From positions 124,001-188,000 of IMG/VR virus record IMGVR_UViG_3300027985_000918: 64,000 bases of DNA. One strand, written 5' to 3'. The position numbers and the translations under genes were made by a program. Of the stretch, positions 1 to 64,000 are shown piece by piece (positions within the stretch are counted from its first letter, which is position 1; every line of letters starts with the position of its first letter). The notes below the pieces were generated by a model. The model was not told where the DNA came from. It was given only the letters and a program-made list of their open reading frames with translations, and searched no databases.

Positions 1-375
1 CGGGTCCTTGTAGTCGTCCGGCGTCAGCAGTCGGCCGTAGTGGCGGACCTGACGGAGGCTCGCCAGGAACTGGACCTGGCCGAGATCGGCATTCAGCCAG
101 ATGACCCGGATGGGCAGGCCCAGTTCCTTGGCGATGGCGACCGCAGCCATCCTCGACTCCTTCGTGCCGAATGTGTTGTCGAGGACAAACTTGCGGTGTC
201 CTTCCCCGTACTTCTCCCGTAGGGATTGGTAGATGGGGGCTCCGGCCATGCCCAGAGAACCACCGAGGCTGTCTCGGTTGAGACGGCAGTAGCCCTGCTC
301 CACCAGGGACTTGCTGTAGGTGGTCTTCCCGCAGGCGGGAGGGCCCATAACGAGAACGATCTCACCATTGAACAT
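1..375 (-). CDS. Polynucleotide kinase-like P-loop kinase (AAA_33/PNKP kinase domain), runs off window start; absent from ORF track
   Basis: Hand translation MFNGEIVLVMGPPACGKTTYSKSLVEQGYCRLNRDSLGG...FVLDNTFGT: Walker A plus NRD and DNT motifs of PNKP-type kinases; GAGGGAG RBS; no stop before position 1. Confidence 0.8.
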   Translation of the reverse strand, partial: MFNGEIVLVMGPPACGKTTYSKSLVEQGYCRLNRDSLGGSLGMAGAPIYQSLREKYGEGHRKFVLDNTFGTKESRMAAVAIAKELGLPIRVIWLNADLGQVQFLASLRQVRHYGRLLTPDDYKDP

Positions 376-386
376 GATGCACTCCC

Positions 387-1031
387 TCAGTTCAGGATTT
401 TGGGGAAAGTGATCTCCCCGGGCAAGTGGTCCCCCGTGAGCAGGTTCTTCGGGGGTAGGGGGTCGATGACAAACATGTCCGGGAACTGGCTGGCCAGGGA
501 TGTTACCAGCTCTTGAACATCGGGAAGATCGAGGACCCCCACAAGGTCCTCATGGCCCTCTGTGAGGGCCACAACGGCATGGAGCGTCTCTGTCTGGGGA
601 TCCCATTCCAGGGGGACACTCAAGTGTTCCCCCATATGGATGCAGACGGACAACCCTTCCTCCATGAAATTAGATGTGGTGAGGTAGCTGACCTTGGTCA
701 CGGAAGGCCACTCTTCGAGGGCCCTCAGGAACGGGGTTTGCTTGCATTCCCGTTCGAGGACACCGGCCATCTCGTTCAGCTCCCCCAACATCTTCCGTAG
801 ACTCAGCAGAACGGGCAACGTTCCGTCGGTGGCCGGGCGAATCAGCTCCGCCTCCAGCAGGTAACGTGCCATCTTCCCGATGGCGTACAGCGTCTCCGCC
901 CGGCTCACTGGTCGTAGGGAGGCGACGTCCAAGTTACCGATGGCCGTCCCGGTTTCTTTGACCTGGGAGAGAAGCCCGAGAGCCATCAAGCCCTCAGGGT
1001 TTTTGGGGGTGTAGCTAGGCTTATCGCTCAC
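387..1031 (-). CDS. Hypothetical protein
   Basis: Open frame; GTG start at 1031 follows GGAGG and a promoter motif at 1058-1083. Confidence 0.6.
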   Translation of the reverse strand: MSDKPSYTPKNPEGLMALGLLSQVKETGTAIGNLDVASLRPVSRAETLYAIGKMARYLLEAELIRPATDGTLPVLLSLRKMLGELNEMAGVLERECKQTPFLRALEEWPSVTKVSYLTTSNFMEEGLSVCIHMGEHLSVPLEWDPQTETLHAVVALTEGHEDLVGVLDLPDVQELVTSLASQFPDMFVIDPLPPKNLLTGDHLPGEITFPKILN

Positions 1032-1057
1032 GGGGCCTCCTTGTTTGCTCCGTCCCT

Positions 1058-1083
1058 GTACCCGAAACTGGTGCTTCGTTACC
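1058..1083 (-). promoter_or_regulatory. Phage promoter motif (variant)
   Basis: GGTAAC-N14-GGGTAC. Confidence 0.55.
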
Positions 1084-1151
1084 AGCCACTCTACTCGCTC
1101 AAGCTCCAGTCCTAGCCTTCCACCAGTTCTCAAGATTTGGGTTGTAGGGCT

Positions 1152-1847
1152 TCATGGCTTGGGCTCCCCCAGCGGGATGACATGTTTCCAGCTCCGCTGA
1201 GTCTTCATGGCTTCCCGAGCCATCCGGTCCGCCTGAGTGTTCAGGAACGCCGGGGTATCCTCAGCCCCTCGATGTCCCTTGACCCACTGCACAATCAGCT
1301 TCAACTCAGCGTCTTCCACCAACTGGTAGCTCCGGTGCAGAAGGTCAAGGACCTGGATCTTCTTGGGGAGCTTGGATGCTCCCCCATTCCACCCATACAG
1401 CCTTGCCACATGTTGACTGTCTGTCTTCAGGACCAGGATGTTCGCTTTGCCCGTGTCGAAATTCGACACTGCTGTCCAAATGGCGGCAAACACGGCGGTC
1501 AGCTCAGCGTCGTTCGAGGATTTGACCCAAGGGGGGCACGGACCACACCGTAAGATTCGGGTGTTGCTGTCCCGTAGCCAGATTCCCCACCCCGCCCGGT
1601 GGGTGTCCGAATGCAGGCTGGCATCCGAATAGCCCGAGATAAAGACAGCACGATCCGGGTTGCGCTGTCGGTTGACCAGTTGGAGACGACGAACGTCTTC
1701 TGACGTGGGTTTCACAACACCCCTCCAGGTTGGGGGGTCGTTCGGCTCAGGCAAAGTGCGGAAAGTCTGGACTGTAGGAAGACCCCCCACTTCTTGTGGG
1801 TCCAAATCCTCCAGGATGTCTCCCCACATGTCTGTCACGATTTCCAA
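1152..1847 (-). CDS. rnhA: Ribonuclease HI-like protein
   Basis: YSDAS, NDAELTAV, KTDSQ, QWVKGH, NTQADRMA motifs (D-E-D-D plus His). Confidence 0.85.
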   Translation of the reverse strand: MEIVTDMWGDILEDLDPQEVGGLPTVQTFRTLPEPNDPPTWRGVVKPTSEDVRRLQLVNRQRNPDRAVFISGYSDASLHSDTHRAGWGIWLRDSNTRILRCGPCPPWVKSSNDAELTAVFAAIWTAVSNFDTGKANILVLKTDSQHVARLYGWNGGASKLPKKIQVLDLLHRSYQLVEDAELKLIVQWVKGHRGAEDTPAFLNTQADRMAREAMKTQRSWKHVIPLGEPKP

Positions 1848-1940
1848 GTCCTCCAGCCGGGCGTTGCTGGTGAGGCAACTCTCAGGCCCTTCTGGTTCGC
1901 TGAGGGGTCCGGTACAAGGGGTTTTTTGGCAGGCTGGCTA

Positions 1941-2327
1941 TCAGTACCCGAGATCGGCGATGATGCTGTTCATGTCGAGTCCGTACTTCTGACAGACAGC
2001 CTCGAACCGGGCTTCCGTTTCGGGACTCTCGAACAGCGCCACCATGTTGCGGAACATCTTGGTGGCCCTCTCGACAGCCTTGGGATCTACGTAGACCCGA
2101 GTGTTGCCGCAGAGGTAGGGTTCCTGGCCCTTGACCACCTCGGGATTGGGGACTTCGGCCACCAGATAGGCTCCGGGCAGCCCGTTTTGGGTTACGCTGA
2201 CCACCAGGAAGGGGCGTTCCTCCATGATGATCACGTCGCCGGGGAAGATGGCGTCCGTGTCCAGGAACTCTCGCATGGCATCGGGGCTGCCGAAGACCTG
2301 CAGCATCTTGGTGAAATCGACCGACAT
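1941..2327 (-). CDS. Hypothetical protein
   Basis: GGAGG RBS, promoter motif at 2366-2391. Confidence 0.7.
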   Translation of the reverse strand: MSVDFTKMLQVFGSPDAMREFLDTDAIFPGDVIIMEERPFLVVSVTQNGLPGAYLVAEVPNPEVVKGQEPYLCGNTRVYVDPKAVERATKMFRNMVALFESPETEARFEAVCQKYGLDMNSIIADLGY

Positions 2328-2365
2328 GGGACCTCCGTTTTGGTGCGCTCAAGGTTTCGTAACGC

Positions 2366-2391
2366 CTACCCGAAAAGGGGTAGGCGTTACC
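2366..2391 (-). promoter_or_regulatory. Phage promoter motif within a 13-bp inverted repeat
   Basis: GGTAAC-N14-GGGTAG. Confidence 0.75.
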
Positions 2392-2395
2392 TGGT

Positions 2396-2503
2396 TTAGT
2401 TGCTGTCGGGGAAGAACTCCTCGATGAGAGTGTCCGCTTCGTACTCCAGCGAGAACACGGTCAGAGTGATCCCGTCTGGGGTGGTGTACTGCCCAAGGCT
2501 CAT
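2396..2503 (-). CDS. Small hypothetical protein (35 aa)
   Basis: ATG overlaps the upstream TGA (ATGA coupling). Confidence 0.35.
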   Translation of the reverse strand: MSLGQYTTPDGITLTVFSLEYEADTLIEEFFPDSN

Positions 2504-2835
2504 CGGACCCCCCGAAGGTACTGTTGGATGTCCGTGCGGAAGCACGGGCCTCGGCTGGGCCCCACGGGGATCCCGTCCTTGACCTTGGCCTTCCGCAGAG
2601 CCACCTGGGGATGGATCTCGATGCGGGGGGAGAACCCCGGAACGGTCTGTCCATCCACCCGTTCGTCCGTGACGAACCGGGGACTGAACCGCCTGGTCCA
2701 GAAGGCACGCCACAGGGAGGTCAGGTTCTCCAGAGTCCCCTCGATGTTGAGGGCTCCGTTGGGGAACACGACCGGCTTGCAGCCATGCTTGTGGGACATG
2801 CGGATGATCTCGCTTCCGGTGATCTGGTTGTTCAT
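2500..2835 (-). CDS. Hypothetical protein
   Basis: MNNQ start after GGGAG; promoter motif at 2898-2923. Confidence 0.55.
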   Translation of the reverse strand: MNNQITGSEIIRMSHKHGCKPVVFPNGALNIEGTLENLTSLWRAFWTRRFSPRFVTDERVDGQTVPGFSPRIEIHPQVALRKAKVKDGIPVGPSRGPCFRTDIQQYLRGVR

Positions 2836-2897
2836 AGCCCCAAGCTCCCTTGATCCTAAAGAGGATGTACTGAAGGGCACCCTCTAAGTTGCCCCAC

Positions 2898-2923
2898 CTA
2901 CTTGCTTCATCTCCGGTGTTACC
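2898..2923 (-). promoter_or_regulatory. Phage promoter motif
   Basis: GGTAAC-N14-AAGTAG. Confidence 0.75.
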
Positions 2924-3018
2924 TGAAATCGGCGGCTGCGGCTCCCAGAAGGCCGCTACGTCACCCCAGCCTCTCTACACTGGGAAAACAAATACGGTCA
3001 GCACTGGCCTTTTTAGGT

Positions 3019-3894
3019 CTAATCAGGGGCAGTAAGGCCGGGGAGAACCCGGAAGTTTTGGGGCCCTACACGGGACTTGGTCACGGAGAAGGGCAATCCT
3101 TCCCCGTGAGACTCGAACACCTTGGCTATGGTTTGGGTGACCCTTTGCGGAACCTCTACGGCAGTCTCAGGAACCTCGAATGTCCAGAGGATTCGGGTGT
3201 TCATCGACTCCGCCAGGAGTTGTGGCTGGCGGTTCAGCCCAGGAACCTGAATATCCACCACTACCAGATCTGAAAAGTTTGCCTGGGAGATGAATTCCAG
3301 GCTCTCCTCCCGGTGCTGGAAGACCTGGCTAGAAGGGAACTCAAATCCCCAACGGCTCCGGAAGGTTTCAAGGGCCTGGCTCCGGTGTGGGACATGTAGG
3401 ATAACCCTGGCTCCGCCCAATGCGAAATCCCGGGCCATACGGAAAGCCAGGAGTGTCTTGCCGGATCTCCGCTTACCAGCGATCAGGGCGGCCTGCCCCC
3501 TCCCCCAGTCGAGCTTAGACAAGTCCGTAGTCATGTCCAAGGGCATGGTCCCAGGGTGGTAGCAGATGCCCTCTCCTGAGAGAGGCCCCTCCGTTGTAAG
3601 AGGGGTTGGGAGTTGTGCTAGCCCCGCAAAGACCCGGTACGCTTCCCAAAGCCAGTCCCGAAGTTCGGGGATGCTGGGGCACTCCAAGTGCAAGTCGATG
3701 CCAAAAACAACCCCTCTGGGACTACGGTGGTCCCCCTCCAGCAGATCCACCTCCCACTCCCCCCGTTTCTTCAGGGTCAGGGTGTATTTGCGGTTCAAAG
3801 TCTTGTAGTAGGTTCTCTCAGCGGGATCCTCGTGCCAGGCTCCCTCCGGGAAGATCTCATCTACCCAGAATCGAAGTGTCTTCAGTCCCATCAC
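3019..3894 (-). CDS. Protein with C-terminal degenerate RecA/KaiC-like P-loop domain
   Basis: LIAGKRRSGKTLLAFRMA Walker A; VVVD Walker B-like. Confidence 0.5.
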   Translation of the reverse strand: MMGLKTLRFWVDEIFPEGAWHEDPAERTYYKTLNRKYTLTLKKRGEWEVDLLEGDHRSPRGVVFGIDLHLECPSIPELRDWLWEAYRVFAGLAQLPTPLTTEGPLSGEGICYHPGTMPLDMTTDLSKLDWGRGQAALIAGKRRSGKTLLAFRMARDFALGGARVILHVPHRSQALETFRSRWGFEFPSSQVFQHREESLEFISQANFSDLVVVDIQVPGLNRQPQLLAESMNTRILWTFEVPETAVEVPQRVTQTIAKVFESHGEGLPFSVTKSRVGPQNFRVLPGLTAPD

Positions 3895-4370
3895 CCCTCA
3901 CTGTCGAAGCGGCCCTCCCGCTCCTTGATGTGCTTGGGGCACAGGACAGCCACGTACCCCTGGAGGGTGACTTTCTCACCTGGCGCAGCACACTGTTCGC
4001 AGGTGCGGCTGGCTTCGAGAACCCCAGCGGACACAATGTCCTGGGCAATCTCGGGGAAATGACCACCAGGGTCAGGGTTATCCTGGATCCTCCCCATGCA
4101 GACCCCGTTGATGTACAGGAGGGTACCCCCCTCCCCTCCAGGTTCGGGGAAGTCGAGGTAGATGGTCAGGCGGCCGAATTTCTGTTTGATTTGGGCCACT
4201 ATGACATCTCGGCCATAAGCTCCAGACAAGCTGTCCAGCCGGGCCAAGATCCTCTCGACGATGGCGTTCCAACCAGGAGAAATCTCGATGCTACGACCTG
4301 AGGGGTAGCCGGAGAACAGCTTGGGGTATTCCTCCCGCAAACCGCACTCCCAAGCGAGTTGTTTGCTCAT
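3891..4370 (-). CDS. Conserved phage protein (QIKQKFGxL motif, C-terminal CxxC...C zinc site)
   Basis: PGWNAIV...QIKQKFGRLTIY...TCEQCAAPG...LCPKH, a pattern common in phage hypotheticals. Confidence 0.65.
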   Translation of the reverse strand: MSKQLAWECGLREEYPKLFSGYPSGRSIEISPGWNAIVERILARLDSLSGAYGRDVIVAQIKQKFGRLTIYLDFPEPGGEGGTLLYINGVCMGRIQDNPDPGGHFPEIAQDIVSAGVLEASRTCEQCAAPGEKVTLQGYVAVLCPKHIKEREGRFDSEG

Positions 4371-4411
4371 GGGGTCTCCAGGGGCCCTTAGGGGTTTCCG
4401 AAGTAAGAGCC

Positions 4412-5047
4412 TCAGGGGAGAAGGTGGAAGCCGAGCATATCCCATTTGGCCTGCTCGATGTACTGCACTTCTCCATTGGCCTGGAGGGTGATCCAGCCGC
4501 CGACGGGTACGTCGATTTCGGTTTCCACGTTCATTCCATCGATCGTCTGGTGAACGGTGCTAACTCGGTTGTTACCGGAGTCTACGTCCTCTTGAGTGAC
4601 CTGGTAGGCCTGCTGGGTGGTGTACTTTCGACGAACCCCTCGGAGGGCCATCACGATGGTTTTCTGTTGGAGGGGCGTCAGGTCATTGGCACTGACAAGA
4701 ACGTCGAGGGCGTCGTGGATAGAGTCCTCGGTTAGGGCTTGCCCGTAAGCTAGGGGTTGGTCTCCCCCGCCGGACTCGCATCCGTATACGTTGCCGGTGA
4801 GGTCCGTCATGGTGAAGTGACGAGTGCGGAGTACCTGGACGCCGTCGAATCCAGCCTCTACCAGAGCAGCCTTGACACCGTTGGCGGGGGCTTCCGGCAG
4901 GGGCACCCCGGTTTGGTACCCGGTGCCCTTGCTCCACCCACCCTTGACGTACAGGATAGGGTCAGAGGAGAGGTGGCCAATGGCTAGGGCCTCCTTCTGG
5001 TAGGTACCGGCTCGATCGAGAGGGAAATTGGCAGCAGTGATTTCCAT
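4412..5047 (-). CDS. Hypothetical protein
   Basis: Open frame in operon context. Confidence 0.6.
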   Translation of the reverse strand: MEITAANFPLDRAGTYQKEALAIGHLSSDPILYVKGGWSKGTGYQTGVPLPEAPANGVKAALVEAGFDGVQVLRTRHFTMTDLTGNVYGCESGGGDQPLAYGQALTEDSIHDALDVLVSANDLTPLQQKTIVMALRGVRRKYTTQQAYQVTQEDVDSGNNRVSTVHQTIDGMNVETEIDVPVGGWITLQANGEVQYIEQAKWDMLGFHLLP

Positions 5048-5052
5048 ACGGA

Positions 5053-6198
5053 TTACCCTTCCTGGCGGGCGACGGCCCACGAGAGCTGGGGGGTGATAGC
5101 CTGTTCCTCCACCTCGATGGCGGTGATTCCTCCGATGAAGGACATCGGGATCTCGGTGTCCAGGTACTCCCAGACGAAGGGTACGACGGATATGTGGGTC
5201 TGCTCAGAACCGGACTTCACATCGAAGCGGCTCGGTTTGTTCTGGTCGAACAGGGGGAACTTCCTACGAAGCACAGCCCGGAGACTCGGCTCACGGACCT
5301 GGATGCGGTCGAAGCTGTAGGTGCTGTTGGGGTCCCTCTCCATGCCGTCGTCTACCTCCATCACGTAGCCGACGAATGTGGCGGCCCATCCGCTGTAGGA
5401 ATCTCCACCCGATCCTCTGTAGTGCTTGTAGATCTGACTCCAGAAGGCCAGATCCGGCTGGGCTCCATTGTAGATGGCCTCAGCCTCCGTGGCGATCTTG
5501 GTGAGGACCGGCAGCAGAGCCGTGAAATAGTCCCCCAGGTGCTCGGGGAACACCTGGGAAAGCTGTTCAGCGGAGTTGACGACCTTGCGGTAGTCCTCTG
5601 GCTCTCCGAACAGCACGATGCGTGGGATGCCGCAGAGAGTCCTTACCCGGTAGTCATAGAAGGGTCTGGCAGCGTCCATGAACGTCACCAGGCTGGACAC
5701 CAGGGTCTCGTCGGTGTGGGTGCTCAGAGATGGCAGCATCCACTTCAGGATGCCGGACGGCACCCGAATCTGCAGCTCAGGCAGGAACAGGGCGATTGCT
5801 TCATTCCAGGGGGAATCCGGATTGCCGGGCCGCAACCCGTCGTGGAGGACCCGGATGACCTCCTTGCCGTGGGCGTTCGTGGTGAACAGCTCCCGGTATG
5901 CGTCCGGGTTCTGGTTGACGCATTCAGCCACCGTGGCGTTGACCAGAAACATCAACACCTCGGGGCGGATGCCGAAGGCGTGATGATCGGCGTAGGCCCG
6001 ATGCAGGGCCTGGAAGAACAGGCTGTGGGGTTTGACGTACTCGTTGACATTCAGAAGGTCACTTCGTGCAGCGGCCTCCAGGCGGAGATCCGGAAGGGCA
6101 GCCCGAAGCTGAGACTTGAGGTTCCTTCTCCTGGAAGGGACGGGAACCTCGGCGACATCCCCCGTGGAGATGTTGGCGACGATGAAAGATGAGGCCAT
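5053..6198 (-). CDS. DUF4419-like protein
   Basis: FFQALHRAYADHHAFGIRPE, GIPRIVLFGEPEDY, FWSQIYK, GSGG..YSGW, VPFVW. Confidence 0.65.
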   Translation of the reverse strand: MASSFIVANISTGDVAEVPVPSRRRNLKSQLRAALPDLRLEAAARSDLLNVNEYVKPHSLFFQALHRAYADHHAFGIRPEVLMFLVNATVAECVNQNPDAYRELFTTNAHGKEVIRVLHDGLRPGNPDSPWNEAIALFLPELQIRVPSGILKWMLPSLSTHTDETLVSSLVTFMDAARPFYDYRVRTLCGIPRIVLFGEPEDYRKVVNSAEQLSQVFPEHLGDYFTALLPVLTKIATEAEAIYNGAQPDLAFWSQIYKHYRGSGGDSYSGWAATFVGYVMEVDDGMERDPNSTYSFDRIQVREPSLRAVLRRKFPLFDQNKPSRFDVKSGSEQTHISVVPFVWEYLDTEIPMSFIGGITAIEVEEQAITPQLSWAVARQEG

Positions 6199-6226
6199 GA
6201 CAGGCTCCTTCTGCCCTCGGGGCAGT

Positions 6227-7309
6227 TCACGCATTCTCTTGGGAGAGCTTGACGGCGGCGTACACGTCCGCCAAGGCCACGTCCTGCTCCCAGCCCGGAT
6301 CCCCCACACCACCCTTGGAGTGGTACAAGCTGACGGCCTGGTCACGAGTCAACTTGCCGATCTCGATACGGCGGGACAACCGTCCGGGACGTCGCATGGC
6401 TTCGTCGATCCGATCCAGCGGCTGGTTGGTCGAGCAGATCAGACGGATGTTCAGGGCCTCGCCCAGAAGCCCGTCCCCGATGTTCAAGGCCGAGGTGATC
6501 GAGGTCATCGAGACGGCCATCCGATCAGAGAGCATCTGGTCAGCATCCTCCAGAACCAGGATCATTGGCTCGTCGTCCTTGTTGGCCAAGAGCACGGGCA
6601 GCAGCTCGGGCTTGCCCATCTCTCCCACCATGTCCGGGGGGACCACCACGAACTGGCATTCCGGATTGTGGTGGATCAGCGCCCGAATCAGCCAGGTCTT
6701 CCCCGTCCCCGGAGGGCCATCCAGGATCGTGATGCGTCCGAAGGGGTCATCCCGGTTCAGCTCCTTGCAGACGAACTTGAAGGACTCGACCACTTCGGGA
6801 GTGTAGTTCTCCTCCACCAAGGGGGCGTCCACCCAAGCCAGCTTGCGGATCACGTATCCGTTGAACCCCCGCATGATGGCATGGATGTCGTTGCCAGGAT
6901 TTTCCTGGAATTCCTCGAACCGCACATGCTCTTCCTGCCATTCCGTCAGGATCCTGTCATTGTCCGGGTTCATCGTCAGGTACGAGACGGTGATCGGTTT
7001 GTCGTCGGCGCCGCCGCTGACCTGGAGAAACCCATCGGCCCACACCCAGACCTCATCGAAGTCCTTCTCGGAGTTGTCAATGACCGCATGCCCCCCGAAC
7101 GAGGCCAGGATGTCACGGAAGGCGTTCATCCCTTTGGGGACCTCCTGCATCCAGGTCCGGCCTCTCCCGGACCAGTACCTCTGCCGAATGGTCCTCCCGT
7201 GCTCCAGGGCATAAGCCATCAAGGCTCCCCGGAACAGGTCCGAATCCAGATCGATGGCCAGCCCAATGGCGGAGGGTGCAAGGTGATGAATCCAGGGGTA
7301 GGTCGGCAT
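6227..7309 (-). CDS. AAA+ ATPase
   Basis: GPPGTGKT, LVLEDAD, STNQ sensor 1, DEAMRRPGR arginine finger. Confidence 0.9.
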   Translation of the reverse strand: MPTYPWIHHLAPSAIGLAIDLDSDLFRGALMAYALEHGRTIRQRYWSGRGRTWMQEVPKGMNAFRDILASFGGHAVIDNSEKDFDEVWVWADGFLQVSGGADDKPITVSYLTMNPDNDRILTEWQEEHVRFEEFQENPGNDIHAIMRGFNGYVIRKLAWVDAPLVEENYTPEVVESFKFVCKELNRDDPFGRITILDGPPGTGKTWLIRALIHHNPECQFVVVPPDMVGEMGKPELLPVLLANKDDEPMILVLEDADQMLSDRMAVSMTSITSALNIGDGLLGEALNIRLICSTNQPLDRIDEAMRRPGRLSRRIEIGKLTRDQAVSLYHSKGGVGDPGWEQDVALADVYAAVKLSQENA

Positions 7310-7337
7310 GTCACTCCTCAGTTTGGTTTCGGAAAGA

Positions 7338-7363
7338 CTACTCGAAAAGGGGATGGGGTTACC
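7338..7363 (-). promoter_or_regulatory. Phage promoter motif
   Basis: GGTAAC-N14-GAGTAG. Confidence 0.75.
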
Positions 7364-7373
7364 CTCCTCCCCC

Positions 7374-9425
7374 TTAGTTGGGCATGGGTTGTCCAAGAAC
7401 CTGGGTCCAGAAGTCGGAGAGGCCGATAACGGTGATGCTAGCCTTGCCCTCGGCGTTGAGCTGGCGGGCCTTGGTCGGCTTTCCCGATGTGGATGTGGGA
7501 TCGTCGCACACCAGGTAGTCGAGGCCCTTACCCACGCTGGACTTGAAGGTCCCTCCGAGCTGAGTCACGGCGTCCACCAGGTCCTTCTCCCGCTGCCCCC
7601 GGAACCCCGTAACGCAGAGGGTCTTGCCGGTGAGGGGGCCGACGATCTTCTTCTGGATGGTGACACCGTTGCCAAGGATCTTGGCGATCAGAGGCATCCG
7701 ATCCCAGAACCCCTGATAGAAGCTGGCGGCCTTCGTAGAGCCCACCCCCGGAATGGCGGCTACCTCTTGGGGGGTCATTTTCGCCATCTTGGAGAGGCTG
7801 TCGAAGCCCCCATCCACGATGGTCAGCGCCATGCTCCGGCCGATCAGGGGGATTCCGAGAGAGCCCACGAAGACGTCGAGAGGAAGGTTCTTGGTGGCGT
7901 GCAGGTTCTTGAATGCCTTGCCAGCCGTTCCACCCACCCTCACCCCGTTGGTGTACCGCAGGTCGGCAGCCTCGGCCGGGTCTACCTTGTACAGATCTGC
8001 GATGTCCTCCACCAGACCGGCGGAGATCAGGGCTTCGACCAGGGTGTCACCGAAGTGTAGGACCCCAATCTTCTTGATCCAGCGGGTGATCATGCCCTTG
8101 ATCTGAGCGGGGCAAGCGTCCCCGTTGCAGACTAGGTACTCACCATCCATGACCGTGGGGGACCCGCACTCAGGGCAGGTCTCGGGGGGCTCGAACACCT
8201 TGGCGTTGGGGTCCTGGGTATCCAGGAGGACCGTCTCGACAAAGGGGATCACGTCATTGCGCCGGCATACCAGAAGCCTATCCCCTGCAGCCAGGACCGA
8301 CTGACCCACAGCAGAGGCTAGGTCGTGGATGTTGCTGAGGTTGTGGAGGCTGGCCCGGCTCACAGTGGCCCCCGCTAGAAGAACCGGCTCGACGATGGCG
8401 ACAGGGGTAATCCGACCGGACTTACCGACCTGCCAGACGACCTCCTTGAGGGTAGTCTCCTTCTCCTCATGAGGGAACTTGAATGCGACGGCGCCCTTGG
8501 GGCCACGACCCTGGAGCCCCAGAGACTCCATCGTGGTGTCGTCGTCGAACTGGATGACGATGCCGTCGATGTCGTAGTCCAGCTTGGCCCGGAGGGTGTC
8601 TACGTAGAGTTGGTAGATGCTCTCGACTTCCGCCGTGGTCTTGACGACCTCATAGCGGGGGAGGATGAAGCCGGCCTTTTTGAGGGCGGCGAACTCGGCG
8701 CTTTTGCTCGGGAGGGGGCCGGAATCGGGAACCATCTGGAACATGACCACGGTCAGGTGCTTGCAGCCGTCGGCATCCGATTGGCGCTTCATTGTCCCAT
8801 TGGCCGTGTTCCGGGGATTGGACTGCCCAGGGAAGTACACATCGAAGTCATCGTGGGTGCAGATAACCTCGCCCCGGCAGAACCCCGTGAAGCTGGGAAA
8901 CACCTTGACCACGCCCTGCATGAGCTTGGCGTTGACAGTGATGTCCTCACCCGTCTCTCCATCCCCACGGGTGACCGCCTGGACGAACTGTCCGTTTTCA
9001 TAGCGGAAAGAGCAAGATGCTCCGTCCAGCTTGTCCATGACGATCAGGGGCTGGCCCCCTCGGTGTCCGCAGTCCTTCGCCCAACGGCGGAATTCTGGGA
9101 CTTCCTGGGCCTTGTTGAGTGAGCCCATTGGGATGCCGTGCTTGGTCTTCTGCCAGCCTGAGCTGACACTGGCTCCGATCTTGTTGAGCTGGGGATGGCT
9201 GGGGCTAATACGCCTCAGACCTTCGGTCAGCCCGTCGTAGTGGGCATCCGACATGAGGGGGTTGCCCCCGCCGTAGTAGGCGGAGTCCGCCCGGGACAGC
9301 AGATCAGCGACCTGAGCAGCGACCTGAGGCAACTCAGGATGGTTGGGAGGGGCTCCCAGCACAAGAGTTTCGAGCTGGGCATAGTCCCCCTGGGAGAGCA
9401 GGCTGGAGACTTGTTGGAGCATCAT
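7374..9425 (-). CDS. ligA: NAD-dependent DNA ligase with C-terminal BRCT
   Basis: YYGGGNPLMSDAHYD, KLDG, TRGDGETGEDIT, RGE, NPRNTANG, DIDGIVI, AFKF, Cys4 zinc finger, HhH, BRCT. Confidence 0.95.
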   Translation of the reverse strand: MMLQQVSSLLSQGDYAQLETLVLGAPPNHPELPQVAAQVADLLSRADSAYYGGGNPLMSDAHYDGLTEGLRRISPSHPQLNKIGASVSSGWQKTKHGIPMGSLNKAQEVPEFRRWAKDCGHRGGQPLIVMDKLDGASCSFRYENGQFVQAVTRGDGETGEDITVNAKLMQGVVKVFPSFTGFCRGEVICTHDDFDVYFPGQSNPRNTANGTMKRQSDADGCKHLTVVMFQMVPDSGPLPSKSAEFAALKKAGFILPRYEVVKTTAEVESIYQLYVDTLRAKLDYDIDGIVIQFDDDTTMESLGLQGRGPKGAVAFKFPHEEKETTLKEVVWQVGKSGRITPVAIVEPVLLAGATVSRASLHNLSNIHDLASAVGQSVLAAGDRLLVCRRNDVIPFVETVLLDTQDPNAKVFEPPETCPECGSPTVMDGEYLVCNGDACPAQIKGMITRWIKKIGVLHFGDTLVEALISAGLVEDIADLYKVDPAEAADLRYTNGVRVGGTAGKAFKNLHATKNLPLDVFVGSLGIPLIGRSMALTIVDGGFDSLSKMAKMTPQEVAAIPGVGSTKAASFYQGFWDRMPLIAKILGNGVTIQKKIVGPLTGKTLCVTGFRGQREKDLVDAVTQLGGTFKSSVGKGLDYLVCDDPTSTSGKPTKARQLNAEGKASITVIGLSDFWTQVLGQPMPN

Positions 9426-9463
9426 GGATTTCTCCCTTATCGGAATTTGGGTACACCCCCCGA

Positions 9464-9489
9464 TTACTCGTCGGGGAGGGGGTGTTACC
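9464..9489 (-). promoter_or_regulatory. Phage promoter motif upstream of ligA
   Basis: GGTAAC-N14-GAGTAA. Confidence 0.7.
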
Positions 9490-9643
9490 GGGGGGTTTGC
9501 TCTTTCTGGGCCTGGACCAGGGTTTGTGCCGCCTCCTTGTACAGACGGGAGGCCTCTTCGAGGTTTCCGGCTGCTTCGGCCTTGGCGGCCTTCTCCATCA
9601 ACCTGGCGGCTTCAAGGTTGCCCTTCGACGTAATCTTGCCCAT
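9485..9643 (-). CDS. Small helical protein with GNLE repeat (TPR/MIT-like)
   Basis: GGAGG RBS; KGNLEAARLMEKA / AGNLEEASRLYKEA internal duplication. Confidence 0.55.
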   Translation of the reverse strand: MGKITSKGNLEAARLMEKAAKAEAAGNLEEASRLYKEAAQTLVQAQKEQTPR

Positions 9644-9715
9644 AGCACCCTCCAGGGATCCCTGTTTGGGAACAGAAGTCTCCCTACTTGAGTCCTTCGT
9701 ACCCCTTTCCACCAC

Positions 9716-10588
9716 CTATCGACGGAAGGCGGCGAACACAGCGACCGTGGAAAAGATGAGGAAGTCGTACAGGAAATGAACCACCACGGCAGAAATCAAA
9801 CCGTATGTTACCACCATCCAGAAGAAGAACATCCCCAGGAACCAGGAGTTGATCCTGCCGAACAACCCTTGATACTTGTGGCCGTCCTGGTAGGTGGCAT
9901 TGCTCATTAGGATACCGGCACCAACAGTCCAGGAATACGGGTGGAATAGGTACCCCTCCAGGAATCCTAACGTCATCCAGTTCGCCAGAGGCCCGGCGAT
10001 GGCTTCGTACAGGAACTGGTAGTCCAGGCCGAACACGAGGCACACCCCAGCAAACAGGCCGAGGGCGAGGCCAGCGATTTTGTGGGCCCTCTCTCCAACA
10101 AGTAGCAAGATGACGGCGATGCCTACGAAGAACCACATCAAGCCGATCCAGATGTAGAGGAGTACGAGAGACCCGGCAATTCCCAGAAGCCAACGGCACC
10201 AACGGTAGTACACCTCTTCGGTGACCCCTGCCCGCAGGGACACCAGGAATCCTTCTTGCAAGATCGCCCCGGCAGAAAGGCGACCACCCAACCTTTTGGC
10301 TAGGAGCCGTTCCAGGGATGTCTGCCGCCGGCTGAGGAGCCGGGACACCACGTTGGTCCCGATGCCCCAGGCGAACAGCCCCAGGGCAGCCAGAAGCCAG
10401 TCCACCAACTCGCCACGGGCGACCCAGAACATGGGGTCATACAGGTCGAAGGGGATCACGTCGGGCCACAGGGCCTCAATAATGAATACGAGGCCACAGA
10501 CCACTACGATCCGAAAGATCCAGTCGGCCCATGTACGGTTTTCCTTGTTCAGGCGTTGGAAGAGTCGCTTCACGTGGATTCGATTCAT
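9716..10588 (-). CDS. CPBP (CAAX protease/Abi)-family intramembrane metalloprotease-like protein
   Basis: Multiple hydrophobic helices; AGVTEEVYYR, GHKYQG and VVHFLYD motifs. Confidence 0.65.
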   Translation of the reverse strand: MNRIHVKRLFQRLNKENRTWADWIFRIVVVCGLVFIIEALWPDVIPFDLYDPMFWVARGELVDWLLAALGLFAWGIGTNVVSRLLSRRQTSLERLLAKRLGGRLSAGAILQEGFLVSLRAGVTEEVYYRWCRWLLGIAGSLVLLYIWIGLMWFFVGIAVILLLVGERAHKIAGLALGLFAGVCLVFGLDYQFLYEAIAGPLANWMTLGFLEGYLFHPYSWTVGAGILMSNATYQDGHKYQGLFGRINSWFLGMFFFWMVVTYGLISAVVVHFLYDFLIFSTVAVFAAFRR

Positions 10589-10614
10589 GGTGGGGTTCAC
10601 CTCCTGGTGTGCTG

Positions 10615-10640
10615 CTACCCGAGACTATCCGGGGGTTACC
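10615..10640 (-). promoter_or_regulatory. Phage promoter motif
   Basis: GGTAAC-N14-GGGTAG. Confidence 0.75.
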
Positions 10641-10652
10641 ACCCTCTCGGAC

Positions 10653-11036
10653 TCAGGGGTTCAGATCCCCCGGCAGGAGGGGGATCGGGCCGTCGTAAGG
10701 GCGGACATCCTTGTGGTAAGCGCAGAGGAGAGGAGTGTCCACCTGCAAAGGTCCCCACCCGCAGGGAAGGCAACGGTGGACGCTGCCACTCGGGAGCATG
10801 ATGGCGTCGTTGACGCTGGTAGACCGCTGCTGGGGGCCGTCGGGCAGCTCGACCACCTCAGAGTTGATTGTCCAAGACATTCCGGTGTGGTTGGTCAACT
10901 CAAAAACCCTCCACACCTCGTCCGTCTTGACCTCGATGGTGCCAACGTGCTTGTAGTCGGCAGGGAACTGGAAACCCTCCCAAGCGCTTCGGCCGTGCTC
11001 GTCCTTCGCCTGGCAGTGGTACACCTTCACCTTCAT
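10653..11036 (-). CDS. Hypothetical protein
   Basis: GAGG RBS before MKVKVY; RSTSVNDAI resembles the phage RSxSVGD motif. Confidence 0.6.
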   Translation of the reverse strand: MKVKVYHCQAKDEHGRSAWEGFQFPADYKHVGTIEVKTDEVWRVFELTNHTGMSWTINSEVVELPDGPQQRSTSVNDAIMLPSGSVHRCLPCGWGPLQVDTPLLCAYHKDVRPYDGPIPLLPGDLNP

Positions 11037-11050
11037 GTCGTTCCTCACGA

Positions 11051-11335
11051 TCAACGGGCGGGGGATAGCCCCCACAGAGCCAGCTCTTCGGCCTCGTTCT
11101 CGGTCCACCATCGGTGGAACTCTTCCTTCTGCTGATCTTCGATCTCCCTCTCCAGGTCATCGGGGACCTTGCCGGCACCGTACACCCACTGCTCGGGACT
11201 GGCCGGTACGTGACCCATGGCGGCGCAGATGGCGAACTCAAACCGGGGCGGTTTGCTCCGACCCAGGGCGGTTTGAATCACGTAGTATTCGTGGCGAAGC
11301 CGGCGGTATTCGGTCCGGATCTTGATGTGGCTCAT
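11051..11335 (-). CDS. Hypothetical protein
   Basis: Promoter motif plus conserved GGAGGACACC leader. Confidence 0.65.
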   Translation of the reverse strand: MSHIKIRTEYRRLRHEYYVIQTALGRSKPPRFEFAICAAMGHVPASPEQWVYGAGKVPDDLEREIEDQQKEEFHRWWTENEAEELALWGLSPAR

Positions 11336-11359
11336 GGTGTCCTCCGTCGTCCGCATCGC

Positions 11360-11385
11360 CTACTTGCAGCTCCCTTGCCGTTACC
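11360..11385 (-). promoter_or_regulatory. Phage promoter motif
   Basis: GGTAAC-N14-AAGTAG. Confidence 0.75.
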
Positions 11386-11566
11386 CAGAATCGACATCCT
11401 TTTCAGGGTGACGGTGCCAACCACATCGGAAAAGTTTTTCTGGGGTGGTGGTTGCCAATTTGTCGGCGGCCGAGGTAACGCTGGCCTCGGGGCAAGTAGG
11501 TGAGGCGAACGTATGAATCTGACGCTTGCACGACAGAAGCGGGGTTCCTTTGAACGCCCCTAGCAG

Positions 11567-11592
11567 GGTAACTCGGTATCCCTAGCGAGTAG
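11567..11592 (+). promoter_or_regulatory. Phage promoter motif
   Basis: GGTAAC-N14-GAGTAG. Confidence 0.75.
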
Positions 11593-11619
11593 TTCTGGCC
11601 AAACCTAAAAGAGGTTAGC

Positions 11620-12813
11620 ATGTCACGTTACAACGCCCACATTCCCCTGAACCGGAATGACCTGGAAGTGCTGTCCTGGTATGCCGCTTGGACCCCCGAG
11701 ATCCACCAGGCCGACTGGCCGTCCCGTCGGCAATGGCAGCCGGGGTTCCGCTACATGGAAGATCTCTCCAATCCGGGATGGGCCGGCCACAAGAACTCGA
11801 TCGAGAACTCTGAGGCCCTGGCTTCGGCTGGCCCCGTGCTGAATGGTGAGTCCCCTACGGGCAAACGAGTCATCGCCAGGAGCTACGTACTGCCTAAGCT
11901 CCTGGCCTACGGTCTTGTTGAGGGATGCCTGTCTCGTGCCTGTCGCCTCACCGCTCGGGGTCGTGCCGCCCTGCTTTTTCACGGGTGGCCCTGCCCGGAC
12001 GTGTTCGAGAGCCACTGCCCGGAGATCTTCGACGCCCATTCGTTGAAGCCGATCAAGGGGATCAACGTCCACATCGACATCCAGGATGAAACCATGGGCC
12101 GCATCGGGCCGGAGTACAAGATCGAGCACGGGAGGCCCCTGCCCGACAACAAGACCACCTGGGGCATCATGCTGACCGAATACCAGGAAGATGGGTATCG
12201 GGGAAGAGGGACTCTCACCGGGTCCACCGCAGGGCTTCGGGTGACCACCGGCAACGGTATGTACTTGAACGGTTCTTTGCGAGAGCACCGTCAGGTCCTC
12301 TCCCTGACCGTAAGCGATGCTTACGAGCGGCAGGTGCTGGATGTGGCCCTGAGCTTTGAGCAACTGGCGGACCTCCTGGTCTCCCAGGGTGATGTTCCCG
12401 TCACCCTCAACTACTTCGTCGGCAAGGACGGGATGGCCTACAGCCGCCCCGCCCCGCCCCCGGTGTCGGTGTCCCGTCGGATGCAAGAACGGATCTCCCG
12501 AGGGACCCAGGACCTGTTGAACCGGATCGCCCGGATCCGGACGGCGGTCGACGGCAAGATGGGCAAGAAGCTCCAGTCCGAAGTCACGGGGCTCCTGGAT
12601 CTCGTCGAACGGGATGCGAAGGGGCTCGGGTCTTTCTCTGCTGAGCAGGCCATGGAAGAGATGTCCGCCTTGGCCGAGTCCTTGATGACGGTAGTGGCCG
12701 ACAGGGCTTCCTTCACGGGCGGCGACGCCCCGGGACTGCTTCTGAGGTCCCCCGAGAATCCCAGGCCGGTCACCACCCCCCTTCTGATCGAAGGGGAGGT
12801 TATCGAGGACTGA
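11620..12813 (+). CDS. Hypothetical protein
   Basis: 397 aa, GAGG RBS, promoter motif at 11567-11592. Confidence 0.75.
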   Translation: MSRYNAHIPLNRNDLEVLSWYAAWTPEIHQADWPSRRQWQPGFRYMEDLSNPGWAGHKNSIENSEALASAGPVLNGESPTGKRVIARSYVLPKLLAYGLVEGCLSRACRLTARGRAALLFHGWPCPDVFESHCPEIFDAHSLKPIKGINVHIDIQDETMGRIGPEYKIEHGRPLPDNKTTWGIMLTEYQEDGYRGRGTLTGSTAGLRVTTGNGMYLNGSLREHRQVLSLTVSDAYERQVLDVALSFEQLADLLVSQGDVPVTLNYFVGKDGMAYSRPAPPPVSVSRRMQERISRGTQDLLNRIARIRTAVDGKMGKKLQSEVTGLLDLVERDAKGLGSFSAEQAMEEMSALAESLMTVVADRASFTGGDAPGLLLRSPENPRPVTTPLLIEGEVIED

Positions 12814-12860
12814 GCTGTTCCGAGCTGCAATGGTGGCGACCGAACAAGAGGCCACGTTTG

Positions 12861-13499
12861 ATGATCGGATTCACTCCGCCTATCTATGAGGAAGTCATCC
12901 CGGGGGTTAGGATGGCCGTGTTCACGGTCTCGGATACCCCTGGAAGTCAGTACGTCTACCGGAACAGGGATATCCAGTGGTTCCGGGAGTTGCTGTCCCT
13001 GTACGCTGACAACCCGAGACTGTCTCCCCTTCGGGGAGATGTGCATGTCACCAACTACCACGGGCTAGGGCCTCTCCGGGAGCACATGAGGTCCGTTGAA
13101 TCCCTAGCCCGTTGGTGGATCGGCCAAAAAGACGTGTACCCTTTCAGTTCTACGGGAGAAGGGGCCCTTATCCGAGTGGCCAAGAAGCGGCGCACATGGA
13201 GGATGCCGGGAGATCTGTTCGTGTTCGTGATGATCCTGGGATCGTCGTTGGCGACCGGAAAGTGGGGGTACAAGCCCTGCCCTCTCTACTCGTACTGGTA
13301 TCACGGGTTCCCCAGGAAGAACCGGAGGCGCCGCAAGTGGGAAGTGCGGCAGAGAGAGGAATGGGCCTACAAGGGGTGGGCCGCTCGTTTGGGCCGTGAG
13401 CCTCCTTGGCCCTACGAAACGGATCTCTACCGCAACGTGTACTCTCCCCTCACCGAGGAACACCGACAGTTCCGGCTGTTGTTGGAGAATGAAGTATGA
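12861..13499 (+). CDS. Hypothetical protein
   Basis: Open frame coupled (ATGA) to the next gene. Confidence 0.55.
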   Translation: MIGFTPPIYEEVIPGVRMAVFTVSDTPGSQYVYRNRDIQWFRELLSLYADNPRLSPLRGDVHVTNYHGLGPLREHMRSVESLARWWIGQKDVYPFSSTGEGALIRVAKKRRTWRMPGDLFVFVMILGSSLATGKWGYKPCPLYSYWYHGFPRKNRRRRKWEVRQREEWAYKGWAARLGREPPWPYETDLYRNVYSPLTEEHRQFRLLLENEV

Positions 13500-13966
13500 G
13501 GCTCTGGTCTGTACACCCTGAAAACCTAGACAAAGCAGGACTCGGCGCCGCCTGGCGTGAGGGGCTGCTTGCCCAGAATGTGCTGTCCCGACTGGCTGCG
13601 GGGGAGCAAAGGGTGGGTTACCAAAACCACTCCCAGCTCGAACGGTTCAAGCGTCTTCCAGATCCTTTGCAGGGAATCTGTGACTGGCTCTGGGGGGTTC
13701 AGCGGGAGGCGGCGGGGCGAGGCTACAAGTACAACCCCAGTCTGATCGTGAGGCCCCCACAAGGCATTCGGATGAAGGTCACCCAGGGGCAACTCAGCTA
13801 CGAATTGGGCTGGCTGAGAAGGAAGCTGGAAAAGCGGGACCCTGGCCGAATCCCATCGCTAGTCAGTACCCCTCACCCGATGTTCGATTTGGTCGAAGGG
13901 GTAGTGGCCTCTTGGGAGAAGGTGTCCTCTGAGAGGGACAAGGATCCGGTGAGGGGTGCTGACTAG
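13496..13966 (+). CDS. Pyrimidine dimer DNA glycosylase / endonuclease V family
   Basis: MRLWSVHPENLDKAGLGAAWREGLLAQNVL...GYQNHSQLERF...EAAGRGYKY family signature. Confidence 0.85.
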   Translation: MRLWSVHPENLDKAGLGAAWREGLLAQNVLSRLAAGEQRVGYQNHSQLERFKRLPDPLQGICDWLWGVQREAAGRGYKYNPSLIVRPPQGIRMKVTQGQLSYELGWLRRKLEKRDPGRIPSLVSTPHPMFDLVEGVVASWEKVSSERDKDPVRGAD

Positions 13967-14943
13967 TCGAGGAAATTCTCGGCCTCCCTCCACCGGATCT
14001 CCGTGCAGCCGTCCTCCTTGAGGTGGTGGAGGGGCAGGATGCCATCCACCCGGCTCCCCGGCTTAGCGATCTGGCAGTGGGCGATGATCCCCTTCACGTT
14101 GGTCACCGGGTCCCCCGCCCCCAACCCACCAACCCGAAACGTCCTCCAATCCTCACAAGCCGTCAGCTCGATTCCTCGCAGCTCACAGTACCAGGGCAGG
14201 AACAGCTTCAGAGCTTCCCTCTGCTCCGGAGTCATCGACCAGCACTTCACCGTACCGTACTTCCTCTTCAGCGGGGGGACGCCGTCGTCCTTTCGGCCAA
14301 TTGCCATCTGGAGAGTCAGCTTCTCCTGACCCGGGGCTGGCGTGACGTTCCAGGAGAAGGGCCCGGCGATGTCGAGGCTGTCCGACTGCGAGTTGTGGTG
14401 GACGCAGTGGATGCCGTGGCGAAGACCCGGATCGAAGTGCTGGTAGATGGACCCATCCGTATCCATCGTGAACGTGGTCGAGCACCCTTTGGCATCGAGT
14501 ACCCTCTCCGTAGCATGGGCCAGAGACTTCTCGGACTTCATCTTCCTCTCCGCCCCACGGTGGAGGACCATCTGAATGGGCTGGCCCACTCGATTGCCGG
14601 TGTCATTCTTCTGGGAGGGGGCACCGTCGGGCTCCAGGTAGTTGATGACAGTGACCCCTGGAGGGGGCTGGAAAAAAACTCCGTTGATGATGACGCACCC
14701 CTTCGAGGTTTTGTCGCCATGCTTGACCTCGGCATGGTCATCAACCGGAGAATTGGCATTCTTGCGTGCCCACGCCTTCCACAGCTTGATGGACTTGGGC
14801 CCGAACCAGCCGTCCACCTCAGCACCGATCTTGGTCTGAAGGGGTTTGACCTCATCGGGTTCCCAGGAGCTGAGTCCGAGGTCGGAGAGGGAGAGGTTTG
14901 CCTGGGTGGCATACTTCTTGGAGTAGAGAGCCGACTGGGTCAT
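13963..14943 (-). CDS. Endolysin: peptidoglycan-binding domain plus N-acetylmuramoyl-L-alanine amidase (Amidase_2)
   Basis: LQTKIGAEVDGWFGPKS (PG binding); VLHRGA, DTDGSIYQ, HNSQS, IIAHCQI (Zn amidase). Confidence 0.8.
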   Translation of the reverse strand: MTQSALYSKKYATQANLSLSDLGLSSWEPDEVKPLQTKIGAEVDGWFGPKSIKLWKAWARKNANSPVDDHAEVKHGDKTSKGCVIINGVFFQPPPGVTVINYLEPDGAPSQKNDTGNRVGQPIQMVLHRGAERKMKSEKSLAHATERVLDAKGCSTTFTMDTDGSIYQHFDPGLRHGIHCVHHNSQSDSLDIAGPFSWNVTPAPGQEKLTLQMAIGRKDDGVPPLKRKYGTVKCWSMTPEQREALKLFLPWYCELRGIELTACEDWRTFRVGGLGAGDPVTNVKGIIAHCQIAKPGSRVDGILPLHHLKEDGCTEIRWREAENFLD

Positions 14944-14988
14944 AATGGAGCCTCCGCACATGTGGTTGCGGAGGCACTCTACCGGGTC

Positions 14989-15909
14989 CTACTGCATGGC
15001 GTCCGTGCGGCGGGATTCCAGCCGGGCGAGTTGCCATAGCTGAGCTTGCCAGGCTTTCCGCCATCGGCGGAGCCGTTGATAGTGCCTGGTTTCGTCGAAG
15101 CAACGCTCCGCCAGCATCATGGACTTCCGGTCCAGTTCCTTACGCCCAATCTGGAGAGCCCTGTTGCTGCTGATATGGGCCAGGTCCACCCCGTACTTGG
15201 TTTCGATCTCGGCCTGCCGTTTTTTGGGGAGTTTGCGGAGCTGCCGGCGGTAGCCCTTCGAGATGGATCCCCGAGCCGCACGGGCCTGACCGACCACCCA
15301 CGCCTTCTCGTCGCTGTACCCGCAGATCTGTTTGGCGACCTCCATCTGCTCCGACATGAAGGACAGGTAGGCTCTGACCGACTGGTGAGGGTTCTTCCGG
15401 TCAATTCCGTATCTCCCCTCCCACCAAGGCCACATCTGAACGAACCCGATGGCCTTCGGCTTCCCTTTGCGGGAGAATTTGTGATCTCCCTCTGCCCCAG
15501 ATTGAAGGCCACTTTCGAGGCACCCCGTCGCAAGGATGATCCCCCGCATGGAGTCAGGAAGAGGGAAATCTTCCTCGATCCGCAGAAGCTCCAGCAGGAC
15601 GTGGTAGGGAAGCCGCAGAGAGGGTCTCCCTCGTTCGCACTGGAGGGCCTGATCCAGAATGGCGGCCTCCAGAGGGGTCACCGATAGGACCTCAGGTTCC
15701 CCCAGCTCCATCGTTCTTTGGGAGGGGGGGTTCTCGTTGCTGATCTCAGCAACGCAGAGGCCGAGATCCAAGTCGGCCTCTGCGGTCGAGTATGCCGGAA
15801 TCTCAGGAGTCCCCACCTCCGGGGGTGGTGGCGTGATCTCCGTCGCTGGGTTCTGGCAACCGATCAGCGTCAGCAGAATCAGGGTCGTGAGCATCTTCCG
15901 CATGAACAT
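14989..15909 (-). CDS. Lipoprotein lytic transglycosylase (SLT-like)
   Basis: Signal and lipobox LTLIG-C; LESG catalytic Glu; AIGFVQM; NPHQSV. Confidence 0.75.
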   Translation of the reverse strand: MFMRKMLTTLILLTLIGCQNPATEITPPPPEVGTPEIPAYSTAEADLDLGLCVAEISNENPPSQRTMELGEPEVLSVTPLEAAILDQALQCERGRPSLRLPYHVLLELLRIEEDFPLPDSMRGIILATGCLESGLQSGAEGDHKFSRKGKPKAIGFVQMWPWWEGRYGIDRKNPHQSVRAYLSFMSEQMEVAKQICGYSDEKAWVVGQARAARGSISKGYRRQLRKLPKKRQAEIETKYGVDLAHISSNRALQIGRKELDRKSMMLAERCFDETRHYQRLRRWRKAWQAQLWQLARLESRRTDAMQ

Positions 15910-16429
15910 CTTCCTCCACTGAGTCGAAGACCTGACTGAAACCCTCCCAGAGAACGCCAACGTGCGGCTTCCGCAGCATGTCCACAGGGTCCTCTTCAGG
16001 ATAGGCTTTCAGAACCTTCGCCGCCATCCCGGCCTTGAAGGCCCAGATCAGGTGGCGCTCGGTCAACAGCCAAGCCAGGACTCGTTTTTGCACCCCTTTT
16101 CGGGGTTCTCCGTTGGCCTCATAGTGGGCCAGTGTCTTGTTCAGCAGCTCTTCCGGCTGGTAGAGCCGTCCTGTATACAGCTCTGGGAACAGAGGTGTCC
16201 AGTTCCCTTCCTGGTAGTCCGAGGCCAAGTAGTTGGCTCCGTGGGCCAGCCAGTACACGTATTCGGGCTCGGGGAGGAGCTGGTCGAGGTTCGGCACCTG
16301 AGAGGGCTGGTAGCCTCCCTGGCGCCTCTTCGCCTCCAGCTTGGCCCTGACCTCCCGGCGTCGGTGAGTGTCCCTGAGAGCCCTTTCCTGACGCTTCTTG
16401 GTGGCATTCCTCTGCTTGTTCTTCGCCAT
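15803..16429 (-). CDS. Hypothetical protein
   Basis: Coupled to tmk stop; basic N-terminus; overlaps next gene by about 107 nt. Confidence 0.6.
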   Translation of the reverse strand: MAKNKQRNATKKRQERALRDTHRRREVRAKLEAKRRQGGYQPSQVPNLDQLLPEPEYVYWLAHGANYLASDYQEGNWTPLFPELYTGRLYQPEELLNKTLAHYEANGEPRKGVQKRVLAWLLTERHLIWAFKAGMAAKVLKAYPEEDPVDMLRKPHVGVLWEGFSQVFDSVEEDVHAEDAHDPDSADADRLPEPSDGDHATTPGGGDS

Positions 16430-17109
16430 CAACTCACCTTTCCCTTGACGGCCGCCCAGATGGCATCGTGAGTTTCGTCACGAGACCCCGAGGCGTTGAT
16501 GACCAGCCGGAGGCAGCCGTCGGCCACCAGCCCCCCCAGGGGATCGTGGTCCGGGGCGGTCCCAGCGAGTGTTGGCCAGTTCTCTGCCCGCATGGTGTTG
16601 TCGGGGTCCACCAGTCTAAGATAGCGCTGGCGGTTCCTCTCCAGGATGTCGATCCTCTCGTAGACCTCTTTGTCAGACCCCCTCTTGCCAACCCGATCGA
16701 GACCTTCCTGGGGGTTGATGTCCAGATAGACGACCACGTTGGGTTTTGTCAACATCTGGCGGTGGATGTCGATGAGCCACCCCAGCGGCCAGTTCTCCTG
16801 CTGGTACACCAGTGTGGACAGGAACGACCGAACCGATACCACGGGGCGGCCCAGAGCCAAAGCGGGGGCCACGATAGCTTCCTGGAGAGCCATGCGGTCC
16901 GCCAAAAACAGGGGAGCGTGGCTAGCCTGGTACTCTCCCGATCGCAGCAATTCACGCAGCAGACGACCATGGGGTAGCTCTTCGCAGGGCTCCGCTACCC
17001 GAAGGGGGTCCAACCCGGCTTCGATGAGACGGGAGACCAGCATGTCAGCCTGGGTGTCCTTGCCGGACCCGTCAATCCCTTCCACGACTATCAGGGGGGC
17101 TTTGTTCAC
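16429..17109 (-). CDS. tmk: Thymidylate kinase
   Basis: VVEGIDGSGKDTQ, AEP, LFLADR, RSFLSTLVYQ, PNVVVYLD. Confidence 0.9.
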   Translation of the reverse strand: MNKAPLIVVEGIDGSGKDTQADMLVSRLIEAGLDPLRVAEPCEELPHGRLLRELLRSGEYQASHAPLFLADRMALQEAIVAPALALGRPVVSVRSFLSTLVYQQENWPLGWLIDIHRQMLTKPNVVVYLDINPQEGLDRVGKRGSDKEVYERIDILERNRQRYLRLVDPDNTMRAENWPTLAGTAPDHDPLGGLVADGCLRLVINASGSRDETHDAIWAAVKGKVS

Positions 17110-17181
17110 GCTTTACCTCTTTGAGTGGTCTATCTTGAGGGTTTTCAGCTCAGAACCTGCATGATACCCTCGTGGATCATC

Positions 17182-17808
17182 TCACGGCCGCCCCGCCATG
17201 GTCTTGTCCTTCCACCAGCGGACCGCCTCTCCGAGCTTGGACTCGAACTCAATGGGAGTCAAGCCGGTTGGGGTGCCCCCGGACAGGCCGTAGTGGTTCG
17301 ATAGGAGGGTCCACGGCTGAATGGGCGGGACCTCGGAGGTGGGGGACGAGTTGACCGACACGATCTCCCATGTGGCGATGGTGTCCTCTCCGTCAGCCTC
17401 CAACACCTCCCGGTGGTACAGGACGATCTGGGCGCTCTTCGACGGCCCCTTGCTCCGGTTCTTGGCGACGGTGTACGTTCGGGGGTCTTCTCCCGGCCTC
17501 CGGGCTTCGTACCGGGTCTCCAGCTCGTCCCCGGGATCCAGGACGATGACCCCGCACCGGAATAGGTGGAGCTTGTCCTCAGGGACGGGGACTACGCAGA
17601 TCCCGTTGTGGGGCAAGTGGGGGAACTTGGTCTCGGACCCCTGGTACCCGGGGCCGGCGTTGTCCAGGTTGTCCCCGGCGATAGCACACAGCTCTTCGTC
17701 GGAGCAGGTCCAGTGAGTGAACCGGGACTCAGGAGTCTGCCGTTTGGCGAAACCCACAGCGATGAGAGGAAGGTTGGCGATCATTTGATTACCCCTGTCG
17801 TCACCCAT
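17182..17808 (-). CDS. DUF3228-like protein
   Basis: YEARRPGE, IVLYHREVL, WEIVSV, PWTLLSN...SGGT, RWW pattern. Confidence 0.5.
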   Translation of the reverse strand: MGDDRGNQMIANLPLIAVGFAKRQTPESRFTHWTCSDEELCAIAGDNLDNAGPGYQGSETKFPHLPHNGICVVPVPEDKLHLFRCGVIVLDPGDELETRYEARRPGEDPRTYTVAKNRSKGPSKSAQIVLYHREVLEADGEDTIATWEIVSVNSSPTSEVPPIQPWTLLSNHYGLSGGTPTGLTPIEFESKLGEAVRWWKDKTMAGRP

Positions 17809-17892
17809 TTAGACCCCAGGGCTCGGCGCCGTGGGTCCGCTGGAGTCGGATCTCGAAGTCGTATCGATCAGGGTCAGATTCCTCGGTTTTTT

Positions 17893-18537
17893 TCAACCCA
17901 GGAGGGCTCCGATGTCGATACCCTCTTCCTTCTCTTGAACGACCTCACCTCGGGAGATGGCGAGCGCCATATCGAAGCGGACCTTGAAGTCGTCGTAGAT
18001 GCGGCGGGCTCGGATCTTGTCCTTCCGATCTCCCTTCAGCAGGCGCAGGAGGTAGCCAGGGTGGTAGGCCACCACCACCGGGATGCCCTCACCCGTCATG
18101 TGAGTCTGGAGGTTAGGGACCTCCTGGAGGCCCTGGACAGGGCCGTAGTGCCCGGTGCAAGACTGGGCTGCCGGACGGCCCAGGGTGACTACCACCTTGG
18201 GCTGGATGGCCTGGAGCTGGGCAGCGAGGTGCTGCCGACAGGCAGTGACCTCCTTGGTCTCGGGATCCCGGTTGTCGGGGGTCCGGCACTTGACTACGTT
18301 GGTGAGAAACACCTCACTCCGCTTGATCCCCGCATCCTTCAGGAGTCGGGTCAGAAGCTGCCCTGCGGGACCCACGAAAGGCTGGCCACTGAGGTCTTCC
18401 TCATTGCCGGGGCCCTCCCCAATGAGGACAATGCTGGCAGTTGAGGGGCCGTTCCCGGGAACGGGAAGGTGTCGCCTCTTGCATAGTTCGCAGGCTTCGC
18501 AGTCGGCAACGGTCTTGGCGATGGTTTCCAGGCTCAT
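17893..18537 (-). CDS. Uracil-DNA glycosylase family 4 (4Fe-4S)
   Basis: CEACELC, GEGPGNEED...PFVGPAG, TNVVKCR, YHPGY. Confidence 0.92.
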   Translation of the reverse strand: MSLETIAKTVADCEACELCKRRHLPVPGNGPSTASIVLIGEGPGNEEDLSGQPFVGPAGQLLTRLLKDAGIKRSEVFLTNVVKCRTPDNRDPETKEVTACRQHLAAQLQAIQPKVVVTLGRPAAQSCTGHYGPVQGLQEVPNLQTHMTGEGIPVVVAYHPGYLLRLLKGDRKDKIRARRIYDDFKVRFDMALAISRGEVVQEKEEGIDIGALLG

Positions 18538-19094
18538 GGGTCCTCGCAGAAGAAGTCATCGGGGTTGAGGCCCAGCGTCTGGGCCAAGAGGAGCAGCGCC
18601 CGCACGGTTACGAGTTGCTGCATCTCCTGTCGGGAGAGGGATGTGAGGCTATGCCCGCACACATCTGCTGTTGCGGTCTCCTGGTGGATAAAAAAAGCAG
18701 AGTTGATCCGGGTGTTCCATAGGCGAACCACGCAAATGTGGGCGTGAGGGCTCGTGACGCCCTGATCGGGATCGGGTTCGGCGTACCCCGTGGTGGCGAC
18801 GGCGATGTCCGCCTTGAACAGGCGGAGGCACCCTTCGGCCATCTCCAGAGCCACTCTTGGTGCCACGCAGTTGAAGGCAGCGGCGTGCTCCCGGTCCACC
18901 CCCAGAAGAGCCACCTTCTGATCGATATTGTAGGCGCACACCCCACCCACGAACGAATGGGAGGCCCCTGAGACAGAGCCCAGAGCCGCCTGGATGTTCC
19001 CTGCGGTCAGGGATTCTGCCGTGGCGATCGTGAACCCCTTGCTCCTTGCTTCGTTTTCGATGGCCTTCACCAGGCTCTGGATGTCTACGTCCAT
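18534..19094 (-). CDS. pncC: CinA C-terminal / PncC nicotinamide mononucleotide deamidase
   Basis: TAESLTAG, SGAS..FVGGVCAYNIDQK..LLGV, ALEMAEG, ATTGYA. Confidence 0.85.
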   Translation of the reverse strand: MDVDIQSLVKAIENEARSKGFTIATAESLTAGNIQAALGSVSGASHSFVGGVCAYNIDQKVALLGVDREHAAAFNCVAPRVALEMAEGCLRLFKADIAVATTGYAEPDPDQGVTSPHAHICVVRLWNTRINSAFFIHQETATADVCGHSLTSLSRQEMQQLVTVRALLLLAQTLGLNPDDFFCEDP

Positions 19095-19101
19095 GGGGTC
19101 T

Positions 19102-19127
19102 CTACCCTCCCGCTCAGAATCGTTACC
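19102..19127 (-). promoter_or_regulatory. Phage promoter motif upstream of pncC
   Basis: GGTAAC-N14-GGGTAG. Confidence 0.75.
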
Positions 19128-19716
19128 CTTCGAGGCTTGGGCCGCAAACCCACATGTGCCAGGTTTCACCATCTCGCAGTCCGGTCAACCTGGAAAAAGG
19201 GGCGTTGTCCGGAAAGTATCCCTTGGGGAGCCCGAGGCAATCCTCCACCACTGTAGTCAGCTCTCCCGCACTCCTTCCTTCGTCGTCCAGGAACAGGGCT
19301 TTGCAGAGCATGACCCTTTCCCCAGAGATTGTGGTTGGGCGGAAGCACACGGAATCGACCTCCATGCCAGCTTCCGTCAGCGCATCGTATACCTGGTCCG
19401 CAGTCCGACGGCGGTTCTCGTTCTCGTCCTCGATCATGTTGTGGATCAGGAGGGGGAGAGACAGCCTCGGGGGGCTCCTGTTTACTGCATGGAGGCCGAA
19501 CTCGGTCACTTTCCAGGTGGAGTGCCACGCCTGGGGGACGCTTTCTAGCATCCCCGCCGACTCCAACTCTTCAATCAAGGGAAGCACCTTTTCGTCTTCG
19601 GGGCCTCCCCGCAGCTCGAAGGTCCCCGGGTTCTTACGGATCAGATCGAGGGCGGCTTCCGAAACCTGGAATGTGATGGTCACCTGCCGACGGCTTGGAT
19701 TGAACTCTCTTTTCAT
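19123..19716 (-). CDS. Hypothetical protein
   Basis: MKREFNP start; the 5' extension in the ORF track overlaps the divergent gene. Confidence 0.55.
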   Translation of the reverse strand: MKREFNPSRRQVTITFQVSEAALDLIRKNPGTFELRGGPEDEKVLPLIEELESAGMLESVPQAWHSTWKVTEFGLHAVNRSPPRLSLPLLIHNMIEDENENRRRTADQVYDALTEAGMEVDSVCFRPTTISGERVMLCKALFLDDEGRSAGELTTVVEDCLGLPKGYFPDNAPFSRLTGLRDGETWHMWVCGPSLEG

Positions 19717-19864
19717 CGGGTATCTGTCCCTCTTTCTACTGGGGAGGGGCTTTTTCCGCCCCGTGTATCTACCGGGGTTACCCGAAATGCCTGGGTCCGT
19801 TACCAGGACGGTAGCGTCCCTATGCCCCTCCTGGAGTGCAAGCCTTAGCCTGGAGGTCACCCCG

Positions 19865-22846
19865 ATGAGCAGTCTTTTCCGCCACCTTCGGAGTCCCGGA
19901 ACCCTGAAAAGCCGACCCGCCCCTCTAGCCACCCCCACCCTCCCAGCTCCCCCGGTGAAACCCCAACGCTTGGCTTCCGTGTTCATCGCCACACACCACC
20001 GCCCAGAGCTGCTCAAGTTGTCCCTGGGGCAGTTTGCCCGAATGCCTGTCCCTCCGGGGTGGGCTGTGGAAATCCTGGTGTCCGGGGTCCCTGGAGACCC
20101 AGGGAAAGCAGTGGCTCTCCAGTTCCCGGGAGTTCAATACCTGGATAGCCCGACTGAGGTGGTCACCGACAAGATGAACCTTTGCCTCCAGGCAGCTCAG
20201 GGGGAACTGGCGATCCTAGGGGATGATGATGACATCCAACCCATGAACCGGATCTCGGAGTCTATCCGGGCCTTTGAAGAAGGGTTCGACTGGTCGGGGT
20301 CTGGGGATCTATGGTTCTACCACCCCGAGCCGGACCGCATGGTGTTCTGGTCAGGGCGGTCTTCCCGAGGGCTTGTGGGGACCAGCATGTCGTACAGCAT
20401 CACCATGCTCAGGCAGGCTGGGGGATGGCCCCGGAGGTCCAAGGGCAAAGACGGGGCATTGGCGTACCGGATGACCTCGTTGGGGGCCAAGTTCAAGGAT
20501 ATCTCCCTCACCGTCGGCCAGAGCCTGGTGGGAGTCCAGCACGGGAAGAACATCTGGCGAAGGCCCCCACTCGCCAAGGGGGCCAAAGAGACCCAGGGGA
20601 GGTTCCAGTTGGAGGGCCGGGGGACATTGGAAGAGTTGCAGGGGCAGCTCGACCCAACTGTGGTCTCAGCTTTGAAAGCGTTTCGCCAGACCCGGGCGGG
20701 GATCCCCCGAAATCAGAAGTCCCCAGACCTTCTTTGCACCGCTTCGATGGCCTCAATCCCTGGCCGAGAGGACCTGCTGAGGCAAGCTGTCCAGTCTCTC
20801 CTCCCCCAGGTGGACCACCTGAATGTCTATCTGAACGAGTATCCCGAGGTGCCCACCTTCTTGCAGGGCCACCCTCAGATCACGGTGGCCCGGAGCCAGG
20901 ATCACGGAAACAGGGGGGACGCCGGCAAGTTCTTTTGGTCGGCTGGCATCGAGGGATACCACTTCACCTGCGATGACGACATCGTGTACCCCCCGGACTA
21001 CGTCACCCGAGCGGTGAAGGCCGTTGAGCACTTCGGGCGTAGGGCGGTGCTCAGTTTCCACGGGACCATCCTCAGGGACAATCCGAAGGTCTACTACGAA
21101 GACCGGAAGGTCACCTACCACTGCCTCAGGCATGTCCCCCGAGACCATGCCGTGCATGTGGCGGGGACCGGGGTCATGGTCTACCACGCCAGCACGATCA
21201 AGGTGTCCCCAGACCTGTTCCGCCACCCCAACATGGCCGACATGTGGATGGCGAAGCACTGCCAGGAGTGCAGTATCCCTCAGGTTGTCGTTAACCACCC
21301 CGAAGGATGGATCAAAACTCACAGGGTGGTGGACACCATCTACTCCCGGTCTGCACGGTTGAAGGATGGATCGTTCATGGATTCGTCCGCCGTTCAGAAT
21401 CAGGTCGTCCGGGAAATTCCCTGGGTCCTGTTCCCGATCCCCCTTCCTCCCGCTGCCCGTTCAGGGGAGAAGAAGGTGGTTGTCACAGTGTTCACGTACA
21501 ACCGGCCCCACCAACTTCGTACCTTGCTCCAGGAGCTAAGGCTGGAAGCCCAGATGCCGGGGTTCAACGTGTCGGTACGGGTGTTCGACGATGCCTCTGA
21601 CATGGACAACTCGGAGGCCGAGAGAATCGCATCCTCGGAGGGATGGGAGTACCACAAGGCCTCTCAGAACCATGGTAAGAAGAAATTCTGGGAGTGGTAC
21701 ACCACTGCTCTACAAGGTCTCCGCAACACCCCCGCCGACTACTACGTGTTCCTGCCCGACGACGTGAGGTTGTGCTGCGGGTTCGTCAGCAGAGCCGTTC
21801 AGTCTTGGGAGGGCATTCGGGACCCCCGCAAAGCCACCTTGAACCTCATGGTGAATGAAGGCCGCCAGCACAAGGCGAACTGGACAGGGGTTCTCCCTTC
21901 CCGAAACGGCCGGGTATGGCACACCGGATGGGTGGATGGGTTGTTCATCTGCACTCGCAATACCCTGGAGGTGTTGGAGTTCCGCATCACCCCCCAGAAC
22001 AGGCCCTGGGAAACCCAGCCCCTCTTGGGGTCTGGGGTGGGGGCGGACATGAGCCGCAGGCTGCACCGGAAAGGGCACACGCTCTATCGGGTGGACCGCT
22101 CTCTGGTGGTCTCCTACCCCTTCAGCACGTCCAAGATGAACCCACAAGCCCGCAAGCAAGTCCCCCTGAAGACTATCCAGTACATCGACGAGCCCCAGAT
22201 CTCCGGTCAACGCCAGGTCGCTCGGGTAAGGGGTAGTCGGGACTACCTGATCGAGGTCATCCCTGGGGATCACGTCGGGCGTGCGTTGTCAACAGGAAAA
22301 TTCTATGAGGGGGAAATGCTGGCGGCAATCCGCCAGATGGGAGTCAAGGGGGTCTACGTGGACGTGGGGGCCTTTGTCGGCAGCCACACTACGTTCTTCG
22401 CCGGAGAGTGCCCCTCTTCGCACGTCATCGCCATCGAGCCCCAGGAGGTGGCCTACAGCCGATTGGTGGAGACCATCCGCCAGAATCGGCTGAACGCCAC
22501 TGCCATCCACGGTGCCATCCACGACGAATGGGCTAGGTGCTCCATCCAGAAACCCCCCTTGGGGAACTACGGCATGGCGAAGGTGGTGGAAGGGGGGAGG
22601 ATCCCCTGCTACGACCTGGACTCTCTTCTGGAGGGTCAGGAGATAGGGCTCATCAAGATTGATGTGGAGGGGAAAGAGATCAGTGTCCTGAAGAGTGCCC
22701 ACCAGACCATCGAGAGGTTCCGCCCCGTCATCATCACAGAGGCTCAGACGGAAGATGACCTCCGTTTGCTCAAAGAGGCACTTCCGGGATATGCCCCATC
22801 CAAGTCCTACAACTCCACCCCCACGTACATCTGGACCCCGAGCTGA
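19865..22846 (+). CDS. Multidomain glycosyltransferase (three GT-A/GT2-like domains) with C-terminal FkbM-like methyltransferase, about 993 aa
   Basis: GGAGG RBS; FIATHHRP...GDDDD; ASIPGRE...TCDDDIVYP; VFTYNRP...LPDD; VDVGAFVGSH...IEP...KIDVEG. Confidence 0.8.
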   Translation: MSSLFRHLRSPGTLKSRPAPLATPTLPAPPVKPQRLASVFIATHHRPELLKLSLGQFARMPVPPGWAVEILVSGVPGDPGKAVALQFPGVQYLDSPTEVVTDKMNLCLQAAQGELAILGDDDDIQPMNRISESIRAFEEGFDWSGSGDLWFYHPEPDRMVFWSGRSSRGLVGTSMSYSITMLRQAGGWPRRSKGKDGALAYRMTSLGAKFKDISLTVGQSLVGVQHGKNIWRRPPLAKGAKETQGRFQLEGRGTLEELQGQLDPTVVSALKAFRQTRAGIPRNQKSPDLLCTASMASIPGREDLLRQAVQSLLPQVDHLNVYLNEYPEVPTFLQGHPQITVARSQDHGNRGDAGKFFWSAGIEGYHFTCDDDIVYPPDYVTRAVKAVEHFGRRAVLSFHGTILRDNPKVYYEDRKVTYHCLRHVPRDHAVHVAGTGVMVYHASTIKVSPDLFRHPNMADMWMAKHCQECSIPQVVVNHPEGWIKTHRVVDTIYSRSARLKDGSFMDSSAVQNQVVREIPWVLFPIPLPPAARSGEKKVVVTVFTYNRPHQLRTLLQELRLEAQMPGFNVSVRVFDDASDMDNSEAERIASSEGWEYHKASQNHGKKKFWEWYTTALQGLRNTPADYYVFLPDDVRLCCGFVSRAVQSWEGIRDPRKATLNLMVNEGRQHKANWTGVLPSRNGRVWHTGWVDGLFICTRNTLEVLEFRITPQNRPWETQPLLGSGVGADMSRRLHRKGHTLYRVDRSLVVSYPFSTSKMNPQARKQVPLKTIQYIDEPQISGQRQVARVRGSRDYLIEVIPGDHVGRALSTGKFYEGEMLAAIRQMGVKGVYVDVGAFVGSHTTFFAGECPSSHVIAIEPQEVAYSRLVETIRQNRLNATAIHGAIHDEWARCSIQKPPLGNYGMAKVVEGGRIPCYDLDSLLEGQEIGLIKIDVEGKEISVLKSAHQTIERFRPVIITEAQTEDDLRLLKEALPGYAPSKSYNSTPTYIWTPS

Positions 22847-22848
22847 CC

Positions 22849-23619
22849 TTAGCCCCCAGAAGCGCAGCTCATCTTGTGGTGCCGGGTGACGGTTCCACAT
22901 TCCTTGCAAGGAGCCATCTCCTGGACGTCGGGACACCCCAGATCAGGGTAGTACGTCCTTCTCTCTTCGGGGTACCAGTGCCTGTTGGGGGTCCTCAGGA
23001 TGCCTCCAGCGGGCTTTGCTGCTTGCCTCCCCAGCATCCTCAGAGCCTTCCTGACGTGCTTGTCATGGAACCCCCCCGTGCTGCTGGCCGTCCTAAGGTG
23101 GACAGCCCTCAGCCTCCCAAAGTCGGAGTGATCGTCTAGGATGATGAACGGAGTTTCCAGCATCTCGGCCCGGGGCAGATGCGTCAGAAGCCACTGCTCG
23201 ATCTCCATCCCTCGTTGGATGTGGCCCGTCTGATCAGGGGTGTAGTCGAACCCCCCCCAGAGAATTCCTGTGACGGAGATGACCCTCTGGGGCTGCCGGA
23301 GGCCCCTCTGAGACAGAAGGTTCCTCAACTCCTCCAGAGTAAAGGACTTCCGCCACGTCGAGGACACAACGATCCGGGCACATGTCCGCTCGGCCAGGTC
23401 GTTGAGGTGTTTGACGTTCCTGGGATCGATGTCCGTCAGACCCTGCAAGTTGCAGTAGACATCCCGCACATTCCCGTTACGGGGCCGGCCGGCCAATTGC
23501 CACTGGTAGTAGGCCTCATCGCACTGCCGAGAGAGAGGCTTCCGAAAGGAAGACTTCCAGAACCGACGATTGTTCAGGACGCCGTCAATGTCCAGGAACA
23601 GGATGGGATCAGGTTGCAT
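22849..23619 (-). CDS. HAD-family 'Swiss Army knife RNA repair-like' phosphatase
   Basis: LFLDIDGVLN, IVVSSTWR, RGMEIEQWL, FIILDD. Confidence 0.8.
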   Translation of the reverse strand: MQPDPILFLDIDGVLNNRRFWKSSFRKPLSRQCDEAYYQWQLAGRPRNGNVRDVYCNLQGLTDIDPRNVKHLNDLAERTCARIVVSSTWRKSFTLEELRNLLSQRGLRQPQRVISVTGILWGGFDYTPDQTGHIQRGMEIEQWLLTHLPRAEMLETPFIILDDHSDFGRLRAVHLRTASSTGGFHDKHVRKALRMLGRQAAKPAGGILRTPNRHWYPEERRTYYPDLGCPDVQEMAPCKECGTVTRHHKMSCASGG

Positions 23620-23628
23620 TGGGTTTCC

Positions 23629-23826
23629 TTAGACTAGCCCTAGTTCGATAGCCTTCTCTTCGGGGATGGCGATGGTGCCAGTTTCCCCGATTTCCGAGTC
23701 CTCGTCCAGGGAGGACTCTTCGGGATCGATGAGTTTGTAAAGGACCCACCCCTCCACATCCCCATCGGTCACTAGCATGGCATTGTCCCGGTGCTCCAAA
23801 ATTTCAACATCAATCTCCGCCAGCAT
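23629..23826 (-). CDS. Small acidic hypothetical protein
   Basis: GGAAACCAAGG leader; coupled to upstream gene. Confidence 0.6.
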   Translation of the reverse strand: MLAEIDVEILEHRDNAMLVTDGDVEGWVLYKLIDPEESSLDEDSEIGETGTIAIPEEKAIELGLV

Positions 23827-24226
23827 CCTTGGTTTCCTCCTTGATGGCATCCCAGATCAGGTCGTCCGACCCTTTGAACTCGAACTCCAGATCTGTGTCC
23901 TCGCCTTCAATACCCACCAAAATAGCTGCGGCGATCCCTGCTAGTGTCAAAATAGCATCGGTGACGAACGCATGGACCTCCCGGAAGTCCAAAGTAGTCC
24001 GCTTGCGGACGGTGAGAGCGTGCCGGATGTCTTTTCTGGGCTGCTGCATCAATCGCAGTTGGGCAGCATTCCCTTCAATGCGGGCCTCCAGAGTGAACTG
24101 CCAAACTCTGGCAGCGATGGTCTCTACGCCCAAAAGCTCCCGACGAGACACTTCTGCTCCGGGGAGCTTTTCTTCCAGCAGCATCTCCACAGAGTCTGCG
24201 TCAATGGTGACAGGCCGATTGGTCAT
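23810..24226 (-). CDS. Hypothetical protein
   Basis: Open frame, GAGG RBS. Confidence 0.6.
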   Translation of the reverse strand: MTNRPVTIDADSVEMLLEEKLPGAEVSRRELLGVETIAARVWQFTLEARIEGNAAQLRLMQQPRKDIRHALTVRKRTTLDFREVHAFVTDAILTLAGIAAAILVGIEGEDTDLEFEFKGSDDLIWDAIKEETKDAGGD

Positions 24227-24239
24227 CAACCCTCGGGTT

Positions 24240-24275
24240 CCGGGAGCCCCCGCATTCGAGGGCGGGGGCTCCCGG
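24240..24275 (-). terminator. GC-rich hairpin, probable terminator
   Basis: 14-bp perfect inverted repeat CCGGGAGCCCCCGC/GCGGGGGCTCCCGG immediately after the stop at 24282. Confidence 0.6.
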
Positions 24276-24281
24276 GGTTGG

Positions 24282-25166
24282 TTACCCCAGATTCACGATG
24301 ATGCCGTCGTTGCTCACGACGACCGTGAACTCGTCTCCCGGATTCCAGGTGTACCCGTTGTCCGTGTCGGGGTAGAAGGCGATCCGGCCGGAGCCCTGCC
24401 AGATCGTGTACTCCTTGCCTCCGTTGTCCTGGAACGACACCAGGGCGTGGGGGCGGCCGAGATCATCGTCGAATGCCACGTAGACCTTCGTGTTGCCGTC
24501 GATGATGTGGCCAAGGGAGCAGTAGGCGTCCACCACCTTACGAGGGAGGTAGAGACGGTTGTCCGAGCCCACCTTGACCGTCGGAAGCCCGATGCTCACG
24601 CTGGCAGGGGTCCGGGGGGCCGGAGGCTGAGCAGGCCACGGGCTGGCATCCCGGTTCGCCACATCGCTCTGGGTCTGGCCGGGGACCGGGACGTAGACCT
24701 CGAAGTCGTGGGCCAGTGCCGAGGCGGCATCCGGGCCGTACACGAACACGTCTCTGTTGGCCGGGGTCCGGTCGGGGAACAGTCCCTGAGTCTGGCGGTA
24801 GACCTGGACGGGCATGGCGCCGAGTCCGTTGCCGTCGTCGTACAGACCGAGGTTCCCCTGGAAGTAGTTGTCCCGGATGTACTCCCCCACCTGGGAGACT
24901 GCGAACCGGAGGTTCGGGTTGACCATGCGGAGGAACCGAGCGACTTCACCGGACGAGAAGCACTCGTTGTTGGCGATGAGGTGGCGGCACACGTTCACGG
25001 AGGCGTCACGCCAGCTATCCCCACCTTCCTTGACAGCCTCGTCCACCGTCCGGAAATCGGAGACGGTCGGGACGGAGTCCGCCGGGCTCGGGGCGAGCGG
25101 CTGGCTGGGCTGTCCGGTGGCGGAGGTCTGAGCAGCGGCGTTGGGATCGAAGTTCAACATGTTCAC
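24282..25166 (-). CDS. Hypothetical protein, possible DNA-binding (helical N-part; AbrB-like VKVGSDNRLYLP C-part)
   Basis: Own promoter motif; domain guesses by eye. Confidence 0.6.
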   Translation of the reverse strand: MNMLNFDPNAAAQTSATGQPSQPLAPSPADSVPTVSDFRTVDEAVKEGGDSWRDASVNVCRHLIANNECFSSGEVARFLRMVNPNLRFAVSQVGEYIRDNYFQGNLGLYDDGNGLGAMPVQVYRQTQGLFPDRTPANRDVFVYGPDAASALAHDFEVYVPVPGQTQSDVANRDASPWPAQPPAPRTPASVSIGLPTVKVGSDNRLYLPRKVVDAYCSLGHIIDGNTKVYVAFDDDLGRPHALVSFQDNGGKEYTIWQGSGRIAFYPDTDNGYTWNPGDEFTVVVSNDGIIVNLG

Positions 25167-25180
25167 CTTCCTCTCTGGTG

Positions 25181-25206
25181 CTACCCGAGAAGCTGTTGCG
25201 GTTACC
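25181..25206 (-). promoter_or_regulatory. Phage promoter motif
   Basis: GGTAAC-N14-GGGTAG. Confidence 0.75.
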
Positions 25207-25783
25207 CGATACCGTGAAGATGCCGGAAGGCACCCAAATCCATACCTTGGAGCTGCTGGTAAGCGCTGACGATCTGCTCGACGGTCAAGGCTTCCCTCTC
25301 CACGAGATAGGCCAACACATCCGTGGCGTCGAAGGGATCCAGCTTATTGATGCGATCCCCGAAAGTCTGCTCCCTCATCACGCTGTTCTGGAGGAACAGC
25401 TCCACGAATCTCAGGATCTTACGCTCCCTCAGGTCCAGGTGACCTACCTCCCCGTAGGTGAGGTCAAAAGGGTCGTCGCCGTAACTACTGCCGGCATGGT
25501 AGAAGGGTTCAGTCACCCCCGCTAGACTCACCTGGTTCCAGTGGACGGCGTCAGATCTGAAAGTTCTCCGAGATACTCGGAACAAAAAGCCCGCCGCTAC
25601 CGTAGGTGAGCCAATCAGACCGGAACCGTTCTTGCGGTAGAGAGGGTTAGAGAACCCTTTACAAATTTCGTAAGTACCCTCTCGGAGGGCGGCATAACCC
25701 TCATTGATGGCGTCTACCTGGGTGCTGCTGTCGTAGGCAGGGATGCGTTCCATAGCTACCACCCTAAAACCTTCGTTGTTCAC
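25202..25783 (-). CDS. Hypothetical protein
   Basis: Promoter motif at 25789-25814; start may be 25753. Confidence 0.6.
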   Translation of the reverse strand: MNNEGFRVVAMERIPAYDSSTQVDAINEGYAALREGTYEICKGFSNPLYRKNGSGLIGSPTVAAGFLFRVSRRTFRSDAVHWNQVSLAGVTEPFYHAGSSYGDDPFDLTYGEVGHLDLRERKILRFVELFLQNSVMREQTFGDRINKLDPFDATDVLAYLVEREALTVEQIVSAYQQLQGMDLGAFRHLHGIG

Positions 25784-25788
25784 AGGGG

Positions 25789-25814
25789 CTACTTACGTAG
25801 GCGAGGGTGTTACC
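25789..25814 (-). promoter_or_regulatory. Phage promoter motif
   Basis: GGTAAC-N14-AAGTAG. Confidence 0.75.
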
Positions 25815-25853
25815 CCAAAAACGACATTCCTTCGCCGGACGCCGGATCTGACC

Positions 25854-27683
25854 TCAGGTGAGCCAGTCGAACTCGACCACGTAGCGGATTCGCTGGTAGT
25901 CGGGGGAGAAGATGATGTGCTCATCGTTCTCTAGCCCGTGCCCGTTATCTCCACCGACCCCGAAGACCGAGTCGGACTGGACCTGGGCCCCGCCACACTG
26001 ACAGGTCGTGGCCCCACCCCGGTTACCGTAGGAGCGGTAGGTGCCCTGCATGTTGTTCGGGCGGTGGCACTTGACACAGCTCTGGGGAGGGCTGCTCCAG
26101 GAGCCCGTCGAAGGCGCCCGGTAGGCATGCCCCATGATCATGTCCGTGACGAACATGAAACATCCCCGGTTCTGGACCCCGCCCCCACCCCCGCCGCTGT
26201 AGTAGCCTCGCCCCGTGTAGCCGTAGCTCTTCCGCCAGTCGGTGGCGAAGTAGATACCGTGTCCGAAATTGGCCCCGGTGATCTGGGCTCCCGGCAAGCT
26301 CTGAGGGAGCCGGAAATTAGTCCCCATGATGGGGGCGATGTTGACCGGGCGGGTGCCGTGGATGCTCAGGATGACGTTCGCCTGGGCGTACTCATCGGAG
26401 AGACCCGCCAGGTCGGTCCGGCGAGGTTGGAGATTGCCCCGGAGGGAGAACTTACCCTGGACACGGGCACCAACCCTTTGAACTTCCGCCAGGAAGCGGG
26501 CGTCTCGATCGGGACGTTCCACAGCAAACAGAGAACGGACCTTGGGAGACTTGGATCCCATGTAACCGTGCCGGTTGTTGCTCATGTGGACGAAAGCATC
26601 CCAGAGCCACTTCCCCTCGGTCCCGTTCGGATCGATCCAGCGGAGCTGAGCGTTCAGCAGGGAATCCGGATCGATGGACTGGACCGGAGTTGTCGTCGTG
26701 AAGTCCTCGGTCGTCAGAGCGGTCTCGAAGGCGTCGAGGTCCGCCTGGAGGGACAGGAGGTTGCCTGAGTTCAGGATGGCCTGCTCGTCGGTCCATCCCG
26801 TCCGGGGGATAGGACGGGGAACCAGACTGTTGACCGTGGTCGAGATGGTCCGCAGAGCGGAGTCCTTGACCTGGGCGGCCACCAGGGCATCGTTGTCCCG
26901 GAAGTTGGTGCCCACGGCGGCCAGTCGCTGAAGGGCCGCCGGGATGAGCTGGTCTCGAACCTTCGAGATGGCCCGCATGGTCGGAGTCACACCGCTGGCC
27001 TGGGACAGGGAGCGGGTGTACGTCTGGGTGCCGCCGACGAGGTCCCTGGCGAGTTGGACGACCTCGGGCTGCCACGACTTCAGAGACTTGACCACAGCGG
27101 GGGCGGCCGTCTTGACCGGCGTGGGAGCAGGCATGGCGACCCCGGACCCGTCTTTGACGGTCAGCACGTCGGGGAGCCCCTTCTCACGAGTTGCTAGGTC
27201 CTGGATGAGATAGCCGTCTTTGCCAGCCTTGGCACACCACAGGTCGATGCCCCCGATGCTCTTGCACTCCAGACGGGCCAGGTTCTTGTCTCGGACCTGC
27301 CCAGCGAACCAGGAACGGGCCTGGTCGAGGGTGGCCCCCACGGTGAACTGGAAATCCTGGTAGGCCCCCGTCCAGGAGCCGTGCTCCCAGCTCTTCCCCG
27401 GACGGGAACGACCCCACTCGAAGTAGGCGTGGTACTGGCCCGTCTTCTTGTCCCGCACCACCCCGGCGTGGTAGCCCTTGGCGTTGTTCGCTTCCCCGAA
27501 CTGGTTGACGCACACCATGTCCACGAGCCCGATGTCGGGGTTGGGCATGGAACCGTTCAGGTACCCATTTTCGTCGATGGCGGGCTTTCCGACGTACTCG
27601 AAGTCGTCAGGAGAGCAGCCTGCGGGGAGCTGGCGCTTGCCCAACTTGTCGTTGGTCCCAGGTTTCTTGACGGCGATGGTCAT
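25854..27683 (-). CDS. PARP1-like ADP-ribosyltransferase (WGR + PARP regulatory + catalytic domains)
   Basis: NNAKGY...YFEWGRS (WGR); PEVVQL...NSLVPR (regulatory); IHGTR, FGHGIYFA..RKSYGY, NDEHIIF (H-Y-E triad). Confidence 0.88.
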   Translation of the reverse strand: MTIAVKKPGTNDKLGKRQLPAGCSPDDFEYVGKPAIDENGYLNGSMPNPDIGLVDMVCVNQFGEANNAKGYHAGVVRDKKTGQYHAYFEWGRSRPGKSWEHGSWTGAYQDFQFTVGATLDQARSWFAGQVRDKNLARLECKSIGGIDLWCAKAGKDGYLIQDLATREKGLPDVLTVKDGSGVAMPAPTPVKTAAPAVVKSLKSWQPEVVQLARDLVGGTQTYTRSLSQASGVTPTMRAISKVRDQLIPAALQRLAAVGTNFRDNDALVAAQVKDSALRTISTTVNSLVPRPIPRTGWTDEQAILNSGNLLSLQADLDAFETALTTEDFTTTTPVQSIDPDSLLNAQLRWIDPNGTEGKWLWDAFVHMSNNRHGYMGSKSPKVRSLFAVERPDRDARFLAEVQRVGARVQGKFSLRGNLQPRRTDLAGLSDEYAQANVILSIHGTRPVNIAPIMGTNFRLPQSLPGAQITGANFGHGIYFATDWRKSYGYTGRGYYSGGGGGGVQNRGCFMFVTDMIMGHAYRAPSTGSWSSPPQSCVKCHRPNNMQGTYRSYGNRGGATTCQCGGAQVQSDSVFGVGGDNGHGLENDEHIIFSPDYQRIRYVVEFDWLT

Positions 27684-27716
27684 ATAGTAGGTCCTCACAT
27701 TCAGTCTCAGAAAGGG

Positions 27717-27742
27717 CTACCCGATCTCAGCTCAGGGTTACC
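27717..27742 (-). promoter_or_regulatory. Phage promoter motif upstream of PARP
   Basis: GGTAAC-N14-GGGTAG. Confidence 0.75.
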
Positions 27743-28040
27743 TGATCTTCTCGGGGGACTTCTGGGCCTTGAATAGCTCGAACCGGAGACGGGCACGGGC
27801 GTTCAGAATGGCGATGTTGATGAGGGAGAGGCCGATTCGGGCGTCCGGGTTGTCCATCTCCGCCACCAGCTTTCGGAGGGTGGCCTCGGCCAGGACCGCA
27901 CATTCCTCAGCGGCCTGGAGATCCCCCGCATGGATATAGCGGTCGATCTCCGGGATTCCTACACGGTCTTCCAGGCGACTCTGGGCTTCGGTAGCCTGGG
28001 CAACCAGGATGGCGTCCCGCTCAATGTCCCCACGGGTCAT
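27738..28040 (-). CDS. Hypothetical protein
   Basis: Promoter motif plus conserved leader. Confidence 0.7.
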   Translation of the reverse strand: MTRGDIERDAILVAQATEAQSRLEDRVGIPEIDRYIHAGDLQAAEECAVLAEATLRKLVAEMDNPDARIGLSLINIAILNARARLRFELFKAQKSPEKIR

Positions 28041-28063
28041 GGTGTCCTCCGTTGTTCGTCCCC

Positions 28064-28089
28064 CTACTCACCAGGTGAGGAAGGTTATC
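28064..28089 (-). promoter_or_regulatory. Phage promoter motif (variant)
   Basis: GATAAC-N14-GAGTAG. Confidence 0.65.
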
Positions 28090-28345
28090 CGTTCTGAGAC
28101 CACCCTTGGGTTTCCTCGGAGGCTTCCGCCAGGGCTTCCTCAGCTTTGTCCACGAATTCCGCCCAGGTCTCCTGAGCGTACCCCTCGTAGCCGTCGCCAT
28201 TGTCGTCGAAGTCCTTCGTGAACTCGTCATGGCCCCAGGAGAAGTCCTCGGGGCTGTCACCCTGCTCGGGCACGTACCCATTGAGGTCTTGGAACGGGGT
28301 GAGACGGGAGCCGAACGATCCGAAGTTGCTGATATGCACGCTCAT
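28085..28345 (-). CDS. Small, highly acidic protein (20 D/E vs 3 K/R in 86 aa)
   Basis: Promoter motif plus conserved leader. Confidence 0.7.
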   Translation of the reverse strand: MSVHISNFGSFGSRLTPFQDLNGYVPEQGDSPEDFSWGHDEFTKDFDDNGDGYEGYAQETWAEFVDKAEEALAEASEETQGWSQNG

Positions 28346-28369
28346 GGGGTCCTCCGTTGTTCGCCTCAC

Positions 28370-28395
28370 CTACTTGCCAGGGAACCCGTGTTACC
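28370..28395 (-). promoter_or_regulatory. Phage promoter motif
   Basis: GGTAAC-N14-AAGTAG. Confidence 0.75.
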
Positions 28396-28416
28396 TGCTT
28401 GTACCTTACGGAAGAT

Positions 28417-28450
28417 TGAAGGGGGGTGGGGATTCCCCCACCCCCCTTCA
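28417..28450 (-). terminator. Perfect 15-bp hairpin, probable terminator
   Basis: TGAAGGGGGGTGGGG-ATTC-CCCCACCCCCCTTCA after the stop at 28460. Confidence 0.6.
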
Positions 28451-28459
28451 CCTTTCGCC

Positions 28460-28972
28460 TTAGTTCTCGTACTTGGCCTTCAGGGAGGCGAGTTGTTCTC
28501 GCTCCCTCTTCTCCGCAGCTTCCTTCTGGCGGGCATCCTCTTCGGCCTGACGGGCTTCCTCGGCCATCTTCTCGGCTTCCGCCTTGGCCTTGATGTCCGC
28601 CAAAACCTCCGACTGGTCGAGCCAGAGGTAGGAGGTGGGAAACCGGAAGTAGTGCCGGTCGTCCCCGCAACACCCCCGGCCGCAGGCGGGGGCCTCGGCC
28701 TGGATTTCGACCTCGTCGCTGTTGATCTCGATGGTCTTGATATGGGGGCGATATTGGAACAGGTCCTGCCACTCGGGATCGGCGGCGTACCGCTTCCAGA
28801 AATAGCTCTGGGCCAGGTTCTCCATCACGTCCTTGCTCTCCACCAGCAGGTGGATCAGGCTTTCGGATAGGTTGCTTTCGACGTACTTCTGGAGGGTTTG
28901 GTACACCTTGCCGTTGGCGTCCTCCCAGTAGGTGTCACCGTGATCATTCGTCTTCTTGGTCAGCCCTAGCAT
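28460..28972 (-). CDS. Hypothetical protein with C-terminal coiled coil
   Basis: ATGA-coupled start; ACGRGCCG motif. Confidence 0.65.
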   Translation of the reverse strand: MLGLTKKTNDHGDTYWEDANGKVYQTLQKYVESNLSESLIHLLVESKDVMENLAQSYFWKRYAADPEWQDLFQYRPHIKTIEINSDEVEIQAEAPACGRGCCGDDRHYFRFPTSYLWLDQSEVLADIKAKAEAEKMAEEARQAEEDARQKEAAEKREREQLASLKAKYEN

Positions 28973-29277
28973 CACGCAGCCCTCCGATAGCAGTTGGAAG
29001 TCTTCCGCCCCAGGAGGGGCAGTTCCAGCCGGCCAGCGTCCGTGGCGAACGCCGTGGCCTCGTTGTTCAGGTCCGGCTCCCGCCAGAGGATAGTCCTGCC
29101 TTCCTTGGGGAGGCAGGCCATGAGATCGTCCTCGGAAGGAACAGCATACACGATAACCGTTCCTCGATGAGGGCCGTGAGCGTGGCACCACTCATCCATA
29201 GCGTGGATTGCCATCGCAGCACGTCTCCCTTCGGAGAGGTCAGTGCGGGTCACGAAGTAGAGACGGTTGGGAGCCAT
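28972..29277 (-). CDS. Peptidyl-tRNA hydrolase 2 (PTH2)-like protein
   Basis: LYFVTRTDLSEGRRAAMAIHA, VIVYAV.SEDDL, WREPDLNNEATAFA, LPLL. Confidence 0.65.
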   Translation of the reverse strand: MAPNRLYFVTRTDLSEGRRAAMAIHAMDEWCHAHGPHRGTVIVYAVPSEDDLMACLPKEGRTILWREPDLNNEATAFATDAGRLELPLLGRKTSNCYRRAA

Positions 29278-29712
29278 CTACGCTGCCTCCCCCTGCTTGG
29301 CCTGCTTCTCGGTCCACTCCTTGCGGAGACGGTCCTGGAGGTCAGCGGCAGTCCCGGACTGGACGGCCATGCGCCATTCCGTCATGTACTCCAAAGCGGT
29401 CCCCATAAGAGCCTTGCGGTCCACTCCGGAACCCTCGAAGTGCATGCCCACGAGTGCCACCACCCGAGACGAGGCTGGGAACGACCAATTGGACCAGCGG
29501 GTGTTCGGGCTCTCGGAAAGAGCCGGGTGACGACCCCGGAGGATGTGGTAGGCCAGCAGGTGTTCCCTGGCATCGGAACCCACCTCATTGGCCTCAGCCT
29601 TGAGGTGGTAGCGCTCCATGTGGGAAGTCTGCCGGGCTTCGTTGCGCTTCTGGCGGCCCTCGGCGGCGAGGGTCTTGATGGCGGTCTGGATCTTGGTCAG
29701 GTACGGCTTCAT
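29278..29712 (-). CDS. Hypothetical protein
   Basis: Promoter motif at 29882-29907; ends TAG directly before the PTH2 ATG. Confidence 0.7.
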   Translation of the reverse strand: MKPYLTKIQTAIKTLAAEGRQKRNEARQTSHMERYHLKAEANEVGSDAREHLLAYHILRGRHPALSESPNTRWSNWSFPASSRVVALVGMHFEGSGVDRKALMGTALEYMTEWRMAVQSGTAADLQDRLRKEWTEKQAKQGEAA

Positions 29713-29881
29713 AGGGATTCTCCTTGTGGTTCGTTGTACCGTTTCTCGTCTCAGGAAAAGAGAAGCGGACGAACCGGAGGACCCCGGGGCCGTTGAACCT
29801 ACTCGTGGCGGAAAGCGTAACTCATGTTTAGAACCTATCCACGTTGGTGGGACGTGTCAAGCCCCCCCTGTCACACTAAAG

Positions 29882-29907
29882 CTACCCTATTCTCGGAAAT
29901 CGTTACC
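29882..29907 (-). promoter_or_regulatory. Phage promoter motif
   Basis: GGTAAC-N14-GGGTAG. Confidence 0.7.
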
Positions 29908-30728
29908 TACTCAGAATCGTTTTCCGCCACCACGAGGCCTCCTGCATAGCCCCGCTGGGCGTCCCCGTAAACCCGGTCGAGCCGGCCTTCATAGATGTCA
30001 GGACTCCCAGACAGGAACGCCTCAATGAACTCGGAAGTCGTGTGCCCGGCGATCCGAATCCAGACTTCTTCTCCCATCTGAATCGGGGCCATGACGGCCA
30101 AGCGCTGCTGGAGGGCGGCCTCCCGCAGCAACAGCCACTCCTGCTCGTCGATGCTGTGGCCAACCTTGCGGTGGAGGCGGGTGCCATAGAGTTCCACCCA
30201 TTCCGCCCGCATAAACCGAGACTGCCATTTGAAGATGCCCCGCATAACCTCTTTCAGATCCTTGTTGGAGGACCTGGCGATCTGCTCAGCGGAAAACACC
30301 ATCACGTCGTAGGAGGCCACCCCAGGACACTCGTCGCTGTAGGCAGCATGGGGGCAGTGGTCCGTGGCAGCGATCAGACGCAGACCCTCAGGGGGCTTGT
30401 CGCCCCCGCCGATGGCATCCCAAACCTGACCGAGGCTCGAAGCCTCCCAGAACTCTGCCGGGGGTCGTCCGTATCCGGGATCCCCCGGATAGTGGTGGTC
30501 CACGAAGTGGAGCGTTTCCTTGCCCGCCAGGGGGGAACACTCCACCCAGAGCTGCCCTTTCTCCACCTCGGGCCAGTCGGCTTGGTACATGTTGGAATAG
30601 GTGACGGGCTTGCCGTCCTTCTTCGCCCAGAGCACGTTCAGCCTCTTGCTAACGGCGAGTCGGGCGATGGCTTCCATCTCGGGGTCGATCACCCCCAAAA
30701 CGAGGGTGGCAGGCTTGTCAGTAAGCAT
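29907..30728 (-). CDS. DHH-motif hypothetical protein (possible phosphoesterase)
   Basis: FVDHHYPGDPGYG...ASSLGQV...ATDHCP. Confidence 0.5.
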   Translation of the reverse strand: MLTDKPATLVLGVIDPEMEAIARLAVSKRLNVLWAKKDGKPVTYSNMYQADWPEVEKGQLWVECSPLAGKETLHFVDHHYPGDPGYGRPPAEFWEASSLGQVWDAIGGGDKPPEGLRLIAATDHCPHAAYSDECPGVASYDVMVFSAEQIARSSNKDLKEVMRGIFKWQSRFMRAEWVELYGTRLHRKVGHSIDEQEWLLLREAALQQRLAVMAPIQMGEEVWIRIAGHTTSEFIEAFLSGSPDIYEGRLDRVYGDAQRGYAGGLVVAENDSE

Positions 30729-30810
30729 CCCGGTCTCTCTTCCAGCAGTTGAACCACCTTGTGACTCAACATAGGTGGTCTACCGTGTAGGCGGAAAGGG
30801 GGGGTACTGC

Positions 30811-31599
30811 TCAGAGGGTCTTGGCGGCGTTCACGTACTCCGCATCGGTGACCGAATCCTCCTCGATCCTTTGCCTCAAGGCGAGGAGGGAGGCCATCGG
30901 CTGAGGCTCGACGGGAATAGCGGCCACCATGTCGAATTCGGCGGCGAACTCCGACAGGGCATCCTGTTCCAGAACTTCGTGCTCGACCTCGGACATCACC
31001 CAGGCGTTGCCGGAGTTGGCCTCGGCGGCGACTCGGGTGCGGCCCTGGGCGTTGGTGATCTGCTCGTTGAGGCTCTTCTCCAGGTCGGAGAGCCCCTGCC
31101 CGTCCGGGTTGAACGTCAGCTCGGAAGCCATCTCCGAGAGCTTGGCCTGGGCGTTTGCCATTTCCGCCTGGGAGATCTTGCCCCTGACCGTTTCGATCTT
31201 CGTCATCGACTGCTTGACGAAGATGTCCCTCTGACGGGTGAGCTGCTGGAACTGCTCTTCGGCGGCCTGGAGCTGGCGCTCGTTCTCGGTGATGTTGGCC
31301 TGTACCATCTTGCGTTGGCCGGCGAGTTGGCCGGCAAGGGTGGCTTTGCCAGCCTTCATGAGGGCCTTGATTCGGATTACGAGTTGGGCTTCTTTGGCCC
31401 GATCGTCCTGAAGCTGAAGCTCCAGGCGGCGGCGGAAGGCATCCTGTTTCGCCAGATTCTGGTTGAACGTCGCCTGGTTCTTCTGAAACTCCTGGATGTG
31501 CGCATCCAGAAGGGCCTTCGGGTTCGACTTCTCGATCCCGCCGATGAACAGGCCGAGGAACCCTCGGATGAGTCGCATGATGCGTCGGAAGAAACTCAT
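30811..31599 (-). CDS. pspA: PspA/IM30 (ESCRT-III-like) family protein
   Basis: Amphipathic MSFFRRIMRLIRG, ExxNPKALL, long coiled coil, LAGQL, AQAKL...F. Confidence 0.8.
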   Translation of the reverse strand: MSFFRRIMRLIRGFLGLFIGGIEKSNPKALLDAHIQEFQKNQATFNQNLAKQDAFRRRLELQLQDDRAKEAQLVIRIKALMKAGKATLAGQLAGQRKMVQANITENERQLQAAEEQFQQLTRQRDIFVKQSMTKIETVRGKISQAEMANAQAKLSEMASELTFNPDGQGLSDLEKSLNEQITNAQGRTRVAAEANSGNAWVMSEVEHEVLEQDALSEFAAEFDMVAAIPVEPQPMASLLALRQRIEEDSVTDAEYVNAAKTL

Positions 31600-31659
31600 G
31601 GATGTTCTCTCCTTGTCCCTTTTCAGTGATGGGCCCTAGCCGGGGCCGGGATGGAAGCT

Positions 31660-31685
31660 CTACCCGACCCCGGGTGATCGTTACC
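31660..31685 (-). promoter_or_regulatory. Phage promoter motif upstream of pspA
   Basis: GGTAAC-N14-GGGTAG. Confidence 0.75.
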
Positions 31686-31696
31686 TGGTTGGGGGT

Positions 31697-34318
31697 CTAC
31701 CAGCCGTCGGAACCACCGAAGCTGCCACCGCCCCCGCCGAAGCTGCTGGAGCTGCCCCAGGAGCTACCCCCGCCGAAGCTGCTGGTGCTGCCCCAGGAGC
31801 TGCCTCCTCCGAAGCTGCTGGTGCTGCTGTGGTACCTGGACCGGCGGCGACGGTCCTCTTCTTCCTGCCGCCGCCGACGGTGCCGGGCCTCCTCCTCCCG
31901 GCGGCGCTCTTCCTCCCGGCGGAGGCGGGCTTGCTCTTCCTCGTACCTCTGCCGGGCGGTGCGAACCAGGCGGTCCCACCCCTTCTCCTGGGAATCGAGG
32001 GACAGCAGGAGAGCAGCGTAGTCCACCAGACCCCGGCCGACGAGGGGTGCCTGGTAGCTGAGGTTGGCAGTTCCCCCGAATTCCCGGATCTTGTGGGCCT
32101 TGCTGGACCGCAGGGACTCCATCTGGCTCAGCTTCTTCTCGAAGGCAGCCTTGCGGCGGTCGAGGGTCTTGCAGTGGGCGCTTGCATCGTTGAAAGAGGC
32201 CTTGGCCTTCTCCCAGGACCGCTGGGCGTCGGAGAACAGCCGGCAGGCGTCCAGGTGCCGGTTGGCGGCCACAGCCTCCTCGGCGGAGGTAAACTCGATG
32301 GAAGCCCCAGACTGGGCGATTTCACCGGCCTCGATGTTCCGGTTGGCTTGGAGCATGTCCGTGTGGACCTGACGGGCGGAAGACACCGCCAAGTTGGCGG
32401 CTCGGAAAGCCAGGGCTGCGTTTTGACGTGCGTCCTCAGCACCCTTGCGAGCAGCGGCGATGCCACGGACGGCGGCCTGAATCTCAGCCACCTGCCCCCG
32501 CACCTTGCGATACAGGGTCTCTACCCTGTCGGCTTGTACCTGAAGGGCCTTGATGTCCTTGCTGGAGGCGGCTGTCTGGAGCATCGCTTGGAAGCGGTCT
32601 TCAGCACTCATGGCGGTGTCGAGGGTGACCTTCGGATCGTTCTTCGGGTCCACCCTGGTGTCGATGTCCTCGTACTGCGTGACCCGGGACTTCTCCACTC
32701 TCTGGATGATCTCGGAGACTTCCTGGATGCGAGCCAGGATGGCGGTCTCCATCTCGGCCAGCTCTTCCAGCCGCTTCAGGTAGGCCAGAGGATCCGCCCA
32801 GCGGACGGAGTTGATCGTCTGGTAGAAGGCGGCATCGGACTCGTCGTCTCCGTAGAGGGGGTGGTCATCCACCCAGGTGTTGGGCATACCAGCCGCCTCG
32901 CACATCTTGAACAGACGATCCATCGTGCGGTGCGGGAAGGCCTTCTCTGCTTCCTGCATCCGTGCCTCGGCGGCCCGCTTAAGAGTGTCCCAGCCCTCCT
33001 TGGCTTTCCGGAACGTATTCGCCTGCTCGGCGGCGAACTTGATTGGGTCCACGGTGATCTTGACGGTTTCCCCGCCGAACAAGTCGGACGAGTTGACTTC
33101 TGCGGTGTCCATCGAGAAAGGCTCGGCAAGGGCGGCCAAGGCATCCCGCAGAGGCTGAACCTTGAAGAAAGTGGCAGTCCTGCCTAGTTCCTCACAGCGG
33201 CGGACGTGCCGTTCCAACCCAAGGATGTTCATGTAGATGGTGTCGATGGAGGAAGTGACCCAGTCGTACAACTTGCGGGTCTCCCCCACTACGTCATCGA
33301 AGGCGACCAAGTCCTCACGGTCTTTGAAATGGAATTCGGTGTACTTGGCCTGAGCATGGGACAGCTTCTCGTCCCACTCCCTGAGTGCCGTCTCCAGGTT
33401 TTCCCGAAGCACGGTGAACAGGACAAAGCGGCGGTAGAGCAGCCGCAACAGGAACCCAAGGACAATTGGAAAAGCCAGGATCGCCAAAGTCAGCAGCAAG
33501 ATTTTGAGGATCAGAGCAAACTGGGCCTGCTGAACGGAGAGCCGCAATGGCTCCATGCTGGTGTTCAGCTCCTGGGTGGCCTGGATAAGGGTGTCGGGGT
33601 CCGTAGAGTCTTTCACCGCCAGGGCCTGCTGGTAGGCGGCCTCGTAGGCCCCCACTCCCGTCGAAGGGTGATGTTGACGGGCGGCCAGCAGGCCTTGGGC
33701 CTTCCCGAGCATCTCCAGATAGTTTGTTTGAGCGGCCCGGAATTTTCGGGCAGCGATCTGCACAGGGTCAATCTGCGGCCAGACCCGGGAGATAGCGGCC
33801 CGGAGGGTGTTGATGATTCCCCCCTTCAAATCCTGGGGGCTCTTCGCCACCTTCGGGATGAAGTATGCCTTCCGGTCAGAACTCTGGGTGGAATGGGGGT
33901 ACACGGCCCCCAACGTCTCCGGCATGGAGAATCCCACCTGGCAGAAATCTTTGCCCGAACGCCGGTAAAACGGCTTTCTGTCGCAGTCCGAGGACCAAGC
34001 CACGGTCAGGATCAGGAACCGCTCGGAGTCCAAACCCTGGCTGGCCCACTTGGTGGCGAACCCGTCCCCGAGGATGTGAGGCTCGATGCGGTAACCGTCC
34101 GAGTTGACCAGCACGACATAGCTGGGGATCGGCAGGGTGCGGGCGAACTCCTCTACGGCTTGGGCCTGGGGGATCCCAAACCCTGTGGGGAAGAACCCCT
34201 CCGGCGAGCTGTAGACGTGAACGCCCTGTTGGAACTCCGGGGTCGCCGGGGCCGCTTGGGCGAGGGGTGTGGCAGCCAATACGGCCAAGGCTAGGAAGCT
34301 CCGGATGAACCGTTTCAT
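31697..34318 (-). CDS. Secreted TPM-like domain + TM helix + long coiled coil + Gly/Ser-rich tail ending GW
   Basis: Signal peptide ALAVLAATPLAQA; TM ALILKILLLTLAILAFPIVLGFLL; tail GGGSSWGSTSSFGG...GGSDGW typical of TPM (DUF477) proteins. Confidence 0.65.
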   Translation of the reverse strand: MKRFIRSFLALAVLAATPLAQAAPATPEFQQGVHVYSSPEGFFPTGFGIPQAQAVEEFARTLPIPSYVVLVNSDGYRIEPHILGDGFATKWASQGLDSERFLILTVAWSSDCDRKPFYRRSGKDFCQVGFSMPETLGAVYPHSTQSSDRKAYFIPKVAKSPQDLKGGIINTLRAAISRVWPQIDPVQIAARKFRAAQTNYLEMLGKAQGLLAARQHHPSTGVGAYEAAYQQALAVKDSTDPDTLIQATQELNTSMEPLRLSVQQAQFALILKILLLTLAILAFPIVLGFLLRLLYRRFVLFTVLRENLETALREWDEKLSHAQAKYTEFHFKDREDLVAFDDVVGETRKLYDWVTSSIDTIYMNILGLERHVRRCEELGRTATFFKVQPLRDALAALAEPFSMDTAEVNSSDLFGGETVKITVDPIKFAAEQANTFRKAKEGWDTLKRAAEARMQEAEKAFPHRTMDRLFKMCEAAGMPNTWVDDHPLYGDDESDAAFYQTINSVRWADPLAYLKRLEELAEMETAILARIQEVSEIIQRVEKSRVTQYEDIDTRVDPKNDPKVTLDTAMSAEDRFQAMLQTAASSKDIKALQVQADRVETLYRKVRGQVAEIQAAVRGIAAARKGAEDARQNAALAFRAANLAVSSARQVHTDMLQANRNIEAGEIAQSGASIEFTSAEEAVAANRHLDACRLFSDAQRSWEKAKASFNDASAHCKTLDRRKAAFEKKLSQMESLRSSKAHKIREFGGTANLSYQAPLVGRGLVDYAALLLSLDSQEKGWDRLVRTARQRYEEEQARLRREEERRREEEARHRRRRQEEEDRRRRSRYHSSTSSFGGGSSWGSTSSFGGGSSWGSSSSFGGGGGSFGGSDGW
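31737..31827. repeat. 36-bp tandem repeat (2.5 copies) encoding GGGSSWGS(T/S)SSF
   Basis: CCGAAGCTGCTGG(A/T)GCTGCCCCAGGAGCT at 31737 and 31773; partial copy at 31809. Confidence 0.85.
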
Positions 34319-34358
34319 GATGCTTTCGTCCTTCGTTGAAGGGTAGTTCTCGGCCCCT

Positions 34359-34385
34359 CTACCCCAAAATAGATGTGCTGTTACC
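34359..34385 (-). promoter_or_regulatory. Phage promoter motif upstream of the TPM gene
   Basis: GGTAAC-N15-GGGTAG. Confidence 0.7.
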
Positions 34386-34402
34386 TACTTGACGGAACGC
34401 AG

Positions 34403-34477
34403 TGCGCCCGGGGGGACTCGAACCCCCGCATCACCAAGTTTTAGAGACTCGGGCTCTAACCTCTGAGCTACGGGCGC
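34403..34477 (-). tRNA. tRNA with anticodon CUA (amber suppressor type); CCA not encoded
   Basis: Acceptor GCGCCCG/CGGGCGC, D stem GCTC/GAGC, anticodon stem CGAGT/ACTTG with loop CT-CTA-AA (anticodon 34444-34442), T stem GGGGG/CCCCC with TTCGAGT, discriminator A. Confidence 0.9.
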
Positions 34478-34515
34478 ATACTGGGGCCTCGTGGCCCCGT
34501 CGTTGTTCGGGGGGA

Positions 34516-34542
34516 CTACTTCGGCACCCTCCTGCTGTTACC
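34516..34542 (-). promoter_or_regulatory. Phage promoter motif upstream of tRNA(CUA)
   Basis: GGTAAC-N15-AAGTAG. Confidence 0.7.
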
Positions 34543-34656
34543 AGGCTTTCATCGAAAAGCCCTAACTAACCGAACAGGAAAGGTTATTCAATTTCCCGGG
34601 GGGTGCCTATGTAGAGGAGAGCCAACCAAAACTGGCGGCTGAGAGGGGAAAAGAGA

Positions 34657-35085
34657 TCAGGTGGGCTCTAGGCGGGGGAGTAGCACCACTCCCCCCCAGT
34701 ACCTCTTCATGGTGCGGAGGGCCGCCTCAGACAGAGGTTTCGCCACGTAGCTGTTCGCTCCCCCCTGATACCCTCGAAGGATGTCCGTATCGGACTTGCT
34801 GGCCGTCATGACGACCACGGGGATATGGCTCAACAGAGGGTCCTTGCGGATCTGGGCAAGAGCCTCATGTCCCCCCATCCTTGGCATCTTCAAATCCAGT
34901 AGGATCATGTCGGGCAGGGTTTTAGAGGGGTCCCTCAGCCTCTCCAGCAATTCCACTCCATCCTTGACCCTCTCCAGCTTGTTCGGACTCTGGCACTCGT
35001 CGAAGCTGTCAGCTATGAGCATCCAGTCTTCATCGTCATCTTCGGCAAAAAGAAGCAGCGGGTTGCGTTTTGAAGCTGTGAGCAT
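34657..35085 (-). CDS. Single-domain response regulator (Rcp1-like)
   Basis: FAEDD, PDMILLDLKMP, VVMTAS, GANSYVAKP. Confidence 0.9.
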   Translation of the reverse strand: MLTASKRNPLLLFAEDDDEDWMLIADSFDECQSPNKLERVKDGVELLERLRDPSKTLPDMILLDLKMPRMGGHEALAQIRKDPLLSHIPVVVMTASKSDTDILRGYQGGANSYVAKPLSEAALRTMKRYWGGVVLLPRLEPT

Positions 35086-35089
35086 GGGA

Positions 35090-36253
35090 TCAATCCACCT
35101 TTCTCTTTGGGAGGCCAACGTGGAACGTGGCCCCTTCTCCGGGCATAGCCTCGCAGTCGATCCAGCCTTGGTGACGATCTAGAATCTTCTTCACCAGTGC
35201 CAGACCGATGCCCGTGCCCGGATAGTCAAACCGGGTGTGAAGCCTCTCGAAGAGCTGGAACACCTTGTCTTTGAATGCCATGTCGAACCCGATCCCGTTG
35301 TCCGACACTGAAATCACCCAGTCCTCGTCGGTCTCCTGGGCGGTGAACTGGATCAAGGGCACCCTGTCGGGGTGCCGGAACTTGATGCTGTTGCTGATCA
35401 GGTTCTGAAGCACGGTCCGCATCTGGTAGCGGTCTGCCCAGACGGTAGGTAGGTCCTGTGCCAAAACCCGGGCATTGGCCTGTTCGATGGGGATGGCCAG
35501 GTCTTCCAGAATGCTGCGGAGGATCTTGTTGAGGTCCACTGCCTCAAAGGGGTCTTCCAGCCTCCCCACCCGGCTGTAGGACAGGAGGTCATCCATCAAC
35601 GACTGCATGCGCTCCGTGGCGTTCAACATCACGTCGATATATGACTGCCCCTTGTCGTCCAGCACTTCGGCGTACTTCTCCTTGAGCCTTTGGCCGAAGG
35701 CCCTCACTTTGAGCAGGGGTTCTCGGAGGTCATGGCTGGCAGCGTAAGCGAACTGACGTAGCTCATCGTTGGACAGTTGAAGCTCTTCCGTCCGGGCCCT
35801 CACTAGAGCTTCCAAATCCTGGACATTCCCTCGATGCTCCGTCACATCCCGTACCAGGACTAGGCACTCGTCCTCATGACTGCGGGCGAACCGAGCCTCG
35901 AACACGGAATTAGGATGATTGGGGACCTTGAACTCCCAGGTGATTACCTCTCCAGTGTCCATCGCTTGGAGGGCTTTATGCAGGGTGGCGTTTGCGAATT
36001 CCGGCCTGCCTACATCGAGAACCCGCCGGCCGATAACGTTCTGGTGATCCGCCAAGGGGGAGGCATTCAGCCCCGGCGCCATGTCGGCATAGAACCCTTC
36101 TCGGGTGATGATGCAGATCAGGTCGGGAGAGGCAATGCGGAGGGCATCCAGACGACCGGGATCATTGACTCGGCCGTAAGAGGGATCCTGCTGGCACCGA
36201 TTCAGAAACGGACAGCTCTTGCCCTGCAGGCACCAGTCGGGAGAACTGGACAT
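35090..36253 (-). CDS. PAS-domain sensor histidine kinase (Cph1/BphP-type transmitter)
   Basis: FAYAASHDLREPL (H box), QNLISNSIKF (N), SDNGIGF (G1), FQLFERLH (F), GTGIGLA (G2). Confidence 0.92.
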   Translation of the reverse strand: MSSSPDWCLQGKSCPFLNRCQQDPSYGRVNDPGRLDALRIASPDLICIITREGFYADMAPGLNASPLADHQNVIGRRVLDVGRPEFANATLHKALQAMDTGEVITWEFKVPNHPNSVFEARFARSHEDECLVLVRDVTEHRGNVQDLEALVRARTEELQLSNDELRQFAYAASHDLREPLLKVRAFGQRLKEKYAEVLDDKGQSYIDVMLNATERMQSLMDDLLSYSRVGRLEDPFEAVDLNKILRSILEDLAIPIEQANARVLAQDLPTVWADRYQMRTVLQNLISNSIKFRHPDRVPLIQFTAQETDEDWVISVSDNGIGFDMAFKDKVFQLFERLHTRFDYPGTGIGLALVKKILDRHQGWIDCEAMPGEGATFHVGLPKRKVD

Positions 36254-36257
36254 GCCC

Positions 36258-37013
36258 TCACCCTACACTCTTGAGCGCCCGGATGGCTTCGACATCCACC
36301 ACCTGGACCAGGAGGGTTAGAAGAACCACGATGGTGATCAAACCCAGGAACAACATAACCGAAGCGACAGGGTGCAATGTGACCCATTCGGCCGTGTCCC
36401 GGACCCTATCCCAAGGGGTCTTCTTGATATTCTTGAGGATCTCTTCCTTTTGCTGGTCCAGCTTGACATCCAAGCGGCCGAACCCCTCTTTGAACTCGGA
36501 CCTCAGCTCACTTAGCTGAAAGGCAGTGCTGGTCTGAGCGGACGCACCCTCTCGGGTAAGGGATACTAGCTCCTGAACCTGGAGACCCACCCCTCCTGAT
36601 TCCGAGCCGTTTCGGATCTGCCTCTCATGTAGCCCGATGGCGTACAGGCAGGTCCGCTCCAGGAGGTCAGACGAGAAAGTCCCCTTCTCCAAGAATTCCG
36701 CCACCCCCGCCTCCAGAGCTTCATCCTGGAGACGGCGGTCCCCGTGGCTGGTGATAAGCACCACGGGGATGTGAAAATGCAGTCGCACCATCTCGGACAG
36801 CAGATCCATTCCGGACTGGTCGGGGAGACGATAGTCAAGGAGCATCACGTCGTAGCGGTGCTTCTTGACCTTCTCCAGGGCGGCGGCGGCGGTTTCGACG
36901 GCATCCACGCCAAACTTGGCCCGCTTGGAGTCATCGAGCAGGTCGATGACCAGCCGGGCGTCGTCCCGGTCGTCCTCAACCAACAGCACTCGAACAGTTG
37001 CGGGCGGGGGCAT
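36258..37013 (-). CDS. Receiver (REC) domain fused to coiled coil and C-terminal TM anchor
   Basis: LLVEDD, LLDYRLP, LITS, FLEKG; C-terminal VASVMLFLGLITIVVLLTLLVQV. Confidence 0.85.
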   Translation of the reverse strand: MPPPATVRVLLVEDDRDDARLVIDLLDDSKRAKFGVDAVETAAAALEKVKKHRYDVMLLDYRLPDQSGMDLLSEMVRLHFHIPVVLITSHGDRRLQDEALEAGVAEFLEKGTFSSDLLERTCLYAIGLHERQIRNGSESGGVGLQVQELVSLTREGASAQTSTAFQLSELRSEFKEGFGRLDVKLDQQKEEILKNIKKTPWDRVRDTAEWVTLHPVASVMLFLGLITIVVLLTLLVQVVDVEAIRALKSVG

Positions 37014-37160
37014 GTCTCGAACCTCCAAAAACAGCAGGACCCTCCTAAGTTGGGGCCGCTACCACGTATGGATTATCGAGCATCTACCATTCTCGGGGCC
37101 GACTTCACGATAGTGGTCCCTAGTCCCCCATCTTCTGGCCAGTGTTGTGATCCCTCACAG

Positions 37161-37553
37161 CTATTTCCGCAGCACGAGATCGAGAGATTCCTCAGTCAGA
37201 TCATCTCTACAGACAAGGTTCTGAAGCTCTCGACAGAGCCGGCGCCACCAATAGATGCGATCCCGATCCCCATAATCGCACATCCCCACGTCAATACGGG
37301 GGGACCCTTTCCGGCGTTTCCTGCAGTTGCAGTACCATACGGTACTCTTTTTGAGGCGACCGGGCTCTTCTGCCCGGAAGTTGGTCCCGTAGGCCACCCG
37401 AGTCCAGTCCCGTACTCGGCGTTCACAGATGCGAAGGGTGGCAGCCCTCCGGGCTGCTCTCTTTGATGTCTCTTCCATTGTTCTTCTCCGCATGCGGGCG
37501 CTACCCGCCCGGGTATGTTGGGATGCGGGGAGAGGGGTGAAGATGCTGGTCAT
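37161..37553 (-). CDS. Basic hypothetical protein
   Basis: Arg-rich ORF with CNC/C residues. Confidence 0.5.
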   Translation of the reverse strand: MTSIFTPLPASQHTRAGSARMRRRTMEETSKRAARRAATLRICERRVRDWTRVAYGTNFRAEEPGRLKKSTVWYCNCRKRRKGSPRIDVGMCDYGDRDRIYWWRRLCRELQNLVCRDDLTEESLDLVLRK

Positions 37554-37574
37554 GGACTTCTCTGTTCGGGTCAG

Positions 37575-37814
37575 TCAGCCGTTGGTCTCCAGGAGGGAGA
37601 TCAAGCCCGCCTTGTTCAGTTTGGAGTAGCCGGAGAGACCCTTGTCTCTGGCGGTGGCCTTCAGCTCTGGCATGGTCATTGACTCGAACCCGCCGTCCAC
37701 AGGCTTCGCCTTGGGCTTGGGGGGAGGGCCGATCGGAAGCTGGATGCCTGGACGTTCGGATCCGGGCCGCTGCTCCCGCCTGAGTTGTTCAAGATGTTCA
37801 GTCACCCAACACAT
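37575..37814 (-). CDS. Small protein with Rho_N-like nucleic-acid-binding motif
   Basis: MTMPELKATARDKGLSGYSKLNKAGLISLL. Confidence 0.7.
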   Translation of the reverse strand: MCWVTEHLEQLRREQRPGSERPGIQLPIGPPPKPKAKPVDGGFESMTMPELKATARDKGLSGYSKLNKAGLISLLETNG

Positions 37815-37845
37815 AGGGAATGCTCCTTTGCCGGTTCTTCCGCAT

Positions 37846-37871
37846 CTACTCATTCCAACACTGCTGTTACT
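37846..37871 (-). promoter_or_regulatory. Phage promoter motif (variant)
   Basis: AGTAAC-N14-GAGTAG. Confidence 0.65.
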
Positions 37872-38052
37872 CCATGATTGCATAACCCTGGAGGCCTATC
37901 CAGGTAACAGTCGGTTTCCGGGCCAACGGAACCCATCGCCTCCGCAGGGGGTGGGTGGACTGCGGGGGCGGTCTCTGCCAGGTCACCGACCGCCCCGCTT
38001 CTTCGCAGGAAGCGGCCCAGATTGCGATGGGGAAAGTGTTGTCGTAGGGACA

Positions 38053-38079
38053 GGTAACACCTTCCCCCCCCGCAAGTAG
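38053..38079 (+). promoter_or_regulatory. Phage promoter motif
   Basis: GGTAAC-N15-AAGTAG. Confidence 0.7.
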
Positions 38080-38109
38080 GGGATGCAGGACGAGCGAAGG
38101 AGAAACACA

Positions 38110-38532
38110 TTGAAGACCGACAACAAGATCCACACCACCTTGGCCGGGAACTTTGGAGCCAACTGCTCCGCCATCATGAGTGAGCAGGCCCCCTGCACCT
38201 TCGGGTTTGGGACCCTGTACAACTCGGACACCGAGTTCGGCAAACGGTACCTGGGCGTGGTGGTGGAATGCAAGATCCTCCCCAAGGACGAGCGGCGGCG
38301 CCCGGAGGACCTGCCGGAGAACTACACCCTCGCCGGGGTCACGGAGAAGTCGTGGGACATCTGGGACAACGTGTGGCTCAAGGTCCAAACCCACGCCGCC
38401 AACGGCGTGACCTCCCAGACCAAGTGGGTCTGGTGTGGGAACCGGCATGGCGGGGTCCAGGAGTACGCCAAGGTCGTTGCCCCGGTCCTGGCCGCCCTGG
38501 CCGTCCAGGAGTCCCGGGAGTCCGCTGAGTGA
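38110..38532 (+). CDS. Hypothetical protein
   Basis: TTG start after AAGGAG; promoter motif at 38053-38079. Confidence 0.6.
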   Translation: MKTDNKIHTTLAGNFGANCSAIMSEQAPCTFGFGTLYNSDTEFGKRYLGVVVECKILPKDERRRPEDLPENYTLAGVTEKSWDIWDNVWLKVQTHAANGVTSQTKWVWCGNRHGGVQEYAKVVAPVLAALAVQESRESAE

Positions 38533-38720
38533 CTCTTCCCCCGACCACTTGGGTCATGTCCCTCCGGCCTCGCCGGGGGGACACATACGAGGTTGCCCTG
38601 AAAGACTCTGGGCTGCAAGCCAATGTCCTTGCCTACCTCCAGACAGAGTTGGCTTCCCAGCCCGCCCTAGCCCTCTTTACAGCCGACCTGGCGGTCGAAG
38701 GACCCGATGCCGATGTGTGA
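38529..38720 (+). CDS. Small hypothetical protein
   Basis: GTGA coupling. Confidence 0.4.
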   Translation: MTLPPTTWVMSLRPRRGDTYEVALKDSGLQANVLAYLQTELASQPALALFTADLAVEGPDADV

Positions 38721-39522
38721 CGAAAGCGACAAGAACGCCACCCCCGACGAGATCACCGTGGATGAGGGCTCGACTAGCCTGGACGACGTGTACATCTCCA
38801 CGGCACGACTCGTGGAGGACCTGTTCGTCGAGAACGACCGGATGACCCAGCTTCTGCACATCTACGAAGAAGCACGAGACAGCAGGTACGGCTGGTTCGA
38901 GACCGTGTACGAGATGATGGAGGCTCTGGGTTACCGCCGGGAGGCCCAGGACAACACGTACAACAACCCCAACGATCTCGATGACGACTTCGTGTACGAG
39001 GTCTGGGTGTCCCCCGACTGGAAAGGCGATTGGATCTACCGCACCGAGATGAACGATGACGGCTACATCCCGGAACCTGATCACCGCCCCGAGTGGGCTA
39101 AGCCCATCCTGGACGAGATGGACGAAGACGGAAACGAGACCCTGCCTCAACTGGTGGTGGTCTGCCACTACCACATCGGGGGGGACTCCAGGTACGAGGG
39201 CAACTACAACAGCCCGGTGCTGGGCTACTTCGAGGGCGACTACACGGTGCCCTTCGACCTGTGCCTCCAGTGGCATCTGGAGCCCTGCGAAGAAGACGAC
39301 GACGAAGCCGCCCAGTTCTTCGCCCAAAATGCCAACGAGGGGGGCTACCTGGACAGTAGTGAGGCCACCTACCATCTGGAGTCCAAGTACGGCATCGAGG
39401 TCGTCGTGGACGAAGACGGGAACTCAGTCCCGTTCAACCCGGAAAAGCGGGCATTCCTGGTCCAGAACGAGAACGGGCAGCGGTTCTGGGCGTACCCCGA
39501 CCGACACTATTTCGGGCAATGA
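38707..39522 (+). CDS. Highly acidic hypothetical protein
   Basis: 271 aa, D/E-rich, strong GC3 codon bias. Confidence 0.7.
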   Translation: MPMCDESDKNATPDEITVDEGSTSLDDVYISTARLVEDLFVENDRMTQLLHIYEEARDSRYGWFETVYEMMEALGYRREAQDNTYNNPNDLDDDFVYEVWVSPDWKGDWIYRTEMNDDGYIPEPDHRPEWAKPILDEMDEDGNETLPQLVVVCHYHIGGDSRYEGNYNSPVLGYFEGDYTVPFDLCLQWHLEPCEEDDDEAAQFFAQNANEGGYLDSSEATYHLESKYGIEVVVDEDGNSVPFNPEKRAFLVQNENGQRFWAYPDRHYFGQ

Positions 39523-39524
39523 GG

Positions 39525-39550
39525 GGTAACCTGCCGTCCTCCCCGAGTAG
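39525..39550 (+). promoter_or_regulatory. Phage promoter motif heading the CYTH-MBL operon
   Basis: GGTAAC-N14-GAGTAG. Confidence 0.75.
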
Positions 39551-39574
39551 TTGATGAGAACAACGGAGGCCACC

Positions 39575-39823
39575 ATGAACACGGAAACCACCCGTGGTGG
39601 CCTCCACCAGCCTGGCGTAGGAGTTCGATTACTTATGGCTTCCAAGTGGCCCCTTCAGATCAAAGTCGGCAAGACCCGGTTCAAGATCATGCACCCGGAA
39701 CAGGGTCGGCACCAGATCATCAACACCAAGACAGGTGAGGTGGTGGGACATCTGGTAGAGCACCAGGTGCCGTTCAACGGACTCAAGGTCGCAGCCCGGG
39801 AAGTCATCGAGCAGGTCGCATGA
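39575..39823 (+). CDS. Hypothetical protein
   Basis: Promoter motif plus conserved leader. Confidence 0.65.
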   Translation: MNTETTRGGLHQPGVGVRLLMASKWPLQIKVGKTRFKIMHPEQGRHQIINTKTGEVVGHLVEHQVPFNGLKVAAREVIEQVA

Positions 39824-40287
39824 TGGGCATCGAGATCGAACGCAAATATCTCGTTGCCGACGACGGCTGGAAGCAGGAGCACGTCATCTCCCACCAGTCC
39901 ATTCGCCAGGGGTTCCTGTCCACGGACCCACTGCGGGTGGTCCGGGTGAGAGTTACCGAAGACCAGGGGTTCTTGACCGTCAAAGGGGCGGGCCATCTGT
40001 CCCGCCCCGAATACGAGTACGAGATCCCCACTGAGGATGCTGAAGCTCTCCTTCTGCTCTGCAAAGGGAAGATCATCCAGAAGACCCGCTGGACGCTGGT
40101 TTTCTCCGGCCGACACTGGGAGGTGGACGTATTCGAGGGCCAGCACGCAGGACTGGTCCTGGCTGAGACCGAAATGAAGGTCGAGAACGAGATCTTCAAG
40201 GTCCCTTCCTGGGCGGATCTGGATGTTACGATGTACCCCAGATACAAGAACATGAACCTCGCCTTGGAAGGGGAAGACATCCCATGA
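39820..40287 (+). CDS. CYTH / triphosphate tunnel metalloenzyme
   Basis: EIERKYLV, IRQGFL, VRVRV, LTVKG, EYEYEIP, KTR, WEVDVF, LAETE. Confidence 0.9.
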   Translation: MMGIEIERKYLVADDGWKQEHVISHQSIRQGFLSTDPLRVVRVRVTEDQGFLTVKGAGHLSRPEYEYEIPTEDAEALLLLCKGKIIQKTRWTLVFSGRHWEVDVFEGQHAGLVLAETEMKVENEIFKVPSWADLDVTMYPRYKNMNLALEGEDIP

Positions 40288-41096
40288 GCTTGACCATCAT
40301 CTCTCTCGGTCATGGAGGGGGCGTTCCTGTCTTCCCCTACGGGACCGCCGGCAACACCAACTTCGCTCTGGTCCCTGGGCGGCACGAAGGACCCGTGGTG
40401 GGCATCCTCCGGTCCAACCCCTACTGGCTCATCGACTGCGGGCCGGAAACCTTGATGAGGATCGCAGGGACGGGACAGATCCCGGAACCCATGGTTCAGA
40501 ACCTCCAGGGGGTCATTGTCACTCACTGCCATGGGGATCATTCTGGGGGGCTCTACGGTCTGGCTTGGAGGACTCACTTCATCGAAGAGAGGAAGGTCAA
40601 CCTGGTCTACCGGGAAGAGCTGATCCCGTTTTTGGAGGATCAGCTCATCGAGATCCAGTACCTGTCCGGAGACACCCCTCGGGTGCCCTGGACCTACTAC
40701 TGGGAGACCGTCGCCTGTTCTCCCACCCGGATATGGATGGACCTAGGGGATTTCAAGATCTGCTTTTTCAAGGTGGACCACAACATCCCCGGTTTTCCCA
40801 GCTTCGGAGTCGAGGTGCAGACCGTAGAGGGGGGCAGAGCTGTCTTCAGTGGAGACAGCGCCCACCCCATCGACGCCCACCGCTTCAGTGGTGCCGACGT
40901 GGTGTTCCACGATGTGCAGTTCTACACGAGCGACCCGAGGGTAGCCGTACACTGCCCATACGAGGCCCTGGAAACCGCTGTGAGCCCCGAGTTGCGGAAA
41001 AAGGTACACCTGGCCCATACCGGCCAGAAGCCGCCGGGGGCGGCCTTAGAGGCGTTCTCCTGGGCTTCTCTTGATACGATCGTAGTGGTGGATTAG
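40284..41096 (+). CDS. MBL-fold metallohydrolase resembling Apyc1 cyclic-nucleotide phosphodiesterases
   Basis: LIDCG, THCHGDHSGG, VDH, FSGDS, VFHDVQF, VHCPYEAL, VHLAHTG. Confidence 0.8.
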   Translation: MSLTIISLGHGGGVPVFPYGTAGNTNFALVPGRHEGPVVGILRSNPYWLIDCGPETLMRIAGTGQIPEPMVQNLQGVIVTHCHGDHSGGLYGLAWRTHFIEERKVNLVYREELIPFLEDQLIEIQYLSGDTPRVPWTYYWETVACSPTRIWMDLGDFKICFFKVDHNIPGFPSFGVEVQTVEGGRAVFSGDSAHPIDAHRFSGADVVFHDVQFYTSDPRVAVHCPYEALETAVSPELRKKVHLAHTGQKPPGAALEAFSWASLDTIVVVD

Positions 41097-42682
41097 CGGG
41101 AGGAACCCGAACGGCTATTGCTGTCGGTGGTGAGGCGCCGGCTCAGAAGGTACGTGTCGGTGTCGTGCTTGTCCGACAGGTCCTCCAAGAAGTTGATCAT
41201 TCCGACCGTGAGCACATCGAGGCGTTCACCAAGGTCCAGCACCTGCTTGATGTTCCCCTTGAAATCCTGCTCAGCAGCCAACGCCTGATCGAAATTGTCC
41301 CCAGGAATCTCATCCCACTGCTTGATCCAAAACGCCGTCCACATGGCCTGCTGCTTGGGATCCACAGCATCGACACCGTACATGTCCACCAGCTTCTCAG
41401 CCAGGCCGTCGATCTGATCGTCCATCGCCTCATACAGGCGCTGGAACAGGAGATGATCCCCGTAGTAGCCCGTCCCCGAAGCGGTCCAGTGGCAGTTGAG
41501 AATGAAGTCACGAAGGGCTCGGAGCTGACTCAGGAGGCGCATCAAAGCCAACTGGGCTGAGGCTTTGCCAGCGGCATCGGCCTTTTTTCCCGCTGCTGGG
41601 GGAACTACCTGAGTGATTCGACCGTCATTTGTCCCTACCCACAAAGGGACTTGGTGCAGAGCGGGAATGCTGGAATGCAGGTTCCTCCGTCCGACAAGCC
41701 CCTTGAAAGCCCGCAGGCCAAACCGGGTGGCCTGCCCTGAAGAAATGTCAGCGTAGATGAACCACGCCTTGTGTGGCTGGACGTAACGGAACTTGTGCTG
41801 GGCCAACTCAATGACTTTGTTGTCTTTCATCATGGAGGGGGCCAGCTCCCGAATCTGGGACATCCCGAACTTGCGCTCGAACTCCGCTAGCGCTTTCATC
41901 TCTGGGGTCTCTTCGGGCTCTGGTCCCACATCGTCGAACAAAGTGAACCCATCCAGCATGGCCCTCTTCCCTACCGGCTCGACCACCCAGTCGTCCACAT
42001 CATCGAACCTATCGAGCTGGGGGCGAACCATCGTTGCCGCCTTGTTGTCGGCGTCCTTGTCGTCCCGAGCCGTGAATTCCTTGGACCATAGCTCCTCCCC
42101 TGAGTCACTGAACAGGTAGACTCGGTACTTCCCGCCCGCCGCCGCCTGCTTGGACACCCATTTTGAAGCCAGGGAGTAGACGTAGCTCTCCACCTCATCG
42201 GTGGAAACCCCTGCCTTGTCCGCCAAGCCGTGAACCTTCGAGTCAGGCACGGCTTTCCCCCCATACTCCCTCAGGAGGGCGTGGAGCTGATCCTTCAGAT
42301 CCTTAGGGATGGCGGCCTTCTTGTCGCACTTGCCGGCCTCCATCCTCTCCAGCTTATCGTAGTAGGCCGGATCTTCGGTGAGGTGGTCCCGAGCAATCTC
42401 CCGAGCAAGGGATGGATCATCCGTGTGCTCCATCTCGACCTTCTGCCCCTTGGCAACAGCTTTGGGATCGAAGTCGGAGGGCTTCTTTTTGTCAGAGAGT
42501 CCGCCAGGAATCTGGTCCTTAGCCGTTTTGAACTCGTGGGAAGGTTTCATCTTCTTGTAGATCCCCATCACATAGGCGTAGAAATCCTTGTCGGACTCTT
42601 TGCGGCCGTCATCCTTGGCAATTTCCACCGCTTTGGTCCACTTCTCTTCATCACGCCTCGTGTGGACCACGTTGCTGGGCAT
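41093..42682 (-). CDS. Multidomain phage protein: ChaB-like N-terminus, DUF5661-like module, C-terminal ferritin/Dps-like four-helix bundle
   Basis: GQKVEMEHTDD..LAREIARDHLTEDPAYYDKL; HWTASG...HLLFQRLYEAMDDQIDGLAEK. Confidence 0.6.
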   Translation of the reverse strand: MPSNVVHTRRDEEKWTKAVEIAKDDGRKESDKDFYAYVMGIYKKMKPSHEFKTAKDQIPGGLSDKKKPSDFDPKAVAKGQKVEMEHTDDPSLAREIARDHLTEDPAYYDKLERMEAGKCDKKAAIPKDLKDQLHALLREYGGKAVPDSKVHGLADKAGVSTDEVESYVYSLASKWVSKQAAAGGKYRVYLFSDSGEELWSKEFTARDDKDADNKAATMVRPQLDRFDDVDDWVVEPVGKRAMLDGFTLFDDVGPEPEETPEMKALAEFERKFGMSQIRELAPSMMKDNKVIELAQHKFRYVQPHKAWFIYADISSGQATRFGLRAFKGLVGRRNLHSSIPALHQVPLWVGTNDGRITQVVPPAAGKKADAAGKASAQLALMRLLSQLRALRDFILNCHWTASGTGYYGDHLLFQRLYEAMDDQIDGLAEKLVDMYGVDAVDPKQQAMWTAFWIKQWDEIPGDNFDQALAAEQDFKGNIKQVLDLGERLDVLTVGMINFLEDLSDKHDTDTYLLSRRLTTDSNSRSGSSR

Positions 42683-43956
42683 TAGCGGATCTCCTTGTAT
42701 GTGAGGGTCGACAGGGCCTCTCCGGACCCCGTCACCAATCGGGCACACACCCACAACTCATCGGGCGTACCGTCATAGGCCGAAACCACAGGCACAGATT
42801 CGATTAGAGTACCCGAAACAGCATTGCCACGGGACTGAGCTCCCCCCCCAAGCACCCCGGAGCTGAGAACTAGAGAGCGGGCCCCATTGGGCAATCCGCT
42901 CCCGTTTACCCCCACCGCAATCTGGCTGCGGCTGTACTGGGCAATGGAATCCGCCCCTGGGACATCTGCCCAGACGGCAGCTCCTGTCCCACCGGGATTT
43001 AGCACCAAGCACCACAACAGGGCTTCGGTGTCCAGGTTGATGAAGCTATGCTCCAGAGCCCGGAGAGTGGCGTGGATGTTGGCGGCTTGAAGCCGGATAC
43101 CTAGAATGGTGGTGAGAGTGGTACTGGTCGCAGCCAACCCCGTTCCAGAGTCGGGCTGAGACCAAACCGATCGTTGGGCGCCAGGCTCATCCACGGCACC
43201 TTCCCGGTTTACTGCCGAACAGATCTGCATCAACTCTGTGGGGCCCGCAGTGGCCCCGGTGTTCTCGATTTCGTAGCGGACGGGGAGCTTCGGGGAACGG
43301 ATGTAGGGGAGAGTGTTCCCCCCCTGGTTGGCATGCTTGAACTCATGGACGTAGATGATCATCCCGTCGATGTCGAAGCCCATACGGACTCGCCCAACCC
43401 CCAACCATTGGAAATCGCACACCCAAATCTGGGTCTTGGTTAGATCCAGGGTGATACCGCTAGGCCCGGTTCCGTCAAGGGGATCCATGTTCCAGGAAGA
43501 CTGAGGGATGCGTTCGTAGGTGGTGGCCCCGGAGGCAACGGACCGGATGACCATTTCAGGGTCATCGTTATCCCTCACCTCCAAATACATCCCTTCGGCC
43601 CCATTGAAGTAGCCAACCTTCTGAGTCATATTGGCCTGGGGAGGCGCCATCAAAAAAGTGGCTAGGACAAGCTGACCCTGGGCTGCACGGTAAGAATAGA
43701 ATTCTTTGGACTGTCGGACTACACGGTCTCCGGCTGCCGCCGTCACTGCCAACCGCATGGTTCCCGAGCTAGGATGATATGTAGCCGTTCCGGCCCCCGC
43801 CACAGTGCCGTCCCAATACAGAGTACGATCTGCCGTGTCAAACAACGTCGAGAACTGGAGATGAGGATAGCTAACCCTCACCCGACTGAACGGGTCCAGG
43901 TTGGGGCCGTCAGAAATACCCACGTCCTCGGGGAAAGTGCTACCGGGATAACTCAT
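42682..43956 (-). CDS. Probable virion structural protein (beta-rich, lectin/LamG-like)
   Basis: Ala/Gly/Thr-rich and beta-strand-rich; late-type cluster; inference only. Confidence 0.5.
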   Translation of the reverse strand: MSYPGSTFPEDVGISDGPNLDPFSRVRVSYPHLQFSTLFDTADRTLYWDGTVAGAGTATYHPSSGTMRLAVTAAAGDRVVRQSKEFYSYRAAQGQLVLATFLMAPPQANMTQKVGYFNGAEGMYLEVRDNDDPEMVIRSVASGATTYERIPQSSWNMDPLDGTGPSGITLDLTKTQIWVCDFQWLGVGRVRMGFDIDGMIIYVHEFKHANQGGNTLPYIRSPKLPVRYEIENTGATAGPTELMQICSAVNREGAVDEPGAQRSVWSQPDSGTGLAATSTTLTTILGIRLQAANIHATLRALEHSFINLDTEALLWCLVLNPGGTGAAVWADVPGADSIAQYSRSQIAVGVNGSGLPNGARSLVLSSGVLGGGAQSRGNAVSGTLIESVPVVSAYDGTPDELWVCARLVTGSGEALSTLTYKEIR

Positions 43957-44651
43957 GCCAGACTCCACTCAGTGCCGGAGAACACGAACTTGAGGGCTGC
44001 GTAGTTTCCGTTGATGACGATGCTACCAGCACCGTCAATAGTTTCTGCCCCGTCTGCGTTGATGGTGATGTTGTTGACCGTTGCGGTCCCGGTTTTGTCC
44101 TTGACAGTCACCACCCCAGTCGTATGGGTAGCTCCCGCAGGGAGGTTGACCACGAAAGGGACGGGGATTGCGGGATTGACCAGCACATACTCGTCCCCCA
44201 CCGCTACAGCATATGGGGTAACCAGAGCTTCCACGATGCTGGGGGACCCGGGGCTGAACGACTGATTCTCCCACCGGGAATGAGCGGCGCTGTATCGCAG
44301 GAACTGACCATCCGCAAGGGCAAGGGGGTACTGAACGTCTCCCAAATCCTCCAACAGGATCTCAGACGTGAGGGCCGACCCTAGGATGAACTGAGCGCTG
44401 ATCTCTCCCTGGTCGCATAGGCGGCGGATATCCCCAGACTCGAACGATCTGGCAACTGCTGTGCCGTAAGTCAGATCGATGGACCCACCGGCAGGGACGT
44501 AGAAGGGTTCTGGGGAGAGACCCCGGATCTCGGCAGCGGCCCGCAGGTCATCAAGCAGCAAGGAACTGCCCCGCACCGTACCTGCAAGGTACGGAGGGCT
44601 CGGCAGGGTCTTCCCAAGATGGATGAGCCGGAGTTGAATGCCTTCGGCCAT
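43953..44651 (-). CDS. Probable virion/tail-associated protein
   Basis: C-terminal VNLPAG...VTVKD.TG.A..NNITI...GAETIDG module typical of tail-fibre/baseplate proteins. Confidence 0.55.
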   Translation of the reverse strand: MAEGIQLRLIHLGKTLPSPPYLAGTVRGSSLLLDDLRAAAEIRGLSPEPFYVPAGGSIDLTYGTAVARSFESGDIRRLCDQGEISAQFILGSALTSEILLEDLGDVQYPLALADGQFLRYSAAHSRWENQSFSPGSPSIVEALVTPYAVAVGDEYVLVNPAIPVPFVVNLPAGATHTTGVVTVKDKTGTATVNNITINADGAETIDGAGSIVINGNYAALKFVFSGTEWSLA

Positions 44652-44721
44652 GCAGGTTTCCTCCACACCCGTCCCCCGGGTTGGTCTCTACCGACAGAGG
44701 CCTATAGGCGTTTGACCGGGC

Positions 44722-45627
44722 TTATGCGCCGAACAACTCTCCGATGAGGTCTTCTTCGCCCACTCCCGTCCACTTGGACGGGAACTTGGAGATCAGGGCT
44801 TCCCCCAGGTTCTTGAGGTAGTCGTAGCCGTAATCCCCATTCTCGGCACATCGGGAGAGGGTGTCGGGGATGTCATTCTCGATCTCCGAGCAGAAGAACA
44901 CGGCGGGGGCGGCAATAGCCGCAGAAGTGTCCACGTCCCCTGTGAGAGACACGATGTGCTTGAGAATAGCCGAGGCACTGTCGTAGCGTTGGATCGCCCC
45001 AATGGCCGCACGAACGTGCTGAAAGCCTTTCTCCTGAATGGGAGTAACCCAGCCATCTGCCCAACCCCATCCTGGAATCAGCTCTTCGATGTACGCTCCC
45101 GCATCCGCCTTGGGGCCGATGTGGTGGTATGTGTAGTGGGTGAGCAAAGCCGAGGCGGCAGCGGCCTCCAGCCCCGCCCTGGTGGCGTGCGTGAGACACC
45201 CCTGGAGGTAAGCGGCGTCAATGACTCCCTGCTCTTCCTTGAGCAATCCCAGGACCGGAGCCCGCATAGCGGCCCCCGACTTGTCACTGTAGGGACGGAT
45301 GCCCTTCAGAAACTCGGCCGGAGTTTGGACTCTCGCCAGAAAGTCGTAGAACGCCCCGGCGTATCCCTTGCGGGGGTCCCGTCGGAATGTGCTCAAAAAA
45401 GACTGGGCGATGTCACCCAAGCTCCAGGTGGACGGGAGTGGCTGCCGAAGCATCAACTCGGCCAACGCTACCTGCATCTGGGTGTCGTCCGAATATGTCC
45501 CGGGCTTCGTCTTCCACTTGGGGTGGCTCTGGAAGGTCCGAAGGTTGTTCCTCTTGGCGACGAATTTGGGGTCGGCATACTCGAAGCCGAAACCGTATCC
45601 GTCAAAAATCGCCGTATAGTGGAGCAC
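44722..45627 (-). CDS. ADP-ribosylglycohydrolase (ARH/DraG family)
   Basis: AIFDGYGFGFEY, YSDDTQM, SGAAMR, LTH, GDVDT. Confidence 0.88.
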   Translation of the reverse strand: MLHYTAIFDGYGFGFEYADPKFVAKRNNLRTFQSHPKWKTKPGTYSDDTQMQVALAELMLRQPLPSTWSLGDIAQSFLSTFRRDPRKGYAGAFYDFLARVQTPAEFLKGIRPYSDKSGAAMRAPVLGLLKEEQGVIDAAYLQGCLTHATRAGLEAAAASALLTHYTYHHIGPKADAGAYIEELIPGWGWADGWVTPIQEKGFQHVRAAIGAIQRYDSASAILKHIVSLTGDVDTSAAIAAPAVFFCSEIENDIPDTLSRCAENGDYGYDYLKNLGEALISKFPSKWTGVGEEDLIGELFGA

Positions 45628-45659
45628 TCTTTGGACTCTCCTTTGATGGGGCAGCCTAT

Positions 45660-45686
45660 CTACCCGGGAATCCTACCCCCGTTACC
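45660..45686 (-). promoter_or_regulatory. Phage promoter motif upstream of ARH
   Basis: GGTAAC-N15-GGGTAG. Confidence 0.7.
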
Positions 45687-46851
45687 GGCTGAGGTCTCTA
45701 CGGCGGGGATCCGGCGGAGGGGCGCTCGGCCCACCCGGCACCATCGAGAGGGATGCGTGAACCGTCCCCAGGTTCTCGTCAGTGTACCGGGTGCCGGCCT
45801 GACGGGCGGAGAGAGCCTGGGTGAACGTGTCGTACTGACTGGTCACCTTGGCGACCGCCCCCAACATCACATCTACTACCCGACGCTGGTCGTGCAGCGG
45901 GAGGACATGATCCGATCCCAGAACCCGATTCCAGTACCCGTCGATATCGTAAGAACAGGATTTGACATAATAGTTGTGGTCTGCAGTGTGGGCCAGAACG
46001 GTGAACACTTCCCCCTTGCGCCGGAGGCAGGAGAACGTGTCCTTAGCCGTGTCCAGCTCCTCGTCTTTGCTGATCCCGACCCCCTGCAAACAGTAGCGGC
46101 TCGCCATGCTCTCGGCACCGGCCTCGTCGGTGATAAAGAACGTGAAGACGTGTTTGGCCGACCCAGTGTCCACGGCGTGCAGGAGCCAGTGGGCGACGAT
46201 CTCCGGGCTCTCTTCACCGTCCCCCCCACCCGAGGCCTCGGTGTTCAGGGCCTCCAAATGGTCGTCGAGAAGGGGTCCGCTGGCGAAGTCGATAACCTCG
46301 ATCACGTCACCGTACTTCACATCGCCGTATGTGATGAACAGGATCTGAAGGTCATCCCCCAGGAACTTCTGGGCCTCCCCGAACATCAACGGGAGGCGAC
46401 GGAAGATCTCGGGAACCCAGGACCGGATAGACCCAGTCACATCCACGACGACCTGGATGACGGCCTTAGCCGTGCTCTTAAGCGTCTTGCCGTGGGGCCT
46501 CCGGTTGAAGGAGTGCGGCGGCACCGGGACGTGGTTATGCTGCCAAACCACAGAAGCGGCAGGCTTAGGGGCGGGCTTCGGCGGCGCCTGAACGGCAGGG
46601 CTAGGGTTCCACGCCCTGGACGCCTGGTCCTTGACAGCCTTATCCTTGGCAGCCTTGTCTTTGCACCCCCAGCACAGATCACCGCTGTAGTTCACCTCCT
46701 TGCCACAGGAGCAGCGGTAAGTAGGGGCTGGGGTGCTATAACCTCTCCGGGCTCGGCTGTAATCAGTTCTGCTGTAGATATCCTCGCTGGAGTCACTCCG
46801 ATCACGATAGTCACGTCGGTCACTGCCGCCCCATCCAAAGGATCCACTCAT
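45682..46851 (-). CDS. vWA-domain protein with RS-rich/zinc-finger N-terminus
   Basis: VVDVTGSI MIDAS, TYGD, SGGGDGEESPE, FITDE; CSC...CWGC. Confidence 0.75.
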   Translation of the reverse strand: MSGSFGWGGSDRRDYRDRSDSSEDIYSRTDYSRARRGYSTPAPTYRCSCGKEVNYSGDLCWGCKDKAAKDKAVKDQASRAWNPSPAVQAPPKPAPKPAASVVWQHNHVPVPPHSFNRRPHGKTLKSTAKAVIQVVVDVTGSIRSWVPEIFRRLPLMFGEAQKFLGDDLQILFITYGDVKYGDVIEVIDFASGPLLDDHLEALNTEASGGGDGEESPEIVAHWLLHAVDTGSAKHVFTFFITDEAGAESMASRYCLQGVGISKDEELDTAKDTFSCLRRKGEVFTVLAHTADHNYYVKSCSYDIDGYWNRVLGSDHVLPLHDQRRVVDVMLGAVAKVTSQYDTFTQALSARQAGTRYTDENLGTVHASLSMVPGGPSAPPPDPRRRDLSR

Positions 46852-47642
46852 CGGTCCCTCCACTGCTCCTCGCAGCTCTCTCGCCCCCACACATCCATAC
46901 GGATGTGGTACAGCTCTCGCCGTACATCATCCGCCGAGGGGGGTCTCTTAGCCGGGTCTCGTGCAATCATCTGCTCCAACAGATCAGCCAGGGGCTCGAC
47001 CATGTCGGAAGGCACGGTTCCCTTGTGAATGTCTCCCCCGGCCAGGGCAATACCTACCTTGCCGACGGAGTAGATGTCCGACTCAGGAAGAGGTGGGAAC
47101 CCCTGCTGGAACTCAGGAGCCATGTAGCCAGGGGTTCCCCCTTTGGCCTTCGTCTTCTCATTGGGTTCTAGCGTTGCCATACCCAGGTCTACCAGGGTGA
47201 CCTGGTGATCCTCGATGTCGAGGATGGCGTTGGCCGGCTTGATGTCGCAGTGGACGATTCCGTGCCGGCGGTGCAGATAGTCCAGAGCACCCAAGACCCG
47301 ATCCAACACCCAGCAGATGTGCTCGTCCGCCACAGGACCCCGGGTTTCCAGGTGCTTGTCTAGGGGGGTCCCCGGAATGTAGCTCAGGACCATGATCTGG
47401 CCGATGTCTCCACCCACCTCGAAGTAGTCCAACAGGCTGGGGAACTGGAAGTGGCGGAGCTTCGCCAACAGCTCCGCCTCCTGGCGGAACATCCTGGTGA
47501 ACGGATCCTTGTGGGTCTTCTCCTGTTTGATGACCACAGGAAGACCCCTGCCGAGGATACAATGCCGCCCTAGATACACGTCTCCGAAAGCACCCCCTCC
47601 GAGCTTTTTACGAATCTCCCAGCTTCCGATGACGTGTCCCAT
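46848..47642 (-). CDS. Hanks-type Ser/Thr protein kinase
   Basis: LGGGAFGDVY, VIK, EAELL, HCDIKPAN, DLG, GTPGYMAPE, SDIYSVG, RPP. Confidence 0.93.
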   Translation of the reverse strand: MGHVIGSWEIRKKLGGGAFGDVYLGRHCILGRGLPVVIKQEKTHKDPFTRMFRQEAELLAKLRHFQFPSLLDYFEVGGDIGQIMVLSYIPGTPLDKHLETRGPVADEHICWVLDRVLGALDYLHRRHGIVHCDIKPANAILDIEDHQVTLVDLGMATLEPNEKTKAKGGTPGYMAPEFQQGFPPLPESDIYSVGKVGIALAGGDIHKGTVPSDMVEPLADLLEQMIARDPAKRPPSADDVRRELYHIRMDVWGRESCEEQWRDR

Positions 47643-47739
47643 CTCAACAACACTCCCCGAACAGCTTGCCCCGCACCCTGTCGTACCCGGAATGAACCCG
47701 TTCCCATCCTCCAGACGGCGGATGGCGTGGTGACTCAGC

Positions 47740-48210
47740 TCATGGAAAGGGGGACTTGTGGGATGTCCGGAAGTGGCGAGACCACAGCTCCCGGACAACT
47801 TCTGGGGGAGCATCCGTGGCGAGGCCCTGAGGCGAACAGCCCCTCCCACCCCCGTACCCGTACACATGGTACTTGCCCCAACGACCGAGGAACACACTTG
47901 CGTCCCACCAGAAATCCCAGAGGGGAGTCCCCTCAGAGTTCAGCTCCCCCGTGTCATAGTAGCAGAGTTCCACTCCACTCTTCCCCAACTCCCGAAACGG
48001 CTCAGGGGTGTCACCCCAGGAATCGGGATCGATATACACAGCCCCCTCATCCTGCATGAGCTGCCAATCTCCGGGCCAGCAGTCGTTGCCGGAGGCGGAC
48101 TTGGCGACTGCAGGGGCCATCCTGGTGAGCTGCCCCAGCAACTCACCCACCCGGGCTTCGGCCCTCTGACGGGTGGTGCGGGGTTCAGTTCCGAAAGTGA
48201 ACGTCTTCAT
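47740..48210 (-). CDS. Hypothetical protein
   Basis: ATGA-coupled to upstream gene. Confidence 0.6.
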   Translation of the reverse strand: MKTFTFGTEPRTTRQRAEARVGELLGQLTRMAPAVAKSASGNDCWPGDWQLMQDEGAVYIDPDSWGDTPEPFRELGKSGVELCYYDTGELNSEGTPLWDFWWDASVFLGRWGKYHVYGYGGGRGCSPQGLATDAPPEVVRELWSRHFRTSHKSPFP

Positions 48211-49442
48211 ACGTCGTCGCCGGTCGCTTTGCCGTAGTAGGCGGGCAAACTGGGCATAGCCTCGTAGAGGCATGACCGTAGGTAGGGGTACCCGAGATCG
48301 TCCCAAATGCGGAAATACGGGATAACATTCCCGAACTTCTCCCTTTCGTTGAGGATCTGGATACGTCTGATCTTCTCATCCTCTGGTAGGTGTTGCTCGT
48401 CGAAGCGAGCCTGGGTGTTGGGGTCCACACCTCTTTTTGCCAAGAGTTTGCTTTGGTCTGAGTTTCGCACTACGATCACGTTGCCGTTGACCAAAGAGGC
48501 CATGTCATTCTCGACCAGGAGAGCCCACTCCAGGATGATGACCCCCGCCTTGTCCGCCAACCACTCCCGCATTTTCCGGAGGACGTGAGGCTTGGTCCTC
48601 GTGTGGATCTGCTTGAGCATGTCCGGGGTGATCTCCCCGCTAGAGATCTTGGCCTTGAGCACAGCCGTGTTGACATTGTCTCCAAGGGGCATCAACACAT
48701 CCTTGCCCACGAGGTCAGCGATATCGTCCCGGACCTTCTGAGCGCCTGGCGTGTCCTCCTCGTATAGGTCACGGATGCACTTATCGAGGTTCAGGTGGTG
48801 GGCGGGGATGCCGTCGAGCCTGAGCCTCTTCTCCAGCTCCTTCGCCACCCAGGTCTTGCCTGTCGCCACCCGACCGCAGATACCAACCATGAATTGGCGA
48901 TGCAGTTTGACCTCCAAGCGATGCTTCACTCGGAGTGGCACTAGATGACCGATATCGACGTGCCGCTGGGCCATAGCCTTGACCAAACTGGAGCTGACGT
49001 GAGCCCAGTCAGGATCCGGGTGGACGAACACCACCATGTCCTTGATGCCGGGCATGATCCGGTCGTGGTGGCCCATCTGAGACTCCTCGTAAGCACGGTC
49101 ACGAGCGTCCCTCACCCCCCGAAAAATCACGTCGATCCCCTCCCGGAGGACGACGTCCACCAGAAGGTCGTTGGACCCGATGACCCGCCATCTCCCCCGA
49201 CAATCACCCGGAAGGAAAGTCGAGAGAGCATGGGTGACATGAAGCATCCTCTCGTTCATCTCTAGGAGGTACTTGCCCGCCTTATCGTCGTTGTTTCCGA
49301 CCCAGACCACCAGCTCGTCGATGACGGGTGCCCCCGGATCGTACTTCCCGAGGCACTTCCGAATGATGTGCAGGTGCCCCCGGGTCACGGGGTCTCCCGA
49401 CAAAGCGAACAATCCACGCACGGAGAACCTCCTTTCGTCCAT
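48207..49442 (-). CDS. Bifunctional phosphopantetheine adenylyltransferase / dephospho-CoA kinase (CoaD-CoaE fusion)
   Basis: SGDPVTRGH, IFRGVR..D..YE, HVSSSLVK (CoaD); VGICGRVATGKT, LDKCIR, EWALLVE (CoaE). Confidence 0.8.
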   Translation of the reverse strand: MDERRFSVRGLFALSGDPVTRGHLHIIRKCLGKYDPGAPVIDELVVWVGNNDDKAGKYLLEMNERMLHVTHALSTFLPGDCRGRWRVIGSNDLLVDVVLREGIDVIFRGVRDARDRAYEESQMGHHDRIMPGIKDMVVFVHPDPDWAHVSSSLVKAMAQRHVDIGHLVPLRVKHRLEVKLHRQFMVGICGRVATGKTWVAKELEKRLRLDGIPAHHLNLDKCIRDLYEEDTPGAQKVRDDIADLVGKDVLMPLGDNVNTAVLKAKISSGEITPDMLKQIHTRTKPHVLRKMREWLADKAGVIILEWALLVENDMASLVNGNVIVVRNSDQSKLLAKRGVDPNTQARFDEQHLPEDEKIRRIQILNEREKFGNVIPYFRIWDDLGYPYLRSCLYEAMPSLPAYYGKATGDDV

Positions 49443-49447
49443 GACCC

Positions 49448-49473
49448 CTACCCGTTTTGGGTAGCTCGTTACC
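49448..49473 (-). promoter_or_regulatory. Phage promoter motif upstream of coaD-coaE
   Basis: GGTAAC-N14-GGGTAG. Confidence 0.75.
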
Positions 49474-49513
49474 CGTCCCTCGGGGGGTATGGTCCACCAC
49501 ACAGGAGGTCCCC

Positions 49514-50488
49514 ATGAGCAACCTGCGGCTGATTTCCGGAGGTCAGAACAAAGCCCCGGGGGGGTCCCCATCCCAAATCGCCAACATCAAAGGCATCGGG
49601 ATGGCCGACTACGTCTGGCCCGCCCAGGATGGGGGGATTTATTGGAGGAAGCGTCCCGTAGTCTTGATTAAGGGTGGCACTGTTCGGGACGCCTCCGATA
49701 CAGTCCCCATCATCGAGGTGTGGACTTTCGCCACGACGCTGCCAGGGGAATCCCCGGAGGTGAATGTCCTCAACCAGTACGCCCTGAACCCCTGCTACTA
49801 CCTTCCGGATCCGACCCGGCCCGAGGGATCTTTCCTCGTGTGCTGCGAGGTTAAGACCCTTGACGGAAACCCCACCGCCTCAAACTCCAGGGCCACATTG
49901 AGGGCCACCCATGAATCCGTGGGGGGACTGCAAGACTCTCTGGACCACCGAGGTTCGGCCTGGGGTTGGATTCAGGGGTATAGCCTGATCGATGCCAAAG
50001 GCAACGAGGTGACGTTCGAGATCAGCAACGAGGTGTTCGAGCACCACTTCGGAGCTTGCATCGACGCCGGCCTCATGATCATGGCGGGGGACCCGCTCTC
50101 TCTGGGGTTCTGGTCCTACACTCTGGGAGACCGGGGTTTCCCCGAGATCCTGGAGCCGGACCTCCCGAACCCCATCATCATGGGGGATCAGGTCATCCTC
50201 TCCCGGCATCTCCTGAGCAAAATCGCTCGGGACCGAGGACTCCGAGTCCTCTGGGACAGCACCATGCTGACCTACACGGATGAGTCCCTCGCTGAGTCTG
50301 AAGACCCCCTGGAGCTTCTGGATAGAGTCGAGGGAGCGTACCCATACCGAACCTGGAACCCCAACAGCCGGGAGTTCCAGATCTCCCACATCGCCGTCAG
50401 CGTTCCCCCGAACGCTGATCCCTATCACCAGGCCGCTAAGGTGTTGGCGGCTATCCACCATAAGGGCAACAATCGTGCCGCAGAATAG
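49514..50488 (+). CDS. Glutamine synthetase type II-like protein, catalytically degenerate
   Basis: ADYVW, LNP....DP.R...FLVCCEV....P..SNSR, VFEHHFGACIDAGL, GDQVILSRHLL; the EQEY motif appears as IQGY. Confidence 0.65.
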   Translation: MSNLRLISGGQNKAPGGSPSQIANIKGIGMADYVWPAQDGGIYWRKRPVVLIKGGTVRDASDTVPIIEVWTFATTLPGESPEVNVLNQYALNPCYYLPDPTRPEGSFLVCCEVKTLDGNPTASNSRATLRATHESVGGLQDSLDHRGSAWGWIQGYSLIDAKGNEVTFEISNEVFEHHFGACIDAGLMIMAGDPLSLGFWSYTLGDRGFPEILEPDLPNPIIMGDQVILSRHLLSKIARDRGLRVLWDSTMLTYTDESLAESEDPLELLDRVEGAYPYRTWNPNSREFQISHIAVSVPPNADPYHQAAKVLAAIHHKGNNRAAE

Positions 50489-51191
50489 CAAGGTCATCAT
50501 CGTCGAAGGGCTGATCGGAAGTGGGAAGACCACCCTCACCAGAGAGTTGGGTAGAGCCCTCGGACCCAATACCCTCACCCTGTTCGAGCCGGACGAAAAG
50601 GAGGGCAAGGAAGCCAGCAATCCTTACCTGGCCTCCTTCTACGGCGACGCCCCCCGCTGGGCATTCACTATGCAGGCACACCTCCTAGCAGAGCGGTTCC
50701 GCATGCACCTGCACGCACAGTGGCACGCTTTGCAGGGCCACGGGGACGCTGTCCTGGATCGGAGCTTCTATGGTGACACCGCCTTCGCCCACCTACAGCT
50801 CCAGCTCGGCCAGATGACTCAGCATGAGTTCGACACTTACTCCCGCCTCTACCACGCCATGACAGCCTCCGTCCTGCTACCTACCGTCTGCGTGCGGGTG
50901 CTCACCAGTCCGGAGATCTGCAACGAACGGGTCTCCCGCCGGATGACGGTTGAGACCGGCCGGAAATGCGAGACCGCCATTGACCTGGACTATCTACAGG
51001 GTCTCGACCGGGAGATCGACCACATGGTCGGTGTCCTCCGTTCCCAGGGTGTGACCGTGCTCGATGTCCCCTGGGATGAATCCCGACCAAAAGAGGAGGA
51101 CCGCAAAGAAGCGGTGAGCGCCCTGGTATCCCGTATCCAAGGGGTACTCCCCTTCAACTCGTTCCTGGACACCCACCGCCGGAGGATTTGA
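50475..51191 (+). CDS. Deoxynucleoside kinase
   Basis: IVEGLIGSGKTT, EP, RWAFTMQ, VLDRSFYGD, R..R...E..IDLDYL. Confidence 0.9.
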   Translation: MPQNSKVIIVEGLIGSGKTTLTRELGRALGPNTLTLFEPDEKEGKEASNPYLASFYGDAPRWAFTMQAHLLAERFRMHLHAQWHALQGHGDAVLDRSFYGDTAFAHLQLQLGQMTQHEFDTYSRLYHAMTASVLLPTVCVRVLTSPEICNERVSRRMTVETGRKCETAIDLDYLQGLDREIDHMVGVLRSQGVTVLDVPWDESRPKEEDRKEAVSALVSRIQGVLPFNSFLDTHRRRI

Positions 51192-51321
51192 CACCACATA
51201 GGAGACGCTAACTCCTCCGTCCCACCTGCCACTAAACCCCTGTTTACCCCCAACCCCCATTGACCTCCCGTACTACGGGGGGTGCGGCCCCGATTTTGTA
51301 CTCCAACCCTGTTGCTAAAGA

Positions 51322-51457
51322 GCAGAAGTTGCGACATGCACATCGCAACTTTGCCTGGGCGTGAGAGTACTCACCCAGAGGGTGGGGCTTGGGCTCTTGG
51401 GACTTTGCGGGCGGTATAGCTGTGCCGGGTTGGGTCCGATTTCCGGACCCAACCCGG
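51322..51457. other. Cluster of inverted repeats in a 375-bp intergenic gap between convergent genes
   Basis: AAGTTGCGA/TCGCAACTT, GTGAG/CTCAC and a perfect 14-bp CCGGGTTGGGTCCG/CGGACCCAACCCGG. Confidence 0.7.
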
Positions 51458-51567
51458 TGCTTCCCCAGATTCCCCCAAACTCCCCCAACTTGCTGTTGGG
51501 GGTGGAGAATGTCCTTCGGTAGCTTCGATAGTAGCGGTAGGAACGGGGGGTTGGGGCGGGTTTGATT

Positions 51568-53478
51568 CTACAAGGGCTCGAACGTGACCCTCAGACCCTG
51601 GGCCGCAGCCATCTTGATGAGGTCGAGAGGGTTGAGGCTGGTCGTCTGGGGCTGCCTCTCCTGTGTACCCTGAAGAGTGTCCAGGGTCTTCTGGAGGATG
51701 TCCAGGCGGGTGTTCAGGCGGGTGCTCATGCTGGAGAGATCCATCCCCACCCCCACCGTCTTATTGGAAGACAGCCCCGAAATGGAAACCTCGATGGCCT
51801 TCAGTTGATCGCCCACCTCGGACATGAGCACTTCGGGGGTCAGATCCTCGGAGTTGAGGGCCTGCACCTTCTGGTTGATGTTGCGGAGCCAGGTTCGGAT
51901 GTCCGTGGCGATGTTGCGGGAGGCCTCCACCTGATCGGAGACCTGCTTGATCACCGCCGCCGAGTGACGGCTGTGGATGTCCGCCAAAGACTCGTGGGCC
52001 CCCTTCATCTCCGAGGACACCACCCGGACGATTGCATCCGTGAGGGGGGTCAGGGCGGATTGGATGGTCTCGACCAGCTTGTCTCCATACTCCAGGAGCC
52101 CGGAGCGCTGGGACTTGAGCACCCCCTCGGTGACCAGATCGGCCATCACCGAGGACAGCTCCAGCATCCGCCCCTCGACGATACGGGTCACGGCCTCGAC
52201 GAACGACTCCCCCAGGTCAGGGATCTCCGGATCGGGGACATCCTGTTCCTCGATGGTGGGCTTTTCCTCGGGCTCCGGGGAGACATCCTTCGCAGGCACC
52301 CTTTCACTCAGCTCAGCCAGCAGAGCGACCTCCTCCGGATCCGGCTCACTCGGGGCCGGAAGCTGGAACTGGCGTGAGGGCATATCCGGGGGCAGCATCT
52401 GCTTCTTGGCCTTCTCCGAGGCGAGCGCCTGGACGTACTCGTCGATAGCGGCGGTGGATGTCCACCAACGCCTTCCCGCCAAGAACCCCTTAACCAGGCC
52501 GTTCTCAAGCAGATACTTGAGATCTCCGGGACAGGATACCTCCAGAGCCTTGCAGATCTTCCCCAGGTAGAACTGGAGCTGGTTGTGGGGGGAGACCTCA
52601 CGAGCCCAGTCCCCCAACACTTCCATCCTGCCTTGCACCACGTACTCGTGGGAGATGTGGCGCCCGAACACCTCGATCCCCATCCTCTTGATGTAGGTGC
52701 TCCCAGGGTACTCTCCGGTCCCCTCCTTCCATTCCTGCCAGATTCGGCGGGCCCAGCGGCGGACCGCCTTCTTGCGGACCTCGATGTTGCTCTCCCACTC
52801 CTCTCGGAGCGCTTTGACCTCCATCTGCACCAACTCCCCCAATGTCTCCGGCCAGTGGCACTCTCCCGAAGGCTTCGACAGCTCCTTCACTTGGGCTACG
52901 AGTTCGTTGGCGGACTCCGGGGTGGTGAGAGCCGGAGAATCCTCCACGAGGGCCCGGGCGGCCGACCGGATAGTATTCCCGTCGACAACGGGGGGCATCG
53001 GGGCGGTCCTCCCAAGCTGAAACCAACGACCCAACTCGTTCTGAGAGATCTTGGTGTTGGGGCCGAACTGGGCTCGCAGAAGCCCCCGGATCTCTCCTGG
53101 GCTGGGATCCCTTCCGGCCTTCCTCTGATCCTTGATGTAGTCGACAGCCGTGGTCTGTTTGTCACTGCTGCTGGGCTGCTTCCCCGACTTGCTGGGAGGG
53201 ATGAGCCCCTCGGCTCGCAACACCGGCTCGGCTTTGGCCCAACGACGAGAGACCCTCAGCACTTTGGCCCCTACCCGAGCGGCGGCGGAGTCCAGGTTGT
53301 TGGTGTTCAAGTCGGAGCAGGCGTCACCCAACAGCACGACCACGTCAGTTTGGGAAGGGATGTCCTTGACCGCTTGACGTAGATCGAAATGCTCCAGGAT
53401 CACGTTGTGCTCTCGAAGAGCTGCCATGTAGGCCTGGTTGGCGAAGATGGCCTCTCCGCCGACAACGGTGATGTTCAT
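51568..53478 (-). CDS. Large hypothetical protein with C-terminal coiled coil
   Basis: GGAGG RBS, promoter motif at 53514-53540. Confidence 0.7.
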   Translation of the reverse strand: MNITVVGGEAIFANQAYMAALREHNVILEHFDLRQAVKDIPSQTDVVVLLGDACSDLNTNNLDSAAARVGAKVLRVSRRWAKAEPVLRAEGLIPPSKSGKQPSSSDKQTTAVDYIKDQRKAGRDPSPGEIRGLLRAQFGPNTKISQNELGRWFQLGRTAPMPPVVDGNTIRSAARALVEDSPALTTPESANELVAQVKELSKPSGECHWPETLGELVQMEVKALREEWESNIEVRKKAVRRWARRIWQEWKEGTGEYPGSTYIKRMGIEVFGRHISHEYVVQGRMEVLGDWAREVSPHNQLQFYLGKICKALEVSCPGDLKYLLENGLVKGFLAGRRWWTSTAAIDEYVQALASEKAKKQMLPPDMPSRQFQLPAPSEPDPEEVALLAELSERVPAKDVSPEPEEKPTIEEQDVPDPEIPDLGESFVEAVTRIVEGRMLELSSVMADLVTEGVLKSQRSGLLEYGDKLVETIQSALTPLTDAIVRVVSSEMKGAHESLADIHSRHSAAVIKQVSDQVEASRNIATDIRTWLRNINQKVQALNSEDLTPEVLMSEVGDQLKAIEVSISGLSSNKTVGVGMDLSSMSTRLNTRLDILQKTLDTLQGTQERQPQTTSLNPLDLIKMAAAQGLRVTFEPL

Positions 53479-53513
53479 TCGGCCTCCCTTGGGGGGGTGT
53501 ACGTTCTCAGGCA

Positions 53514-53540
53514 CTACCCTTTTTGGGCCGAGATGTTACC
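53514..53540 (-). promoter_or_regulatory. Phage promoter motif
   Basis: GGTAAC-N15-GGGTAG. Confidence 0.7.
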
Positions 53541-53562
53541 GGGGGGCCTCCCCCGCTCCTAC

Positions 53563-54051
53563 CTACACACGCTTGTTGCCATGACGGTAAGGGCGCTGGA
53601 GATTGAAGGCGTGCTTCTGGGCCATGATGGACTGCATGTCGATACCAACTCGGCCGCAGTAGTCCAGGATACGGATGACCACGTCGGCCAACTCGGTGGG
53701 GACTCCCTCGGGTTTGTCGGGCTTGCTTTCGTTGAAATAGGTCTCGGTGACATCGTGGCCGTTTCGCCACTCTTCGTAGGCCTCACTCACTTCAGAGGTG
53801 AACAGGGCGCAGAAGTCCCCGAATGTGCGGTCATCCCGGTCCCACCAACCCTTGTCCTGGGCATACTGGTGGATGACCCCCTGCCAGTCCCGGATGGTCT
53901 GGGGGTCTTGCAGCCCCACCTGCTTTTCGAGATCTCCGTACTCCTTTTCGATGGAGTCGAGAAGGCCCAGGGCGGCCCCCCGGATGTCCCCGGAATCCAC
54001 ACCGATAGCCACAGCCCGCTTGAGGCTACGAGCGGCATCCAAATCGATCAT
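53563..54051 (-). CDS. MazG-like nucleotide pyrophosphohydrolase
   Basis: KGWW, SEVSEAYE, ELADVVIRILD, K.AFN..RPYRHG. Confidence 0.88.
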   Translation of the reverse strand: MIDLDAARSLKRAVAIGVDSGDIRGAALGLLDSIEKEYGDLEKQVGLQDPQTIRDWQGVIHQYAQDKGWWDRDDRTFGDFCALFTSEVSEAYEEWRNGHDVTETYFNESKPDKPEGVPTELADVVIRILDYCGRVGIDMQSIMAQKHAFNLQRPYRHGNKRV

Positions 54052-54605
54052 ACCTTGTCTCCCTTGTGGTAGCAGGCCCGGCACCGAGCCTCGTACTGAT
54101 CAGCCCCCACCTCGACCACATTGGAAGTCCCCGATTTCCGATAGCTTCGAGTAGCGTCACCGCCGCAGATCATGCAGACGGCGTGGAGCTTCGTCACGTA
54201 GTCGGCCCTGACAATCAGATCCGCCATCGGGCCGAACGGCTTCCCGAAAGCGTCCATGTCCAGCCCAGCGACGATCACCCTCTTACCCTCATTGGCGAGA
54301 GCATCCACCACGGCCACGATGCCGGGGGAGAAGAACTGGGCTTCGTCGATGGCGACAACGTCACAGTCCTCGTAGCAGTGCCCCGAGAGTTGAGTGACAT
54401 TGTCCACGGGGATACAGGGGACCTCTCCTTTAACATGGGTGACGACAGCGTGAGTGGCATAGCGGTCGTCGATGGACGGCTTGAGCACCTTGACGGTCTG
54501 CTTGGCGTACTCGGCTCGGCGGATCCGGCGAATCAGCTCTTCGGTCTTGCCGGAGAACATGCAGCCGCAGATTACCTCGACCTGTCCCTTGACGTTTCGT
54601 GGCAT
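54048..54605 (-). CDS. tdk: Thymidine kinase
   Basis: GCMFSGKTEEL, KPSIDDRY, IDEAQFF, AGLDMD, CxxC...Y...CRAC. Confidence 0.95.
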   Translation of the reverse strand: MPRNVKGQVEVICGCMFSGKTEELIRRIRRAEYAKQTVKVLKPSIDDRYATHAVVTHVKGEVPCIPVDNVTQLSGHCYEDCDVVAIDEAQFFSPGIVAVVDALANEGKRVIVAGLDMDAFGKPFGPMADLIVRADYVTKLHAVCMICGGDATRSYRKSGTSNVVEVGADQYEARCRACYHKGDKV

Positions 54606-54677
54606 GTGGCCCTCCTGGTGTTTTGCCAGGGGGACCTTACCCTTAATGGACCTGCCAGATACGGGGGTCCTGCTCGT

Positions 54678-55178
54678 TTAGGATCTCCCCCAGCGTACAG
54701 GATCCGGGTGGAGGTAGTCGTGCGTGCAGTTCCCCCGGGATAGGTACACGGCAGCGAGCCTCTTGCGGGCCTCAACTCCCCGGGGGTCATACACCAGGGG
54801 GACCAGCTTTTTGCGCCAGGACCGGAGCTTCTGCCCAAGGTCCCGGATGGCGTAACTGTCCTGGGCGTCTGCCACCGCCATGATGGCTTGGCGAGCCACC
54901 TCAGCCAGGGCGGCGGGGAGTCCCCCGTACAGGTTCCCCGTGTCCAGGGCCTGGGCTTCTTCTGCGAATGCCTCAATGGTTAGCAGGTGCTTGCGGATGC
55001 AGTCACTGCAGTAGTGGTGCTGGAGATGGTCTTCCAACAACAAGAGCTGCTTGGCGATCTCACGGAGATTAAACGCCGGGTGCATCAAGTTAAGGCGGTC
55101 CCCGCTCGCCCTCCGGAACTGGTGGGCGGCGAGGCGTCTCTCAGTCTGGTGATTTCGGGGCACGGCGGCGTCCTCCAC
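54678..55178 (-). CDS. Hypothetical protein
   Basis: H..C.DCIRKH pattern; start 55178 or 55163. Confidence 0.6.
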   Translation of the reverse strand: MEDAAVPRNHQTERRLAAHQFRRASGDRLNLMHPAFNLREIAKQLLLLEDHLQHHYCSDCIRKHLLTIEAFAEEAQALDTGNLYGGLPAALAEVARQAIMAVADAQDSYAIRDLGQKLRSWRKKLVPLVYDPRGVEARKRLAAVYLSRGNCTHDYLHPDPVRWGRS

Positions 55179-55211
55179 AAGGGTCCCACCCTGAGCAAGG
55201 GGATAGGAGGA

Positions 55212-55841
55212 CTACCGTTTGAGGCCTTCGGCCACTGCCTGAGCGGCTTCCACCTGGTCAACCTTGCGGATCCGCTCAGCTCCCTGTTCGAGGTTGTGCA
55301 GCATCTTCTTCCGGACGGAGTCCAGCTTCATGTTCCCCTCTGCGGTCATCAATCCGGTGTCCCGGTCCTGGCGCCGACTTGTCAGCCCCAAAGCCCCCGG
55401 TTTGATGGCTTTGACCAGTTCGGGGTCCATCGACTTGATGGCGATGTCCCACTGCCACTCGACGAACGTGCTGCCGTCGATCAGGATAGGGGGTGTGATG
55501 GCTTTCATCTCCCGGAAGAGCGTCATCCCTGCCCGAGTCCTCAGCTCCATGTCCAGGTAGCTCAGGGGTCGGGAGACAGCAGTACCCTCGAAGTCGATGC
55601 GGAACCGGATGCCAACTCGGTGGTCCCCAGCGATGATGTCGGGGTGCTCCAGCACCCCCCAGCCGTGGGCAACCACCTCCAGGTCATCCGTCTCGATGAG
55701 ACGGTGGATAACCTCCTGCTCATCCTCCGACATGGGGACGTACAGCCCATGAGGGTTCAGCCCTCCAAAAGGGTTTTTGCCGTCCAACATGGGTAGAGGG
55801 TTGAACTGCCCGTGTTGGGGGGTCCACTTTTTGCCGTTCAT
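55212..55841 (-). CDS. Hypothetical protein
   Basis: ATGA-coupled to upstream gene. Confidence 0.65.
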   Translation of the reverse strand: MNGKKWTPQHGQFNPLPMLDGKNPFGGLNPHGLYVPMSEDEQEVIHRLIETDDLEVVAHGWGVLEHPDIIAGDHRVGIRFRIDFEGTAVSRPLSYLDMELRTRAGMTLFREMKAITPPILIDGSTFVEWQWDIAIKSMDPELVKAIKPGALGLTSRRQDRDTGLMTAEGNMKLDSVRKKMLHNLEQGAERIRKVDQVEAAQAVAEGLKR

Positions 55842-56335
55842 CCGCACACCTTCACATGGCAAGCTCGGGGGCGACCCTGACGGGTGCCGCCGTAGAACAT
55901 GATAGCCTGGCCCACAGTTGGGATGCGCCCATCCAAGATCTCGGACTTGTGCAGATGGTAGCTCAAGCCGTCGTCCCCTTTGGCAAACCCATACCCTCGA
56001 TGGCCGTCGAACGTGTCCACCTTCCCCTGGATGACCCGGATGGGTTCCAGCCGGGTGACCAGGTCGGCCCGAGGGGCCTTCCCAGGATCTACGGAGGACA
56101 GGTCCACTTCGACATCCACCAGCTCCCCCAAGATGGGGGGAGGGGTTGAGTTCACCCAGGAACAGCCCTCAGAGGGACAGTGCATGCAACGCTGCTCCCC
56201 CTCGGCCTTCCCCGAACGGAAAGACCCAAGGTGGAAGAACACCTCCTGACCAGTCTCCGGGTGCTTACAGAACCCGAACAACTTCGAGGGGATGTACTTG
56301 TGGACCCGCATCTTTACGGTCTGTGACACGGGCAT
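55838..56335 (-). CDS. Tandem cold-shock (CSD/OB) domain protein with Cys-rich insert
   Basis: KLFGF...VFFH and GKV..F...GYGF......YHLH RNP motifs. Confidence 0.75.
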   Translation of the reverse strand: MPVSQTVKMRVHKYIPSKLFGFCKHPETGQEVFFHLGSFRSGKAEGEQRCMHCPSEGCSWVNSTPPPILGELVDVEVDLSSVDPGKAPRADLVTRLEPIRVIQGKVDTFDGHRGYGFAKGDDGLSYHLHKSEILDGRIPTVGQAIMFYGGTRQGRPRACHVKVCG

Positions 56336-56342
56336 CCCTCCG

Positions 56343-56771
56343 TCAGCCCCTAGCGGCCAAAATGGCGTCGATGACGGCCTGCTTGTTCGCCAGCTTGTCA
56401 GGGCGCTCGATGCCCTCATCCATCGCCATCTCGTTCAGATCCCGACGGGACATGTCCAGGGTCGGGACCCCGTCTTCAACGGTCGGAATGGGGAGGGGCG
56501 CAGGCACCGGCTCTTCCTCGACCACCGGCTCTTCCTCGACCACCGGCTCTTCCTCGACCACCGGCTCTTTCTCGAAGATGGGATCAGGGTCCACATTATC
56601 CAGGGGATACGGGCTTTCCTCCACCTCAGGCATCGCCTTCAGAGCTTCTGCGACATTGGCCGGCTCCGCCGGACCTTCGGCGGTGTGGTAGTGGGTCCCC
56701 CGAAAGGTGGGGTGGTCCCTCTTGATCTTCCGCATTCGGGCAAACGGGGGCATGTAGGGGTTGTTACTCAT
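56343..56771 (-). CDS. Hypothetical protein with EEEPVV repeats and a C-terminal Rho_N-like motif
   Basis: AAGGAG RBS; repeats; MSRRDLNEMAMDEGI...KQAVIDAI. Confidence 0.65.
   Translation of the reverse strand: MSNNPYMPPFARMRKIKRDHPTFRGTHYHTAEGPAEPANVAEALKAMPEVEESPYPLDNVDPDPIFEKEPVVEEEPVVEEEPVVEEEPVPAPLPIPTVEDGVPTLDMSRRDLNEMAMDEGIERPDKLANKQAVIDAILAARG
56506..56575. repeat. 18-bp tandem repeat (3 full copies plus a partial)
   Basis: ACCGGCTCTTCCTCGACC at 56506, 56524, 56542; encodes VVEEEP. Confidence 0.9.
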
Positions 56772-56787
56772 TGTTTCAGTTCTCCTT

Positions 56788-57168
56788 TCAGGAAAGCAAG
56801 CCCTTGATGAATCCACCAAGGACATCTCCAAGGACGTGGCCGACCTTCGTCATGAAATCCTTGGCTGCCGACTTCCGGCCGGCTTCAGCGTTCTGGAAGT
56901 GGGCCAGGATATCCGACCCTGTCGCCAGGTCTGCCCACTCGGGGACTTCGTCCCCTCCGTCTAGCAAGTTAGTGATAGCCTCCACGGCCATATGGAGGCC
57001 CTGCAAGCCGTAGGCGGCCACCCCCTCAGAGAGGAGAGAGAGGATTGCTTTCTGCCAAGACTCAGAGGATTCCGCTCCAATGCCTACCAGCTCACCCTCC
57101 AATTTCTTGACACCCCACTCCCCCAGAACGGGAAGCAGGCTCTCCAGCATCTTGCCGAAGTCCATCAT
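56788..57168 (-). CDS. Hypothetical protein
   Basis: GGAGG RBS; coupled. Confidence 0.6.
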   Translation of the reverse strand: MMDFGKMLESLLPVLGEWGVKKLEGELVGIGAESSESWQKAILSLLSEGVAAYGLQGLHMAVEAITNLLDGGDEVPEWADLATGSDILAHFQNAEAGRKSAAKDFMTKVGHVLGDVLGGFIKGLLS

Positions 57169-57518
57169 CGACCTCCCGGGCACAACGTCTCTGCGACAGG
57201 AATCTCTGGGGGTGTCTCAGAGGGGCGTTCGGCCACCATCCCCGCATTGAAGAGGGCCATGGCAGTGTGCCACGGGGCCCTCGTCTTGGCGGTGAGGGCC
57301 GTTTTGGCGGCCTTCTCACACTGGGGGTCGTCAAACTTCCTCTCAGTGCATGTGCAGTGCTGAGGAAGGGACCACTCCAGATAGCGGGCCTGCTCCACCG
57401 CTGCCTGAGTGTACCATGTCATCTCTGCCCTGTAGACATTAGCCTCACGGACGATGGTGGGGGTACAGCCATTCAAGGTCAGGAGGACGAGAAGAAAAAC
57501 AGCCAAGCCTCGGATCAC
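57165..57518 (-). CDS. Lipoprotein
   Basis: MIRGLAVFLLVLLTLNG-C lipobox. Confidence 0.7.
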   Translation of the reverse strand: MIRGLAVFLLVLLTLNGCTPTIVREANVYRAEMTWYTQAAVEQARYLEWSLPQHCTCTERKFDDPQCEKAAKTALTAKTRAPWHTAMALFNAGMVAERPSETPPEIPVAETLCPGGR

Positions 57519-57886
57519 TGGTCACCTCTCTCTGGGGACTGCACCGGCGCTTCCGCCTTGGATTCCGTCTTCCGCAGCTCCGCCCCCTTGGGGATCACGA
57601 TACCCTGACCAGCATCGGCGGCGATCCTAGCGAGCCCCAGATACTTGTCGAGGCTGGCCTGCCCGATGATGTAGCCTGCCTCGACGAACCCTACGATGGT
57701 GGTAGCGAACAGGACGATGGATCCGAGCATCAAGTCGATGTCTCCGTCCTTCATCCCCATGATCACCACGATGGAGATGATGATCTTCCATGTGCTCTCG
57801 GCCACCAGGAAGGCGATGAACTTGCGACTCTGCAACGGAGTCTTAACAACTTCGCTCTTGACCTCGACCTCCTCATCGAGTCCCAT
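57515..57886 (-). CDS. Holin-like membrane protein
   Basis: SRKF followed by two to three TM segments and a charged C-terminus. Confidence 0.5.
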   Translation of the reverse strand: MGLDEEVEVKSEVVKTPLQSRKFIAFLVAESTWKIIISIVVIMGMKDGDIDLMLGSIVLFATTIVGFVEAGYIIGQASLDKYLGLARIAADAGQGIVIPKGAELRKTESKAEAPVQSPERGDQ

Positions 57887-58200
57887 TAGTTGCCTCCAAT
57901 TCGGGTCCCACCTCGGGGACCTGTGGTGTGAATACCTGCCCTATTCCAGTTGTTCTGGATGCGGTCCGAGTACACTTTGCCATCCGTTGTGGCAGAAGCT
58001 GTCAGGGCGAACTTATACAGGGGAGATACCCTCTCCTGATCCTCGGCGGATAGGTTTGGGTAGAGACGGAGGTAGGAATCCCGAGCCGCTCGGATGCGGG
58101 TTAGGAAGTCCTGAATGTAGTCGTTGGGGAGAAGAGGTCGCCCTGCTTCATCACTCTCCAGCAGGTTCTGACCTACCTCATCAATCCACCACTCTCCCAT
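57886..58200 (-). CDS. Hypothetical protein
   Basis: TAATG coupling. Confidence 0.6.
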   Translation of the reverse strand: MGEWWIDEVGQNLLESDEAGRPLLPNDYIQDFLTRIRAARDSYLRLYPNLSAEDQERVSPLYKFALTASATTDGKVYSDRIQNNWNRAGIHTTGPRGGTRIGGN

Positions 58201-58255
58201 CCTGATCCTCCGGGCAAAGTCTTCACCTCTGCCCGGTTATAGGAGGGAAAACGGC

Positions 58256-59044
58256 TCAGTCGTCGGAGATCAGGGACAAAATGTCAAGCTCAGAGTCGTC
58301 CTCCGGTTCAGAGGGGGCTTTCACCTCAGCAAGGTCCACCTCTGTTTTCGCCTTGGCGGCAAGAGCAGCCATCCCCCCCATCCCCCCCTTCATTCGGAGA
58401 ACTGGGGACTTCGGTTTGGAGACCTCGAATTCCACAACAGTGGCCTTGCCGAGGGCGGGGGACAGCTTGACCCTCTTGGGCTTCTCCTCCTCCGGTTGAT
58501 AGGGCTGAAGCTCTCCCACTTCAGGGATGACAGCCACACCATTCAGCTCTGCCGGCTCTCCGAGCTTGGCCACATTCAGGAGGGAGGGCTGAGCCTTCGC
58601 CTGGTGGATGGCCTCCATGAGAGCCGTCTTGCTACGGCCGAAAGAGGCCGGGTCAATCCCTAGGTCTTGGGCCTCCAGACGAAGCTGGTCAAGCGGGGGG
58701 AGGTTCGAGCGCCAAGACCGCCTGGCGGTGGCAGATGGGGGGTTGGGGACCGGAGAAGGACTAGACCCCTGATACGTGACCACCAGGTCAATGTTCCCCT
58801 GGTCGCTCACGTCGATGGATGGGGTCCCCCGCCGATTCAACCTGGACATGGCAGCTACGGCCACCACTGCCGACAGTGGGTTCTGGTCGATGGCCGAGCG
58901 GGCTTCTTGCTGCGCTTCCAGCAGTTCCTTCCGGGCTGCCATCAAGCGGTCGTACACCGAACCCTCGAACGCTCCTGACTGGGTGGAAAGCAATGACTGT
59001 GCCCAGCTATCATCCAGAGGTTCCCGGTGCTTTTTTCCGATCAT
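58256..59044 (-). CDS. Hypothetical protein
   Basis: 262 aa open frame. Confidence 0.6.
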   Translation of the reverse strand: MIGKKHREPLDDSWAQSLLSTQSGAFEGSVYDRLMAARKELLEAQQEARSAIDQNPLSAVVAVAAMSRLNRRGTPSIDVSDQGNIDLVVTYQGSSPSPVPNPPSATARRSWRSNLPPLDQLRLEAQDLGIDPASFGRSKTALMEAIHQAKAQPSLLNVAKLGEPAELNGVAVIPEVGELQPYQPEEEKPKRVKLSPALGKATVVEFEVSKPKSPVLRMKGGMGGMAALAAKAKTEVDLAEVKAPSEPEDDSELDILSLISDD

Positions 59045-59179
59045 CGGCTTGGTCCCTTAAGCTCGAAAGTTTCCGTCTTGGCTCTCAGCCTCTACCCTAC
59101 CAGCCGAGCCGCAGCACCCCCTGGGCCAGCTCGAAACTTTGCACCCCCGAAACTTCGGGGTCAAATGTGAAACTTTCCA

Positions 59180-59205
59180 GGTAACCCCAGGCTCCAGGAA
59201 AGTAG
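59180..59205 (+). promoter_or_regulatory. Phage promoter motif
   Basis: GGTAAC-N14-AAGTAG. Confidence 0.75.
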
Positions 59206-59228
59206 GTGGGCGAACAACGGAGGACCCC

Positions 59229-59621
59229 ATGCTGAGCAGAACCGAAATCGAAGCCCTCATGACCGAGAAGTCCATCCTGGCCGAGAAGGCCCAGCTCTCC
59301 AATGTGGATCTCGACCGCTTGGGCGAAATCCATCTGGTGCTGGACTCCCTCCCCGAGCTGACGATGGACATGCTTGGTCTTCTGAACCAAGACCTCTGCG
59401 ACGTGGAGGTTGATGTGGAGGAGGACGACGACGAGTTCACCGAAGCGGAGCCGAAGATCTCGGTCCAGGTGACAGACGGCGTGCTCACCTCGGTCTGGAT
59501 GGGCTACGCCGATGCCCCCCCGTGGGTCCAGGACATGGTGGACCGCCAATTCGAGGCGGAGTATGAGGTCACCGCCGAGGCCCGCTCCGAGCGCCAGCAG
59601 CTCTACGGGGGGCACTACTAG
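59229..59621 (+). CDS. Acidic hypothetical protein
   Basis: Promoter motif plus conserved leader; TAG-TAA double stop. Confidence 0.7.
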   Translation: MLSRTEIEALMTEKSILAEKAQLSNVDLDRLGEIHLVLDSLPELTMDMLGLLNQDLCDVEVDVEEDDDEFTEAEPKISVQVTDGVLTSVWMGYADAPPWVQDMVDRQFEAEYEVTAEARSERQQLYGGHY

Positions 59622-59691
59622 TAACGTCTGCCAAATCGAGGGGGGGGGGTCACCCCCAGCAATGGCGGGCCACCCTCAAAAAGGTGCTGAG

Positions 59692-60591
59692 ATGACTCGA
59701 TTCGTCTCTGTCCGAGTTCCCGCTTCAGGTACCCCCACTCTGCTCGACCTAGATGTTCCCGAAGACATCTTCGTGTCCCCGGGAGACCTAACGGGGACCT
59801 TCGGTGTTCCTGCGGATACGAGCTGTTCATGGGATCCCGATTCTGCGGAGGATGTGGGACCCCAACCAGCTCGGAGGTCATCCGGGTATCTAAAAGGTCA
59901 CCTCGACACTTCGGAGGACCTCTTGAAGAAATCCCTACTTGATGAAAAGCTCCTTGCCTTCTGCGACCTGGAGACCACTGGACTGCACCCCGACATCAAC
60001 GAGATCATCTCGATCGCCGGGCAGAAGTACACCCGTGCAGGTGAGCTGGTTGAGGAGATCGAGTTCAAAATCCAGTTCAACCACATCACCGAACCTCCCC
60101 CCTATGCGGGAGCCGTCTGGCCTGGCCCGAAACCTTTCTCCGTCGAGGACTGGAAGGAGGGTGTGGACTTCGCCCTCAAGCTGAACGGCTACCGGGAAGA
60201 GGACTGGGAGAACGCCATCCCCCTTCGGGAAGCCATCAAGCGGATCATGACGTTCCTGAATGGCTGCGTGATTGTGGGGCACAACCCACACTTCGACCGG
60301 GAGTTCATCGCCACGAAGGCCAAGCGCCTCGGGTTCAAGGACAAGCTCCCTTACCACAAGATCGACACCGTCACCCTGGCCTACGAGCACCTGGCCCCCC
60401 TCGGTTTGGGGTACCTGTCCCTGTCGAGACCGGGAGGGGTCTGCGACTTCTTGGGCATCCCCATCACCCAGGCTCATGAGGCCCTAGACGACGTGAGGCG
60501 GACCGCTCAGGCGTTCTTCAAGATGGACCGGGCAACATGGGCCCAGCGGCTCTGGTGGGCACTCCGGTGGAACATGAAGCACCGCCAGTAG
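59692..60591 (+). CDS. DEDDh 3'-5' exonuclease (DnaQ/Pol III epsilon-like)
   Basis: CDLETTG, VGHNPHFD, IDT, AHEALDD. Confidence 0.9.
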   Translation: MTRFVSVRVPASGTPTLLDLDVPEDIFVSPGDLTGTFGVPADTSCSWDPDSAEDVGPQPARRSSGYLKGHLDTSEDLLKKSLLDEKLLAFCDLETTGLHPDINEIISIAGQKYTRAGELVEEIEFKIQFNHITEPPPYAGAVWPGPKPFSVEDWKEGVDFALKLNGYREEDWENAIPLREAIKRIMTFLNGCVIVGHNPHFDREFIATKAKRLGFKDKLPYHKIDTVTLAYEHLAPLGLGYLSLSRPGGVCDFLGIPITQAHEALDDVRRTAQAFFKMDRATWAQRLWWALRWNMKHRQ

Positions 60592-60611
60592 ATGCCAAAA
60601 AGAACAAACTC

Positions 60612-62030
60612 ATGACTGATCTGCTTCCATACACCACTATTTCCGCTGTTGTCTCCAACCGGAATGCCGCCGTCTCCAAAGCCCGAGAGGCTGCTGATAT
60701 GATTGCAGCAGGACTCCTATTGGCAGAGGAGGCTCAAACCCTGGCCCAACAAGCTCACGGGGCGACTACGTTCACACTGGCCGATCATTCCCGCCGAGAG
60801 GCTTACCAGAAGCTATTCCAGTCTTTCGACGCTGACCAATCTGTGGAGTGTTTCCGCCAGCAGACCGACGCCCGCACATGGATGAACCTTATCACCCTAA
60901 CGGGTATGAACGCCCTCATGGACAAAACCGCCAAAGATGAACTCTATGCGGGGCTGTGCGGGGCTGTCCCCGAAATCACCGAGGACAACATCGAGGCCAC
61001 GTTTTTGCACCTAGTGGGAGACGCCAAACTCATCTTCCAACGGGGGCTGGCACGAGCCTTCAGCGGCCTGGACCGCCGGTTCAAGAGCCACGGCGCCTTC
61101 AAGTTGGGATCCCGGATCATCCTAACCAACGTCTTCGACGACTGGGGAGGGTGGAACTACCACACCCGCATGGAAGACACCATGGCCGACATCGAACGGG
61201 TGTTCGCCGTGCTGGACGGCAACAAGATTCCGGACCCGGGAGCCCTCACCCGAGCCATCCGGAAAGACCGCCAGGGTGGCTGGTACCCCCGACAGTCCGT
61301 TACGGAGACCCCTTACTTCCGAGTGATGTGCTACAAGAACGGCAATGCCCACTTGTGGTTCCAGCGGGACGACCTGGTCGAGAAAGCCAATCAGGTCCTG
61401 GCGGAATACTATGGCGAGGTGCTTCCTGACGGCGTACCCGACGACATGCCGGTCTCTGATATCAAGACCAAGTCGGGTGCCTTGTGCAAAGACCTGGCGT
61501 TCTACCCGACCCCTGACGCTGTCGTGAACACCATCCTTAGCCAGAGCGGCGTTTTCCTGACCGATGACTCTGTAATCCTGGAGCCTTCGGCAGGTACGGG
61601 GAACCTCGTGCGGGGCGTCCTGTCCAAGAACATACGTCGAGTGGATGCTGTCGAAATTCATCCGGACCGTGTGCGGGCTCTGAAGGCCATTGATGACCCA
61701 CGGCTAAACGTCTTGGAGGCGAATTTCCTGCGGATGGGGGCCCGCCAGGATTACACCCACGTCTTCATGAACCCTCCCTTCTACGGCACCCACTGGATGG
61801 AGCACGTCACCCACGCTTTTGATTTCCTGGTTCCCGGGGGAACCCTCGTTGCTATTCTCCCCATCTCTGCCGAATTGGGGACATCAACGAAACACCAGAC
61901 GTTTCGTAAGTGGGCGGCCGCCCATACTGGATGGGATGACCTTCGATTCACAGATCTCCCTGCCGAATCGTTCAAGGATTCCGGCACCCGAGTCAACACC
62001 GTGTTCTTGGTTCTCCACAAAAAAAGGTAA
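60612..62030 (+). CDS. DUF4942-like domain plus N6-adenine DNA methyltransferase
   Basis: FYPTP, ILEPSAGTG, NPPF; N-terminal YKNGNAHL. Confidence 0.85.
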   Translation: MTDLLPYTTISAVVSNRNAAVSKAREAADMIAAGLLLAEEAQTLAQQAHGATTFTLADHSRREAYQKLFQSFDADQSVECFRQQTDARTWMNLITLTGMNALMDKTAKDELYAGLCGAVPEITEDNIEATFLHLVGDAKLIFQRGLARAFSGLDRRFKSHGAFKLGSRIILTNVFDDWGGWNYHTRMEDTMADIERVFAVLDGNKIPDPGALTRAIRKDRQGGWYPRQSVTETPYFRVMCYKNGNAHLWFQRDDLVEKANQVLAEYYGEVLPDGVPDDMPVSDIKTKSGALCKDLAFYPTPDAVVNTILSQSGVFLTDDSVILEPSAGTGNLVRGVLSKNIRRVDAVEIHPDRVRALKAIDDPRLNVLEANFLRMGARQDYTHVFMNPPFYGTHWMEHVTHAFDFLVPGGTLVAILPISAELGTSTKHQTFRKWAAAHTGWDDLRFTDLPAESFKDSGTRVNTVFLVLHKKR

Positions 62031-62051
62031 TCCCAACGCATATGTAAGTAG
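62026..62051 (+). promoter_or_regulatory. Phage promoter motif (variant)
   Basis: GGTAAT-N14-AAGTAG. Confidence 0.65.
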
Positions 62052-62075
62052 TGCTGGGATGGTAAGGAGAACGCC

Positions 62076-62330
62076 ATGAGAGAGAAAACGCAGTTAGTCG
62101 CCACCATCCTGATTTTTTTGGCTCTATGTGTGGCTTGGTTCTTCTTCTACGTGAAGCCGGCTGAGGATCATCGCAATAAGGTGTGGAGCTGCATGGCCGA
62201 ATTGCCGAACATGCCTCGTTTCGAGGCATACAAGGCCTGCCACAATGACAATATCGGTCAGGCCGGTCTCCTCATTGGTTTTTTCGACCCACCCATCCCC
62301 GTCGGCTACCACCCGCCCCGTCGTCGTTAG
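62076..62330 (+). CDS. Small membrane-anchored protein
   Basis: AAGGAG RBS, N-terminal TM helix, promoter motif. Confidence 0.65.
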   Translation: MREKTQLVATILIFLALCVAWFFFYVKPAEDHRNKVWSCMAELPNMPRFEAYKACHNDNIGQAGLLIGFFDPPIPVGYHPPRRR

Positions 62331-64000
62331 ACCCCGTCGATGTACGCCAGGTAGATGGCGGAGATATCCACCACCACGGCATCCCCACCATATGTGTCCG
62401 CCCCCGCCCCCGCCGCCCTTTTGACCGTGATATAGAGAATGTCCCCATGCCCACCGGCTCGGCGAGCCCTCGCCTGAGAGATCTTCAGGACGAACTCACT
62501 ATCCACCTCTTGCCGGGCAACCCCCGGGGTTGCGGTCACCACGGGAAGACTCTGCTCATTCGGATGGGGGATTCCTGGGTTAGCGAAACCCAGTACCTCT
62601 CCGCTTGCCACGAAAGTCCAGTATACGGTCCACTCAACGTTGCCTACAGTGGCGTCGGAAGGACACCATTTCCACGAAATTCTGATAGGGGTGGAAGTGT
62701 CCGTATTCTCGGGAAGAGTGCCTGACCGAGTCACCCGGGAGTCGAACCCTGCTCGGAAGTTGTTCTCAACCGTAGGTGCGGCGATATTCATAGAGACCCA
62801 GATGTTCTGGTCAGTCGGAGCGGTGCCGAACCCTACCACCTTCCCGAACTCCCCCAGTGCCCAAGGCAGCGATTCCTCCACCCGAGCCAGCCCATCCATC
62901 TCTCGAAGGCCGTTCTCGTCAAACCGAGTCCTGGTGGGGACCATCTTGATGAGGTCTACGATGGGAGATGTGGCGATGGGAGCAGTGATGCGGAACCGCA
63001 CCCAGTACAGGTCTACCCCCAGAGCCATCGGGTCATTAGCCACCCAGAGAGGTGGCATGTTTCTGTCGAACCTCAGGTGTTCCCCTCCGTTGAGGTTCTG
63101 CCACAGATCCATCGCCTGGGGGATAAACGGTGACTCTTCCTCGGTCACCATGAACGTAAAGGCCGTCCAGGCTCCGCCGTCCCAATATTCTGCCTCCACC
63201 GTCCCGCCCCCCAGGGCCATCACCTGAGAGATAGGGGAGAATTCCAGGCCGTAGAAAGGAAACCCACCGTCAAGCTGCCATCCCACGTAGAGGGACGTGT
63301 CGACATTCGTGTTGGGAAACACGGTGACTGGGGAACCCTCAGTTACCGCAGCCACCGACACGTCTGCGAATGCCGTCCCATCCCAGGTGAATGCTCGAAC
63401 TCCAAGGGTTGTCACGTCCCCTTGGCCCGTGACCAGCTCTCGGCCGATGCCAGGGGTACCAACATGTAGGGCCGACCAGACGGTGAGGGACGGGTCGATT
63501 CCCGCTCCGGAGCGGTCGCCATATCCCGTAATCTTGGAGTAATCCTCGGCCCTTACCCTCTCGGCATCCAAGGTAACCCCGTGCAGAACAATATATCCGT
63601 TGATGTCCTCCTGCAGTACATCGAGGGCTGCTGAAACGGTATGTATCCGACTTACACCATTAGCTACGATAACCCCTCCTCCAACCCCCGTGTGCATCAC
63701 TGCCGTCGTTGCCCCCAACACAAATGCACCTTCCCCCCTAATCTCACCCCCGTTTTCGACATACAACGCCGAAGCACACCCTTCCATAGAAGTAGACGAA
63801 AATGCAGAGAAAGCTCCCGCCCCAATAGACTCAAGAGGGTGAATCACCGCACGGTTTACCAGGCCGTGGTTTATGACGGTAGACGCTGGTTGTGCCCGTA
63901 GGCCGTAGGAAATGCCGTCGTTAATCAACCCGTGGCGGACGTACAAGATCGAGCCGTCTTTCGCCGTAGCAGCACCAAACCCCCCCAAAAACACCACACT
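62327..64000 (-). CDS. Probable virion structural protein (5' partial)
   Basis: Frame stays open to the window end; Gly/Ala/Thr beta-rich composition. Confidence 0.55.
   Translation of the reverse strand, partial: SVVFLGGFGAATAKDGSILYVRHGLINDGISYGLRAQPASTVINHGLVNRAVIHPLESIGAGAFSAFSSTSMEGCASALYVENGGEIRGEGAFVLGATTAVMHTGVGGGVIVANGVSRIHTVSAALDVLQEDINGYIVLHGVTLDAERVRAEDYSKITGYGDRSGAGIDPSLTVWSALHVGTPGIGRELVTGQGDVTTLGVRAFTWDGTAFADVSVAAVTEGSPVTVFPNTNVDTSLYVGWQLDGGFPFYGLEFSPISQVMALGGGTVEAEYWDGGAWTAFTFMVTEEESPFIPQAMDLWQNLNGGEHLRFDRNMPPLWVANDPMALGVDLYWVRFRITAPIATSPIVDLIKMVPTRTRFDENGLREMDGLARVEESLPWALGEFGKVVGFGTAPTDQNIWVSMNIAAPTVENNFRAGFDSRVTRSGTLPENTDTSTPIRISWKWCPSDATVGNVEWTVYWTFVASGEVLGFANPGIPHPNEQSLPVVTATPGVARQEVDSEFVLKISQARARRAGGHGDILYITVKRAAGAGADTYGGDAVVVDISAIYLAYIDGV

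What the first reader, a model, noticed from the sequence alone, without database searches (positions are those of the whole stretch)
44722..48210. Ser/Thr kinase - vWA - ADP-ribosylhydrolase operon
Seen: an intact Hanks kinase is ATGA-coupled to a vWA protein whose N-terminus is Ser/Arg/Tyr-rich (DRSDSSEDIYSRTDYSRARRGYS) and has a CxC/CxxC finger, followed by ARH. Known: vWA plus kinase pairs occur in TerY-type and other conflict systems. Inference: the vWA N-tail is the kinase substrate, giving a phage phospho/ADP-ribose signalling or counter-defence module.
Basis: partly seen in the sequence, partly recalled or inferred. Interest (0 to 1): 0.6.

Follow-up and report, generated by a model that had tools for sequence, protein, structure and literature searches.

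The report
Kinase–vWA pair in a huge phage
A 402-kb phage couples an active protein kinase gene to a gene for a so far unannotated vWA-fold (metal-binding adaptor) protein; the same pair recurs in many large phages, including all Bxz1-like mycobacteriophages, and in a few tiny-genome bacteria, while the ADP-ribose hydrolase next door is only a loose companion.

Summary
On the minus strand an intact Hanks-type kinase (46848-47642) overlaps by ATGA a 389-aa protein (45682-46851), followed after 54 nt by a catalytically plausible ADP-ribosylglycohydrolase (44722-45627). The middle protein matches no Pfam, NCBIfam or PADLOC model. Its AlphaFold model has a vWA fold, and it carries an invariant MIDAS-like DxTGS...E[S/T]xE...TDE set.

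It belongs to a large unannotated family (phrog_2971; 1540 representative clusters). A kinase-fold gene lies directly upstream in 16 of 17 informative contexts: huge phages, about 200 Bxz1-like mycobacteriophages and ~1-Mb Patescibacteria-labelled genomes. In distant clades the partner carries a J domain, and in some, mycobacteriophages included, it is a pseudokinase. So the conserved unit is a kinase-fold::vWA pair, not simply enzyme plus substrate.

In the window's clade the real operon starts upstream with a CoaD/CoaE-like fusion. ARH is syntenic in this clade and directly adjacent in the window, but absent from the cellular copies.

The TerY-P analogy is architectural only: no TerY sequence match, no adjacent PP2C. 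Function is untested. I rate it a new variant of kinase–vWA signalling modules, of moderate-to-good interest because Bxz1 in M. smegmatis makes it testable.

The parts
48207..49571 (-). CoaD-like nucleotidyltransferase + CoaE-like P-loop kinase fusion. This is the first gene of the conserved cassette. The longest ORF is given; the probable start is near 49442.
   Evidence: PF01467 and PF01121. TIGR01510 CoaD 86 bits and TIGR00152 CoaE 37 bits, both below the curated cut-offs. The same fusion lies directly upstream of the kinase in L003, L004, L005, L007, L011 and L026, and one small ORF away in the window, L006 and the P0003 contig. L024 has a 393-aa ORF in the matching position that I did not scan.
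47740..48210 (-). orf156, an orphan insert between the CoaD/E gene and the kinase
   Evidence: Its ATG overlaps the CoaD/E stop as ATGA. No family hit and no usable Atlas relative. Not homologous to the ORF in the same position in L006.
46848..47642 (-). Hanks-type Ser/Thr protein kinase, 264 aa, non-RD (HCD), all catalytic motifs intact, no J domain
45682..46851 (-). vWA-fold partner protein, 389 aa (phrog_2971 family), translationally coupled to the kinase
46816..46851 (-). N-terminal motif 1 (residues 1-12, MSGxFGWGGxDR type), nearly invariant in the window's clade
   Evidence: Alignment A1; N-termini of 172 family members.
46738..46761 (-). Motif 2 (residues 31-38, [FYW]xxA[RK]xxY), a short predicted helix
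   Evidence: Found in 95 of 150 full-length family members. Helix 32-38 in the model. ESM Atlas matches start at residue 32.
46663..46713 (-). CxC-x10-CxxC Zn-ribbon-like insert (C47, C49, C60, C63), lineage-specific
   Evidence: Present in the window and in variant forms in P0005, P0044 and P0059 only. Beta hairpin at pLDDT about 60.
45727..46494 (-). vWA core (residues about 120-375) with the MIDAS-like residues: D137-x-T139-G-S141 (46429-46443), G176-D177, GGG 208-210, E214-S215-x-E217, T241-D242-E243 (46123-46131)
   Evidence: Invariant columns in A1. DxTGS in 139 of 150 family members. Core pLDDT >90. vWA matches.
44722..45627 (-). ADP-ribosylglycohydrolase (ARH family), 301 aa, catalytic motifs kept
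   Evidence: PF03747 at 1.7e-22. E16, Y45-S-D47-D48-T49 and G230-D231-x-D233-T234 are invariant in 4 phage orthologues. Nearest solved relative is ARH3, E 6e-6. It is the only ARH in the 402-kb genome.

Best explanation
The functional unit is a two-gene cassette. An active, non-RD Hanks-type Ser/Thr kinase is translationally coupled to a vWA-fold partner, so the two are made together and most likely act as a heteromer.

The vWA protein has a MIDAS-like metal site (D-x-T-G-S, E-[S/T]-x-E, T-D-E) and conserved short motifs in its disordered N- and C-terminal tails. I take it to be the regulatory or targeting subunit. It docks on the kinase fold and, through its metal site, binds a still unknown (probably host) ligand. 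In this clade the kinase then phosphorylates that ligand and/or the partner's own tail.

In the window's phage lineage the pair is the distal part of a longer co-directional gene string: CoaD/CoaE-like enzyme, orf156, kinase, vWA, ARH. The ARH is a separate de-ADP-ribosylating enzyme that travels in the same auxiliary gene block. It is not an obligate third component.

Shown: gene structure, coupling, fold, conserved residues, and conserved adjacency across phages and some bacteria.
Inferred: physical complex (about 0.7), vWA as targeting or regulatory subunit (about 0.5), phosphorylation of the tail (about 0.35), a role in host takeover or counter-defence (about 0.4).
For: - ATGA overlap and RBS.
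- Intact kinase motifs, invariant in orthologues.
- vWA fold with invariant MIDAS-like residues.
- A kinase-fold gene lies directly upstream of a family member in 16 of 17 informative contexts, usually with a 4-nt overlap. These are the window, L003-L007, the P0003 contig, L011, L024, L026, L001, L018-L020, Sebata/Bxz1/Sauce and G090. The contexts range from 37 to 64% GC, and the vWA proteins are only about 29-49% identical.
- Pseudokinase partners in some clades point to binding, not just catalysis, as the conserved relation.
- An intein sits directly before the TDE-equivalent motif in phage Sauce, marking that motif as a conserved core site.
- Complex prediction: ipSAE 0.45 (median of 3 runs) against a best control of 0.00, verdict 'weak support'. 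That mark was reached by 58 of 80 solved complexes and 2 of 110 mismatched pairs. At 0.60 or under it was reached by only 7 of those 80 solved complexes and by both mismatches that passed. The runs agree in at least 28% of contacts and the partner's pLDDT is at least 70.
- Phage kinases are known to act in broad anti-defence (T7K, PMC13645617).
Against: - There is no experimental or expression data. No RNA run holds the locus.
- The complex prediction gives only weak support and no interface.
- Within the window's clade, much of the synteny may reflect common descent rather than selection.
- Vibrio phage Va1 has a family member with no kinase-like gene next to it.
- The ligand of the MIDAS-like site is unknown, and metal binding is inferred from alignment only.
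- The cassette also sits in cellular, non-phage neighbourhoods, so a phage-specific takeover role is not required.
Confidence: 0.5

Rival explanations
1. The Ser/Arg/Tyr-rich N-tail of the vWA protein is the dedicated kinase substrate. Together with the ARH it forms one phospho/ADP-ribose signalling or counter-defence module of the phage.
For: - Active kinase coupled to the vWA gene.
- Family-wide, the N-tails are richer in S+T+Y than the cores (0.236 against 0.156).
- ARH is adjacent in the window, 2 genes away in L003, and 2.5-3.5 kb away in L005 and L011.
- An ARH fragment lies 3 kb from a distant member (L019), and a NADAR gene 1.1 kb from the Va1 member.
Against: - Pseudokinase partners in Bxz1-like phages, L018 and G090 keep a vWA protein with its tail and MIDAS-like site.
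- The window's own tail is barely enriched (0.20 against 0.17).
- The conserved tail elements are an aromatic/Gly motif and an FxxARxxY helix, not S/T clusters.
- No ARH lies within 6 kb in the four cellular contexts or in the mycobacteriophage loci.
- ARH position and strand vary.
Confidence: 0.2
2. The conserved job is chaperone-linked and non-catalytic. The kinase fold and the vWA protein form an adaptor that, in most clades through an N-terminal J domain, hands a client to host Hsp70/DnaK, for example for assembly, replication or remodelling of a host complex. Kinase activity in the window's clade would be a secondary elaboration.
For: - J domains with an HPD motif precede the kinase fold in L001, L020, L018, Sebata/Bxz1 and G090. 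L019 has a J domain whose HPD is degenerate.
- Catalytic Asp, Lys and DFG are lost in L018, Sebata/Bxz1 and G090.
- vWA proteins are known co-chaperone adaptors of MoxR ATPases, also in jumbo phages (PMC7824862).
Against: The window's clade has no J domain, and every catalytic residue is strictly conserved, which argues that phosphotransfer matters here. No Hsp70 gene was seen next to any copy.
Confidence: 0.17
3. It is a TerY-P-like or PD-T4-6-like defence or superinfection-exclusion system, carried by phages and by some bacteria. The kinase fires on infection and the vWA protein acts as the sensor.
For: - The best PADLOC hits of the kinase are mad6 and PD-T4-6 models, at 1e-42 to 1e-38 over the kinase domain.
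- TerY-P triads (vWA + PP2C + kinase) act as stand-alone defence systems (PMC11090510).
- The family is sporadic in Patescibacteria, 2 of 301 sampled genomes.
Against: - The vWA protein matches no PADLOC or VWA model.
- No PP2C is adjacent. The genome's one PP2C lies 145 kb away.
- The pair was found in about 200 Mycobacterium phage records (Bixzunavirus in those inspected), among nucleotide-metabolism genes in those inspected. That looks like a fixed gene of the phage's own programme rather than an accessory defence island.
- The PADLOC hits cover only the generic kinase domain.
Confidence: 0.1
4. The adjacency has no functional meaning: unrelated genes kept together by descent.
For: Most window-like contexts belong to one clade of related huge phages and CPR-like genomes.
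Against: - The adjacency holds across clades whose flanks share nothing else, whose GC ranges from 37 to 64%, and whose vWA proteins are below 35% identical.
- 4-nt overlaps are the rule.
- The kinase family co-varies with the vWA clade.
Confidence: 0.03

Closest known systems
TerY-P triad (TerY vWA + PP2C phosphatase + Ser/Thr kinase; Anantharaman et al. 2012; a stand-alone defence system in Gao et al. 2020, as summarised in PMC11090510)
   Same: A Hanks-type kinase is genetically coupled to a stand-alone vWA protein with a metal site. The proposed logic is a phosphorylation-dependent switch. TerY-P is often embedded among nucleoside/nucleotide-metabolism genes, as this pair is.
   Different: - The vWA protein here is invisible to Pfam VWA and PADLOC models and has DxTGS in place of DxSxS.
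- It carries conserved disordered tails.
- No PP2C is in the operon.
- The kinase has no C-terminal Zn-ribbon or OB fold.
- The gene order is kinase then vWA.
- Partners can be J-domain fusions or pseudokinases.
- It is mainly phage-borne.
PpkA of the Pseudomonas aeruginosa H1-T6SS (Hanks kinase fused to a periplasmic vWA domain; from my own knowledge, not tested here)
   Same: A kinase and a vWA domain work as one unit, with the vWA part as the sensing or regulatory element.
   Different: PpkA is a single membrane-spanning polypeptide. Here there are two soluble proteins with no TM segment, and no Fha or PppA partners.
Phage T7 kinase gp0.7/T7K and relatives (PHROG 2828; PMC13645617)
   Same: A phage-encoded protein kinase used during infection. 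T7K disarms defences by phosphorylation.
   Different: This is a different kinase family: phrog_2361, with a canonical DLG rather than the DPV motif. It has no shut-off or DNA-binding domain and an obligate vWA partner. Promiscuity is unknown.
MoxR AAA+ / vWA chaperone–cochaperone pairs (noted in jumbo phages in PMC7824862)
   Same: A stand-alone vWA protein serves as adaptor for a partner enzyme encoded next to it.
   Different: The partner here is a protein kinase or pseudokinase (with or without a J domain), not a MoxR ATPase.
ARH3 / DraG / Tri1-type ADP-ribosylhydrolases (for the third gene)
   Same: PF03747 fold with the di-metal Asp/Thr motifs. The nearest solved relative by sequence is ARH3.
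   Different: Identity is very low (E about 1e-5). The substrate (Ser-, Arg-, nucleic-acid- or free ADP-ribose derivative) cannot be told from sequence.

Membership tests
Hanks-type (eukaryotic-like) protein kinase, PF00069 | Profile match over the curated cut-off | tested here: met
   116.9 bits against a cut-off of 31.7; phrog_2361 'serine-threonine kinase' at 1.2e-30.
Hanks-type (eukaryotic-like) protein kinase, PF00069 | Catalytic residues: G-loop, VAIK Lys, alphaC Glu, HxD...KxxN, DFG Asp, APE | tested here: met
   G17-F19-G20, K39, E55, H131-C-D133, K135, N138, D152-L-G154 and E177 are invariant in 7 orthologues. The kinase is non-RD (HCD).
von Willebrand factor A (vWA) domain | Sequence match to the Pfam VWA family models | tested here: not met
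   No Pfam family at E<=0.01. No NCBIfam or PADLOC hit. The A1 profile against PDB sequences finds nothing meaningful.
von Willebrand factor A (vWA) domain | vWA three-layer alpha/beta fold | tested here: met
   AF2 core pLDDT >90. The Foldseek PDB top hits shown are all vWA domains or vWA-containing proteins, E 4e-6, prob 1.0. A VWA-annotated ESM Atlas cluster matches at TM 0.72, rmsd 3.0 over 218 residues. BFVD VWFA proteins also match.
von Willebrand factor A (vWA) domain | MIDAS motif DxSxS...T...D | tested here: inconclusive
   D137-x-T139-x-S141 is invariant (DxTGS in 139 of 150 members). E214-[S/T]215-x-E217 and T241-D242-E243 are invariant. Their positions fit a MIDAS, but the 3-D geometry and metal binding were not checked.
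TerY-P triad | TerY-like vWA protein recognisable by sequence | tested here: not met
   No PADLOC or Pfam hit for the vWA-like protein.
TerY-P triad | PP2C phosphatase in the same operon | tested here: not met
   The only PP2C of the genome is at G000:C1:23852-24466, about 145 kb away, beside a second weak kinase-like ORF. The Metallophos genes after the vWA gene in L005, L007 and L011 match only generic phosphoesterase models. Their orthologue in this genome is 124 kb away.
TerY-P triad | Kinase with a C-terminal Zn-ribbon or OB fold | tested here: not met
   The kinase is 264 aa and consists of the kinase domain only.
phrog_2971 (unknown function) | Profile match | tested here: met
   1.1e-9, residues 145-301. 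tblastn links it to about 200 Mycobacterium phage records, Bixzunavirus in those inspected.
ADP-ribosylglycohydrolase, PF03747 | Profile match and di-metal-binding motifs (N-terminal Glu; [S/T]DDT; DxDT) | tested here: met
   80.8 bits against a cut-off of 26.2. E16, S46-D47-D48-T49 and D231-V-D233-T234 are conserved in 4 orthologues and align to the ARH3 motifs. Activity and substrate were not tested.
CoaD (PPAT) + CoaE (dephospho-CoA kinase) | Equivalog-level scores for both halves | tested here: inconclusive
   CoaD 86.2 bits against a cut-off of 103.3, and CoaE 36.6 against 65.55. These are clearly the nearest families, and NMN/NaMN adenylyltransferase scores only 17 bits, but both scores are below the cut-offs.

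The most novel reading that the evidence does not exclude
Kinase-fold::vWA (phrog_2971) pairs are a widespread, undescribed two-protein signalling and adaptor module of large phages, borrowed by or from a few bacteria. In this reading a MIDAS-bearing vWA subunit with docking tails directs a Hanks kinase (or, in J-domain/pseudokinase versions, host Hsp70) onto a specific host target during infection. That would make it a new class of phage host-manipulation or counter-defence device, distinct from TerY-P and from T7K.
Probability: 0.3. Interest if true: 0.75.

Novelty: new variant of a known kind. Interest (0 to 1): 0.58.

Why it matters
- It gives a structural identity (vWA fold, MIDAS-like site, two tail motifs) and an obligate partner to a large family of 'hypothetical proteins'. 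The family has 1540 clusters at 50% identity and appears in every Bxz1-like mycobacteriophage record found.
- The annotated 'Ser/Thr kinase' of those well-studied phages turns out to be a J-domain pseudokinase.
- It widens the small set of known phage protein-kinase systems beyond T7K.
- Because Bxz1-type phages grow on M. smegmatis and can be engineered, the module's role can be tested directly. It could be host takeover, counter-defence, chaperone hijacking or metabolic control.
- The shared CoaD/E–kinase–vWA cassette between huge phages and ~1-Mb Patescibacteria-labelled genomes is also a lead on gene flow, or on host range, for huge phages from a hydrothermal-vent sample.

Tried and rejected
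- DNA similarity of 44722-48306 to 50,697 phage records: no match.
- Sequence-family searches of the vWA-like protein (Pfam, NCBIfam, PADLOC, PDB sequences): nothing.
A narrower alignment, A4, worked for genomes. The IMG/VR scan found only one further locus.
- The 237-aa ORF upstream of the Va1 family member is not kinase-like (hhalign prob 0.3).
- orf156 (47740-48210) is not homologous to the ORF in the same position in L006 and has no Atlas relatives.
- The idea that Metallophos genes after the vWA gene make a TerY-P-like kinase/vWA/phosphatase triad was dropped. They match only generic phosphoesterase models, not PPP phosphatases.
- The idea that the Patescibacteria-labelled contigs are mis-binned phage was rejected. 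They carry ArgRS, a P-type ATPase, a histidine kinase, HypF, alpha-2-macroglobulin and HlyD, and no homologue of the phage's virion protein.
- No RNA runs hold the locus.
- The promoter/terminator scan gave no intergenic signals.
- Literature searches for a phage kinase–vWA, J-domain or pseudokinase pair found nothing relevant.
- An HAD- or LOG-like reading of the DxTGS and GGGG motifs was considered and set aside, because all the structure matches shown are vWA domains or vWA-containing proteins.


Full report
SOURCE. The window is bases 124001-188000 of a 402,383-bp IMG/VR virus record with direct terminal repeats. The two full DNA holders are metagenome runs, one labelled hydrothermal vent, and no RNA run holds the locus. 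GC is about 60% throughout. Just downstream on the same strand lie a T4 gp9/10-like baseplate gene (43953-44666) and a virion structural gene (42682-43968, phrog_1645, 1e-77). This is a huge tailed phage.

ANATOMY (minus strand).
- 48207-49571: a CoaD-like nucleotidyltransferase fused to a CoaE-like P-loop kinase.
- 47740-48210: orf156, an orphan. Its ATG overlaps the previous stop as ATGA.
- 97-nt gap.
- 46848-47642: the kinase, 264 aa, ATG preceded by GGGGAG.
- 45682-46851: the vWA-like protein, 389 aa. Its ATG overlaps the kinase TGA as ATGA, with GGAGGG upstream.
- 54-nt gap.
- 44722-45627: the ARH, 301 aa, GTG start preceded by AAGGAG.
No terminator-like site falls in an intergenic gap on this strand.

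CHECK OF THE OBSERVATION.
- The kinase is a bona fide Hanks kinase: PF00069 at 117 bits and phrog_2361. All catalytic motifs are intact, and they are invariant in seven orthologues. It is a non-RD kinase (HCD).
- The ARH matches PF03747 at 81 bits. It keeps the N-terminal Glu, the S-D-D-T motif and the D-x-D-T motif that align to ARH3. It is the only ARH in the genome.
- The middle protein matches no Pfam, NCBIfam or PADLOC model and nothing in PDB sequences.
- With a 22-sequence alignment, AlphaFold2 gives a confident core: residues about 120-375 at pLDDT >90, against <50 for most of residues 1-110.
- Foldseek matches that core to vWA domains only (NorD, CMG2/ANTXR, integrin beta-I, TFIIH p44; E about 4e-6, prob 1.0). 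It also matches VWFA proteins in BFVD and a VWA-annotated ESM Atlas cluster at TM 0.72.
- So 'vWA' is correct as a fold, not as a recognised sequence family.
- The CxC...CxxC (C47, C49, C60, C63) exists but is a lineage-specific insert, seen in about four members.

THE FAMILY.
- A word search found 21 metagenomic relatives at 29-49% identity.
- A profile search of 1.84 billion cluster representatives found 1540 at E<=1e-3, 1105 at <=1e-10 and 319 at <=1e-30. The best 150 listed are mostly about 320-350 aa. The sampled members carry no informative name.
- In PHROGs it is phrog_2971, 'unknown function'.
- Invariant or near-invariant features:
  - D-x-T-G-S at the end of strand 1 (139 of 150 full-length members);
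  - G-D after strand 2;
  - a GGG(G) loop followed by E-[S/T]-x-E;
  - T/G-D-E after strand 4.
  By position these correspond to the MIDAS D-x-S-x-S, T and D. This is inferred from the alignment; the geometry was not checked.
- The N-terminal tail (median 63 aa) is disordered and variable, but it carries two conserved short motifs.
  - Motif 1 is clade-specific: MSGxFGWGGxDR in the window's clade, and MYSWG-, MSESGDY...W..DF- or MGGG.Y.RDV-type elsewhere.
  - Motif 2 is [FYW]-x-x-A-[RK]-x-x-Y. It occurs in 95 of 150 members and at residues 31-38 of the window protein, where a short helix is predicted.
- Many members also end in a [ST]-x-x-L-L-like tail.
- S+T+Y content is 0.236 in tails against 0.156 in cores family-wide, but only 0.20 against 0.17 in the window protein.
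- In mycobacteriophage Sauce the homologue (gp259, annotated 'HNH endonuclease', 595 aa) carries a roughly 255-aa intein-like insert (Cys at its start, Asn-Cys at its end). It sits exactly before the I-F-I-G-D-E motif that corresponds to T241-D242-E243. Inteins typically sit in conserved functional sites.

NEIGHBOURHOOD CONSERVATION. A kinase-fold gene lies immediately upstream of the family member in 16 of 17 contexts where the upstream gene could be read.
- The window.
- Huge-phage or metagenome contigs L003 (518 kb), L005 (286 kb), L007, L011 (IMG/VR, 536 kb) and the P0003 contig.
- L004 (652-kb contig) and the MAG contigs L006/L023, L024 and L026.
- LR745208, a 485-kb uncultured phage (L001).
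- Three further distant metagenome members, L018, L019 and L020.
- The Bxz1-like mycobacteriophages: Sebata gp260/261, Bxz1 gp247/248 and Sauce gp258/259 were inspected, and about 200 Mycobacterium phage records hold the family member.
- A sampled Patescibacteria genome, G090.
- The exception is Vibrio phage Va1, whose upstream 237-aa ORF is not kinase-like.
Overlaps of 4 nt are the rule in the window's clade. The contexts span 37-64% GC and share little else, so descent alone does not explain the adjacency.

THE PARTNER VARIES IN A TELLING WAY.
- In the window's clade it is a bare, fully intact kinase domain.
- In L001, L019 and L020 it is an intact kinase with an N-terminal J domain (PF00226). 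The HPD motif is present in L001 and L020.
- In L018, Sebata/Bxz1 and G090 a J-like N-terminus with HPD is followed by a kinase fold that has lost the catalytic Asp and Lys (HGSIEPGN, HGAITPDN, HENIEPGN), the DFG Gly, and the G-loop. By the usual criteria this is a pseudokinase.
- Their vWA partners keep DxTGS, E[S/T]xE, GDE and the tails.
So the feature conserved across the whole family is the pairing of a kinase fold with the vWA protein, not phosphotransfer to it. In the window's clade, however, every catalytic residue is strictly kept, so catalysis matters there.

COMPLEX PREDICTION. For the kinase plus the full-length vWA protein, the ipSAE was 0.45 (median of three runs) against a best control of 0.00. 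The verdict was 'weak support'. That mark was reached by 58 of 80 solved complexes and 2 of 110 mismatched pairs. At 0.60 or under it was reached by only 7 of those 80 solved complexes and by both mismatches that passed. The runs agree in at least 28% of contacts and the partner's pLDDT is at least 70. No interface was released. I count this as a small push in favour of binding, because the prior from gene coupling was already high.

OTHER NEIGHBOURS.
(a) The CoaD/CoaE-like fusion (or a CoaD-like protein of 340-352 aa).
- It precedes the kinase directly, mostly with overlapping stop and start, in L003, L004, L005, L007, L011 and L026. L024 has a 393-aa ORF in the same position that I did not scan.
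- It precedes the kinase with one unrelated small ORF in between in the window, L006 and the P0003 contig.
- So in this clade the conserved operon is CoaD/E – kinase – vWA.
- Its nearest families are CoaD (86 bits) and CoaE (37 bits), both below cut-off. NMN/NaMN adenylyltransferase scores only 17 bits.
(b) ARH.
- Orthologues at 39-42% identity lie adjacent in the window, two genes downstream in L003, and 2.5-3.5 kb away on the other strand in L005 and L011.
- An ARH fragment lies 3 kb upstream of the distant member in L019.
- A NADAR gene lies 1.1 kb upstream in Va1.
- None was seen within 6 kb in the four cellular-type contexts, in the mycobacteriophage loci, or among the genes scanned in L001, L018 and L020.
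- That makes roughly three independent co-localisations. This is suggestive of a shared auxiliary block in phages, not of an obligate third component.
(c) Metallophos.
- A Metallophos gene follows the vWA gene in L005, L007 and L011.
- Its orthologue in this genome (36-39% identity) is 124 kb away.
- It matches only generic phosphoesterase models and no PDB sequence, so I do not call it a protein phosphatase.
(d) In the distant clades the pair is followed by a pyruvate-kinase-barrel-like gene (L001, L018, L019, L020) and/or a PurA-like adenylosuccinate synthetase (L018, Bxz1/Sebata/Sauce, Va1). Nucleoside and nucleotide enzymes are common nearby: Nuc_deoxyri_tr2, dNK, TK, PfkB, Pnk, NrdD. In the window a dNK sits at 50280-51191 on the plus strand.

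NOT ONLY PHAGE.
- A scan of species-representative genomes found the CoaD/E–kinase–vWA cassette in four MAGs of 1.0-1.1 Mb. Three are titled Uhrbacteria, Moraniibacteriota and 'Patescibacteria group', and one 'uncultured Gammaproteobacteria'.
- Their contigs carry cellular genes: arginyl-tRNA synthetase, a P-type ATPase, a histidine kinase, HypF, ABC transporters, UvrA/UvrB and alpha-2-macroglobulin.
- They hold no homologue of the phage's virion protein.
- The family is rare there, in 2 of 301 sampled genomes of that phylum.
- ESM Atlas neighbours also include unnamed clusters from Chloroflexota and Myxococcota.
- The direction of transfer and any host inference remain open.

MECHANISM, WITH GRADES.
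Shown:
- gene coupling;
- an intact kinase;
- a vWA fold with a conserved MIDAS-like set;
- conserved tail motifs;
- near-universal adjacency to a kinase fold;
- J-domain and pseudokinase variants.
Inferred:
- the two proteins form a complex (about 0.7);
- the vWA protein is the regulatory or targeting subunit, binding a ligand through its metal site (about 0.5);
- in the window's clade the kinase phosphorylates that ligand and/or the partner's tail (tail as substrate about 0.35);
- the biological role is host takeover or counter-defence, by analogy with T7K (PMC13645617) (about 0.4). Regulation tied to the CoA or nucleotide enzymes in the same operon is an open alternative.
The ARH most likely acts independently, removing ADP-ribose marks or ADP-ribose-derived molecules. 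Its substrate cannot be read from sequence.

COMPARISON WITH KNOWN SYSTEMS.
- The closest concept is the TerY-P triad (PMC11090510). The membership features fail here: there is no TerY sequence match, no adjacent PP2C, and no Zn-ribbon or OB on the kinase. So it works like a kinase–vWA switch but is not a TerY-P member.
- It also recalls PpkA (a kinase–vWA fusion; from my own knowledge) and MoxR–vWA pairs (PMC7824862).
- It is unrelated to the T7K family (different PHROG, canonical DLG).
- Literature searches found no description of this pair, of phrog_2971, or of the J-domain pseudokinase nature of the Bxz1 'kinase'. The library is limited to open-access papers and preprints.

VERDICT. I class it as a new variant of a known kind (kinase–vWA signalling modules): a large unannotated family with an obligate kinase-fold partner. 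Interest is about 0.58. It is not categorically new and its function is unproven, but it is widespread, has an unexpected pseudokinase/J-domain twist, and is directly testable in Bxz1-like phages.

HOUSEKEEPING.
- No alternative genetic code was used.
- Read laying was not used, because no RNA holders exist.
- Proteins known only from annotated-record loci (L001, L002, L021, L022, L033) were not handed to the restricted fold or profile tools.
- The length window of the search for homologous proteins was compensated by the all-length profile search.

Noticed in passing
window 48207-49571 (-), and L003-L007, L011, L026: A CoaD-like/CoaE-like fusion, resembling a bifunctional CoA synthase, is the conserved first gene of the cassette in huge phages and in ~1-Mb Patescibacteria-labelled MAGs. 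It usually overlaps the kinase start. One relative's contig also carries a DFP (CoaBC) gene. Why CoA-type enzymes are operonic with a kinase–vWA pair is unexplained.
   Followed up: partly
L002 2664-3737 (Sebata gp260), L022 2733-3863 (Bxz1 gp247), L018 3899-5014, L028 2475-3575: The annotated 'Ser/Thr kinase' of Bxz1-like mycobacteriophages, and two metagenomic or CPR relatives, has a J-like N-terminus with an HPD motif. It lacks the catalytic Asp and Lys, the DFG Gly and the G-loop, so it looks like a J-domain pseudokinase.
   Followed up: partly
L033 2399-4186 (Mycobacterium phage Sauce gp259): The vWA-like gene is annotated 'HNH endonuclease' because it carries a roughly 255-aa intein-like insert (Cys...Asn|Cys) directly before the conserved GDE/TDE motif. 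tblastn coverage is similarly truncated in about a dozen of the listed cluster C phages, such as ET08, Quasimodo and Pinkcreek.
   Followed up: partly
L023-L026; G001-G004; G090: The cassette occurs in cellular ~1-Mb genomes labelled Patescibacteria (CPR) in non-phage neighbourhoods, but in only 2 of 301 sampled genomes of the phylum. This may be gene exchange between huge phages and CPR bacteria, or a hint at the host.
   Followed up: partly
G000:C1:22382-24466 (outside the window): A second, weak kinase-like ORF (577 aa) sits next to the genome's only PP2C phosphatase. This is a separate kinase/phosphatase pair in the same phage.
   Followed up: no
L001, L018, L019, L020, L021, L022: In the distant clades the kinase–vWA pair is followed by a pyruvate-kinase-barrel-like protein and/or a PurA-like adenylosuccinate synthetase. 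The latter is annotated '2-aminooxy adenylosuccinate synthetase' in Bxz1, Sebata and Sauce. The recurrent link to purine-nucleotide enzymes is unexplained.
   Followed up: no
L021 3203-3859 (Vibrio phage Va1): A NADAR-domain protein (1e-48) lies two ORFs upstream of the kinase-less vWA-like gene Va1_038. It is another ADP-ribose-processing enzyme near a family member.
   Followed up: no
window 39820-41096 (+) and 41093-42754 (-): A CYTH-domain gene is overlapped by a metallo-beta-lactamase-fold gene. Convergent to them is a 553-aa protein combining DUF5661 and a ferritin-like domain.
   Followed up: no
window 47740-48210 (-): orf156 is an orphan inserted between the CoaD/E gene and the kinase. 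Unrelated small ORFs occupy the same slot in L006 and the P0003 contig, so this looks like a hotspot for insertion inside the operon.
   Followed up: yes
window 50280-51191 (+): A deoxynucleoside kinase (PF01712, 4.5e-32) lies on the opposite strand just beyond the cassette. dNK or TK genes also flank the cassette in L007 and L005.
   Followed up: no
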